Assembly (NCBI GenBank): GCA_951406725.2
Contig: OX597820.1
Location: forward strand, 55,800,001-55,864,000
From: Octopus vulgaris
Lineage: Eukaryota
Length of the DNA: 64,000 bases
Direction: 5' to 3'
The position numbers and the translations under genes were made by a program. Every line of letters starts with the position of its first letter. Within the stretch, counting starts at the first letter, position 1. Below, piece after piece: positions 1-64,000 of this stretch. A model generated the notes under the pieces. It had not been told where the DNA came from and searched no databases. It was given only the letters and a program-made list of their open reading frames with translations.

Positions 1-520
1 TTTATCTCTTACTCTCTCTCTCTCTCCCTCTCTACCTCTTACTTTCTCTCTATCTCTTACTTTTTTCTATAGTTCTCTAATGCTAAATTTTAAACTTTTT
101 TCTTTCATTCTTTATTTTTCATTTTATATTTCATTCATTATTTCTTTTTTTTTTCTTCTTCTTTTCATTCTTTCTTTCTTTCTTTCTTTATCCCTTCCTC
201 TCTTACTTTCTCTCTATCACTCCTTTTCTCTATAGTTCTCTTTCTAACTCTCACTAACTTTTTCTTTCTTTTATTTAATTTCTCTTTCTTTATTTCCTTT
301 ATTTCATTATTTTCTCTTTTTTATTTCTTTTTTCTTCCTCCCTTTCTTTATTCCTCCCTTCCATCCTTCCCTCCTTTCGTCCTTCCTACCTTCCTTCCTT
401 CCTTCCTTCCTTCGTTCCATCCTTCCCTCCTTTCGTCCTTCCTTCTTTCCTTTTTTTCTCAAGTTCTCTTTTTTGCCCCATCTTGCTCACTCTTTTCCTA
501 GCTCTATATTTCTTTCTCTT
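1..520. repeat. Polypyrimidine low-complexity tract
   Basis: (CT)n, (CTTT)n and (CCTT)n runs. Confidence 0.85.
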
Positions 521-1057
521 ATCTATCTGTATGTCAGTCTTAAATGTTTGTATCTCTGTGTTTGTTGGTTCCCCTCCCCATACCACTTGACAACCAGTTT
601 TAAGTTTGTTTACACCCCACCTATAACTTAACAGTCCAACAAAACGAGACCAACACAATAAATACCAGACTTACGAAATAAGTACTGAGGCTGATTTGTT
701 CAACTAAACCTTTCGGGATGGTGCCCCAGCATGGCCACAGTCCAATGACTGAAACTAGTCAAGAATAAAAGAATCTGTCAGCTACATAGCATCACTGACG
801 CATTGGCAATAAATGGCTTGTCAGCCTCACCTGGACATAGTCATCATCAATATGTATAGGTGAATGAGGATGTACATATGTGTTTGTATAGTGTATACAG
901 GGTGGGCCAAAAGTCACAAAATAAGTTCAGTACAGTCCAGAATTGTCAAAGACATGCTTCGGTTTTGCTAAAATTGAATGGAGTAAATAAAATGAAGTGC
1001 ATCCAGCTGTGGACACTCTGCCTCAGCAACTTCTGTGTGAGCATGAATAAGATGACA

Positions 1058-1285
1058 TTAACCCATTAGTATTTAAACTGGTCATACCTGGCCCAAATAT
1101 TCTACCTGTTTTATGTTCAGATCAGTCAGATCCAACCTTTCATACCTATCCTACATTGTCATTCTAAAACTGAATGTTCATATCATTAAAATATGAAAGC
1201 TAAGAGTTAATACATGATTAATTTAAACCAATGTGGATTAATATGCAGAACATCTAAGAGAATAATCTGAATGCTAAAGAGTTAA
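1058..1285. mobile_element. Older TTAA-flanked MITE family (related copies near 26106-26314 and 50966-51180)
   Basis: ttaacccattagtatt...aatgctaaagagttaa inverted ends and a shared internal sequence between copies. Confidence 0.65.
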
Positions 1286-1403
1286 AATGATGATGACTAG
1301 ATGTATATAATATATATATATATATTTACAGCTTTTAATAAAATGTTGTAGTATGAAACAATTGTACTAGATTACCGGATTCATTCTTGTTGCTTATTTT
1401 TTT

Positions 1404-1411
<8 letters not shown>

Positions 1412-1485
<74 letters not shown>
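1412..1485. repeat. (TA)n microsatellite
   Basis: About 37 perfect TA units. Confidence 0.95.
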
Positions 1486-1487
<2 letters not shown>

Positions 1488-1890
1488 CGCAGGAGTGGCT
1501 GTGTGGTAAGTAGCTTGCTAACCAACCACATGGTTCCGGGTTCAGTCCTTACTGCATGGCATCTTGGGCAAGTGTCTTCTGCTATAGCCCCAGGCCAACC
1601 AATGCCTTGTGAGTGGATTTGGTAGACGGAAACTGAAAGAAGCCTGTCGTATATATATATGTGTGTGTGTGTGTATGTGATTGTGTGTCTGTGTTTGTCC
1701 CCCTAGCATTGCTTGACAACCGATGCTGGTGTGTTTACGTCCCTGTTACTTAGCGGTTCAGCAAAAGAGACCGATAGAATAAGTACTGGGCTTACAAAGA
1801 ATAAGTCCCGGGGTCGATTTGCTCGACTAAAGGCGGTGCTCCAGCATGGCCGCAGTCACATGACTGAAACAAGTAAAAAAAAAAAAAAAA
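1485..1890 (+). mobile_element. tRNA-derived SINE (dominant family, full length)
   Basis: Head ggcgcaggagtggctgtgtggtaag...gggttcagtcc, core cttgggcaagtg, tail atgactgaaacaagtaaaa; many copies in the window. Confidence 0.9.
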
Positions 1891-1904
1891 TATATAAATA
1901 TATA

Positions 1905-2058
1905 CGACGGGCTTCTTTCAGTTTCTGTCTACCAAATCCACTCACAAGGCTTTGGTCGGCCCGAGGCTATAGTAGAAGACACTTGCCCAAGGTGCCATGC
2001 AGTGGGAATGAACCCGGAACCATATGGTTGGTAAGCAAGCTACTTACCTCACAGCCAC
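1905..2058 (-). mobile_element. SINE 5' half, same family
   Basis: Reverse complement of about 1495-1650. Confidence 0.88.
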
Positions 2059-2269
2059 TATATATTGAAATATTTCTACCAACAGGTTCATATTTTGAAA
2101 TGTTCTAACCGAGAGTGTTATTACACAATGGGTGCATTTCCTATTATATGCTGCACAAACCTGAAATGTACATATTAAATGATTTTCAAAATGTCAGTAT
2201 TTGGTTTGACATTATTATTACGACTTTATACACACACACACATGTTAACAAATGTCACTTTACTTGCAG

Positions 2270-2345
2270 GCTTGGTTTATTCTATGCTCCTTTGATGCCA
2301 TTGTTAATGGTCGTGAAATTGTTTTTTATATTCCACATTAAATGG
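2270..2345 (+). CDS. TMC-family (TMC5/7-like) channel, internal coding exon (LGLFYAPLMPLLMVVKLFFIFHIKW)
   Basis: ttgcag| acceptor and |gtaagt donor. The peptide matches the TMC 'W.G.FF.PLLP....K....FY.K' segment and splices in frame to 4679. Upstream exons are outside the window. Confidence 0.9.
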
Positions 2346-2675
2346 GTAAGTGACATCTCTATTATTTGTATATTGTTTGTGTATCTGTATATATGTCAAC
2401 AGCAATACACAATTATACAGTTTATATCTAGTGATCATCATCATAATCATTATAGTGCATTTTTTTTCTTTTTCCTTCTGATATATGCTGAATAGCTTTC
2501 ATAGCATCTCATCACTCATTGCAAACTTTTTGTCTGTTGGCAGATTCACAATAACACTGAAAACAAGCTAGCCTTGTTGCTGCTGTGTATGCTTTGGTTT
2601 TTATTTTTTTAACGGCTGGCTTTCTTTTCCATCATCAACCTCTGTATGCATGGGTACATGTACTTTTACTTTTAT

Positions 2676-3050
2676 TTTTACTTGTTTCAGTCATTTGACT
2701 GCGGCCATGCTGGAGCACCGCCTTTAGTTGAGCAAATCGACCCCGGGACTTATTCTTTTGCTGAACTGCTAAGTGACGGGGACATAAACACACCAGCATC
2801 GGTTGTCAAGCAATGCTAGGGGGACAAACACAGACACACAAACATATACACACACATACATACATATATATATATACACATATATACGACAGGCTTCTTT
2901 CAGTTTCCGTCTACCAAATCCACTCACAAGGCATTGGTCAGCCTGAGGCTAGAGTTGAAGACACTTGCCCAAGGTGCCACGCAGTGGGACTGAACCCGGA
3001 ACCATGTGGTTGGTAAGCAAGCTACTTACCACACAGCCACTCCTGTGCCT
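2676..3050 (-). mobile_element. SINE, near full length, same family
   Basis: Reverse complement of 1485-1880 with a small internal deletion. Confidence 0.9.
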
Positions 3051-3230
3051 ATACATACATGTATGTATGTTAGTTGGTCGGTGGCAGTGGTGACTAACAT
3101 GTATTCCATACTGGCATGGGTTGAGTATTTTTACAGGATTTCATAGGTTTGAAGACTACATTGTACTCCAATGTCTGCTTTGGCAGGTTTGTTAACACCT
3201 ACCATTTTACAATCTGTATATGCATATATG

Positions 3231-3548
3231 TGGAGGCACAATGGCCCAGTGGTTAAGGCAGCGGACTCGCGGTTGGAGGATCGCGGTTTCGATTCCCAGA
3301 CCTGGCATTGTGTGTGTTTATTGAACGAAAACACCTAAAAGCTCTACGAGGCTCTGGCAAGATGTGGTAGTGACCCCTGTTTTACACTTTTGTCCCAACT
3401 TTCTCTTACTCTTTCTTCCTGTTTCTTGAGTAATGCTGCGATGGACTGGCATCCCGTCCAGCAGGGGGGAACACATATGCCATAGAAACCGAGAAACCAA
3501 GCCCATGAACCTGGCTAGGCTTGAAAAGGGCGCATAAATAAAAAAAAA
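3231..3548 (+). mobile_element. Different tRNA-derived SINE with a Meta-SINE-like core
   Basis: A box tggcccagtgg, B box gtttcgattcc, core ctgcgatggactggcatcccgtccag, A-rich tail. Confidence 0.75.
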
Positions 3549-3559
3549 GGCATATATAC

Positions 3560-3952
3560 AGGCGCAAGAGTGGCTGTGTGGTAAGTAGCTTGCTTACCAA
3601 CCACATGGTTCCGGGTTCAGTCCCCCTGCGTGGCACCTTGGGCAAGCGTCTTCTACTTTAGCCTTGGGCCGACCAAAGCCTTGTGAGTGGATTTGGTACA
3701 CGGAAACTGAAAGAAGCCCATCGTATATATGTATATATATGTATATGTATGTGTGTGTTTGTGTGTCTGTGTTTGTTCCCCCAACATCGCTTGACAACCA
3801 ATGCTGGTGTGTTTATGTCCCCATAACTTAGCAGTTTGGAATAAAGAGTCCACTAGAATAAGTTCTAGGCTTACAAATCCTTGGGTCAGTTTGGTTGACT
3901 AAAGGCGGTGCTCCAGCATGGCCACAGTCAAACGACTGAAACTAGTAAAAGA
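3560..3952 (+). mobile_element. SINE, full length, dominant family
   Basis: Colinear with 1485-1880. Confidence 0.9.
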
Positions 3953-4098
3953 GTATATATATATATATATATATTATATATAACCCTACCTGTAATTGTT
4001 GTTGTTATGGTAATGAATATTATGGGGGTTTTATTATTATTATCATTATAACTGAACAAAATACACAGCTGCATTTCATCCATTTTTATATTCTAAGT

Positions 4099-4284
4099 CA
4101 GGGTTTCCCAACCAGGGATGCTTGCACCCTTTGTGGGTGCGAGCAGGGCTGGATTTACAGGGTGTCAAAAGAGGGCAATTGCCCTGGGCACCTTTATTCT
4201 TATATGAATTATTACTTTAAGGGGTGTGAGAATATATTAAAAGTTTTTAGGGGTGCAGGGCATAACAAGGTTTGGAAACCACTG
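4099..4284. mobile_element. hAT-type MITE, 186 bp
   Basis: Termini cagggtttcccaacc and ggtttggaaaccactg; perfect 8-bp TSD TTCTAAGT at 4091-4098 and 4285-4292. Confidence 0.85.
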
Positions 4285-4678
4285 TTCTAAGTTCAAATTC
4301 CATGAAGGTCAACTTTACCTTTCAGGGTCAATAAAATAAGTACAAGTCAAGTACTACAGTCAATGTAATTGAGTTCTTCCTCCCCTCAAAAACTGCTGGC
4401 ACTGTGCCAAAATTTGAAACCATTATTATCATAACTGAGATCAATATCTTTAGAATGGTGGGTTGACTTTTTTAGTTTCAGAAAAATAAAATGCTTTGCA
4501 CTATTTGTTCAAACTCTTTACATTCTGTCCTCAGATCCTGCCATTCTTTGGGTCAGTAAAATAAAGTAGTATCCATGTACTGGTGATAGGGTGGGGGAGC
4601 AATGTTATTAATTAATCTCTCCCCAAAATTTCTTCTTTTTTTTATATATATTACTATTATTATCTTTTTGTATTTCAG

Positions 4679-4809
4679 GCTAGTGTAATATGCTGTTGCA
4701 GTCCTTCTAAAATGATCTGGAGAGCCTCACGTACACATACAATCTTTCTGGGAGTATTACTGCTGTATTTTGTACTAACAGTTGTTGCAGTTGCTATAAG
4801 TATCTATTA
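4679..4809 (+). CDS. TMC-family exon (ASVICCCSPSKMIWRASRTHTIFLGVLLLYFVLTVVAVAISIY)
   Basis: tttcag| and |gtaagt. Contains the TMC 'C.P....RAS....F' motif followed by a hydrophobic helix; phases are consistent with both neighbours. Confidence 0.92.
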
Positions 4810-5005
4810 GTAAGTAAAAATTTGAGATTTACTGAACTCCATACATGTGTACCTGTCAAGAATACATGTATGCTCACCTGAAACATACGCGCATTCACCT
4901 GGAACAAACACAAGCTTATTTAAAACACATTTTCACCTATCCATAACATATATACATTTACTCAGAACAAATATAAACCCACGTCATTGTCATTTCACCC
5001 TTTAA

Positions 5006-5225
5006 CCCTTTCGTTACTGTATTTATTTGGAGATGCTTTGTGTTTCTTTTAATTACTTTAAATATAACAAATAATTTAGTAAAATAACTTAGTTATCATT
5101 CAGCTAGTATTAGGAACATAAATTGTGACTAAGGTTTGGTGGAAGATTTTAATTCAAAACTTATGAAAACAAGACATTTGTACTCAGAGCCAGAGCCGGT
5201 TTCAGCCAGGTTGGTAACAAAAGGG
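5006..5225. mobile_element. piggyBac-like MITE, 220 bp
   Basis: TTAA on both sides, CCC...GGG termini, TIR ccctttcgttac/gtaacaaaaggg; second copy at 25195. Confidence 0.85.
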
Positions 5226-5509
5226 TTAATGTCCACTCTTCCGTGTTTTCATGGGTCAAACAGAATTTGTTGAGGCTGATTTTCTATTGTTGGATGCCTT
5301 TTGTGTCACCAGCCATCACCTGTTTCCAAGGAAGATAATATTTTCTTCTTTCTAGACATCCTTTTCACTAATGTTGGGTAACAGGCCTCACTCTTATGAC
5401 AGTGATTTTTATTTATAATCATCATGTGATGGTGAGACAAGGATACACACAAATATACGCACTCACAAATACATACACACATACATAGATACACACACAT
5501 ATATACATA

Positions 5510-5731
5510 CATGGCCATTGCCAGCCTCATCTGGCCCCCGTGCAGGTGGTACATAAAAAGCACCCACTACACTCACGGAGTGGTTGGCTTTAGGAAGGGC
5601 ATCAAGCTGTAGAAACACTGCCAGATCAACCTGGGCCTGGCGCAGCCTTCTGGCTTCCCAGACCCCAGTTGAACCGTCCAACCCATGCTAGCATGGAAAA
5701 CGGAGGTTAAATGATGATGATGATGATGATG
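5510..5731 (+). mobile_element. RTE-LINE 3' tail / RTE-mobilised repeat ending in (GAT)n
   Basis: ggttggc.ttaggaagggcatc.agctgtagaaac...ccatgctagcatggaaaacgga.gttaaatgatgatg; same as the tail of the LINE at 22600-23778. Confidence 0.85.
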
Positions 5732-6736
5732 ATATATATATTTTAATATAATCTGGGTAATAAGTTTATAGTGTGCTTTCCAAAGCTCCTCTCTGGGTAT
5801 CAGCTACCAAATGTAATTATATAGTAGGACTTCAGTTACTGGATATACATGTGGAAATCCACAAATATCCATAGACTATAAACAAATTTTAATATGAGAA
5901 GATGGATTAAACAGGCTTTATCTCAATCACTACTATTGTTTCAATGCATCATAATCAGCAGATAATTGCTGAATGTTACATATATTATACACAATATTGT
6001 GTTGATATGATTCAACAATAGCTGTTGAATATATACATATATATATATATATTAAATTTTATTAATAGTTAGGGAATATAAAAATTCCAAGCCGACAGGG
6101 AAAAAAATTCAATTTAGCACACTAAATCAAAAATTCACAATATATTATATGTATATATACATAGAATTTAGAGATAAACTGCTCTAGTTATTGAATCAAT
6201 ACTGAAACGATATTATCTTTCATACTCACATAGAAATTAATTAAATATATTATAATTGTTAATCTAATAATCACAAAACAAATCAAACATTAAATTGACT
6301 ACACGCGTTTCATGAATATATATATATAAATCGATAATATTAAAAGTTAATATTAATTCAATTTAAGAATATATAGCCACACTTCAGGTCAAAAATTAAT
6401 AAAATAAATAACGATATTATAATTAAACCATAAATATATAAATATATATATTTTAACAGTAAATATTCCAATAAAATTTAAACAATATTAATGTAAAGCC
6501 AAAACATAACTTATCTTAGTGATGAAAACCAGTTAAATAAAATTTTAAACTTGAAACTAATGATCTAGCATTCTAAAAAAATCTATCTCATTAAACGTAA
6601 TATAGTTTATTTGGTAGCCAAAAGCCTACTGAATCTTTTGATACCACATATGTCAAAATCAGTAACTTGGTTTTGGAATGCATAAGGAACATACACACAC
6701 ACTCACACATGCAAACTCTCTTTTATATTTATAAGA

Positions 6737-7102
6737 TTACCTCTGCCTTAGTTAAGGCGGAGGTATTGTTTTCAGTCATGTTTGTTTGTTTGCCCGTGGA
6801 CAAGACATCTCAAGAACTGCTGGATGGATTCGGATGAAACATTCAAGGATATTTGGTCTCATGACTGGCATGAACTGATTAGATTTTGGGATTGATCTGG
6901 TACTGGACAAGGTTTCTGGATTATTTTTCTGGCTTTTTTACTTAATTTTTGAGAGCGGTTGGGTTCAGTTTTAACATTCACATTTGTAAGGGCAGTCGAG
7001 TTTATTTCAGATATTCTCATTTTAAAAATCATCTTTGGCTTATCGTTGAGAGGACATTGGTTGTGCCTTGGCAGAGGTTTGCAATCCCTGAGTGTTCTTG
7101 TT
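6737..7102 (+). mobile_element. Helentron/HINE-like non-autonomous element
   Basis: 5' attacctctgcc...ggcggaggta hairpin, (gttt)n, subterminal ccttggcagaggt and a 3' stem-loop. Classification is from recalled pattern. Confidence 0.55.
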
Positions 7103-7142
7103 ATCATTATTATTATCCTTTTTCTCTCTATCATCTTTCCTT

Positions 7143-7329
7143 TCAGTTCTATATTTAAGAGATGAGGAATTATGCACATTATTTACATGATTTACATTTG
7201 ACGGACATTTGTCCTCATCTTTGTTGTTAACACGTTTTGGCTGATATACCCTTCAGTCTTCATCAGATGTCTTGGGGAAATTTTGAACCTGGGTTCTCAT
7301 TCCAAAGGTATTTTTCGATGTTGTTGCTA

Positions 7330-7369
<40 letters not shown>

Positions 7370-7554
7370 CATTATTATTATTATTATTCAGGTCACTGCC
7401 AGGAATCGAACTCAGAATCTTGGGGTTAGTAGCCCCGTGCTCTTAACCACTATGCTATATGCCCACAGGCATATGACATAGTGGGGCATATGGCATAATG
7501 GTTAAGAGCACAGCCTACTAACCCCAAGATTCCGAGTTCGATTCCAGGCAGTGA

Positions 7555-7596
<42 letters not shown>

Positions 7597-7745
7597 CAAC
7601 ATCGAAAAATACCTTAGGAATGAGAAGCCCAGTTTGAAATTTCCCCAAGACACCTGAAGAAGGCTGGAGGTTATATCAGCCAAAACGTTGTGTTAACAAC
7701 AAACAAGATGAGTAAAAATATCTGTTAAATGTAAATAATGTATCT
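7143..7745. mobile_element. Head-to-head inverted pair of a tRNA-headed element with a (TAA)n spacer and hammerhead-like tail
   Basis: Left arm on -, right arm on +. A box TGGCATAATGG (7491-7501), B box GAGTTCGATTCC (7534-7545); CTGAAGA...cagccaaaacgttgtgtt at 7654-7694. Confidence 0.8.
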
Positions 7746-7853
7746 TTCTTTACCTCTCTATAATTTTAAACTTTCTCTTTCTCTCTCTCCCTCTCCTTTC
7801 AGTTATCTCTGTCTTTCTATCTGATATCCTCTCACTCTGCATTTATATTTCAG

Positions 7854-8018
7854 CAACAAACCAAGTGTTGCATGTGGACCATTCAGCCAAATGGATACGG
7901 CCTACGATCTTGTCTCTCTGATGGTTGAGAAATGGCAGTCTTCAAATTTATATCTCAAGAAAATCGTCAGGTTTATTTCTCAACGAGGTTTTATATTTGT
8001 AGTCCTTATTATCTTCTG
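7854..8018 (+). CDS. TMC-family exon (NKPSVACGPFSQMDTAYDLV...RGFIFVVLIIF)
   Basis: tttcag| and |gtgagt; 165 nt, phase 2-2. Contains the hallmark TMC 'PS..CGPF' motif. Confidence 0.93.
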
Positions 8019-8507
8019 GTGAGTATTGACTACCATTTCTGGCCTTCATGGTATTGACTACTATTACTAGCCTGCATCATGGTGGTGGTGATTGTGTCAG
8101 TCCTGGTAAGGACAAGGACAGTGTAAACTTCATCATTCATAATTTACTCACTTTCTTCATCATCACCAGCAAAAGTAACTAGCACTACTTTTCTTTCAGC
8201 TAATTAAAAATTATCATCATTATCTCCAATATCATCATTATGCCAATATCATCATTATTGTCACCATCAACCACCTTCATTATCGTCAATTACTGATAGC
8301 CTCATTATTGTCACTGTCAACCTTCAGCATTATCATGATGATCACTATAAGCACTATCATCATCATTAGCCCCATCATCATGCTTTATTCTTATTAATCA
8401 TTAGCCATCATCATTATTGTTATCAATCTTATTCTCACCTTTATTTTCAAAAGTGTGTGTATCCACGAGAGTATTACATCAAAAAGCTGTGTGTGTGTGT
8501 GTTTCTT

Positions 8508-8826
8508 TTATCTTTTACGTATTTCATTCATTAGAATATGGCCATGCTGGGGCACTGCCTTGAAGAATTTTAACTGAACAAATCAACCCAAGTACTTATT
8601 TCTTAAGCCTGATACTTATTCTGTTAGTCTTTTTTACTGAACCATTAAGGTATGGGGATGTAAACACACCTACACCAGTTATCAAGCAGTGGTGGGTGAC
8701 AAACATACAAACACACACATATATGACGGGCTTCTTTTAGTTCCTGTTTACCAAATCCACTCAAGGCTTTGGTTGGCCCAAGACTTTGGTAGAAGACACT
8801 TACCCAAGATGTCATGCAGTGGGACT
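8508..8826 (-). mobile_element. Degenerate copy of the dominant SINE
   Basis: Similar to 2676-2990. Confidence 0.75.
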
Positions 8827-9210
8827 TAAAATAGGTTATCTTCACAGGAAGCACTGGAATATGTTTTATATTTGGCTGCTTAAAAATGAATAGATCAAAA
8901 AAACTATTCAGAATTTCTTCCGTTTTCTTGGGATCAACATTCCGTCTGGAGTGTGGTGTACTCGTATATGGAGAGTCTTAGTGGTTTTATTATGTATTCA
9001 ACTCTGTACATATTTCATGGTTCTCAAAATAATGTCTAATTTACTTGAAAAATCATCTGTTGTCTTATTACAATGAATCAACAAAGAGACCTCTATACAG
9101 TTGCTTGACATGCTAGAAACAACAGTGAAAATTTCCCTCAAATAACCCACTAACCTTCCCCCACCCCCCAAAAAGACCCATGGAAATTATACTGTGGATA
9201 ACTTAGTTTT

Positions 9211-9540
9211 ACAGTTCTATATTTAAGAGATGAATTATGTACATTATTTACATTATTTACATCTGACAGATATTTGTACTCATCTTGTTTGTTGTTAACA
9301 CATTTCGGCTGATATACTCTACAGCTTTCATCAGGTGTCTTGGGGAAATTTCGAACCTGGGTTCTCATTCCTAAGGTATTTTTCAATGTTATTATTATTA
9401 TTATTATTCAGGTCACTGCCTGGAATCGAACTCAGAATCTTGGGGTTAGTAACCTGTGCTCTTAACCACTACGCCATATGTTGAAGGCTGAAGAGTATAT
9501 CAGATGAGGACAAATATCTGTCAAATGTAAATAACGAACA
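9211..9540 (-). mobile_element. Further copy of the tRNA-head/hammerhead element with a deleted inverted second arm
   Basis: 9211-9480 aligns to 7143-7460; 9481-9540 is a + strand remnant of the tail. Confidence 0.8.
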
Positions 9541-9742
9541 TAGTTTTATGTCCAAATAAAAACGTGATGGCCACAGATGGAATGTTTTTAATCATAGGTC
9601 TACTCACTTGGGACTGACATGAGAGCTAAACAAGAAAAAAAGAAAATGCTAGCAAATATTTCAAACTTGTTATAAGATCGATAACATCAGATGCTGAGTA
9701 ATATTTAGAATATATGTTCTCTTTTTTATTTTTTTGATACAG

Positions 9743-9821
9743 TGTCATAGCATATTACAGTCATATTCTACTGACCAGCCATCGCAAAATGGTGAAGCTT
9801 CTTAAATACCAGCTGGATCTG
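9743..9821 (+). CDS. TMC-family exon (VIAYYSHILLTSHRKMVKLLKYQLDL)
   Basis: tacag| and |gtaagg; in frame. Resembles the TMC7 'FYF.ALA.AHK.VV.QL..QL.LE' segment. Confidence 0.9.
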
Positions 9822-11316
9822 GTAAGGACTAATGTTTATTTTGCCTCTCAAATTGCATTACAAAATAATAATAATAATAATAATAAAGAACCAACAGAGC
9901 TTATTGTAGCATTTTTTTCATAACAATTTCCATGTTATTTGTATTGTGATTGTGTTTTATGATTTAGCCTCATACAATTCTAATTTCAATTACATATGAA
10001 CCAAGCCAACAAAAGATCCTTTATGAGGTTTCTCATCAATCTAGAAACAGTAGCCAAATCTCCCTTTCAAACTGCATTTTCTTAAAAAAAAACAAAATTA
10101 AGGACACATTGGACATTGTAACCAAAGATTTACAAACTACACACAAAAATGGATGGTTAATGGCTGGAACTCTTGAAATGCCTTTCATCAGAAACAATAA
10201 TCATACAACAAACAGACTGGATTCCAAACTGCCCCCTGCTTTGTGCTTTTGAATTCCTCTTGAATAAAATATCCCTTGAAAAACAAATAAGGGTTGGGGA
10301 TAAGATTTATATATGACATAAAATTCCTGCTTCAATTTCCTCTTGCTCAAACCATGCTAGCATGGAAAGATAGATATTAAATGGACAAATTAATGCTACA
10401 TAAAATTATCACCCCGATTCTGTTTCTGCAATATCAGTTCTCTTTCCTACCCACTCCAACTTGTGTATCATTGGTCACAGTCACCCATCAACCTCCTCCC
10501 AATTTCTACAGTTGTCACCTACTCTTCCCTCAACACTTGTTTTTCTTAATATTCACCCTCACACACATTCCCTATCTCTAATGTTCTCTCACTCTCCCAC
10601 ATGCTCTTGTAACCTCTACCCACCGACACTTCTTGCTCCCCTGTCCCTACTCACTTCTACTTATCTGGCATCTTGAGGCTCCACTCTCTCATCTTATTGC
10701 CATTGTTTTTATCTGGAAAAAAATCACCCAGTACACACTGTATAATGGTTGGCGTTTGGAGGAATATCCAACCATTGAAACCATGCTAAAACAGACATTG
10801 GAGCAGGACATAGTATTTTGGGGCTGTTGGATCTTGTCAACCTATGCCAGCATAGATCATGAACATTAAATGATGATGATAATGATTTTTATATAAATAT
10901 TTATAGAGACATGACACACATGTCTCTTTAAGAAGACAAAATTTTACAGCTAATGCTGGTTCACATTTTCACTTTGTCCAGACATTATAAATAAGACACA
11001 CATTAGAGTATGTGCGAGTGTATGTATATAAAACTGCTGAGTGGTTGGTGTTAGGAAGGGCATCCAGCTGTAAAAATCCTGTCAAAACAGTCACAGAAGT
11101 CTGGTGCAGGCTTCAGCCTGGCCAGCTTTTGTGGTACCATCCCACCTATACTAGCATGGAAGATGGATGTTAAATGATGATGATGATGGTGATATATATA
11201 TATATTCTTTTATTATTTTTCTTGTTTCAGTCATTTGATTGTGGCCATCATTATTAATAAATAATATTAATATAAATGGCTAGCAAGCATAAAAATCAAA
11301 AAGACAAATTTATAAA

Positions 11317-11740
11317 TTTATAAATCTATAATTATAATTAAGGGTACCAGATAGTACCAGCATTGCTAGAAATAAGAGTCAAATCATACTCAAATAAGCT
11401 GCAATATCACTGAAAATTTAACAAGCTGATGAAATCAAGGAGTCTTTCAACGATTTTAACATGTATGATGAAGCGGGCATTGATTTAACCCCAGGCAGCA
11501 AGACCCACTGATGAGGACTAAGAGTATTATCTCAGAGTTTGAAATCACATGATATGGGTATACGTGCAAATTCACTTATGTCTTTCCCCCACAAATGGTA
11601 GGTTGACTCTTTACTCGCTCCTCGATTTCATCAGCTTGTTAAATTTTCAGTGATATGTGGCTTATTCGAGTATTTTCGACTCTTATTTCTAGTAATGCTG
11701 GTACTGTCTGGTACCCTTAATTATAATTATAAATTTATAT
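11317..11740. mobile_element. Fold-back element (about 120-bp inverted arms) enclosing a hammerhead; probably Penelope-derived
   Basis: About 11317-11442 is the reverse complement of about 11618-11740 with scattered mismatches. Confidence 0.7.
11503..11559 (+). ncRNA. Type I hammerhead ribozyme motif (Penelope-type)
   Basis: Stem I accca/tgggt; CTGATGA 11508-11514; stem II ggact/agttt; GAAA 11541-11544; near-palindromic stem III atcacatgat; UH = TA at 11553-11554. Confidence 0.7.
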
Positions 11741-11759
11741 ATATATATCACCACCCTAA

Positions 11760-12115
11760 TGTGGCTCATGCCAGTACTCCCTGACTGGCTACCATGCTGG
11801 TGGCACATAAAAAGCACTATCCAAACATGATCGATGCCAGGACCATCTGGCTGGCTCCCGTACTGGTGGCATGTAAAAAGCACCATCCAAACATGGCCTC
11901 TACCCCCTGACTGGCTCCTGTGCCGGTGGCTCGTAAAAAGCACCCACTATACTCCTGGAGTGGCTGGCATTAGGGAGGGCATCCAAATGTAGAAACATTG
12001 CCAGATCAGATTGGAGCCTGGTTCAGCTACTGGCTCTTCAGACCTCAGTCAAATCATCCAACTCATGCCAGTATGGAAAGCGGAGAGTAAACGATGATGA
12101 TGATGATGATGATGA
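11760..12115 (+). mobile_element. RTE 3' tail with internal ~60-bp tandem units
   Basis: Repeated gtggcacataaaaagcacc units followed by the (GAT)n tail. Confidence 0.8.
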
Positions 12116-13779
12116 TATATACACACACATATATATTATTGGCAAGTGATGGGATAAAACTGATGCAGGAATTGAAAATACCTTGTGATATTAAGGTCTT
12201 TCCATGTGTTACTTCTCTTTTTATACCTGGTTGAATAAAGTACCAACCAAAGTAATGCAGTCAATATAGTTGACAAAATCCCTTTAAAGAGGTCCTTCAG
12301 AATAGCTGGAGCTTAACAACTAAAACCAATAAAAGAAGGAGAGAGAGAGTATGTATGTATGAGATAATAAGGCAAACAGGCTTAAGTACCTGGCTCTAAG
12401 ATTCACTCAATTGACTTTGTGATCAAGTGTTCTTATCAGTGTACTGAAATTTTCTTCTCAAGAGGCCAATTGAATGAAATCTTATATCTAGCTGTGTAAT
12501 GCTCTTTACATACAGTAGACTTTACACACTTCTAGCATATCTTTTATGCACCACAAAATATTCATACTGTACTCTCAATATTGATGAAGAATGAAGCACT
12601 CCATTTTTGTGACATGATCCCAATATTTGGACAATAAACCTGAAAGTGTTCGGAAAAGTTAAACTTATATAAGACTTAAATCAAAGTTCCTACATTCTCT
12701 TAGCCATCTCTTCAATCTCCTGCTCAATTTATGCTACATAAATATTAGCAGGAAGATTGTAAGTACAGTCTAGAGTGATAGATTAAGTGAAATTTCATAG
12801 ATGGTAGATTAGAAAGTGCCTTTAGGGCATAGAGTGAAATGCTTTGAGGTATTTCTTTCAGCTTTTTGCTCTCTGAGTTCAAATCTTAGCAAAGTCAACC
12901 ATGTCTTTCATCCTTCCGAGGGTCACTAAAATAATTTACCAATCCAAAATAATGGATTGACAGAATTGTTAGAGTGTTGGATAAAATGTCTTGCAGTATT
13001 ATTTTTTCCCAGTTGTTTGTGTTCTGAATGCTTGTATAATTGATTGTCCATTGTACATGTTAACACCATCACTTGGTCTCCCACTGCTTTAGCAGAATTC
13101 ACTCAGTTGTTGCAAGCATTTGGGGTTTGGTCTCTTATTAGAGGATAACTTCCTCCTTTCCTCCAGTCAGTTTCAGGGAGCCCTGAAAAATTTACAGGAC
13201 CTCCTTATTTAGCAGCGAAAAAGGTATTGCATATTTTCATGCTCTGTATTAAAATAGACTTTCTATACACATCTGTCTATATGACACAACACGCCACACC
13301 CTCTTTCTCTTTTCATGACACATTACAAATTACTATATACCCTATGTCCTCATATAGCATCTCTTTGTCTTTGCAGTTTGTACAACATTGTTCCATGTAC
13401 ACACATGCATTCAAATACACACATCGTTTTCCACATTCCAACAATATGACAAACCACTCATCAAATTCTACACCCTTTGTTCAACTCCTAATGCATCATT
13501 CTCCAGGAATGATATCACTCACACCAAACTCCACATGCAACACTTACTACAATCCATATGCTGAATACTTAAATATCATGCCTTATATATTAAACTCCAT
13601 GAGTTGCACATCACTCACCAAATTTTCTTAACTGCATTTCATGCATCCTACTCCACTCACTACATGCCATCTATGTTCCTGATATGCTGCCACTCTACAT
13701 ACACTACTTACCATTTTTTACATTCCAATGTGCACACTTCAAGTGTCACATTAATAACTGTGCTATCTTCTCTCTACAG

Positions 13780-13863
13780 GAAGGTAAGAACAAGCAGTTC
13801 TTGTTGACATTGATGAACAAAGAAAGGCAAGCAGATGATGCAAAGTCAGGCAGAAGGAGTTAG
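13780..13863 (+). CDS. TMC-family last coding exon (EGKNKQFLLTLMNKERQADDAKSGRRS*)
   Basis: ctctacag| acceptor; matches the TMC 'EG.DK.FL' C-terminal motif; TAG at 13861-13863. Confidence 0.88.
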   Translation, partial: EGKNKQFLLTLMNKERQADDAKSGRRS

Positions 13864-14224
13864 GAATATAACTGTTGTAAGTAATAGATATCTTGATTTT
13901 CTGTATAAATTAGTGTAAATACAGTCATAGATGAGTGTGGAAGTTATTATAGAGTAGTTTAGAGGCTACTGCTACTGTGTAGAGGTTTCCATAGGGCAAA
14001 TGATATGGACAGTCATAGAGTAGTGATGAAACTACTATGAGGTGAGGCCAAGTGGGAAACCAGTTATTGCCTGCCATAACCATTTCACTTCACTTACATC
14101 ATTGTTGTGGTCTTAATCCATTAACAGTTAATGTCCCATTTTTAAAACAGAGATTGTAAATTTTAATATAAAACTTTTGTGTTTCTTCTGTTATATATAT
14201 TTGAGCGAGGAAAAAAAAACAACA

Positions 14225-14518
14225 TTCGAGCGAGGTCATTGCCAGTGCCGCTGGACTGGCTCCTGTGCAGGTGGCACGTCAAAAACACCATTTGAGTGTA
14301 GCCGTTGCCAGTACTGCCTGACTGACCCTTGTGCCAGTGGCACGTAAAAGCACCCACTACACTCTCGGAGTGGTTGGCATTAGGAAGGGCATCCAGCAGT
14401 AGAAACTCTGCCAGATCAAGATTGGAGCCTGGTGCAGCCATCTGGTTAACCAGTCCTCAGTCAAATCGTCCAACCCATGCTAGCATGGAAAGTGGATGCT
14501 AAACGATGAATATGATGA
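14225..14518 (+). mobile_element. RTE 3' tail repeat
   Basis: Nearly colinear with 23485-23778. Confidence 0.85.
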
Positions 14519-15329
14519 TTTCATATTTTCAGCTTAATAGAAATAAGCAATATAGAAGAGAAATATAATCAAAGAGCCCTCAGTAGCTAAGAAAATGTGA
14601 ACATTTATAAATGATATTCCTAGTTGAATTATGACCATTCCTAGTTGAATTATGACCTTCAATGGTGCAAAGGAAAGTATGAGCAATACTACACACAGCC
14701 TTATTTCGATCTCAGTGGTTGAGTTCATCCACTTCAGGGTGGTATGATTTAACTCCAATACAATGCAGTAGTAGCATTGTAGTTTGCAATACTGGATTAA
14801 GCTTGTTAAGTGAGAAATGCTACTAGCCATAGATTTGTATCTCTCCATGATTGAAAGGTGAGTAGCAAAGTGGTCTCTGTAATTCTAAGTTTAATTCTTG
14901 ACACAATGACATCTTACTGTTCATCATACTGTTCATCTTCTGTTGTAACATCTCCCTCAATCATACATTTAAGTATGTAGGTTATTTGAATTTTTGTTCC
15001 ATTGTAAGGATAACTAGCCTTATCTAAATTTTACAATATCGGTAAAGCATACACTGTCTTCAATGTCAAAGTGTAGGAATGGGGTTACAGCGGCTTGGGA
15101 ACTCTATTGGATAAGTCTGCAGAATCTTTTCATCATTACATGAAACACTACTTTTGTAAACTGTTTTCCCATCCAATAAGTTGATGATTTCATAATTTCC
15201 TCATTTTTAGAATCAACACAGTGATCAAGTTTTTTGTTAGAGCTAGGTCTTTTAATGAAGAGAGCTGGAAGTGCATCATAGCTACTAATGTAACATTTAG
15301 GATGGTCTCTGTATTTGATCCACCAAGCC

Positions 15330-16335
15330 TGATAATATTACTTGTTTAGTTTTCAATGATTCTTTTGAATGTATTAGAGTCAATCATTAGAGATCTTTCT
15401 CTCAACTACACCTCATATGTAATAGTTCTGGTGACCTAGGCCATGTGTCTGGGAGAACATGATCATGGAGATTGGTATGCATCCATGCTTAGGTTATCCT
15501 AGCCTTATGAGATGGCACAGAGTCTTGTTGGAATACATATGGTCTTCTGTTGCATATCTGTCTATCCAGGGCTTCATAACTTTCTCCAACATCTCTTTGT
15601 AGACATTAGCATTGACTGTTAAATTCTGTGAGAAAAAGTGAGGCAACATGACATCTCCCTCATTGCTAACAACTCCCAGAACCATCACAGTTGCTGATAA
15701 CTTAGATTGCATAATCATCGAAACCTCATTCAGCTCTTTGCATAACCATTTATCTGGTCATGAATGAAGTTTTTCTCATCAGAGAAAAACCAAAACATCC
15801 CAGCCTCTTGGTTTTTTAACTTGTTTAGCAAGCATTTTGCACTTATCAAACAATTCTCTCTTGTCTCAATATAAGCTGATTCCTCCACATCACATACAAC
15901 TTGTAACAGTTGTCCTCATGTACAACTTTTCTGACAGTGCATTCTAAAACCTTGAAGTTCTTTACAATTGATCTGATTGACTTTCTGAGGTTTTTATCAA
16001 CTATTTCTTTGACTTTTTGTACAAAATTATGTCGCCTGGTGGTATGAGGATCCTGTGCATGCTTTTGGTATTTAGCTGCTGATGTTGGATCCCTATCAGC
16101 AGCTTCCAGCTCTTTTCAAGCTTTGACAGCAAAAGATCAGGCAACTTTCAGGAAGCGACCTATCTCTGTGTTACTATGCTATGGTTTTAAGGCAATGATT
16201 ACAGTGTGATTTTCCATTTGCTGAGTCAACCTGATGTCTGACATTATTCATCTGAAAAAGTAAGGTAAAAAAAAAAAAAGGTAAGAAGTTAGAGCTCTTA
16301 AAAGAGGTATCCTCAAAAAACTGATGCACTCTATA
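15330..16335 (-). mobile_element. Decayed Tc1/mariner-superfamily transposon (maT/DD37D-like)
   Basis: ORF 15494..15718 'TVMVLGVVSNEGDVMLPHFF...VNANVYKEMLEKVMKPWID'; upstream FFSDEK-like motif; frameshifts. Boundaries approximate. Confidence 0.7.
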
Positions 16336-17240
16336 TAACTTTTTTTTTTTCAGACCAGTAGCAAAATTGGTTTATTGCTAAATGTGCTGCAACTGGAATA
16401 AAGTAGGAAGTGATTATGACACCTAGGACTTTGCAAGGAAAACCAAGCAAGAGTATAACTTGTAAATATTATTTAAAAAAAACAAGACAGCAAGAAATCA
16501 GAGATTCTGTTAAAAAATAAGACTACAAAAAAAAAAAGAAAAAATATTGCAGACTATTTCCATTTTTGAGATTTTTTTTTCCTATTTGTTTTTAATGAAT
16601 GATTCATATCACAAAATGATTTTTTTTAACTGTTATACTTATGTTTATACTGTGTACAAAAATATCTGTGTCATATTCTAGAGGTGAAATGACCAAGTGA
16701 ATGAGGTCTTGATTTCAAGACCACAGTTGGGTTTTTATTATTTTTTTTTAGTTGTTTATTTAATTCTATATTGTCTCAGTTCAGCTGGCTCTCATGAAAA
16801 CTTAGTTACAAAATTTTCTGGGAATATTACCTACATTAAAGACAGACTAACACTTTCCAACAGTAGACATATGTGTGTGCATATATATTGAAATGAAGAG
16901 TTGAAAGTTTAATAATTATTTATTAACATATTGGTAATCTTTACTTCTTACAGCCAATTTGTTAATAATAAATAATTATTAACTTTCAACTCTCCATTTT
17001 CTTTTCTTCATTTAACTGGATATGAACTCTATGCTTAATATATACCAATTGTTTTAAGGGAATTTCATTCCCCAATAATACTAGTTATCAAACCAGTATT
17101 CCCTTGGATGTAACCATCCCTTTTATGAGGTTAGCATATCCTCTAAATAAATCTCTCTCTATATATATATATATTGGTAAAAACAGTAAAATGACAAAAG
17201 AAAGAAAAAGACCTCAATATTATGTAAATAGAGGAAATTT

Positions 17241-17375
17241 ATCTGTAAATTAATATGTTATCATTATACAATAGTCAAGACAAAACTCTGAGTTTCAGAT
17301 GCTGAAGTCTTCAGCATCTGAAACTCAGAGTTTTATCTTGACTATTGTATAATGGTAACATATTAATTTACAGAT
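17241..17375. repeat. Near-perfect palindrome, 67-bp arms
   Basis: 17241-17307 versus 17309-17375; about 2 mismatches; centred on 17308. Confidence 0.92.
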
Positions 17376-17825
17376 ATATATATATATATATATATATATG
17401 TGCACACTCATATGTATATACATACATATCTCGTCTTTTTAATGCCATGGGACAGAAACAAAATCTCAGGGTCATCTAATCTCCCTCTCAGTTATATCTG
17501 AGATTGGTGACATTTTTATAATTTTTGTTTTTTGAAACTGTATTATAAACATATTTTTTGTATTCTATTTTTATAATGTTTCAGTCATTTGGCTGCGACC
17601 ATACTGGGGCACTTCCTTCATGGGATTTACTTAGTTATATTGACCCCAGTTCTTGATTTCAGTTTGGTACTTGTTTTATTGATTTCTATTCATTGAATTG
17701 CTAAGTTATATTTTTGATATAAAGAGATTCAAACTGAAATGCTGGTAAACACATATACATACATACTTATGTGAATGTGAGTGAGTGTGTGTGTGTGTGT
17801 ATGTGTGTGCGCATATATATATATG

Positions 17826-18185
17826 GTGGCCATCCACTCGTGACTGAGGAAGATCATTGCTGACCTTCAGGAATGTTGTGCGCTCTAGAACTAACTTATA
17901 TTTTGCATCTGTGACTCCGTTGGTGGTTGATGAGCCCTGCTCTTGACAAGCATACATGACTGCAAACATTGCAAACCCAGCTTTCCCTATTCACTACACC
18001 AGCAGTGCACTTTCGAGCAGCATACTTAAGTTCTTCAAGTAGAATACGTGTTCTCTCAAAGGTGTTGACCCTTTCCTTAACCTGCTTCCTCCATCTGTGG
18101 CAATGACACGCATTGCTCTCCCAGTCGGCCTCCTGCATATCACAGGCCTTTAATGAGGACTTGACACAGTCCTTAAATTACAGCC
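17826..18185 (-). mobile_element. RTE/BovB-like LINE 3' fragment with a C-terminal C2H2 finger
   Basis: ORF 17896..18138 'WESNA....WRKQVKE...CNVCSHVCLSRAGLINHQRSH'. Confidence 0.8.
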
Positions 18186-19002
18186 TTCACATACATTCAC
18201 ATGCACTCATTCATTTTTAATGGGCTTCACCACACTTCTCTGATTAGCAAATTCCACACATAAAGTATTGATAAACCTACATCCACAGCAGCAGAAGACA
18301 CTTGCCCAAGGGATTTGCTACTGTGTTGTGTAAAGTGGGTATCTTAACCATATGGTTACACCTACACCAATGTGTAACTGACTCTTGTATAAATGTCTAC
18401 ATATGACAGATATCCTGCCTGCATGTCTGTTAACAGCAAATCTGCAGTGTTTTTGCTAAAATATCTACTTTAGATCTCCCATTTCCATTACAAACACAAC
18501 TAAAAAAATAGATAAAAGTAAAAATAGCTTTCCTTAGCATGTATTTTTTTAATGTATGGTAGATAAGTGCTCATTATTGATTTGATGGGGTTTTCTCTCT
18601 TCTTTTGAGTTTGCCTATGTTATTGTTTAACAACATGTTTACCATAAAAGAACATATCCATGATCAAAAGCATTCCAGCTATGACCACACATCTTTTTAT
18701 GATTATATAGCCCATGACTAAGGTATACAAGACTTGGAGGGCTGGCTGCTAGACTTGTGGTACACAAGCCAACTGGTGTATAGACATGACTTAATATCAC
18801 ATAAATCAGTACCCCTGCCTAAGGTTAAACAGGCTTTGTGCCTTAAGGGTAAGCTTGAGAGTAGAAGACTAACATAGTAAACTATATTATCTGGCAGAAG
18901 ACAAAAAGCCACTGTTATATCTTCTGTAAAAAAAAAATCATGAATCTTCAGACTTTGGCATGGAAGTCTATAATTGCTGACACATGTAAAACTGGTGTGA
19001 AA

Positions 19003-19038
<36 letters not shown>

Positions 19039-19557
19039 AAGCAGCAGATGTTTCAATACAACATTAATCCAATGTGCCTTTATTTAAAATGGTAGGGTAG
19101 AATTTGGCTACTATTTCTAGTAGGTTAAAGATCCTGTTATGGTGGCTCACTCTTTACATTCTAATTGTCTGGTATGCCCTTTTCTTTTTTTTACAGCATA
19201 ATTTTCATTGTTATTTAGAATCATTTGAGTATTGAGTAAAATGCCTTACAATATTTATATTTTGAGTTCAAATCATGGTCAACTTCTGGAAGTCAATAAA
19301 ATAAAGTATTATTCAAGTACTCGGGTCAATGTAATCAAGTGTTCCTGCCCACTGAAATTTCTTTGTGCATATTTAAGAAACTGTTATCTCTAATGTTTAA
19401 TAAAGTAAATCTTTCTTAATATATTGATGCTAATTTAATAAAAACTATACCACTTTATCAATTATATCACTTGTCTTCATGAAAACACATAGCATAGTGG
19501 TTAGAGTAATGTTGGGCTCAAGATCATAAGTCCATGGGTTCAATTCCTAGCCACATG

Positions 19558-20230
19558 TTATGTCATTAAAATGTTATGGATTGGGTCTGCCCCTCTGGCA
19601 AAACTCAGACATGTCATGTAATGTTATGGATTGGCCCTGCCCCTCTGGCGAATCTCCAACATGTCATGTAATGTTATGGGTTTTGTCTGCCCCTCTGGCT
19701 AATCTGACATGTCATGTAATGTTATGGATTGGGTCTACCCCTCTGGCGAATCTGACATGTCCTGTAATTGTTATGGATTGGGTCTGCCCCTCTGGCGAAT
19801 CGCTGACATGTCATGTAATGTTATGGGTTCAGTCTGCCCCTCTGGCGAATCTGACATGTCATGTAATGTTATGGGTTGGGTCTGCCCCTCTGGCGAATCT
19901 GACATTCATGTAATGTTATGAGTTGGCCCTGCCCCTCTGGCAAATCTGATGTCATGTAATGTTATGGGTTGGCCATACCCCTCTGACGAATCTCTGATAT
20001 GTCATGTAATGTTATGAGATGGCTCTGCCCCTCTGGCTTATCTGACATGTCATGTAATGTTATGGGTTTGTCTACCTCTCTGGCAAATCTGACATGTCAT
20101 GTAATGTTATGGGTTCAGTCTGCCCCTCTGGCGATTCTGACATGTCATGTAATGTTATGGTTTCAGTCTGCCCCTCTGGTGAATCTGATATGTCATGTAA
20201 TGTTATGGATTGGCCCTGCCCTGGCAAATC
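19558..20230. repeat. Minisatellite, about 14 copies of a 48-bp unit
   Basis: Unit gacatgtcatgtaatgttatggattgggtctgcccctctggcgaatct repeated with substitutions and small indels. Confidence 0.95.
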
Positions 20231-21245
20231 CCACCGACTTGTGTCTTTTTGGCATTGAACTGATGAGCTTTGTGGAATTTCTGCCCACTTTTCATGCAAC
20301 AATCAAAATAATTCACCTTTAGCTTTAGGTTTCTGTTGAGTTTTTCGTATAGCTGTATCTCATATACTCCAAAGATTTTCAATTGGGTTCATGTTAAGAG
20401 ATTGGCTGGGCCTAGTAAGCTTTTTCATCCCATTTTCAGTCAACCATTGTTGATTCCTTTTCGCTGTATGGCATGGAGCTCCATCTTCCATGAATAAAAA
20501 CTCATTTTTTGTTATGTTATTATGTGAATACATCGGAAGTAGTCCTTGCTTAAATATTTCGATGTATTTTTCAGAGTTTATGGTTCCAACACATTCAATC
20601 AACTCAGAACGACCATTGCTGGTGACAGGTCCCCATACCATTACAGAGATACTGCCATGTTTCACAGTTGGTTGGAGTTGTTTCAAATCAAATTCTTGAT
20701 TGGGAAGCCTCCAGACCCAAACACATCTACTGTCTGAAAATAATGCAAATCTGGGTTCATCTGAGAAAATCACTCTATCCTAAAATGAACTGCATTTTTC
20801 TGGCATCTCCTCATTTCTTTCTTTTCATGATATTAATTGGTTGAAGGAGAGGTTTTCTTCTAGTGGCTCTTCCATAATATCCAAGCTTATGCAGATATGT
20901 AACACACTTTCTTGGACTAACTTCTAGCTGTTTTGCATTATCAGAAGCCTTTAAACGGGGTTCGTTTTCCACAATTCTCTTCAAACAGCGAAGCTTCCTT
21001 TCTCAGGACCCAGGTCAGCCAGGACGAGAATCTGTTGATTCTTTCCTTGACTTTTGAATTGCACTATAATTCTATTTACACTAGCAAAAGGAATTTGAAG
21101 ATTTTCGGCAATTTTTTGCTGGCAAAGACCAGCCTCAGGTTGCCCAACAATACGACCTCTTTGAAAATCTGACAGTTCTGCTGAATTTTTTGTGCATGGC
21201 ATGGTTACTCTTTGCAAATGTTTAATATAATGGCACCTGGAATGA
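20205..21245 (-). mobile_element. Tc1-like (DD34E) transposase pseudogene
   Basis: ORFs 20981..21217 (ELSDFQRGRIVG, helix-turn-helix) and 20360..20773 (IFSDE...FMEDGAPCH...MNPIENLW), frameshifted. Confidence 0.9.
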
Positions 21246-21476
21246 AAAAGAATAATTACATTGTATGTTTGTCTGTCTGTGTTTGTTCCCCACCATCGAT
21301 TAACAACTGATATTGGTGTGTTTATGTTTTCCGTACATTAGCAGTTCGGCAAGGGAGACCGATGAAATGAGTACTAGGCTTATAAAGAATAAGTCCTGGG
21401 GTTGATTTGTTCGACTAAAAGCATGGCCACAGTCAAATGACTGAAACAAGTAAAAGAATAAAAGAACATATATACA

Positions 21477-21692
21477 CAAGAGGTACTGAAAAGTTCCTGA
21501 CTTTAAGGGTGTCATGAAAGGTGTGGTTGGAGTCCCAACCTTCTCAGTTCTTTTGCAGGGATTGGAGAGATTGCAGGGCCACTGCAGTGGGCATGCGGGT
21601 CTGAGAGTGGAATATGCTGAATGGAGTCTTAAGTAGCTGATCCACCTGTGTTTCCTTTTGCCCAAAGCCAGGAACTTTTCAGTCCCCCCTCG
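21477..21692. mobile_element. Mariner-type MITE
   Basis: TIRs ...actgaaaagttcctgacttt and aaagccaggaacttttcagtcccccctcg, followed by TA. Confidence 0.7.
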
Positions 21693-21710
21693 TATATATG
21701 TATATATATA

Positions 21711-22210
21711 TAGGGTTGCCTGGAAAGTTTGTGACTACACCTTCATTTAGAGCACAGTTTAAGCTATCTTTTCGTGGAAGAAGGTTTATGTTCCTATAAC
21801 CTGTGTTAATTCTGTAACCCTTTAAAATGGAAGATAAGAAAGTTCATTTTTGGCATTTGATGCTTTGGGAACTAGACAAAAATTGCTGCAGCTCAGCTGG
21901 GATGTGTTACCCTACCCTCCGTATTCACCAGATATTGCTCCTTCGGATTTCCACTTATTCAGGTCTCTGCAGAATAGTCCTAATGGTAAAAATTTCAATT
22001 CCTTGGATGACGTAAAAGGATACCTTGATGAATTCTTTGCCATGAAACCACCTCAATTCTGGGAAGAGGGTATTTTCAAGTTAAAGTAAAGATGGAGGCG
22101 TATTGTGCTACAAAATGGTTCATATTTGATTGATTAAAAATGTAATGGCAAGTATTTATTGACCTTTTTCTTTCCTTTAAAAATCGGCACGCACTTTCCG
22201 GACAACCCAA
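21711..22210 (+). mobile_element. Internally deleted mariner (DD34D)
   Basis: TIRs gggttgcctggaaagt and actttccggacaaccc with TA flanks. N-terminus MEDKKVHF joined directly to the C-terminal YSPDIAPSDFHLF region. Confidence 0.9.
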
Positions 22211-22539
22211 TATATTTCACTTTTGGATTTGGTTTGCAACATTCGTTATGTGAGTTTGTGTGTTGAAGCATATATTGTTGTGTCTGGGGAGAGTCATTCT
22301 CTTTTGGTGCCTTGTGGTTTAACACGCTCACCAGTGGAGTTTCCACTTATTTCTTTTTTATTTTTCTAGAATTTTTGTTGCATCTTGCAACCTTTTCAAT
22401 AGTTTTGACTCTCAAAACTACTGGAAAGGTTGCAGTAGGAGTTTTGGAGGAATGTGGGGGGGAAATGGGTGGAAGTTTTACTGGTGAGTGTGTTGAGTTG
22501 TAGGGCGCCAGAAGAGAGTGACTCTCCCCAGACACAACA

Positions 22540-22584
<45 letters not shown>

Positions 22585-22599
22585 TATATATACATACAT

Positions 22600-23778
22600 G
22601 TAGAGAGAGAACAACTTCTGCCACATTCCAGGGAGAAAAACTAGAAGTAGGTTATAGCTTCCGTTACCTAGGTGACCACGTCAGTAGTGGGGGAGGGGGA
22701 GCTGAAAGTGTAGCTGCTACAATAAGAATAACCTGGGCAAAGTTCAGAGAGCTCTTACCTCTGCTGGTGACAAAGGGTCTCTCGCTCAGAGTAAAGGGTA
22801 GACTGTATGACGCATGTGTACGAAGTCATGCTACATGGCAGTGAAACATGGGCCATGACTGCTGAGGACATGTGTAAGCTTGCAAGGAATGAAGCCAGTA
22901 TGATCCGATGGATGTGTAATGTCAGTGTGCATACTCAACAGAGTGTAAGTACCTTGAGAGAAAAGTTGGACCTAAGAAGCATCAGATGTGGTGTGCAAGA
23001 GAGACAACTGCGCTGGTATGCTCATGTGGCGAGAATGGATGAGGATAGCTGTGTGAAAAAGTATCACACACTAGCAGTTGAGGGAACATGTTGTAGAGGT
23101 ATACCCAGGAAGACCTGAGATAAAGTGGTGAAGCACGACCTTCGAACATTAAGCCTCACCAAGGCAATGACTAGTGACTGAGACTTTTGGAAATATGCTG
23201 TGCTTGAGAAGACCCGGCAAGCCAAATGAGACCATAACCTCGTGGCCGATGCCAGCCCACTTATGCGTACCTTTCCTTCATTGGACACTAAACTCTGCTT
23301 GTGAAGACCTGTTGAGGCAAGTGAAATTGGAATTGATGACTGGCATCCATGCTAGTGGAGCGCTAAGAGCACCATCTGAGCGTGATCATTGCCAGAGCAG
23401 CTAACTGGCTTCGATGCCGGTGGCACGTAAAAGGCACCATTTGAGCGTGATCGTTACCAGCATCACCTTACTGGCACTTAACCTCTCAAGTGAGGTCATT
23501 GCCAGTGCCACTGGACTGGCTCTTGTGCAGGTGGCACATAAAAAAAATACCATTTGAGCGTGACCGTTGCCAGTACTGCCTGACTGGCCCTCGTGCCGGT
23601 GGCATGTAAAAGCACCCACTACACTCAGAGCGGTTGGCGTTAGAAAGGGCATCCAGCTGTAGAAACACTGACAGATTAAGACTGGAGCCTGATGCAGCCA
23701 TTTGGTTCGCCAGTCCTCAGTCAAATCGTCCAACCCATGCCAGCATGGAAAGCGGACGTTAAACGATGATGATGATTT
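22600..23778 (+). mobile_element. 5'-truncated RTE-clade LINE with 3'UTR and (GAT)n tail
   Basis: ORFs 22518..22844 and 22807..23118: FRYLG...KGRLYDACVR...LHGSETW...QLRWYAHVARM. Confidence 0.9.
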
Positions 23779-25194
23779 AGACATCAATATATTTTCATCT
23801 TCATTATATTGTATATATTATTAAAAGTTATTAAAGTGGAAACATTAAAGATATAGAGAGAACTTTGACCTCTGAACCTACCTCCCTCCCATAAAAATCT
23901 ATATCTATCTTTTCAACTCTTGTACTTTGTTCCAAATGACTTAGCTGACAGATTATCAAACAACCAGCTGAAGTGTAACAGGTATATTTTCTGTCTGTGA
24001 CCCAAAAACCTACTCTACCTTGATGTTGTGTATTAACAGCTCACTCCTGCAAATAGCACCAACAGTGCAGTGCTGATTTCAAAGTCAACCAATAAATAAA
24101 TTTACAATACCTGGCTGCATATATTATGACCTGCATACCTTGAGGGCATGCCCTGGCAATTGCCACCATTTACCTTTCTCTTTTGCTGCTCTACCATCTC
24201 ATCTATGCTCTGATCCTTTTATTTGTGAATTTACCCTGGCACGTCATCATCTCTCTCCTGTTCTTTTGCTGTTTCCCATTCTCTCTCTTTCCCTTGCTCT
24301 TCCCTGACTGGGTAGCCATGTATCTCCTCTACAGCAGCACACCTATTTCTGCCCTCTTGACCATTCTCTCCCTCTCCTTCTCTTGCTTTTTCCCTCTGGC
24401 TAAGTAACCAAGTGTCTCTTTCACATCAGCACACCTGTTTCTGTCCTCGTTACCTCTTACTCACTCTGTCTGAGTAACCATGTACCTTTTCTAAAGCTAG
24501 ACACCTGTTTCTCTCTAACCTTTAATCATCTAACAAAAGATCCCCTCCTCCCATCTCAAAATTGTCTTACAAGTTACTTGGTGACCCTATCAATGATGGT
24601 GTCACATAAAATGCATCCAGTTCACACTGTAGTGTTTGGCATTTGGTAAGTAGTAAAAACCATGTGGTGCCACAAAATGCATTACCCACTTTGCAGAGTG
24701 GTTCATGTTAGGAAGGGCATCCAGTTGTAAAAACCCTGCCAAACCAGACACAGTAGCCTGGAATAGTGTTCTACCAAGTCAGCTCCTGTCAAACTGTCCA
24801 ACCCATGACAGCCTGGAAGGCAGATATTAAACAAGGATGACGATAATGATGTACAAGAAGTCTTCAATATCATACCCACAATCCAGTCAGACACATTGCA
24901 ACACTTAGATAACTAAAAACTGGATGTGAGAGATTCTTCCCCTACCTAAATGGAAGGATTTGAGTTTAACAGTGCTAAAGAAAAACAAAACAATGCTCTA
25001 ATTGCTTTCAGAAGTAAGCAGTTTTCCTGGTACCTATTGACGGCTAAGTAAACCAGTGTTATGGCGACAGTTATACGTTGTCATAATGGAACTGAAACCT
25101 TTCTTTATTCAGCATAGGTTCGATCCATCAATCGAAAAATAGATGTCTCTTACTGCTACACAGACCCAGATTAGCTCTGATTGAGCAGGTTTAA

Positions 25195-25414
25195 CCCTTT
25201 TGTTACTAACCCGGCTGAAACCGGCTCTGGCTCTGAGTACAAATGTCTTGTTTTCATAAGTTTTGAATTAAAATCTTCCACCAAACCTTAGTCACAATTT
25301 ATGTTCCTAACACTAGCTGAATGATAGCTAAGTTATTTTACTAAATTCTTTGTTATATTTAAAGTAATTGAAAGAAACACTGTGCATCTCAAAATAAATA
25401 CAGTAATGAAAGGG
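25195..25414. mobile_element. piggyBac-like MITE, second copy in opposite orientation
   Basis: Reverse complement of 5006-5225, same length, TTAA flanks. Confidence 0.85.
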
Positions 25415-28400
25415 TTAAGGCCAACAGACTACTAAAAGACTTGATGTGATCCACTGGTTCAGATATATTACACATTTGCTGAGCTGAAAGCCATACTGCA
25501 CAACCCAATTATGCAGTACTTAATCATATAGGATGTAGTGCTATTATGAGTACACTGAATTTACTTCACAAATTTATTTCTATGTCTGTGTGGTTTAGAA
25601 GTTTGCTTCCCAACCACATGGTTTCAGGTTCAATCTCACAGCTTGGCACCTTGCGCATGGGCTTTCTACCATAACCAGGGATTGACGACGGCCTTGTGAG
25701 TAGATATATGTGTGTGTGTGTGTCTCTCCTTGTCTTGACAGTCTGATTGTCATGTCATTCAGTTCCAATATACTGCAAAAACACGTCTAGGCATGGGAAA
25801 AGATTATTTTGCTTGAAAGCAGGTAGGAGTTGGTAACAAAAAGGGCATACAGTTATAGTAAATCTGCCTCAATAAACTCCATCTGACCCATGCAAGCTTG
25901 GAAAAATGGATGCTAAAACAATGTAGATTATTCTGGTAGTATCAAAAAGATAGGACACCTTACATGTGCAGGTAGGCTTTCATTTGTTTTTCTGTTGGCC
26001 AGAAATAAACAATGGCTTGTGTAGCCACATAGCAGGATGAAAATTTGAACTCCCATAAAGGATTTGAATTTTAAACTTAAGTATCATATGAATCATGTAT
26101 AAACATTAACATTTTAGCATTCAAACCAGCCATATCCAGCCTGTTTTTTGTTGAAACTGGCCAGATCCAGCATCTCACTTCAACCCTATAATGTCATTGT
26201 AAAACTAAACAATTACATCATTGAAATCTCTAAATAAGATAAATTCATGATTAACTCAAAACAATATAAATAAACATTACACTTGGCAGAATAACTTGGA
26301 TACTAAATGGTTAAAATATGCAATACTGTTGTGCAGGAAAGTGTAAAGAATATGTTAAATGTCTATTTAAATCTATACCAAAGTTTCATGTAGCTATGAG
26401 GGAGGATACTGTGAAACATTCATTGAGGATCACTGTCATCCACTCGACTTGCAACAAACCAGAGTAAAGGCTTAGTAAAATAGGTACACATATACGTGTA
26501 CAAAGAAACAAAGCCCATGTGTGCAAACCAAAGAGAATTATACTCAATACATAAATGGAAAATAGACAGTAAACTACTGACAGCTTTCCCATTATATATT
26601 TGTCAAAGTGAGCCAAGAACTGACTTAGTAAACAGACTTGACTCAATATACATTTTCTTTCAATGAAGGTAAAAGCCAGTTAATTGTGAGTTGGGACTGA
26701 AATTTTCTACTTTGGGTCAGATAAGTTAAATCATCTTAGCAAACTAATTTTGTCACAACTTTCTCAAGTTTACTAGTCCCTGTTTAAGCAATTCTTCTGA
26801 CAGTGTTGGAGGAAAAAAAGCTGTGATTTAAACTGACATGAACACAACAATATTTAAAGCGTTAATGATAAGATGTCTTTTGAAACCATCAAAATTTTGC
26901 ACACATCTCGCTTTTATTTACTATAAAATATATGTATAGTGACCTACAAGCTTCAGGGAAGGGGAGAAGAGTTCTTACATGTTGTCTAGTGTACAGATGT
27001 TAAGGGCTGGTAGGTTAAATATGAGGGAAATTTTTTTTAAAAAAAGTATTTAGCCAGTTTTTGGCTAATTCTATGAAAATTATCTAAAACAGTTCCGGAG
27101 TTTAAGAGTGACTGAACCATTTATAGAGATACAGCAAAATTTAAGATGAGAAAGAGAGTTAACCAAATAAAAAAATAAAACTTAAATGTAAATTTTCACA
27201 AAACACATTTTTCTCTTTTTTTATTTAAAAGTAAACAAATATTAAAAAAAAAAAGAATTTTTTTTTGTTTATGTAGTTTTTTTTTTCTTTAATGTATTTT
27301 ATATAAATATGAAGAAATTTGACTAAGAAAGGAGAAAAGAATGAGAAATATATAATAAACAAGACAAAAAAATTATTACAAATGAAATTAAAATAATAGA
27401 AAACAAGAACCAAAGTGAACATGTTAAGAAATATGTTAAAAAAAGTTAAGATGATATAGTGCTTTTGTTATATTTTTTTTCTTTCTTTTTAATAGACTCT
27501 TCTCCCATATTTTTTACATGGTCAAATAGAATACTGATGTAAAATAAAGTGACTAAAATTAATTGTAATATACAGTTAACTGAAAGGACTGCAGACTGCC
27601 AAAAAACACGATTTAAACAAGGATTTTAAAGAGAAGAATATACCAGGTGATCTGAAACTGCTGTTTAGATGCACTGAGAGAAGCATTCAAAAACAGAATG
27701 TAGGGAAAGAGAGAAAAAAAAAATCAAAAATATATGCTGTGTGAGTAGATTAGCCAATCAGAGGGAGGGAGACAGTATATAAATCCAGTCCAATTTGTAA
27801 AGAGTCTCGTGTTTCTCATTAAACCATATACATTACAAAGAGTGAAATTGTCATCAGCAGTGAAATCAACTGTAGAAGGGGGAATGGAGTAGGTGGAATC
27901 TGAAATACTTGAAAGATGCACAAATTCAAAGACTTACATGAAATATAAAAGAAAGAAACAAAGGTATCATTAAGGTTAATTTTATAGTCTGTGTAGTTTT
28001 CAAAGTTCAATTTATCCTATCTACAATAGCTGGAATTGGTACATGAAAGTAATGGAAATAATCTCAGATTTGTCAAATCATGCTCAAGCAAAAGCATTCT
28101 TGTTTTGCTGGAGAAGAAACAGCCTGTTCTTCCAGTAACTTCTTTAATCACAAACTAAATCTTCCATAACACCCTAACTTTACATTTTTAAATGTGTTGG
28201 TAGGTAAAAATAGAACTCCTTGATTACCCACAAAAAGAGACAGACAGACAGACAGTAAGTGAAAAGGTATGATGCTAAATTTCATGATGAAAACTACAAA
28301 TTTATTAGAGGTTTCTTTTCACCATATCTTTTCAAACAAATAAAAACAACAGTAGTAATTATGATGTTGATGAGTTCTTTTGGCACAAGGCCAGTATTTT

Positions 28401-28944
28401 TGACATGGTGAGGGCACAGTTAGCTGAATCAAAATAAGATTATTACTGATAGCTATCAGCCCCAGTGGGGATGAATAGTGCAGTTAAGCAAGATAGAATC
28501 TGAACTCTGAACCAAGAGATGAAACTAAATACTTCAATGTATCCAGTTCGGTACTACTATCTCAGACATCTAACATTGCCCTTATGTTTGCATCAGCACA
28601 AAGCCTTAGATTTTATAAAGAAGACAAAAATGAGAATTTGTTATGTTTATGCCCGTCTCAAGAGCATAAGTCAAATGATTACAAGCAGGTAAGAAAACTA
28701 GTTTACAGACTCAGCTTACTCTTGCTCTTGACAACACTTGTAAGAGTAGTGGCAACAATAAAAGACCAAGAAAAAAATACAACCCAAAAATGGAAACAAG
28801 CAAAAACAAAAAAACAAAAAAAAACCTCTGGGAAAGAACAAATATTAGATAAATGATGAAGGTATTAAGTCTCTTCATTCAGGAAGTATGTCCACACACA
28901 TACACACACATCTATACACACAGATACAAACTCACATAACTATT

Positions 28945-28983
<39 letters not shown>

Positions 28984-29238
28984 TGTAAGATACATGTTCT
29001 TTCAGGTTTTGAGAGTATTAGTTTTCATAATGAGTAACCAAAATGAACAAAAACAAGAGTAGGTGAATATATGGGTGTGCATGTACCTACAATTAAAAAT
29101 GGGGAAAAAAATAAAGAAACAAAAAGAAAAAACAACCAGAATCTTCAATTAATGATTAAATAGGCAATTGATTAAAAAAAATTCTAATGTCTACTTGTTT
29201 AAATACAACATGCTTTCCATTTTTGCTGGTTCTTGCTT

Positions 29239-29270
<32 letters not shown>

Positions 29271-29322
29271 AAGGGAAAAAAAAAACAAAAAAAACTAGGA
29301 ATTCCCCCTCTATTGTGTGTAT

Positions 29323-29407
29323 TCATTTTTCTTCATCACTATCAGATCTGCCGGGATTAGATGTGCGACTTGACAGTGCAGCATGTGATCTGTCTGGAGA
29401 TGGAGAT
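29323..29407 (-). CDS. SR protein last coding exon (SPSPDRSHAALSSRTSNPGRSDSDEEK*)
   Basis: tttctattttcag| acceptor; in frame; TGA at 29325-29323. Confidence 0.88.
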
Positions 29408-29829
29408 CTGAAAATAGAAAACAGGTAAACTGTAGTAAAAATTATGATAATGATAACTAGTAGCAGCACCTAATTAATTGTGCACACATTTATAGAAGGT
29501 ATCAGAAAAACTTACAACATAACCTATACAATTTTTGCTTTGAAAAGATGTGCCTCTGTTCAAAACCCCAGGTACCTTACCTAAGTGCAAAACTGTGAAC
29601 CTCAACTCAAAACATAGGGCCTTACATACATTCACTATAAAAATGAAAGTATGCATGCATGTGAGTGTGTGTGTGTGTACAAGAATTGGCACCAAGTGTA
29701 GCTCAAGTGGAAAATATATACACACGATTATGTGTGCATACATATACATAGGTATATAATGTATGACCCTCTCTCTCTTTCGGAGAGGCACAAGCACCTA
29801 CACGCACATATACACACACAGCAGTAACT

Positions 29830-29970
29830 TACGCCTGCCGAATTCAATCACAAAGTTTCGGTCGGCTCGGGGCTATAGCAGAAGACGCCTGCCCAAAGTG
29901 CCACGCAGTGGGACTGAACCCGAAACCATATAGCTAGGAAGCAAGCTCCCTAACCACACAGCCATGCCCA
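29830..29970 (-). mobile_element. SINE head, dominant family
   Basis: Reverse complement of the tRNA-like head. Confidence 0.75.
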
Positions 29971-30572
29971 CTTCATGGAAGAAATGACTAAAGAGTGGGA
30001 CATTTGACAATGTGGGGTTCTCTGTGAGACCAACTTGTGGAAACACTGTGGGCATGTAAATGCACTGATGGGCACAAGTCATCAATTTCTGCCGATGTCC
30101 CTCCCTCACTCATTATCTCTCTCACTGCAAACCCAACATTCAGACAATTCTATTTTTCTTGCTACCAAGAACCAGTTGACTTGTTAGCTATTCTTCAGCT
30201 TTTCCTTTTCTTCTTCCTCACCCCCACTGAACCATCAAATTATCTCCCCTCATGTACTATGCTTTGCTCTCTCTCTCTCTCTCCCCACATGGAGGTGTTG
30301 GAGATGAGTACCAACACTTCCATGTGGTACACCTGAACAATTAAGATATCTTCATTTGAAACTATTGGTTGCCTTGTTAACCTACAAATGAGGTGTGTGT
30401 GTATGCATGGCTTGTTTTATGGGATGGTGTGATAGTTGCAAAGAAGCATCAATGTCATTTAAGTAGTATCCTTTGTTTTGATTCATCCATATTAACATCT
30501 CTAGCTGTAAAAAGAAATCTGCTTTGATGCATTGCATCTACATGCAAACATGGAAAAGTGGACATTAATATG

Positions 30573-30604
<32 letters not shown>

Positions 30605-30607
30605 ATA

Positions 30608-31187
30608 TCATCATCCTCATTGTTTAACATCCGTTTTCCATGCTAGCATGGGTTGGGCAGTTCAACCGGGGTCTGGGAAGCCAAGAGGCTGCACCAGGCT
30701 CCAGTCTGATCTGGCAGTGTTTCTACAGCTGGATGCCCTTCCTAACGCTAACCACTCCAAGAGTGTAGTGGGTGCTTTTTACATACCACCGGCACAGGTG
30801 CCAGGGGAGGCTGGCAACGGCCACAATCGGTTGGTGCATTTTATGTGCCACCGGCACGGAAGCCAGTCAAGGCGGCACTGGCACCGGCCACGTTTGGATG
30901 GTGCTTTTTATGTGCCACCAGCACACGTATCACAACTACAATTTCCATTTGATTTTTTGATGTTGATGTACTTGACTCAATAGGTCTCCCCAAGCACAGC
31001 AGGTTGCCCTACGATCCAAGATAAGCACAGCAGGCCATCCTGCGATCCAAGGTACTTTGGATGGGCTGGGGCTTCTATGTGAGGCTGGTGCAGGAAACAA
31101 CCATGAGCTCAAGTTATTTGTCGGGTCTTCGCAGTCACAGCATATCTCCAGAGGTCTCGGTCTTTCGTCACTGCCTCTGTGAGGCCA
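30608..31187 (-). mobile_element. RTE-LINE 3' end (..DRDLWRYAV..) plus tail
   Basis: Reverse-strand copy of the (GAT)n-tailed family carrying the ORF end. Confidence 0.85.
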
Positions 31188-31488
31188 CACCCACATTTCC
31201 CCTGGCTAACAACAGGTTCCAGTTCTAGTAAACACTCACACACACGCAGTTTGTAAGTGTATATGCATATTAGCATATGCTTGTATATCTCTAAACACAT
31301 GAGAATATTGTGTTTACATATAATATGCATATATCTGTTTCTTTAGATTGTATATAGACGATGCATGTATACAAGTAGTGGCAGAGAGCTAGTCATCACT
31401 CACTAATTTTGATATTACTCTGACTTTTAGCACAGTACTAAAACTACGGAAGGCTTAAAAATAGGAGGAGTATTAAAAACCAACTAAC

Positions 31489-31938
31489 CTGTCCACTTTC
31501 ATTTTACGAGACTTTCTCATGGGATGGTCACTGATTTCACCAGTTTCCAAGTCAGAACCATCATAACTAGGGGAACGCGACCGGCTATTTTTCATAGTCA
31601 ACTTCTCTTTCCTCAGTCCAGACTGCTCACTGGTATCAGATTGACCACCATCATGATTGTCCAGATCATGACTAGCATCGTGTCTAGAACGAGATGAATA
31701 CTTGCTTCGTTGATCATCTGGTGAAACTGACCGGTTCCGTGGTGAACGCTGTCGGCTGGACTCCTCAATGTCATCCAGAACACGAAATAATCTCGGGCGC
31801 AAGGGCGGGCTCTGAGAGCGGCTGTTTGACCTACTGCGATAGTGCTCATCTTTCTTGTGTCGCTGGGGAATATCCAGGGAACTATGTCCTCCTCTTGATC
31901 TTGAGAGCTTTTCAGGACTTCGCGAACGACTGTAAGAC
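31489..31938 (-). CDS. SR protein long RS/acidic exon (SYSRSRSPEKLSRSR...SDLETGEISDHPMRKSRKMKVD)
   Basis: attcag| and |gttagt; 450 nt open in frame, phase 2-2; overlaps ORF 31473..31802. Confidence 0.9.
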
Positions 31939-32732
31939 CTGAATATAGATTAAAAAACAAACTTTTCAACTTACGCACACAATGCATATACAAACAGACT
32001 ATCCCAAAATATAAGATGGATTGAAGAGAAATTCTTTTTATCAACCTCCTTCGTGAGAACCACTTATAGATCATGAATTTCCAGCTTTATTAGCTGGTCA
32101 ATGAGTTTTGCCACTGAGCAGGCTTGTTAAAGACATTTCGCTTATATTTAACAGTGATAGAATTATGAGTTGGAAGGGATACAGTTCTAACAAAAATACT
32201 TTCCTCCAACAATATACTGATGTCTCCATCACACTTATGTTAATCAATGGTAGTCTCTTAATCCAAGAATTCTACAATTTTTTCCTGAACAGCCTGCACT
32301 GATGATTTGCTTATATGGATAAAATGTTTGTACTGTACATGAGCGCATCCCCTCCATCAAACTGACATTGCTTATGCAGATGCATGGTTTGCCACATGTG
32401 ACCATAGAGAAATGTAAAACGAAGTGTTTTGCTCAAGAGTACAATGCACTGCTCAGTCCCGGGAATTGAACCCATGATCTAGTGGTCATGAGTGCATTAA
32501 CCACTAGGTCACTGTTCTCACATTAGCATGAAAATATAATTATGAAACTGAGAGAGAGAGAAAGAGAGAATGGAGAAATCATCTATAAGTGTAAATAACC
32601 AAAGCACATGCTCATTGAATTGCCCTTTTACTTTCTACCATGCCACTTATGAAAAAGGGGAGATAGAAGAAGTGACATGTATTTCATCAGTGAAAGCCCA
32701 CAGAATAAATTCAATACAAAAACCAATGATCT

Positions 32733-32940
32733 TCCTTGCCACTGTAACTGCGGAAAATAGTCTCCTCCTCTGGAAGCCATCTACTCGCAATGCCAGAGGG
32801 CGCACACTCTCCTACCCTGATGTAATCTCCAGGGATACAGGCATCCAGCAACAAGACCTCCGTAATGCCATGATGGACCGTGAAGTCTGACATAGCATGT
32901 AAATTCCATTGTCTCGACCACAGTCGAACAATGATGATGA
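32733..32940 (+). mobile_element. LINE (RTE-like) 3' fragment
   Basis: 'LLLWKPS....RGRTLSYPDVISRDTG.....LRNAMMDREV' followed by a gatgatga tail. Confidence 0.7.
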
Positions 32941-33259
32941 AATAGTTTATAAATTGACTAGTTCAGATGGAAAAGGAAAAAAAAAAAAAAAAAACCTGCC
33001 AAGTTTATAAGCGTCCAACTATTACTAATAGTTTTATCTATAGTGCTACCAATATAATAAACAAACCAAAATGGATCCTTTTAGATAAAAAGATTCTACA
33101 TGCCAAGACGAAAATACAAAGTGATTCAGAACAGTGAGGTTGTTGAAGAGGATTTTCTTTAATATATCTCACCAGTTTAATCAACTAGTAAATAGAATAG
33201 AGTAAAAATCACACTGTCTAATTCATAGAAACACAGACTTATGTATATTGTTTGCTTAC

Positions 33260-33307
33260 CTGAAACGTGACCTGGAACGAGATCTTGAGTAAGGGCTCCT
33301 CCTGGAC
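33260..33307 (-). CDS. SR protein RS-domain exon (SRRSPYSRSRSRSRF)
   Basis: ttttctag| and |gtaagc; 48 nt, phase 2-2. Confidence 0.9.
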
Positions 33308-33593
33308 CTAGAAAAAGAAAGGGAGGTAATAAACTAAAATTGCCTCTTTTTCAATGAAATGACCACATATGGCAGCAGTAATTTACCAATACATGTCAAC
33401 GCCTTCTGCTAAAAAGACCAGAAATACTAATCAATGATGAATAATTTGGTTATTTTCTTCTTCCCTAACCTCAATTTTTAACCTGAAATGTACTCTAGTA
33501 CGCATTATATAGCTACCGCTAATATTCATTTTTGGGTTATTTTCAACTCTTGACTGAAACCAGCCACAAGACAAATTATTGACACCAACCTAC

Positions 33594-33650
33594 CTTGAGT
33601 AGCTTCTGTCACGGGATCTAGACCTGGAATAGCGAGAATCAGAACCGGAT
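33594..33650 (-). CDS. SR protein RS-domain exon (SGSDSRYSRSRSRDRSYS)
   Basis: ttcag| and |gtaggt; 57 nt, phase 2-2; RS dipeptides. Confidence 0.9.
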
Positions 33651-35781
33651 CTGAAGTAAATAGAATATAAAAAATTGCATTGGTTTTTTTTCTTTTCTTT
33701 CATCTTCTTTTTGCATTGTTTCATTTTTTTTTTATACACTAGGTGGAAAAAAGACTTTCATTGCATAGAAATAGAGAAGAAGGATTAAAAGTAGATGGAG
33801 GGGATATTAAGTTAGCAACATAAAAAAAAAACAACATGCACACTTTACACTTTAAATGTATATTTTTAAGATTGGATGTAAATATTACATAGCTAAAAAT
33901 TGGAAAGGAAATTCAAATTTCAGAATTTGAATACATTAGCAAAAAATATATAGTAGCGATTTCTTTTGGCTGGGTATAAGGCCATTTTATTCTAGAGGAG
34001 AGTAGTTAATTGAACTCACATCATAGCATTTATTTTATTGACTCCTCAGCAACAACAAAATTGACCATCATGACAAGAGTGGAACTCAGAAAATAGAGGA
34101 ATAAAACTAGATACTAGAAGCATCTGCTATGAGACAAGTATTTCTGTAAACACAGTGCCATTTAATTAAATAAAACAAGAAAAAACTTAGTAGAAAGATA
34201 AACAGTAAAAAAACAGAAAAGATAACCTTTGAAAAATCAATTCAAAGTCAGTAGATGAAAAGATTTCAAACCTTAGCCAAATTTTTCCTTATACAAACTG
34301 CACAAGATACCTAACTGAAATACGAACATTGTTGAAGATTTTCTTTCTTTAATACAAAAAGAGCAAGAGAAATGGTATCTGGACAATGCAATAGAGGATA
34401 AAAAACAAATGGTAAGGGGAGACAAACACTGATTATCGAAAAAGAGTAAACATTCTACTAGTTAAGTGTGCACAAGACAAACATTTCCTTGTAGTAATAA
34501 CAACAATGAATCATTTTAAAAGAAATGAAGGCTAAAATCTCCACTAATAACCCAACATCAGCTGATTTAACACAGGAAATAATTTTAACTCACTGACTTA
34601 GCAAGTATTTCGACAAAAATGGAGGGGAGGATCAAAGTGTAAAATAGCCTCTCTCCTCATGTTTTTGAAAAAATTCAAGTAGTTTTAAATAGAAATGAGT
34701 GAAATATGTTTGAGAATGTCTAAGCACTGACTAGTGGTTTTTAAACAGTGTGCAATAAGGGCAGGTATCTAAGTGCATTGTGGATTTTACAAACAATAGA
34801 TTAACTTATTTGAAAAAAGTATTATTCAATAATTTTATTCTGCACAACTATTATTAACAGCAGCAGATAAGCCAGTTTCACACTTTTTTTTCTCTATCTC
34901 TCTAAATTTCATATAGCGCTGAGCTTGGTCTTATTGTGTGGCACTTTGAGTAGCTTTGACAAGAGCTTCATTTAACCAACACTTTTTGAATAGAATTTGG
35001 TAGGCAGAACTATGGTGAAACCCTGTCATAAATATGTATATCTTTTGCTGATGAATATCACCTCCACCCCACCCAACCCCAAAAAACTGTTTCTTAAATG
35101 ATGCCCTTTGCACTGAGTTGTAGACACTCATTTGCCACTCACTGTTTAAAGATGCAGTGAGCCAATGGAAGCCTACAATCAATGATGTTATGGTTCATAA
35201 ATTATGCACTAAATCCAACAGTTCAGAAATCTGAAACATTACTGTTATAATTATTGAATGTTGATAAACAAAACTCCAGGCTCAAGAGTTGTATTGTATG
35301 CTTTATATTAGTAGAGTAGCAGCAAAAATGTATACGAAGTATATTACCAAAACATCCATGACAACTGACAGATAATTCACTTTGCTCTTATTTTGAATTA
35401 AAATGCAAAACAATAACATCCTTCTTTCTGTTGTTGGAAAATAAAATGCTATAGAGAATTCAATTAACTATACACCAACTCTTACTACCAAACTGGGCTT
35501 GTTACTCATCAAAATATAATTATTACCATTAGTACTTTAATTGTTGTTGTTATTGTTATTATTATCATTATTATATGAAAAATAAATTACATAAAAGACT
35601 AAATGCCGAAGTTGTCAAGGTGAAAAGAAGAGGAATTAAGTAAAAACGAACCAAATAGACTTCTGTGTAATAAAAGTCTCCACTGAAGGAAACCAAGCAA
35701 CAAGGAACCAACTTAAATACTCCAGCAAGGCACCTCACTTAGCTTACACAAAAAATCCATTAATAACTATATGAAAAATGT

Positions 35782-35819
<38 letters not shown>

Positions 35820-36494
35820 AGTATATACACAATCCTTATGCCATAATGCTATCTACTGAATAAGTGCAAATGTCCAAAAGAAAGAATTGTTGACCTAGCA
35901 ACAGAAAACTAAGAGAAAAAGAATTTTTAAAAATTCAAGCCGTACTGAGAGTATCCCAGTTTGAGAAATGATATACCACATCCCTACATGTTGTAAGGGG
36001 TGACTAAAAGGGCTGGTAACAGGAAGTGGTTATGGTGTAAAAACCACAGCCTTATAGAAACCATCCCAAACCGTGTCAGAATGGAAAAATGGGATGATGA
36101 TGCTAAGTTATCAGATCTGTTATCATTACCAATTATTAAAGGAATATTTCTTGACAGAACACTGCTGCCAGCACACACTGCAAAGGCTGTGGGTGGTGGC
36201 AATGGTGGTCATGGGGCACAGGTTTAACAATATACATCCCAGAACATACTACTAGGCAACAGAAACGTCATAATATCACCATCAGCATGCAATGAATGAA
36301 ATAGTTTAGCAACTGTAAAAAGACAGTTATCATTAATGCCAAACCAAAATTGCACAGAACATGAGAAGCATGCAGAAATCTGGGAGCCACATAGGTTTAA
36401 TTTTAATTTTCAAAAAATAAATTGTTTTGGTTATATATTACCAGTGTTCAAAACAGAAAATTAATGGAATTTGAGAATAGCAAAATATTTTTTA

Positions 36495-36535
<41 letters not shown>

Positions 36536-36690
36536 CATATATATATATACACGTATATATATATTCCTGTGAAACAATTTGCTTTTTAAATGATCAAACT
36601 TATCTGAGCCAGACTGTATGGCAAGACTTGGGGAGCTTGTGTGCAGAGGATGCAGTCTATCAAATGGTCTCAGTCTAATTCATAGCTCAC

Positions 36691-36717
36691 CTTACAGCAG
36701 TATTGGTGTGATCTTCC
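36691..36717 (-). other. Candidate 27-nt in-frame microexon of the SR gene (EDHTNTAV)
   Basis: ttcatctattccag|GGAAGATCACACCAATACTGCTGTAAG|gtgagc; phase 2-2 and no stop. Confidence 0.55.
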
Positions 36718-38997
36718 CTGGAATAGATGAAGTAGCAGTGCATAGAATACTAATATGAACAGCGAAGGAGGAGTCATTAGCAAAAGAAGGGTGTGGAACT
36801 ACATTATATAAATGTATATGGAGAAAGATAGCGATAACTGAACTGGAAATCTTTCCGTGTATGTCACAACTATTATAATTACTACAAATGTTACTATAAG
36901 AAGTTGCAAAGAATTGCCAAGACAGTTTTAGGACAGAATTTTTAATGAAAGAAAGAAGAAAATGTTTAATCTTCAAACCAACAAAAATATATATACGATC
37001 CTGAATGAACTAACTAGACCATCTCAATTTATCTAATGCAAAATTGAAGGATTTTTCAATGAAAAATGAGAAACTTTCTAATATAAAGTACTAAAAACCT
37101 AAAAGAACTTAAGTTTTAAACAGCCCACATCCCAACTAAATTTCCCTAAAAACATTTTGCTTTTAAGAACAACCTAGCAAAGGTAAAAGGGGTTTCAATT
37201 ATCTGAAAATAAATTATTCTCAGTGAATAGAAAGAGCAAGCTCATTTCATTTGAATTTTTCATAGAAAATAACCAGCATTCAATTCTATCTTGTATAATA
37301 TAAGCAATGAAGTTGAAAGAAAATATAATTTAAAGATCATGTTTCCCTAATTCTCTTGGCATTGATGTGATAAAATTTGAAACCCTAACAAACCTCAAAT
37401 AGCAGACATCTGAGAATTGGTTTCTTAAGTGTGATTGCATGCTGAGAAGTCTAAATTAGAACATCACAATGCAGGAGAATCTACCACATGAGCAAGTTAT
37501 AGATGATGGGACTGACAATTGCTCATTAATATGGGGGAAGATGTCATGTGCAATTGCTTATATACATACTCCTACCATATGCAGAATTTAGGGAAATCAA
37601 ATGGGTTAACAGTTAATTATTGCAGTCAACAATAGAAAATCAAATACCACTGAATTAACAAGGAAATTGTACAGAACACAAAAGAAAATTACACAAAACA
37701 TAAAAGAGACAATTGAACAAAACGATTTATTCTTTTATCACAAGTAGAAAAAACAAAAATAAATGGAAAATAAGAGAGCTAAAATGTCAATGAACTATAC
37801 AGCAGTAAATATCTGTTGGTCTATGTTCCAAGTAAATTTAAAACAAAATCTCACTCAACTACATTTTTTAAAACAAGATAATATTGCTATTATTTCATGA
37901 TACTCGGGAAATCAGCTTGGGTGAAAATATATTTACCAACAACCAATTAAGAACACCTTTTAAAAAGAAATCAGGAAGGCAAATCATTTGATGATTTGAA
38001 ACATAAAAAACACAAATTGGATCAAACCACCAATTCTAAATGGTACAAAATAAATAATAATAAATAAAGGTAATGACTACTATAAGCACAAGGCTGAAAA
38101 TCCGATGGAGGGGGCAACTGATACAATTAACTCCAATACTTGATTGGTACTATATTTTATTGACCCCAGAGGAACGGAAGGTAAAATTGACTTCAGTGGA
38201 ATTTAAACCCTGAATATAAAAACAAATACTGCAAGGCATATTCTGCTGAATAATAATTTCTTACATGGGCTCAGGGCTAGAAATTTGGGGGTGGTGTTGG
38301 GGTAGATTAGTTAATTACTGGCTAGTGCTATATTTTACCAACTCTGAAAGGATGGAAGACAAAGTTGACCTCTGTGGTTTGAACTCGGAATATACAGAGT
38401 CAGAACAAATACCACAAGGCATTTTGTTTGATGCTCTAACAATTGTGTCATTTCGCCACCCAAATAATAATGATAACAATAATAATAACAACAACAACAA
38501 GTGTGCATGAAAAAACATTCTGGAAAAGTTCACAGGTTTTTTTTTTATTTTTATTTCTACGGATTAAAGCAATTTTAAGAAAGAAAAGGAAAGAATCATA
38601 TATGTACATAACATTGAATCATTTTGATACTTACCTACAGGTAATGAAATATTCTAGACAACAGAAACAGTATGGGGATATGCAAAAGTCTTACCAGTAA
38701 CAAAAAAAAAAGTTTAAAAAAAGACAAATTAAGAGGTTTTTAATGGTAGTGAGGAGGTATAGGGGTGGATTTAATGATATTGCTTTCCTTAGCCCAAATT
38801 ATAGGTAGACTTATCGCAAAGCTGTCCAACCAGGCCCAAAACAACTAATGGGGGTTAAAACATCCTTACATTGCAACATAAGATTGAATGCACAGAATTA
38901 CTTCTAATGACCATGTCAGTTTAGATAAATAGTTCCATGTTTTGTTTGGATTGATCTTAGTAAAGATTCAAGATTATGTGTAGAGTCTAAAGACGTG

Positions 38998-39029
<32 letters not shown>

Positions 39030-39077
39030 CACACACACACGTTAGTATACATACATACACATATATGTGTGTGTGTA

Positions 39078-39110
<33 letters not shown>

Positions 39111-39443
39111 GCACATACTGGCAGTATGTGAACATATGCATCAGTCACAGACATAAAGAAAGTGAGGGATATGATTGTGTGAAAAAGCTTTCCTCCTACA
39201 AAAAGAAATGTTATATATGATATGGCAGTCAGCTTAAATTAATAATTAATTGAAAGAATTAATTATGAGTTAAAATTAATACAAAAAAGATTATAGAGAA
39301 AATGAAAGAGAAGATATGGGTGGAGGGAAAGTTATTAGGGGTTTGGAGTAGGTGCCAGGTGAAGAGGTTGAAATTCGAACAAAAACAATCGAGACTGGTA
39401 ATGAACAGAAATAACGGAGAGTATGTATGTGTGTATGTAAGTG

Positions 39444-39476
<33 letters not shown>

Positions 39477-42374
39477 TTGTGCCTGTAAATAAACACACAC
39501 ACGCATATACATATATATATAAAAATATATATGTACACATACATATGTGCATATACGTAAATATACATATATGTATATACACATAGACACCAATACACAC
39601 GAAGGAAGGAAGGAAATCAACTTCTCTGATATCACAGCTTAAGATGTTTTACAGAAGGGGGAGGAGACAATTGAAAAAGGAAATCCCACCCCCCTTATGA
39701 AAATAGATAATATATGATGCAAATACATTTTTCTTTTTTTTTTTTTTTAAAGATCTTGTGACTTATTGATAACTGTGAAAAGAACAACAATTAGATAAGG
39801 CCAGCACAACTGCACAGCAAGCATAAGAACTAGACAGTTTGCATTGTTGATATAAATCATTTTTTTTTTACAGCTTTAGTTTGTTAAGAGAAAATAGAAG
39901 GGAGGGAGAAAAAAAATTGAAGAAATTAAAAAAAAAAAAACAGAAACGAAGATGTTTATTAATAGTAAAGCAATTGTTAGTGTTACTCTCTGGGCCCAAG
40001 CAAAGTTCAATAACAACATTAATGGCTGTTTTATAATGATGGAAATGTCTATTGTTTAAATATCTTAAAACTATTACCAACCCAGTTGCCAGGACTTAAA
40101 AGAGAATCTTTCAGTAGTATTTTGTGTGCCCCTGTTGCATAATTGTTTGCAGTTAGCTTTCTAATACTCCCTGCATTAAATATGTTAGCAGTGACATAAA
40201 CGAGCTTCTACAGTCTGACACCAAGTCGTAGGACTTAAGGATTTGTAAGAATGATTCTCTTACCCTCTTTTGAACTGGAGAAAAAACAAGGGTTGAGTAC
40301 AGTACAGCAAAATCAGAAGCATACTGAAGTGAGCTTCTACATATAAATGACTTGCTAGATATAGCAACTAAATCTCCTTCAAATCATATCTATTGTCTTA
40401 TGGTGGTCATTGTCTAGAACACTTCTGACCATAGAGGCACCCAGTCATGGCAGACAATGAACTGTAAACACCCTTAAAACCTGTATATGATACTTTGTGG
40501 AGGAAAACACTATTGAGATACAAGTGAACTGTCAGGATCATAGAACAGCACCAATGACAGGTAGGCAAAAAAACTCCTCCTGACTCAACCAGTTGTAACT
40601 CTTGCACCTGACATCTAAAGATTATTCAGTTCTAAGGATCATCACCTTCAGTAAAAAATAAACTTTACCTTCCCCATAATTTTGTAAATCATGGTCAACC
40701 AAAGCTTTTAATCTTAGATTTGATTCCAATGGACCCAATAATTATTATGAGCACATAGAAAGCCCAATTCCTCTTTACTTCTAAATAGATTGATCTATCA
40801 ATATGACACCCAATTTCATTACAATACTAAATTCCATTTTCACAGTAAGACCTAACTCACTGAGGTTCATATTAACAATCCAACAGCTTTATCTCCCTTC
40901 CTCTCCAAAATCCCCCCCCCTGTCTCTATCAATAAACCATACAGACAATTCCCACGATTTGAGCTGAACTATCAAAGCAAATGTATTCATTAGCCACCTT
41001 TTCAAAATGATCATCAGCTATATAAACTGCTATTAAACTAGGTATATTTAGTTTAAATAAACACACACCAGTGGTAACTGTTTGAAAATTTAAGTTTAAT
41101 ATCTCCATTTTGCAAGCATTCAGACAAGACCCACTGTTTCAACTCAGATTTATCCAATATATATTCAGGCTATGGACCGGTCACAATCTCATCAACTTGA
41201 AAGACTGCTACGGCCAAAAGTAATTGCCCTTCAAGAATTTTCCCATAGTTAAATCTTTGCACTTGAATTGCAAAAAAATAGATGCAAAATATTTAGTAGT
41301 TGGTGAACATGGGGTCTATGACATTAAAGTCTGATAGGTTAATGAAACAATATTACTGCAGCAGCCAATCTTACAGAAGTAAGATTTATAGGTTCAGACT
41401 TTACACACCTTAGTTGGGAAGGCAGAGTCAATTTAGTAGGCTCTATTGTATAAGTGTTTATTTTATTAATTTATGAAAGATGAAAGGAAACTCAGGCAAG
41501 ATTCAAACAATATTAAATACTGTAAAGCATTTTAACCAATGCTCCAAACTCACTGTCCACCCACATGTCATTAGTTCTTTACTAAAGACTATATATTTGT
41601 AGCGAAAGAATATAACTAGATCTACCTGACTAATATGAACTTAGAATTTAGGACAAAGTTAGCTATTCTCCTACACTAGCATTTCTACTAGTTAACTGCA
41701 TTAAAAAAATTTTTTAAACTACTAATAATAATAATGCAATACCAGGCACTGGCTCTCATGGCTTCTGATCTTAACTGATTGGAAGTGTTATCATGTAGAT
41801 GTTTTGTCTTGGTGTAAAAGACAGACTACAGCACATATTCTGCTCGACGCCACAGATTTACTTGTCAGTTGTTTGACCATAACCAGTTGAGGATGTCCCT
41901 TGGTGGTTGATGATATGTGCATCTCTGATCATAAGCAGAAGCAGTAGGGGAGCATCATAGCCATGTGTTGAAAGGAATTCTTTGAGGTTTGGATAATTCA
42001 CCTCTGGAAACATGGGGGTTTTCATTCAACATCCTTAAGCAACCTTTCCTTATTCAGGGACCTTTTGAGCACGATGGACTACTCAACTTGAAGAAAATTC
42101 TAACCGGGCCCCAATGCAAAGTCACACATTGTTTATTTTGATGTGGATCACCATGTTGCACACATGGTTGTGATGCATGTGCTTGATGTACCCTTACCAG
42201 ACAGGTAGTCATAATGGGTATACTGGGGTTCATATATTTGTGCCCCAGTGTCACTGATGGCAAGCACTGCTCTCTAACTCAATAATAATAAGTATCAGTC
42301 AAACACTGGAGTCAATATAACTGACTAGCACTTCCAAATTTCAGGCCCTCTGCATATAATAGAAAGTAAAATAA

Positions 42375-42545
42375 TAAAGGTTTCAAATTTTGACACAAAG
42401 CCAGCAATTTTTGGGGAAAGAGGCTAGTCAATTAGATTGACCCCAGTGCTCAATTGGTACTTATTTTATTAACCCCGAAGGATGAAAGGCAAAGTCAACC
42501 TCAACAGAATTTGAACGAAGAACGTGAAGATGGATGAAATGCCAC
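42375..42545 (-). mobile_element. Nin-domain-like SINE fragment (degenerate relatives at 4290, 12870, 19262, 38080-38460)
   Basis: - strand gttcaaattctgttgaggttgactttgcctttcatccttcggggttaataaaataagtacc. Confidence 0.65.
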
Positions 42546-45500
42546 GAACACACATTACTTAGTGACAAGAGTCTGGCTGCACTTAGAAACATATGCAACC
42601 TGACTTAACATATAGCAACATCTTAATATGCATTTCCAGATGGCTCACCATTTCTCTTCATAATGGCAGCTCCTAAGCCTACAGACAGTTACAGATGACA
42701 GCTATAAACTTACCTCACTATGCTCCTAATGCCTGGCAACTGCTACTTTTGACAGCTAAAACACACTCTTCCTCCTCACCTGACAGCCATAAGTAATTGA
42801 ACTTTGCTTCCAGATATCCAGTAAGTTAGTGTGTGTATATATGTATGTGTGTGTGTGTTAGATCACTTTATTCAGCTACTTGTAAACATTCCAGTGTTTT
42901 GTTTCTCTCTCTCAGACACTACAGGTTTTAAAGACACACAAGGAACATTCTAAACAATAGGATGGTTATGGTTGAATGCTTTTGAACAGGGTTCACCAAA
43001 GGTTAAACAACAACAAAAAACAACAATGAGTGAGTGAACACCACAAATATCAGAACAAGTTCCTCAAAATTGCCATTTATGGTTCACACTTCAGACATAA
43101 TACTTTTTACTATTCAGACAAAAAGTAATATGCATCTCTGTGACACAAACCTAGAAATGTTTAAAAAAGACTCACAGCAAATAATATTTTAAATACTAGC
43201 TTGGTTCAAAGAGTCACAACATTGGCTTAACCAATATATGAACTGAAGAACTGCAGCCCAACATCTTAATCAAGTACATTGTTCTTCAAATACGAAGCTA
43301 TGAAAATGTTGAGTGAGTGTAATAATCCTAGGCAATCAAACTTTGTATTTATTGAACTATTTCTTGCTAGCATTTTGTTAATTTTGGCCAACATTAATCA
43401 TTCTACACCCTCTCATTTCAGACAGATACAAAAGGAAAATGAAGATCTTTGTGTGTGAGAGGGCAGGCAGCAGATGTGGGAAATTTGCCATATCCACATA
43501 AAAAATCCTGGATCTAGAACTTTACCAGAACATACTGTGGTCTTGATAAATTCAACTGAACTTCCATGATTTTCCTTTACCTTCAATTTCTTCCTTTACT
43601 CATTCTGCTCACATTAATTTGTTATTTTATTTCTAAGAATTTTATTCCAAAATAACACATTCCTTTCCTCTACCTTAGAGAATTCTCCCCACAAATTGCA
43701 ATCGTAATACGTTTTTAAGAGATGAAGCATCCTGTTTTCTCTATAGCAATATTAAAATGATGATTAAAATAGGTCGTATATATGTGTGTGTATGGGGAGG
43801 TGTGTGTGCATATATACACACACAAACACGGCATGTATGTATATATATATATACACACACACTACATACAGACATGTACACAAAGTGTGCATGCTCTTAC
43901 CATGAAGTGTATATTATTTTATGGCATGAGCACATAACCACATTTATGAATACATTCTGTCCATCTTTGCTTTCATAGCTCGATGCATGGTAGGCTCTGC
44001 TGGTACTGCTATAGTGCTGAAGAACAGGCTACATCATATATTGTGTTCGGAAACTTTTGCATCCTAGAACAGAACCCACTCAAATTGAGGTTATTGTCAG
44101 AGACAACGAGAAATTAGGAACAACCACAGCAAATGTGGAACAGAGATATCTGCATGGTGCTGCAAAACACATCTCAGTTGCAATCACTTGAAAAAGATGT
44201 GTTTTATATATGCCATCCATACATACACATATCCCAAACACTATTGCGAGATCATGGGTTCACTTCTTCAATTCTCAGACTGGGTGGTGTGTTGTGTAAT
44301 GAGCAAAACATTTCATCTTACATTGCTCTGCAACCACTGACATCTGGTGTGTGTCACACAGTACAGCTGTACAGGTAATGTTGATTTGATCACTAAACTA
44401 ATCATCTGTGCAGTTTATTCAGCAAGAAATTGCAGAATCATCTTTCTCAGACTCAAAAGACTACCCTTATCCCAAACACACATACATACACACTCAAATG
44501 TGTGTGTGTGTCCTGAAAATGGAATGAAGAAGCATGACAAAGGGGAGGAGGAGTTGATAACTCCAAATAAGAACTGATTTGAAGCTTGATGCCCTGTCCA
44601 ACCAATGCCAGTGTGGGAAAGTAGACATAAAATATATATATGTAATATTTATGTAAAAACTGAGGGGCTGAGTAATGATATTTTGAAAATATTTTCAGCT
44701 TTCCATTCAAACTCTGAATTAAGGACAACCTATCTCAGCAACATTTATTTAGTAATGGGCAATAACATTACTAAGTCAGCGGTTTTGAATTTCAGTTAGA
44801 CCATATTCTTGGAGGAGTATGAGAAAGACATTAAAATAAAAAGTGTCAACTGCCAAAACCTGAGACAATGTTATGAAGAACACGTTTAAATGAGATAACT
44901 CATCCAAGAGTAGAAACCATATTAGAAATGGTTTTTTCCAAAATCTTAATTATGGAGCATTGGCACCTTATAGGAGGTACACTAAGATACAAAACCAAAT
45001 TTATATAACAACAATGTAATATAGCTGTAACTGATCAAAGCAGTAGTCAATTTTTTTTTTAGCAAAAATCTTACAGCATAAAGAAAGAATCCCCTATCCA
45101 GCAGATTGTTCAATCTTTCATTTCTGAACTTGCATTTGGTACAAAGTATGTCAAAGCTGGCTGCATCCAATGTAATTTATACTAAATATGATGCATGCTA
45201 GAATTATCACAGGTGTCCACAGACACACCAACCTAGATATGATAGTTTTTACTTTGTCTTTGCATTAGTCACTTGCCTAACATACTGAACGCAATAGTAG
45301 ACTAAGAGAAAATGCATCAGTTTAGCAATCAAGGGCCGTTAGCTTAGTTTCAATTTCTATCAAAGGAAGACAAGGAGCTGACACTAGGAGTTACACACAA
45401 GTTAAACACAAACTAAACTGGTAAAAAGGTGCAATTAATTGAAAACTAACACAGGAAACACTTTGGAACCGAGAGTAAACACTGAAAATACACAGTAGTG

Positions 45501-45712
45501 AATAGAGCATTTTGAAGAATATGGTTTTAAGTATTAAGTTGCTTGCAGGGAAGAAAGTTAGGCAAACAGTTTAGCATATAGCAAAGTAAAAGAATATATA
45601 TGTAAAAGAAAAAGAAAAAAAAAAAAGAAAAAAGAGGAAAAAAACTATTGTCACATAGTTCTATGCTGGCTGCGGTGTGCTGAGGAACAGGGCCAAAATG
45701 AACGTTACTTAC

Positions 45713-46394
45713 GAGGACAAGCAACTAGCCTAGTACATAGTCCCAATACTAGGTGACGTGACTTTTGTGAAAATGAAACCAGCAGGAGAGGTTATATTGC
45801 GTGGTCAGGGATTGACCATTGGTCAGTCGAATAATATCACGTAAAAGGTGCCATGTGTTGCACCTACACATGTTGGTATGAGAGGAGAGGGCTAGGGTTG
45901 ATGGCCTTCGGACTCCTCAATCGAGGGCTGGTTCGAAAGAATTGGTCTAGGTTAATGAGTACGGTTGTTGTAGTAGTAGTGGTAGTAGTAGTAGTAGTAG
46001 TAAACTGGTGACAGATGTAGAATTGGATTGGTCAGATGTAGATGTGGAGTCTAGTCTTCGGAGAGCCGTTACAATTGGTCTAGGATAACATGTACAGACG
46101 ACTGACAACTGTAGCATTTGGTGTCTTTGGTAGTCTCCGCAGAGAGCAGGGGTCAGTCACTCAGCAACACTGAGTTTGTAACTCGGTGGAAAGTGAGACG
46201 CAGTAGGTCGTCCAGGAATGGAGTTGTACTGTTTGGAGACAACGGAATGCCAGATCGAAGACGCAGATCATGCGGCTGACTATGATTGGTGTGTAGCAGA
46301 AGTATCTGGTGGTAGATAGTGTGCGGAGGAGACGTGTGACGCAGTAGGAGGAGCGCCGTAGCACAGTGAGGACGCACGACTGTATGACTGATCC
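45713..46394 (-). other. Candidate poison (PTC) cassette exon of the SR gene, 682 nt
   Basis: gtttgtctag| and |gtaagtaa; GC/CpG-richer than the flanks. In-frame TAG at 46282-46280 after 37 codons. Lies in the intron following the RRM. Confidence 0.72.
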
Positions 46395-49300
46395 CTAGAC
46401 AAACATGGGCATACAAGCATATCAAGTAAATGGCAAAGCAAAACCTAAATCCATGGATGTCATAAAGGTGGTCACTTAACCACCAGCTGACGACAGAAAT
46501 ACTATATTTTACACTGGCTGCAGGGATCATAGTGGAAATTAGTTTTAGCCAAAATGGAGAGCTTCTAAATAGTCTCAATAAATTATTCTACAATTGGGGG
46601 GTGGGGTGAAAAATATTTCTTTGGTTATAAACATCTTTGAAAAGTACTTCCCTGTTCAGTTACCTATAAACTTGATTAGATGGCAAGAGTAAATATTTTG
46701 ATATTTGTTTTAATTAAACATTATAATTACAGACAACTTTACTGAATATCAGCATGATGATTGCACACATCAGCTTTTGGAGAGAAAGGCTGTTTTCTTT
46801 TTTTTTTTTGTCTTTGCGTATGTGATAGACTGCATCTATTGATGTATAAGTGTGGAATAAGCCAAAGAAATAATACTCAGTGTCTTAGGGTATAACCAAT
46901 AATGATTTCTAATGTAAGCATATTGCTTAGGGAAAGAGAATGTGTGATGTTCATGCTTTTCTCAATTGATGAATTAATTCAAAAGCAATTATTTTAAAAT
47001 CAGTATCATACTAGTGAATGTACTGGTGGAAAATTGATTCCAATACTATGGTCTTTTGCTTAGGCAGAATACAGATAGTTGCAAAGGCAAAGTTTTGTTT
47101 GTTAGAGGATTCACACCAGCCAACAACAAACCAATGAAAAAGCATTTATTTTTGCTAAGCTGCGTAGATATAGCAGCCAAACTTCCCTTAAATCACACTT
47201 TGCTGTCTTAGAAAAATAAAAGGACACATAAGATAATGTAGTCCTAGGTAGAATGGCCACAACTGGAATGCCTTTCATTACAGATCTATTTAATCAGAAT
47301 GGACATGAAGCTAAACAGCACTCAAAGAATAACAGTTTAAGTGTTTTTCATGTCTAGATTCCTGCTTCTCATGTAAATGTTACCACTCTACCTAAGCTTT
47401 ACAACTCTTCCTTTCCAGGTTGGCTGCAGCACATTCAACTACCACCTATATACAGCTAACAAACTTATTCAAGCTAAATTCTTATTTCAATCATAATAAC
47501 AATCCAGACACTAGTTTATAACCAAAAAAAGAAAAGAAAAAAAAGAAAGGAAACTTCAGTACAAAGAGTTAGAAGAGTGGGGGAGATTCCATGCAACCAG
47601 TGTAACAAAATCTAGAAATAATATAGTTGGAATTCACTGTACTTAATGCTTCACTTTGGATAAAAAAGAAACAAATTACAAACAAAAAAATTACAAGTTT
47701 TCATTTACAACCAAATAAAAAAAAATTGTATATTTTTTGAGTATATTATTTCTCATATCAGAACAGTACCTGCAATAAAAAGTGTACAGATTACTAATCA
47801 AAGAATAGACTTGTGATAAAGTAATTTGAAACAACATATGGGACCAGAAGCCCTGGGGAGTCGATTTTAGAATCTAGAGTTCAAAGTTTCCCAGTGAAAT
47901 TGACTTTTGTAGAACTTTGCACTAAAGGAGATTAAGAATTATATAGTCAAATGTGATGATGAACAATCCAATATCATTAGAAAGAAATTATTTTATGACA
48001 ATGCCAACATGGAATTTAAAGTTCTTCCCACTGAATTTAATGAATTAAATGGTGATAATATTTATGATGAAATTAGCATTAAAATTCCTTTAAATTTTTC
48101 TGAAAACTAGGAGATATTTCAGATATTGTAAACCCAGTAATTTAGCTAAATTAACAACAGAATACACCCCAACTCCTCAAAAAAAATTTAAGTTAAATTA
48201 TTTTCTCAATGGAATGATTGTTATTCTCTTAGAAAATATAAGATGTAAATAATTGTGACAGAAATACTTAAAGGTGTTAATAGACTAAAATTACTATGAG
48301 TAAAATTTTGTCTAAAATATTGTTCTGAAATTGATTTCTAACACACAGTTCTCAATAATAAAGAAAAGCATTTTAGTTACTAGACAACTAGAACTCACTG
48401 GAAGTCGCTTAGGTCAGTAATTAAAAAATTTCATGGGTTTGTTAACCTATAAATCACACACATCTGTGGAAGTGAAGTCCAAAGAATAAAAGTCATCATG
48501 CTGATTTGAAAGTTGAGAAATTTGTCAAAGAAGAATACACAAACCAACAACACAACATCGACAGAAATGCAAGAGAATATTTCATACATAAATGAACTGA
48601 ACTTAAAAGAAAAATACTGTAACCTTTTTAATCTAAATATATGTCAGACAAGATATTCTAAATTTTGGTAACATTTACATGCAAAAGTTTAAACTAATTA
48701 TTGCTCAGTTAAAATAAAACTATATCCACAGCAGACATAACTGTAGTCTGCATTCTATCAGAGCATCCATTAGTGTGTTGACATGTCTGCAGGCCTAGGA
48801 AAACATGAATATTTCCAACATAAAGAACTCTGGCCAAAAACAGAATCTTATATTCCCAGGTTTCTCCGCTCTCTCTCTCTCACTGGCACATGTCAATCCA
48901 AACACACACACACATCTGTTTTTGGTTATGGAGAAGTAAAATGCTATTTTTCCATGGTCTAGAAATGCATACTGAAGAAAGATCCTTTTCAAAGTAGTTT
49001 TTCCTCATTAGTGGGGGTGGGGAGTTGTGAAGATTTAAAAAAGTCGACAAATTGCCATGTTTAATAAAATAAACAGAATTCCCAACTTTTTAAACTTGTT
49101 TAAACCTCTTTGAAGAAAGAAGAATGGTATCAATGTAAATTCTAGTTTGTCTTCTCATTAATGATGAAGGAGACAAGGGCAAAAAAACTTTTGTTAATAG
49201 TTTGGTGATATTTGTCATTTTGAAAAATCAAGCCTTAAAATAATATCTAACTGAAGACTAGGTTTAGGATATTCAAGAAAAATTGATACACAAGAACCAA

Positions 49301-51819
49301 ATCCCCCCCAAATCCTCACTTTTATTCAGCTGAAGCAATTTATGAATACTGATCAATAGGATTTGACCCATTCTTATCAGTCACAAGCTTTTATCTGCAA
49401 ACAAAGTATTAATTGCAGGCTAATAAAAGCTAATTTGAAATGTAAACCTGATAAAGTCTTTAAAAACATTTTTGGAATTCTGTTGCTAATTTAGATGTAA
49501 AGCCAATAGTAACTATTAAAAAATCATTTAAGCCAATTATACTATTCAATAATGGAGAAAATGCCAAGAAGGAATGGAAGCAGTTTTAAGAATGTTACTA
49601 ACCAATAAGAATTTCACAACCCAATATAAGGAGATGGTCTCTCCTCACTGCCCCAGGTGGCAGTGAACAGCTACAAGTACATAACTGAATACTTTTATTA
49701 GGCTACATTGGTGCACTCCAAACAATTTACAGTGGTGTGAAAAAAAGTCTTGACAAGTTACCTTAGTGTAACACTTAATGTCAAATTGTTAAATGCATAT
49801 TCACTGAAACAAGACATTTTACGTTCAAAGCTATGAGAAATGACACCAAATTTCAATACAACTATAAAAAAAAGGTTACTTAAAAACAATACACTACAAG
49901 TAGTCTCACCATTCAAAACCACTTAGAAAATGTATGAAAGTATCAACCTCTCACATTTCATATATATGTCCCTCCTCTCAACGTAATTTGAATTAGTTTT
50001 GGCACAAAATATTAAAATTTTTATGTTCTAGCAACATACTCCAGCTAAGGATAGTTTACAGTCAGAAAAATGTATTTTGTAAAAAGTGTGTTCCAGCTAA
50101 TTAAACCACCTAGCAAGCATATATACAACCTTTACTCAAGAATCTAGACAATATCTCTTGAGAGAAAATCCATGGTGAGTGAAAGCGATTTTTAGGTTGA
50201 CCTTAGCATCAGAATTTTTACTAAATTAACACAGAATTATTGTAGAGGCCTTACAGCAATTTTTATAGAAAAGTGAGACAGTTAAAGAGAGTGGAACTAT
50301 CTCAACAAATATAATTGAAAACAAAAAAGTTGAGATAGATTTAATCAGTTATCATCAACAGTGTAAATAATGAGAAATATGTAACATCATACAGAAGAGT
50401 AACTACTTTATGTAACTCTTGATTTATCAATTTATTCAAAGTATTTTAGAATAAATTAAAATATTACGGTACAGTATCTGTAAATATCAATATTTACATG
50501 GAACTGCAGCTAAACATTAAATAGTGAACAGAGATTTTGTGGAATTACAGCTGAAGAGTAAATGGTAATAACATTTTACAGACTTGAAGTTAATGGTAGA
50601 GTAAGTGAGCTAAATGGTTGGGATAAACTTACTACATCAAGAGGTATTATAGAGCTTTATCCACCTGAGAGAATCTAAGAATATCATAACCAATAATATC
50701 TCACGACAGACTGCTCTACACACATATCAGATGATCCATTAGTGAGCAGTCACTCACAAACACTCAGTTACTTCCATGTAAAAAAAGAAAAAATGTTCAG
50801 GCAGAGCTGACAGGAGCTAATTAGCAGCATCAGCCAGCCATCCTAAAAATACCATATTCATTGAAGCCATATCAGATATGAAAAAATGCTGACATGGTTA
50901 GATGTAATCATAAATAACAGCGAAAAAGATTTAAGTTGACCTTTTCTTAGCATTCATAATCAGCATTAACCCTTATATTCAGATTACTGTCAAATATAAT
51001 GCTTATTTATTCACATATTGTTTTGAATTAATCCTGCATTGTCTCAGTTTTGAGACCTCTAAGATGTGAATGTTTATTTTTAGAATGTCATTGTCAGGTA
51101 GGTGTGAGAGGCCATATCTGGCTAGTTTGAATATAAAACAATATTTTGGCTGGATATGGTAGGTCTAAATGCTAAAGCCCTTTCAAAGCACACATTATTA
51201 AACATGTTTACATGACTGTCTTAAAGCATTTATGCAGTCCAACCCATGGACAATGGATGTTAAATGATGATGCATGGTCTGTGTGAATCTACTTATCTAA
51301 TGTTTCTTAAATAGCAGTTTTTAACATGATTCTGAGTATTAAGCAGGTCAAGAAGACAAAAAAGGAAATGATGATTCCTTCCAAACATCTGATAAAGGAA
51401 ATGAATAAGTGATAAATATTGCAACAAAGAATTGATTCACTGATTGAAAACAAACAAAAGTCTCTGTTTGTTACTTTGAACATCATTTCATTTACAGCTA
51501 GCACAGATTTCATAATCACACAAATAAACCAATAGTCCTTGTCATATGAAGTGTGAATTTGTCACAGTTGTTAAGGATAAAGTGTCACTACTGACAAGGT
51601 AGCATTAAGTTACATAAGTTTTTTTTTTTTTAACCTAACATGAGATAATGTACCAGGCTTGTTATGCTCTTAGTTGGTATTTTTAGTTAGTAATTATCCT
51701 TTCTGGAACCACAATGATCCATTTAGAGAAAGAGCTCATTAATATATACATTTGCTATTTTTGAGTTAGAAAGATGAAAGGATTTTTTCAAAAAATTTAT
51801 AAATACTTTTCTGCCTACT

Positions 51820-52112
51820 CATTCATCATCATTTAACATCCGTTGTCCATGCTGGCATAGGTTGGATGGTTTGACCAGGGCTGGCAAGCTGGAAGGCTGC
51901 ACCAGGTTCCAGTCTGTTTTGACATGGTTTCTACGGCTAGATACACTTCCTAACGCCAACCACTCAGAGCGTAACAGATTTTTTTTACGTGCCACCGGTG
52001 TCTGCCATGACTGCAGATTTGGCTTGATGGGTCTTCTCAAGCACAGCATAATGCCAAATGGACTCAGTCATTGCCTCCTCAAGGCCCAACACTCCAAGCC
52101 CGGCATAGTGCC
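51820..52112 (-). mobile_element. RTE 3' end fragment
   Basis: Same tail family; includes tgctgtgcttgagaagaccc as in 23197-23216. Confidence 0.8.
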
Positions 52113-53207
52113 ACATGGTCTGAACAATTTATATACACAAATTTTAAACTGCTTTATTTTGTATCTCGTAAAAATAGCTCCAAGTCTTGCCATTCTCTAC
52201 TTTCAATTGTGGTGACAACAGCATAAAATAGAGTTGAGTCTACAAACTAGATTCATGGAAGCTATGCAAAATAGGTAGATGCATGGAAGTCCTATATACT
52301 GCTCTCCAAGTTATTCCCCAAATCACAAAAAGATTCATCAATTACAAGAAGTACTTCAATCTAAACACTGTATCAAATAAAGGAATGCCAACCTTTAAAA
52401 TTGTAAAGGAATAAATATTAGACATACCTAAAGGGAGTTTATTACACAATCACTTTTATGTAACTGAAATGAATGCTCAACAAAATGAAACCAGAGATAA
52501 TGAAACCAGAGATATAGTCAACTTCTAGATTGTACATGGGAATCTCCAAGCTTAAACTGGCTTACTGTCACATGAATGCAAATGATTTATTGATTAACCA
52601 AACATTCAGTTATATTAACCAACTACAACATAAATAATTTAATTTGCATGAAGGGGGGGGGGGGGGGTAGACAAAGTGTAATGGTGAGAATTTGCATGGT
52701 GAATGTTATAACTTCTCTACAAGTCCTTTTTTTTCCCCTTTCTAAAATCCTTCACTTCTGAAATCCAAATGCAGTAAGAAAATTAAGAACTCTAAGATAA
52801 GAGTAAACCTAATTAGCTAAATTACTGAACTATTCTAAACAAGTGAACTGTCAGGAAAAAAAAAAGCATGTTTTGTAGTCTCATGTTGGTTCATATTTGA
52901 CTATTTAATCCAATATCATAACAGCTAGCAACTGGAATAGAAACTAATTACAACCCAACTGTTTGGTCAACTAAACATTTTCATCAAATATTCTTAACTG
53001 GAGACAAATTTTTAGTGATAAATTCAAGTAATTATACATAAAACTGTATTTGACACACACACACATCTGAACCATATGCACACAACCTCACATATGTAAA
53101 TATTAAGGAAAGAACATATGCATGTACCTTTTTTATATTAATAAAAAATATATGTATAGGTAAAAAAATAGAATGTTGAAGAAATTTACAGTTATGGATA
53201 TACATAC

Positions 53208-53321
53208 CGACGCCAATGGCCTCCAGAATGACCCATGCCTCTCCGTCTAGAATTTCCTCTTGGTTTCCTTGTTTGGTATGGACGAGCATGTTCTACACGA
53301 ACTCTTCGACCACTAACAGAT
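53208..53321 (-). CDS. SR protein exon: end of RRM plus R/G linker (SVSGRRVRVEHARPYQTRKPRGNSRRRGMGHSGGHWR)
   Basis: Pyrimidine tract then gaag| acceptor, |gtatgt donor; 114 nt, phase 2-2. 'G.RVRVE' is the last RRM strand. Confidence 0.92.
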
Positions 53322-53524
53322 CTTCAAAAAAAGAGAGAGAGATTCAAGCAAAGTTTAAGTAAATTATGAGTTAACAAGAAACTATAGCATTAAATAATTG
53401 AGAGAGAGAGAGAGAGAGAGAGAGTGTGTACATTCTGTCGATAGTTCAGATCCCTAACCCTATAGCCACTGTTCCTCAACCATTACGTGTATTTCCTCCT
53501 AGTTCTCTATATAAATGCTAGGTA

Positions 53525-53904
53525 TCTCTCTCTATATAAACGGCAGTTTGTCTGTGCGTTTTCTGTGTGTCTGTTTTCTCGTACCCTCACCCTGACCACG
53601 GCTTTCAACCGATTCTGATGAAACTTGACACACACATAGCCCAATGTCATAATTCAAAACTAACGCAGCGAAAATTTTGAAAAGTTCCCCCAGTTCTGAA
53701 AAAAATTGATAAATTCGACATGGGGTCGAGAATCAGAAACACAAACCGCAAACTGTCATGGGGACGCAACTCCACCTTTTTAACTAAAAAAAAATTTACC
53801 ATCATTTTTTTCCATTTTTTTGCTATTTTTTGGCTATAACTCTCTAAAAATGCTTTATAGTTATTTCCCTTACAAACCTGAGCAACGCCGGGCGATACTG
53901 CTAG
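53525..53904 (+). mobile_element. Non-autonomous Helitron
   Basis: A|TC start, CTAG|T end, subterminal GC hairpin cctgagcaacgccggg, no TSD. Confidence 0.75.
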
Positions 53905-54959
53905 TCCATTGATAAAATCATACTCGTTAACCTCAAGTTATAAAACCAGTAAGTGATAGCACTGAGTTAAAAAAGTAAACAAATTCACTTAATTGGCATT
54001 TGTTTAAGACAGGAATATGATATGGTGATTCTCAGAGAATCCTTTTCTCTCTCATTTCTTAATTTCACATCTGTTTCTACTGTATTTGCAAACGTTTCAT
54101 TGAATATGTATAAACATAATTGCTTCTGTGAAATCTGTCGCCTTATATGACATTTTATTAATTTTCTTTAAACTTGACAAATGATTTACTTTAGCATTTT
54201 TTTCTTCTTGCAGCTGACAAAAATAACTTCCAAGTATTAATTCATTTGAAATGATTTTCCTCCACACAGGTAAATGGAGATTCAAATCTATTGTTACCCC
54301 AGCATTTATCCACTTCCAATTCTTAATTGTTTGCTTTCTCTCAACGACATTCCCGGTTGATTCCACTCAGAATGTATTGACTTGAAAACGGTTTACAATT
54401 TTGTAAGCCTAAAAGATAATTTCTTAATTTAGGTGATGATCTGCTGTTAAGATATTCAAGATTTCATGTTTACCATTATTAGCTCCTACATTCAAATTCA
54501 AATCTCACAAGTAACAGTTTTTACCTCTCAAGCATTCAGAGTGAAAATACATACTAAACATGAACTAGAATAACCACTTTTTATTTAAAAAAAAAAACAT
54601 CTTCAAATTTGTGGTACTCTGTCAACACAAAAAAAATCACTTCATGCCATTGTCATAATATCCATGCTTACACGGAGGGAAATAAAATTTTCAGAACAAA
54701 TTTTCTACAACCAGATATGATTCCTAGCTCCAAGTAAGATATTATTTCCTCATGACTAGACATGTTCTCAATAAAGAATTGAAAAAAGGACACCGCTAGC
54801 ATAGGAATGACATTCATTTACAATTACCAAGCAAAGGCAAGAAGACTGTAACACACACACTCTTATGCACAGAGTCATCCAACCTGTACCAGCTTGGATC
54901 ATGAATGTTAAATGATGATGATGATGTGTGTGTATGGCCATGATCATGATGATAAAATA

Positions 54960-55110
54960 ATGGGCTTCTTTCAGTTTCTATCAACCAAATCCATTCACAA
55001 GATTTTGTTGGCCAGCAGCTATAGTCAAAAACTCCTGCCCAAGGAATCCACGCAGTGGAACTGAACCTGAAACCATGCTGTTGAGAAACAAACTTAACCC
55101 ACAGCCACAT
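54960..55110 (-). mobile_element. SINE head, degenerate
   Basis: Similar to 1905-2058. Confidence 0.7.
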
Positions 55111-56041
55111 GCATGTATGTATGTATGTACGTACACACATACACCAAGTCAGACAGGCATACAATGGATTATTCAAGGAAATCTTCTCTGATGCAATCTA
55201 CTTAGTTTTTCTTCATATATTTCCTACAAAAACATGATGACGAGTAACTTCTCAAATGTTATTACCATTATTGAAGTGTGATTTCAACTGTTTTAAACTG
55301 CATTGGAAATGGGTATTTAGCAACATCTGTAAAGATTTTTTATTATTGCAAGAATGCTTTTTAGGTTTTCTTACAAATGTATTTTGTTTAGTAACTTCTT
55401 AAGACAAACATAGGAAGCCATCTGTGTAGTTTCCCTCATTTCTGTCTCCAATAATGTACAAAGAAACATCCTTATTATATTTTACTGTTGAACATTAAAA
55501 TACATTAGTTATTGCAGCCATCCAGTTTTAGTTTTTTCTTAGCCTGGTTACAAACCATATCAGGAATATTAGCCAGCCTTTAGTTCCTCATATTATATCA
55601 TTAACTTTTTTCAAGCTATAGTTTCAAATCAAGTCAGCTAATAAAGCAAGAGATTATGCGACTTTGTATACCTTTCTTTTACAAGCTACTTCAAGACAAG
55701 ATTAAAGCATTCAATGATGCAGGTTATTTTGTCTTTTAAAACATAGAGCTGATTCAGTAACTCTATGCTCAAATCAATCCTATCCTGAGATGAAAAACCA
55801 TTACCTAAAAGCAAGACTTCAACCATAAAATTCCAGCGAGATCACTACACAATAAGATTAACTTTCATTATTTCACTCTTTGTTAATAGCTCAACACTTT
55901 CTGAGTATAATACAATAAAATAGCCTGAAATTCAGACAAAACCATTTTCACAATTTGAATATTATTTGAGTAGCTTATACAATAAATTTCTGAATTAACA
56001 TTTGCAACTGTAAGGCATGACAGAAACATAAAACTCCTTAC

Positions 56042-56119
56042 CTGCCATCAAGGTCTCTGACAGCGCGTTCAGCATCTTCTGGGTATTTGAAAACCAAAAA
56101 TGCAAATCCTGGTGGGTTT
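56042..56119 (-). CDS. SR splicing factor (SRSF3/SRSF7/Rbp1-like), RRM exon (NPPGFAFLVFKYPEDAERAVRDLDGR)
   Basis: tttag| and |gtaagg on -; 78 nt. Close to SRSF3 '[27 protein letters not shown]'. The upstream RRM exon was not found within the window. Confidence 0.93.
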
Positions 56120-57053
56120 CTAAATACAATAAAAAATTTATAGTAAAAAATAGAATGAAAAATTAAAACTGATGTGTAATAAAAGCAAAACAACAAAAAA
56201 AAATAACCATCAAAAGAAGAATGTTGTAATATTAAACACTAGCAATATCAAAGAATCCTGAATCAAATGCGGAGATGCTGCCAGTGTGAGAGTGTGTGTG
56301 TGTGTGTGTGTGTGTATGTTTTATTTAGGCCAGGAAGAAGCAATGTCCATGATCTTTGAAATGTCCCTCCCAAACTGAGAGATGTCTGTAGAGAAATCAT
56401 GGGCATGGAGGGAGGAAGGGAGATCAAGATGGCTTTACGCCAGGAAAGAGAAGATGGAACAAAGTGTTTAGCATGGGATTTAGGAATAACACACAACAGA
56501 GGAGAAAAAGAGAAGCAAATGAGTTGGATGGGTCTAGTCTTGCCAATTCCAAAGAGCAGACATAGTTTTAGCAGAAGGGATAGAATGAACTAACAGGGCA
56601 ATAGTGTGTTTTTTAGTGAATGAACCTTGATGGTTTTCTTTTAGATGTGGTCCTAAATATGTGTGTGCAGCAGCAGCTTGATGATTCCAGGTGTAATCTC
56701 AATGCTAATGTTAATATTACCTCTTCAAAAGTACAGCAAATAGCAGCACTTCCAAGATAGTTAAACAATAGATAGCAATATAAGAAATGGAATGAGACAA
56801 TGTTTAGAAAAGACATTAGGTCTTTTACCACTTTCAAATTATTCTTGCCACAGACAAATTTTTGAGTAAAGAGAACAGCTCTGGAGTTAAAAGGACAGCA
56901 ACATTTCATATCAATTAATTACACTTCTGTTATTGTTTAGCCTTCATTAAATGTGGTGATAATGGCAGATGACACGATTGCAGACAAGCTAACATTTGAT
57001 GATGACCCACAGAATTAATCAGGTCCAACATGTCAGGCTCAGTTGAAACTTAC

Positions 57054-57211
57054 CGGTCAGTTAGCTTTCTAGTTACGAATTGTATTTCTGATGTTGGTGC
57101 TTAGTATTGTTGCTATTGCTGGTATTAGTAATGTTGCTGTGGTGGTGGTAATGGTGGTAGTAGTAGTAGAGGTGGTGGTAATAGTGGTGGTGGTAGTAGT
57201 AGTTGGTATTG
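57054..57211 (-). other. Second candidate poison exon within the RRM-coding region, 158 nt
   Basis: ttgtttcttcattcag| and CG|gtaagt; frameshifting, with an in-frame TAA at 57075-57073; (CTA/CCA)n-rich. Confidence 0.45.
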
Positions 57212-58987
57212 CTGAATGAAGAAACAAGATGTATCTTAGTATGTTATCTATACCTCTCTGTACTGGTTCATTAAGACAAGTTACTTAAGAAAACACATCT
57301 ACCACATGAATTTTCAACCAGTTTCTTTTTCAGAGCTAGCAACTATACTTGGCCTACATTGGTGATGACTACTCTGTAGACAAATAACAGTAAGTAGTAG
57401 CAAGTGCTTTTAAAAAAAGAATATTAGATATATCTGTGGTAAATCTAACAGTTTGCAATGATCACGTCCATATAGAGAACCTCTGCACATGTACAAGTGC
57501 AAGAATTGATTTATATAAGCCAAGATGAATTCACTAAATGGCTGAAATACATAAGTATATAAAAAAATATTCAATAGAAACTACACACGAAACTTAAAGC
57601 TGGAAGGATGGGAAGAATACTTCTTAAACCAATCGTAACAAAGAAGCTATTAAAACCAGTTGTATCTAAATGGTATTATATAAACAATATTATATATAAA
57701 TCTACTCTAATCCAAAATCACACAAAAATAATCTGGAAATCCAACTAGGTTTTAAGAATAGCTGGGAAAATAATGTTTTCAGTAAGAAATGGTTATACAA
57801 CAGCAAGGTAAAAAAATTGAGATTTTTTTTTTTCAATCAGCAAGCACTGAATTATAAAATACACAAGAGAGTAAAAATGTTTTTTTTTAAATATCTGGTA
57901 AAAAAATTTCTTTTTCTCAAGTCAAAAACCAACAATTATATCCTCAGAGAAATATGGTTTTCAGGAAAACAAAAACAAATGAGATGATGATAACAGATCT
58001 AAAAAATAAAGCTTATGAAAATAAATTAATTTCTCTAAATAAGTGCAGTAAATGATGTGAATAAATGAGAAAAAGGATTAAGTTCAAATAGGTAAGAAAA
58101 ATTGGGTATGTATATAAAGTGCAGAGCTGGCTGGATAGTCAATCAGATGGTTCTCTGTTCAGTTTCACAATGTAGTACTTAGGGCAAGGTCTTCTGCTAG
58201 AGTCACAGGTTGAGCAAAGTCTTGTGAATGGATTTGGTAAAACAAAACTGGAACAAAGCCTATTGCATGTGTGTATGTTTAGACTTGTGCTTCTCCAAAA
58301 ATTCACTTAGTTGCAGACAGTGACATTGCTGTCATTTCCCTTACCAATAGGTCATTTGTTGGCTTTGAGACTTCAAAAACATGTGAAATAACATGTATGG
58401 AGAGGTTGGTGCAACTTCACTCACAAGATATTGGTCAATGAAGTGTTATATTAAAAGATAGCAGCTGACAGCATCAACAGCAACACCAGACCTTAACTAC
58501 TAGGTCCTGAAATAAACTTCCTAACCTCACAGCTGTAACTCTCTCTCTCTCACTCACACACACACATGGTGAGTTCCTTAAAGTTCCAGTCTTACAAATT
58601 TCACTCACGGCAACAGTAAATGACATCAGCCAAAAGCAAACCACACAGCAAAGAATGAATCTTAAACCACATCATTTATGAACTGAATTTCTTTGTAACA
58701 GCACATTCTGTTTTAAAGTAATTATTTCTTCACAATCCTTTGACGAAAGTATATCCTGAAATGGCAGCTTATTCTGTTCTGTAGTGCCAATGCTGAATTG
58801 GGCAAAAGATCGTTAACTACTAGCAGGTAAGAGATGGTGTTGCCCCCTGTGCATGCTTTATCCTTTGGTGAATTGTACTAATGATTCTGTCAGTCTGAAT
58901 GGAGTGTAATCTATTGGCAATGGGAATGTTTGGTTCTATGAATCCAAACTGTAAAAGTTTTTATACAAAACAGCATTATTAATATTT

Positions 58988-59087
58988 GCAGGGATATGGT
59001 CCAGGTGGTGGGGTTCCAGACAGGTCTACGATCAAGCCTATGGCAGTGGAGACCCCTGGAACCCCACCACCTGGACCATATCCCTGC
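58988..59087. repeat. Perfect 32-bp GC-rich inverted repeat with a 36-nt spacer
   Basis: gcagggatatggtccaggtggtggggttccag (58988-59019) and its exact reverse complement (59056-59087). Confidence 0.95.
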
Positions 59088-60893
59088 TCATTGATATCAG
59101 GGCAGAGGTGGCTATCCACACTTGCAGGCCCCACAAGTCAGAGTGACTGTTCCACTCTCTCACCACCCTCTGGGGCAATGCCTTTTCCATTTTGTCTGCT
59201 GGGACCAAGAGGTGGTCTGATTTACAGGAAATCCACGAGAATGTAAGAATGTTGTAGCTTACTACATGAGATTGGTCAGTATAAAGCAATTAGAATATTA
59301 TTTATTGTAATAAATTAGTAAACTTATGGTTGGAATTATATTGTAGATTTTATAATTGCTTCAACCATAGGTATAAGGCCACTAAATTTGGAGAGAGGGA
59401 AGAGTCAATTTATTATACAGACCCATACAATGAGGAAAGGCAAATAGGAGATATACTAAATACTGCAAAAACATTTTATCCTCCTCAATATTTATCTTCC
59501 AGACCACCACCTTTGATATTATTCTCAATAATGAGAATATGAATAATGAACAGATCAGTAAATAAGGTGTGTTATTTCCTGACAGCATTTATTATCCCAG
59601 GATTAAGATTAATGAGAGAGGCAATGACCTCAGTCAATAATGTACTGAACAAACTGTGGAGACAGAGATATCAATGGTATTCTATCATCAACACTGTATT
59701 AGGTCTGCAACCAAGACATTTGTTCCAAACCACTCAGCAAAACTGATAAAAATCTTAATTTGCAGATTTCAGCTTGCCCTTCAAAGAGAGGGTTTTCTTT
59801 TTCTTTCCTTGTGGTCAAACCCAAAACCTCTGTCATGATACTCATCCTTAGAATTCATCCTATCACTCATCAGAATCACAGACTAGGACCTCTCCTCTTG
59901 TATCCATCTATCTAGGACAAATTTGGCATTAAGTTCTTTTTCTGGTTACTGAAACCTATTTGGCAGGAAACAGCTTCAACAGGTACAAACATTTCCATAC
60001 AAGACAATAAAAATTTCATGACCGGTGCTAAAGCAGAAATGAATGAATGAATGAATGGCCAAGCTTAACAGGAAAGATATAAAATAAGCACACCTTCCCT
60101 TGAACAAACACAAAAGGATTATTCTAAATATATTAAAAATAATCACTTAAGCATAATACTCAGCATGTATAAACATGTCTTTTTAGAAAAGTAGCTCTGT
60201 CTATGTATGTCACACACTAACATAGCTTTATAAGTTACAGCTCTGCACAGATCAGAATATGAGAGAACACCTGTAGTCAGAAATGACCATGTATAATGAA
60301 TGTATGGACAGAGTACATCTCTCTCTCTCTCTCTTTCCCCCATCACACATTCCTAAAAAGATATATAAGCTACAGTAGACAAATAAATAGACCTTGTTAA
60401 TACCTCCATCAGCCTTTCATGTATACAAAGCAGGAAACAACAGAGTGGATTATTACAAAACCCTATTACAATACTATCATATCACTATCATTCCTACTAG
60501 TAGTAGTAGACATATCTCCTAGCCTTGAGAACAATAACCACTGCTAGCTATCTCTAATATAGGTTAGCCAGTAGCTAAAATCTGGCTCTGGGTTGCTGTT
60601 GGTAACAGCATAACAATGACAAGCTCCCCCATCCACCCCACCGTATCTAGTTCAGAGGGGTGGGGTCTGTCGTCATTAGTTCTTTTCAGGCTTTATTCCA
60701 CTATTCCACCCCCTTTCAAACACATGACTATTAATATACAAATAATAAAAAAAAATATATAGAAACTTTGCATAAAACAATTCTATTGTATTGCAACAGT
60801 GATCAACAACCACTATCATTATCCATCACAGTGACCAAAATGACAAAGACCACCACATATGTACATGTGTGTGTGTGTATGTGTGTGTATACA

Positions 60894-62132
60894 CACGGGT
60901 TGGACAAAATAATGGAAACACCTAGCATCATAATTTTGAAATATTTATAACACTGTCAAAAGCTTGCTCTTTTTATGTTTTTTTAAATTTATTATTAGTG
61001 TTGCTTAATATGGTTTGCTAAAATTGCTGTTTCCTTTCAGATATCATCAGAAAAAGGTAATTAAAATTCATTAAAGAGGTCAAATTGTTGGTGCTCGTAT
61101 AGCAGGTGCTAGCGTAACGAAAACAGCTGAAATGTTTGGTGTATCAAGAAGTACTGTCTCAAAAGTAATGACAGCCTTTGAGAAAGAGGGAAACAAAACA
61201 AAACTCCAGAAGAAAACTAAAACTTTCAGATAGGGATCGTTGGACTCTTATGCAAATTGTTAGAAAGGATCACAAAATTGCAGCTCCCAAAATTACAGCA
61301 GAGCTTAATGACCACCTTGAGAACCCAGTTTCTACTAAAAACTGTTCGCCGGGAGCTACACAAAGCCGGATTTCACAGGAGGGCTGCAATTAGAAAAGCA
61401 CTACTTTCAAAAACAAATGTTGCAAAGCATTTAGAGTGGAATAAAAACCTACAGAATTGGTCCCTAGAGCAGTGGAAGAATGTTATTTTCTCGGATAAGT
61501 CATCCTTTATCTTATTTCTGACTCCCGTCCAAGTATACTTGTGGAGACAGCCAAAAGAAGCATTTAACCCAGACTGCCTTCTTCCAACTGTTAAACATGG
61601 AGGTGGGTCTGTGATGATTGGGGGGGGGCTATATCTTGGAAATCTGCTGGCCCAATGGTTTCCCTTCATGACAGAATTAATAGACAAGACTATTTAAGCA
61701 TTTTATTTGATCAGATTCATTCCATGGTTGTGGAATTGTTTCCGGAGGGATGTGCAATCTTTCAGGATGATAATGCACCAATTCATACAGCTAAAATTGT
61801 TACTGAATGACACGAGGAACATTCTAGTGAAGTTGAACATCTTATCTGGCCACCACAGTCCCCAGATCTCAATATTATTGAACATTTATGGTGCATTTTA
61901 GAAAAACAAGGAGTTGATATTCTCCACCATCATCACTACAAGAACTGGAGACTGTTTTAGCTGAAGAATGGACAAAAATTCCTTTGTAAACAATTCAAAC
62001 TTTGTACGAGTCCATACCTCGTAGAATTCAAGCTGTAATTACTGCCAAAGGCAATCCTACCCCATCATCATCGTTATTAAAATAAATTTGCTTGAAATTT
62101 TAAGGCGTTTCCATTATTTTGTCCAACCCTTG
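60894..62132 (+). mobile_element. Full-length decayed Tc1-like transposon, 1239 bp
   Basis: About 30-bp TIRs gggttggacaaaataatggaaacacct and aggcgtttccattattttgtccaaccc. Transposase motifs WKNVIFSDKS, PTVKHGGGSVM, FQDDNAPIH, WPPQSPDLNIIEHLW with frameshifts and stops. Confidence 0.93.
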
Positions 62133-62149
62133 TATATGTATATATGGGT

Positions 62150-62340
62150 ATCATCATCATTTAACATCCACTTTCCATGCTGGCATGAGCTGGACGGTTT
62201 GACTGAGGACTGGCAAGCCAGAAGGCTGCACCAGGTCCAATCTCATCTGACAAGATTTCTACAGCTGGATGCCCTTCCTAACGACAACCACTCAGAGTAT
62301 AGTCAGTGCTTTTTATATGCCACCGGCACCGGGGCCAGTC
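62150..62340 (-). mobile_element. RTE 3' tail repeat
   Basis: catcatcatttaacatccactttccatgctggcatg...cagctggatgcccttcctaac. Confidence 0.8.
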
Positions 62341-64000
62341 TCCCTGCAAATTGCTGGCATCATTTAATTTAAAATCATTATTATTATTATTATTGTATTG
62401 AGTTAGCAAAAATAGCAAAAGACTAGTCAAAGTTCAAATCTAGTCATGGCTGCTTTATAATTCCCAGCAGAAATTTTTCCTATTAAAAATAAACTCACAA
62501 TCTGACAATGCCTTAAAGGCTAGTCAAACTAAGTGCATCGCTTAAATACATACCACACAACCTTCAGCAAAAAACTTCTGATCCATGAGAAAAGCAAAAA
62601 AAAAAATTTTAATCACATTGTTACTGAGCATAAAACCCCACATATACAAAAGAGTTAAAAGTCTTATTGAAAATACAAAACATTTCATTAGAAACAGAAC
62701 ATCCACAACATGAATGAATGCATGATATTCTATCCACCTTACACTTATACTTCTTATTGAAACACAGTATCCTAAATGAAAATTCAGAGGCAGAAAAGTA
62801 ACAAGTAAATCCAAAAGTGTTCTAGTTACTGTAAATAGCTACCAGACAAATCAATGTTAAATTTTTTTTTTTTTTTAATATATAGCAGTATGATGGCAAA
62901 TTTATCTTTTGCAACACACATTTTATATAGACTCACTCAAAAACTCAGTACAGCCCTCTCTGTCATACACACATACACACTCACACCCATATATGTATAC
63001 CCAGTCCATCCTTCATCCACCAATATGAATCTATTCCTGTCATGGCAACATTCCAACTAGAGCCAATTCTAGGTACATGTACCTCTCCCCATTTCCAAAC
63101 ATAAACACAGCTAAAAAGATATTCTATTTTCATTACCTTTTCTCAGAAAATATCAAGGAAAAGATAACTTATCATCATCATCATTCCTACATAAAAGCCT
63201 TTGATTAAGGAACTGCTTTCCAATTCATTACTCTTTTCCATAAAACCACTCTAGATATAAGGGAGCAATGAAGTTTGTTTTTTATTCTCTACTATGCTAG
63301 TGTGGCAAACTTGCTCATATATTTGAAGTAAGGAAAACCAGAAGAAAAATTTATACAAACATCCATCCATCTAATCAATGCTATGTTTTTACACACAGAC
63401 TTACACATTAAGAGATAATCAAAACCAAATGTTAAAAACATTTTTCTTGTTTGTGAATAAGCTAAAAATACAATTTTCAATAGTCAGGTCAGTAACACAT
63501 TTTCCTTTGTTTCTACATCCATCTGCCATGCTAGTATGGGTTAGAGGAAGAATATTTTACTGAGGTTTTTCATGTAAGAGATCTCTTATTCCACACCATC
63601 TTCAAAGGTGCAAAGCTAGTAGATCATTTGTTGACGAGAAATGGCAATGTTACTCTTTGTAGCTAAGCAATTTACAGAGAACAAATGTAATCAAACAAAC
63701 ATAAGTAATGGAAAAAGGGGTGCTTCTTTTAGTTTCTGTCAATCAGTTCTACTCTGAAAGCTTTGGTCAGCCCAGGGTTATACAAGAATATACATGTCTA
63801 CAGAGCTGCACAGTGTGATTGAACATGAAATCCTATGATTGAAAAGTGGAACTTCTTAAGCACACAATCACACTTGCACCTTACAGAGCCAACTCTTAGT
63901 GATTTATTAAACATTAGTTCAAACAAGTGTTCCAACCATGACCATCCCATCTTATGTTATCAGATTTGTAGCATATAAGAACAAAAGTACTCCAATTCTG

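Follow-up and report, generated by a model that had tools for sequence, protein, structure and literature searches.

Does a 682-nt block in a long intron of an SR-type gene of Octopus vulgaris act as a poison exon, that is, as an optional exon whose early stop would expose the mRNA to nonsense-mediated decay (NMD)? The block had been picked out in a first-pass annotation, made from the letters alone, of a 64,000-nt stretch of contig OX597820.1 (the window, G000:C7:55800001-55864000; coordinates without a prefix are window positions). We rebuilt the host gene on the minus strand of G000:C7. Its first coding exon lies beyond the window (G000:C7:55888319-55888464) and is followed, all on the minus strand, by exon A (56042..56119), encoding the middle of an RNA recognition motif (RRM) with RNP1, exon B (53208..53321), encoding the end of the RRM and a linker and closing with a phase-2 donor, the 27-nt in-frame microexon m (36691..36717), exon C (33594..33650), where the RS domain starts, exon D (33260..33307), which continues it and matches the annotated protein P0008, exon E (31489..31938), encoding the RS-rich tail, and the last coding exon F, whose coding part (29323..29407) runs to the normal TGA. 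The rebuilt product as a whole matches P0008 (CAI9725700.1) and has one RRM (Pfam RRM_1, E 7e-15) and an RS-rich tail, with RS repeats encoded by exons C-E; no zinc knuckle was found in it by Pfam scan. The host is an SR splicing-factor gene (RRM plus RS domain). Microexon m, known from annotated isoforms with and without it and from loose contig ends, is also present in cuttlefish; m and C (the latter skipped in some annotated isoforms) are each optional in frame, and the annotations of O. sinensis and O. bimaculoides include the four possible combinations. Upstream of the first coding exon, at about G000:C7 55893001-55899000 (L013-L014), lies a stretch of 5-6 kb with about 50% GC and 33-60 CpG/kb, which may be another gene or a young repeat.

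The block itself, hereafter exon P (45713..46394, minus strand), sits in the 19,557-nt intron 53207-33651. A recheck of the sequence returned the coordinates, length, strand and splice sites of the first-pass annotation: the exon is bordered by an acceptor AG and a donor GTAAGT, with pyrimidines at 14 of the 20 positions before the acceptor and a donor match of 7/9, both inside the range of the host gene's other exons. The annotation's description of a CpG-containing island in an AT-rich 19.5-kb intron was likewise borne out, exon P having 47.9% GC and 26 CpG (o/e 0.74) and the remaining host intron 32.8% GC (o/e 0.17). Joining exon B to P reproduced the claimed reading frame of RRM, 37 new residues and an in-frame TAG (46280..46282, minus strand), giving a 150-residue RRM protein without RS domain; the TAG lies 567 nt before the donor of P, and more junctions follow downstream. 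No Pfam family was found for the 37-residue tail, and an Rfam search with exon P gave 0 matches at E<=1. An SRSF7-type Split-ORF was considered for exon P and rejected, as no ATG runs in frame into the RS exons: both ATGs of the exon in that frame (nt 576 and 657) hit stops (588 and 663) inside it.

Apart from an (ACT)n microsatellite (45964..46001, minus strand), the sole part that matches elsewhere in the genome, exon P is single-copy. In an own-genome search that skips very common words, 99 of 100 among the matches listed comprised the microsatellite and its edges only and the remaining one was the locus itself, so that a multi-copy transposon fragment, which the annotation had named as an outcome that would speak against its proposal, is not what we found. 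A second sense-strand repeat of similar kind, (ACT/ACC)n, lies in the large intron upstream of exon A (57124-57203, minus strand); the intron upstream of exon A also holds an inverted repeat pair of roughly 40 nt (58991-59092), spotted by eye.

Words of exon P were present at 0.96-0.97 in 20 of 24 listed sequencing runs, from 8 studies, and at 0.00 in the other four. Four of the 24 (X5, X7, X17 and X18) were aligned to 45648-46760, which covers the exon and its flanks only; their contigs make joins visible rather than inclusion levels, and exon-skipping junctions fall outside the aligned region. None of the 24 is recorded as RNA, and RNA origin was judged from exon-exon joins. The contigs of all three RNA-like runs aligned (X5, X7 and X18, from three studies) carry the upstream join 53208>46394: beyond the acceptor of P, each runs on for 26 letters that are exactly those closing exon B, at a distance of 6.8 kb. 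The X17 contig continues into the intron to 46588 and is DNA-like. A downstream junction of P was seen in two of the three RNA-like runs, leading to 33650 in one run and to microexon m at 36717 in two: at the donor of P, one X7 contig passes to exon C (30 letters) and another to m and then C, and X18 passes to m and then to D or E, the loose contig ends agreeing with exon ends letter for letter. The X5 contig extends 46 nt beyond the donor (45667..45712, minus strand) and stops at 45667 with no downstream junction in it, a weak hint, from one run, of intron bases past the donor. No internal joints or substitutions within exon P were listed in the aligned contigs, and the four aligned runs were identical to the window, including 194 intronic bases of X17; although their organism codes differ, we drew no cross-species evidence from them, as the sequences show no differences. 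Because the joins are absent from the genome and no second copy was found, they come from spliced RNA. Exon P is a genuinely spliced exon, and the junctions that the annotation had put forward (53208>46394; 45713>33650 or >36717) are all present in run contigs.

Its use is optional. The exon P peptide is in 0 of 10 members of the octopus protein cluster (protein annotations) and the full-length members skip P, which makes the exon an alternative cassette; the annotated proteins of O. vulgaris, O. sinensis, O. bimaculoides, Argonauta and cuttlefish skip it. The wide presence of its words among the runs may reflect an abundant isoform rather than an unstable one.

Conservation across species, to which the first-pass annotation had looked, took the form of two collinear blocks in a cuttlefish gene model, P0007 (CAE1230068.1), which carries a 43-residue insert between B and m. 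Octopus and cuttlefish split roughly 270-300 My ago. Block 1 (46316..46393, minus strand) is in frame and shares 25 of 27 residues with P0007, the junction codon counted (tblastn E 1e-14 against the window). It is better kept than each non-RRM coding exon (6-79%; B 29/38, m 5/9, C 15/19, D 1/16, E 99/150, F 15/27 identical) and comes near the RRM exons (84-100%). Block 2 (45867..45917, minus strand) lies past the stop and in another frame, and shares 13 of 17 residues with the model; its score of 52 compares with a maximum of 25 among 52 other intron windows and was reached by 0 of 1000 shuffles. There is no ATG within the open stretch of the block 2 frame in octopus. The cuttlefish evidence is a predicted protein and not DNA, a form in which conservation of the early stop itself is not visible, and we infer that the model stitched two pieces of one exon around stops. 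Since block 2 is retained beyond the stop, in a frame that cannot be translated, the constraint would be at least partly on nucleotides, which points to selection on the RNA sequence of exon P itself. Beyond cuttlefish, searches with the exon P peptide, which were weak, returned nothing real (1 match of 2 candidates, and 3 matches to repeat proteins); one metagenome (L044) gave a 47% match to the peptide with no DNA similarity at E<=1, and exon P showed no DNA similarity to the paralogous octopus loci (best E 1.1).

The host had been described as SRSF3/7-like, and this identity stood for the wider subfamily and fell for orthology. The solved structures (PDB) closest to its RRM are those of SRSF7 and SRSF3, and the best of 79 homologues came from cephalopods, bivalves, rotifers and bryozoans. 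In an unrooted tree built from 41 RRM rows (38 fetched proteins, with near-duplicates left out, and three own-genome genes; bootstrap not fully settled), the host group, with bivalve, rotifer and bryozoan proteins, was split from 29 canonical SRSF3/7 rows at 100/100, and two other octopus genes fell on the canonical side. By this tree the host is a separate paralogue and not an SRSF3/7 orthologue; among the homologues found, its group occurs only in spiralians. A zinc knuckle is present in the three other octopus genes, including the canonical SRSF7 (C29:28.63 Mb). The literature places 9G8/SRp20 in all bilaterians, according to the available part of PMC3173450. The host RRM keeps the equivalents of SRSF3 W40, F48, F50 and E79, with Y13 replaced by F, S81 by A and N82 by R. 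Positions S81 and N82 of SRSF3 help to read the first cytosine. Two phase-2 introns are common to the host and the canonical octopus SRSF7, among them the post-linker intron that houses P (same position and phase). Judged by RRM signature and intron positions, the host belongs to the wider SRSF3/7 subfamily.

As to what might bind exon P, the annotation had claimed a high density of SRSF3-type motifs. A C-rich, G-poor sense strand remained of this claim, whereas the specific motifs are not enriched beyond composition. WCWWC occurs 22 times in exon P against 14.7 expected (1000 dinucleotide shuffles, p=0.036), with 11 of the 22 matches in the microsatellite (46001-45964), and the enrichment over shuffled sequence is lost without it (11 vs 11.9 expected, p=0.67). 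GAC occurs 15 times against 12.7 in shuffled sequence (p=0.21) and GACGAC once; WGACNA, the one pattern of 11 found enriched in an exploratory comparison, occurs 7 times against 1.8 (p=0.003). The labels of the WGACNA, WCWWC, CNYC and GAY motifs are taken as background, in part from the annotation. Compared with 89 other equal-length windows of the pre-mRNA, exon P minus the microsatellite has the highest C content (31.5% vs a maximum of 26.6%) and the highest counts of CNYC (39) and GAC (15); its WCWWC count is equalled or exceeded in 4 of the 89, and its count of five SRSF3 pentamers derived from iCLIP (PMC10321290) in 39 of the 89. SRSF3 binds CU-rich, G-poor RNA, as described in the available part of PMC3439968. 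The composition of exon P agrees with an SR landing site, without telling which protein would bind there. As the WCWWC excess goes with the microsatellite and two RRM positions beside the conserved Glu differ, self-regulation through WCWWC is putative.

Exon P shows several traits of an SR-gene poison cassette: it lies in an SR gene, is spliced, is optional, has its stop more than 50 nt before a junction and is conserved in the cuttlefish model. We consider it probable that this stop-containing alternative cassette is a poison exon that limits the level of the SRSF3/7-like paralogue via NMD. High SR-protein activity would raise inclusion of P through binding to the C-rich, G-poor exon, inclusion would bring in the early stop, and the included mRNA would be degraded by NMD, so that binding, inclusion and decay would form a negative feedback on the level of the splicing factor. 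The binder would be, with roughly an even chance, the host protein itself, or else the canonical octopus SRSF7. Any transcript that escaped decay would yield the 150-residue RRM protein without RS domain. The stop of P counts as premature under the 50-nt junction rule as well as under the long-3'UTR model of NMD (as set out in the available part of PMC2689934), and the octopus genome encodes a UPF1 domain.

Would the exon instead be kept for its protein, a stable 150-residue RRM isoform whose conserved 37-residue tail lets it compete with full-length SR proteins? The 25 of 27 in-frame residues identical to the cuttlefish model, the occurrence of the isoform in many runs and the behaviour of a truncated SRSF7, which is RNA-binding yet splicing-defective (10.64898/2026.05.22.727176, in the text available), would suit such a role; block 2, however, has been conserved beyond the stop although its frame is unusable, a pattern that selection on protein cannot explain, the tail has no Pfam family, no restart ATG continues in frame into the RS exons, and a stand-alone truncated protein did not turn up in searches (itself weak evidence). 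We hold this role unlikely. Quite unlikely, too, is a main product in the form of a nuclear-held or early-ending RNA (by donor read-through, a retained intron or an alternative last exon) that ties up SR protein instead of acting as a substrate of cytoplasmic NMD. The X5 contig, with its 46 nt beyond the donor and no downstream junction, hints at such an RNA, and a retained intron of mammalian SRSF7 with many binding motifs builds nuclear bodies (PMC9022966, in the part available), but a single contig end is a weak hint, two of the three RNA-like runs show clean downstream splicing, and there is no AATAAA or ATTAAA near 45667, the nearest lying at 44749.

Two further explanations appear very improbable to us. 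Against noise splicing of a cryptic exon or of a transposon remnant, which the repeat-rich local octopus introns and the microsatellite inside P might suggest, stand the recurrence of exact junctions across independent studies, the own-genome matches listed (99 of 100 in the microsatellite region and the other at the locus, very common words skipped) and the conservation in cuttlefish; this reading is already largely refuted. Conservation surrounds editing sites in coleoids, and the blocks might by the same token be kept through pairing with another part of the pre-mRNA that guides A-to-I editing, with splicing incidental; among the matches listed, however, none at E<=1 paired exon P with the 59-kb pre-mRNA in antisense, its folding z-score was -1.83 (20 shuffles), and no substitutions were listed in the aligned contigs, although contigs drop rare variants.

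The poison-exon reading has precedents, compared here as described in the available parts of the cited sources. Exon 4 of human SRSF3, 456 nt in human and mouse, is a poison exon for which autoregulation and NMD are proven (PMC10321290). It resembles exon P as an optional, stop-bearing exon of a single-RRM SR gene with strong sequence conservation; in both, inclusion costs the product most or all of its RS domain, and the truncated protein predicted has 124 aa there and 150 aa in octopus. The octopus host differs in being a paralogue that falls outside the canonical SRSF3/7 clade, has an additional intron within its RRM and carries a longer tail (325 aa), and the octopus exon measures 682 nt and holds a microsatellite; autoregulation and NMD would, in octopus, be inferred features. 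SRSF3 also controls the poison exon of SRSF7 in mouse (PMC3439968), and the mammalian SRSF7 cassette/Split-ORF likewise places a stop cassette between the RNA-binding part and the RS domain (PMC9022966, 10.64898/2026.05.22.727176). The hint of read-through into the next intron in octopus is a further likeness to mammalian SRSF7, whereas the octopus host is without zinc knuckle and without an RS-frame restart ATG, and hence without a second Split-ORF. The C. elegans gene rsp-6 is the SRp20-like gene of that species. It offers an invertebrate parallel: its PTC isoform encodes an RRM without SR domain, and the PTC cassette isoform shifts in smg-1 and smg-2 mutants (PMC2265522). Unproductive splicing of SRSF4/5/6, deeply conserved across animals, is a similar case in a different SR subfamily; the available text of that study (PMC4379411) mentions neither SRSF7 nor molluscs (0 occurrences).

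Exon P is thus likely a new case, conserved between octopus and cuttlefish, of an already-known kind, the SR-gene poison cassette exon. The literature searched, which leaves most subscription journals outside and whose supplements could list such events, yielded no paper describing an SR poison exon in molluscs. Specialists would expect such an exon, and the surprise is moderate. The case would extend poison-exon dosage control of SR proteins to cephalopods, in a paralogue found only in spiralians among the homologues; it would allow a test of whether SR genes, once duplicated, retain or replace their unproductive splicing, and would supply a well-defined reporter event with which to ask if NMD operates in molluscs and by what route.

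The post-knuckle intron of the canonical octopus SRSF7, at the same position as that of exon P, holds a candidate cassette of 1332 nt (G000:C29:28638291-28639622, plus strand, L029) with AG/GTAAGT ends, 41 CpG and an in-frame TGA after 11 new residues; it has no DNA similarity to exon P. This second candidate exon in the same intron figures in a bolder scenario, which we offer tentatively and regard as doubtful: that the poison exon is older than the divergence of the spiralian paralogue and canonical SRSF3/7 and has survived in both copies, and that, having become near-ultraconserved in coleoids and gained a fixed 37-residue tail there, it acts as a decay switch and at the same time yields a dominant-negative RRM protein within a network of octopus SR proteins that regulate one another.

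Three minor observations concern the octopus paralogues. An intronless 242-residue SRSF7-like ORF with a zinc knuckle and Gly-rich insertions (G000:C7:47219148-47219876, plus strand, L016) groups with the C29 gene at 100/99; it looks like an intact retrocopy, which would be without any poison exon. A divergent knuckle-bearing SR gene with an RS stretch N-terminal to the RRM (G000:C29:30350000-30363200, plus strand, L018, L036-L037) sits on a long branch on the host gene's side of the tree. The knuckle exon of the canonical SRSF7 ends in two possible in-frame donors 21 nt apart, at G000:C29:28629161 and 28629182 (plus strand).
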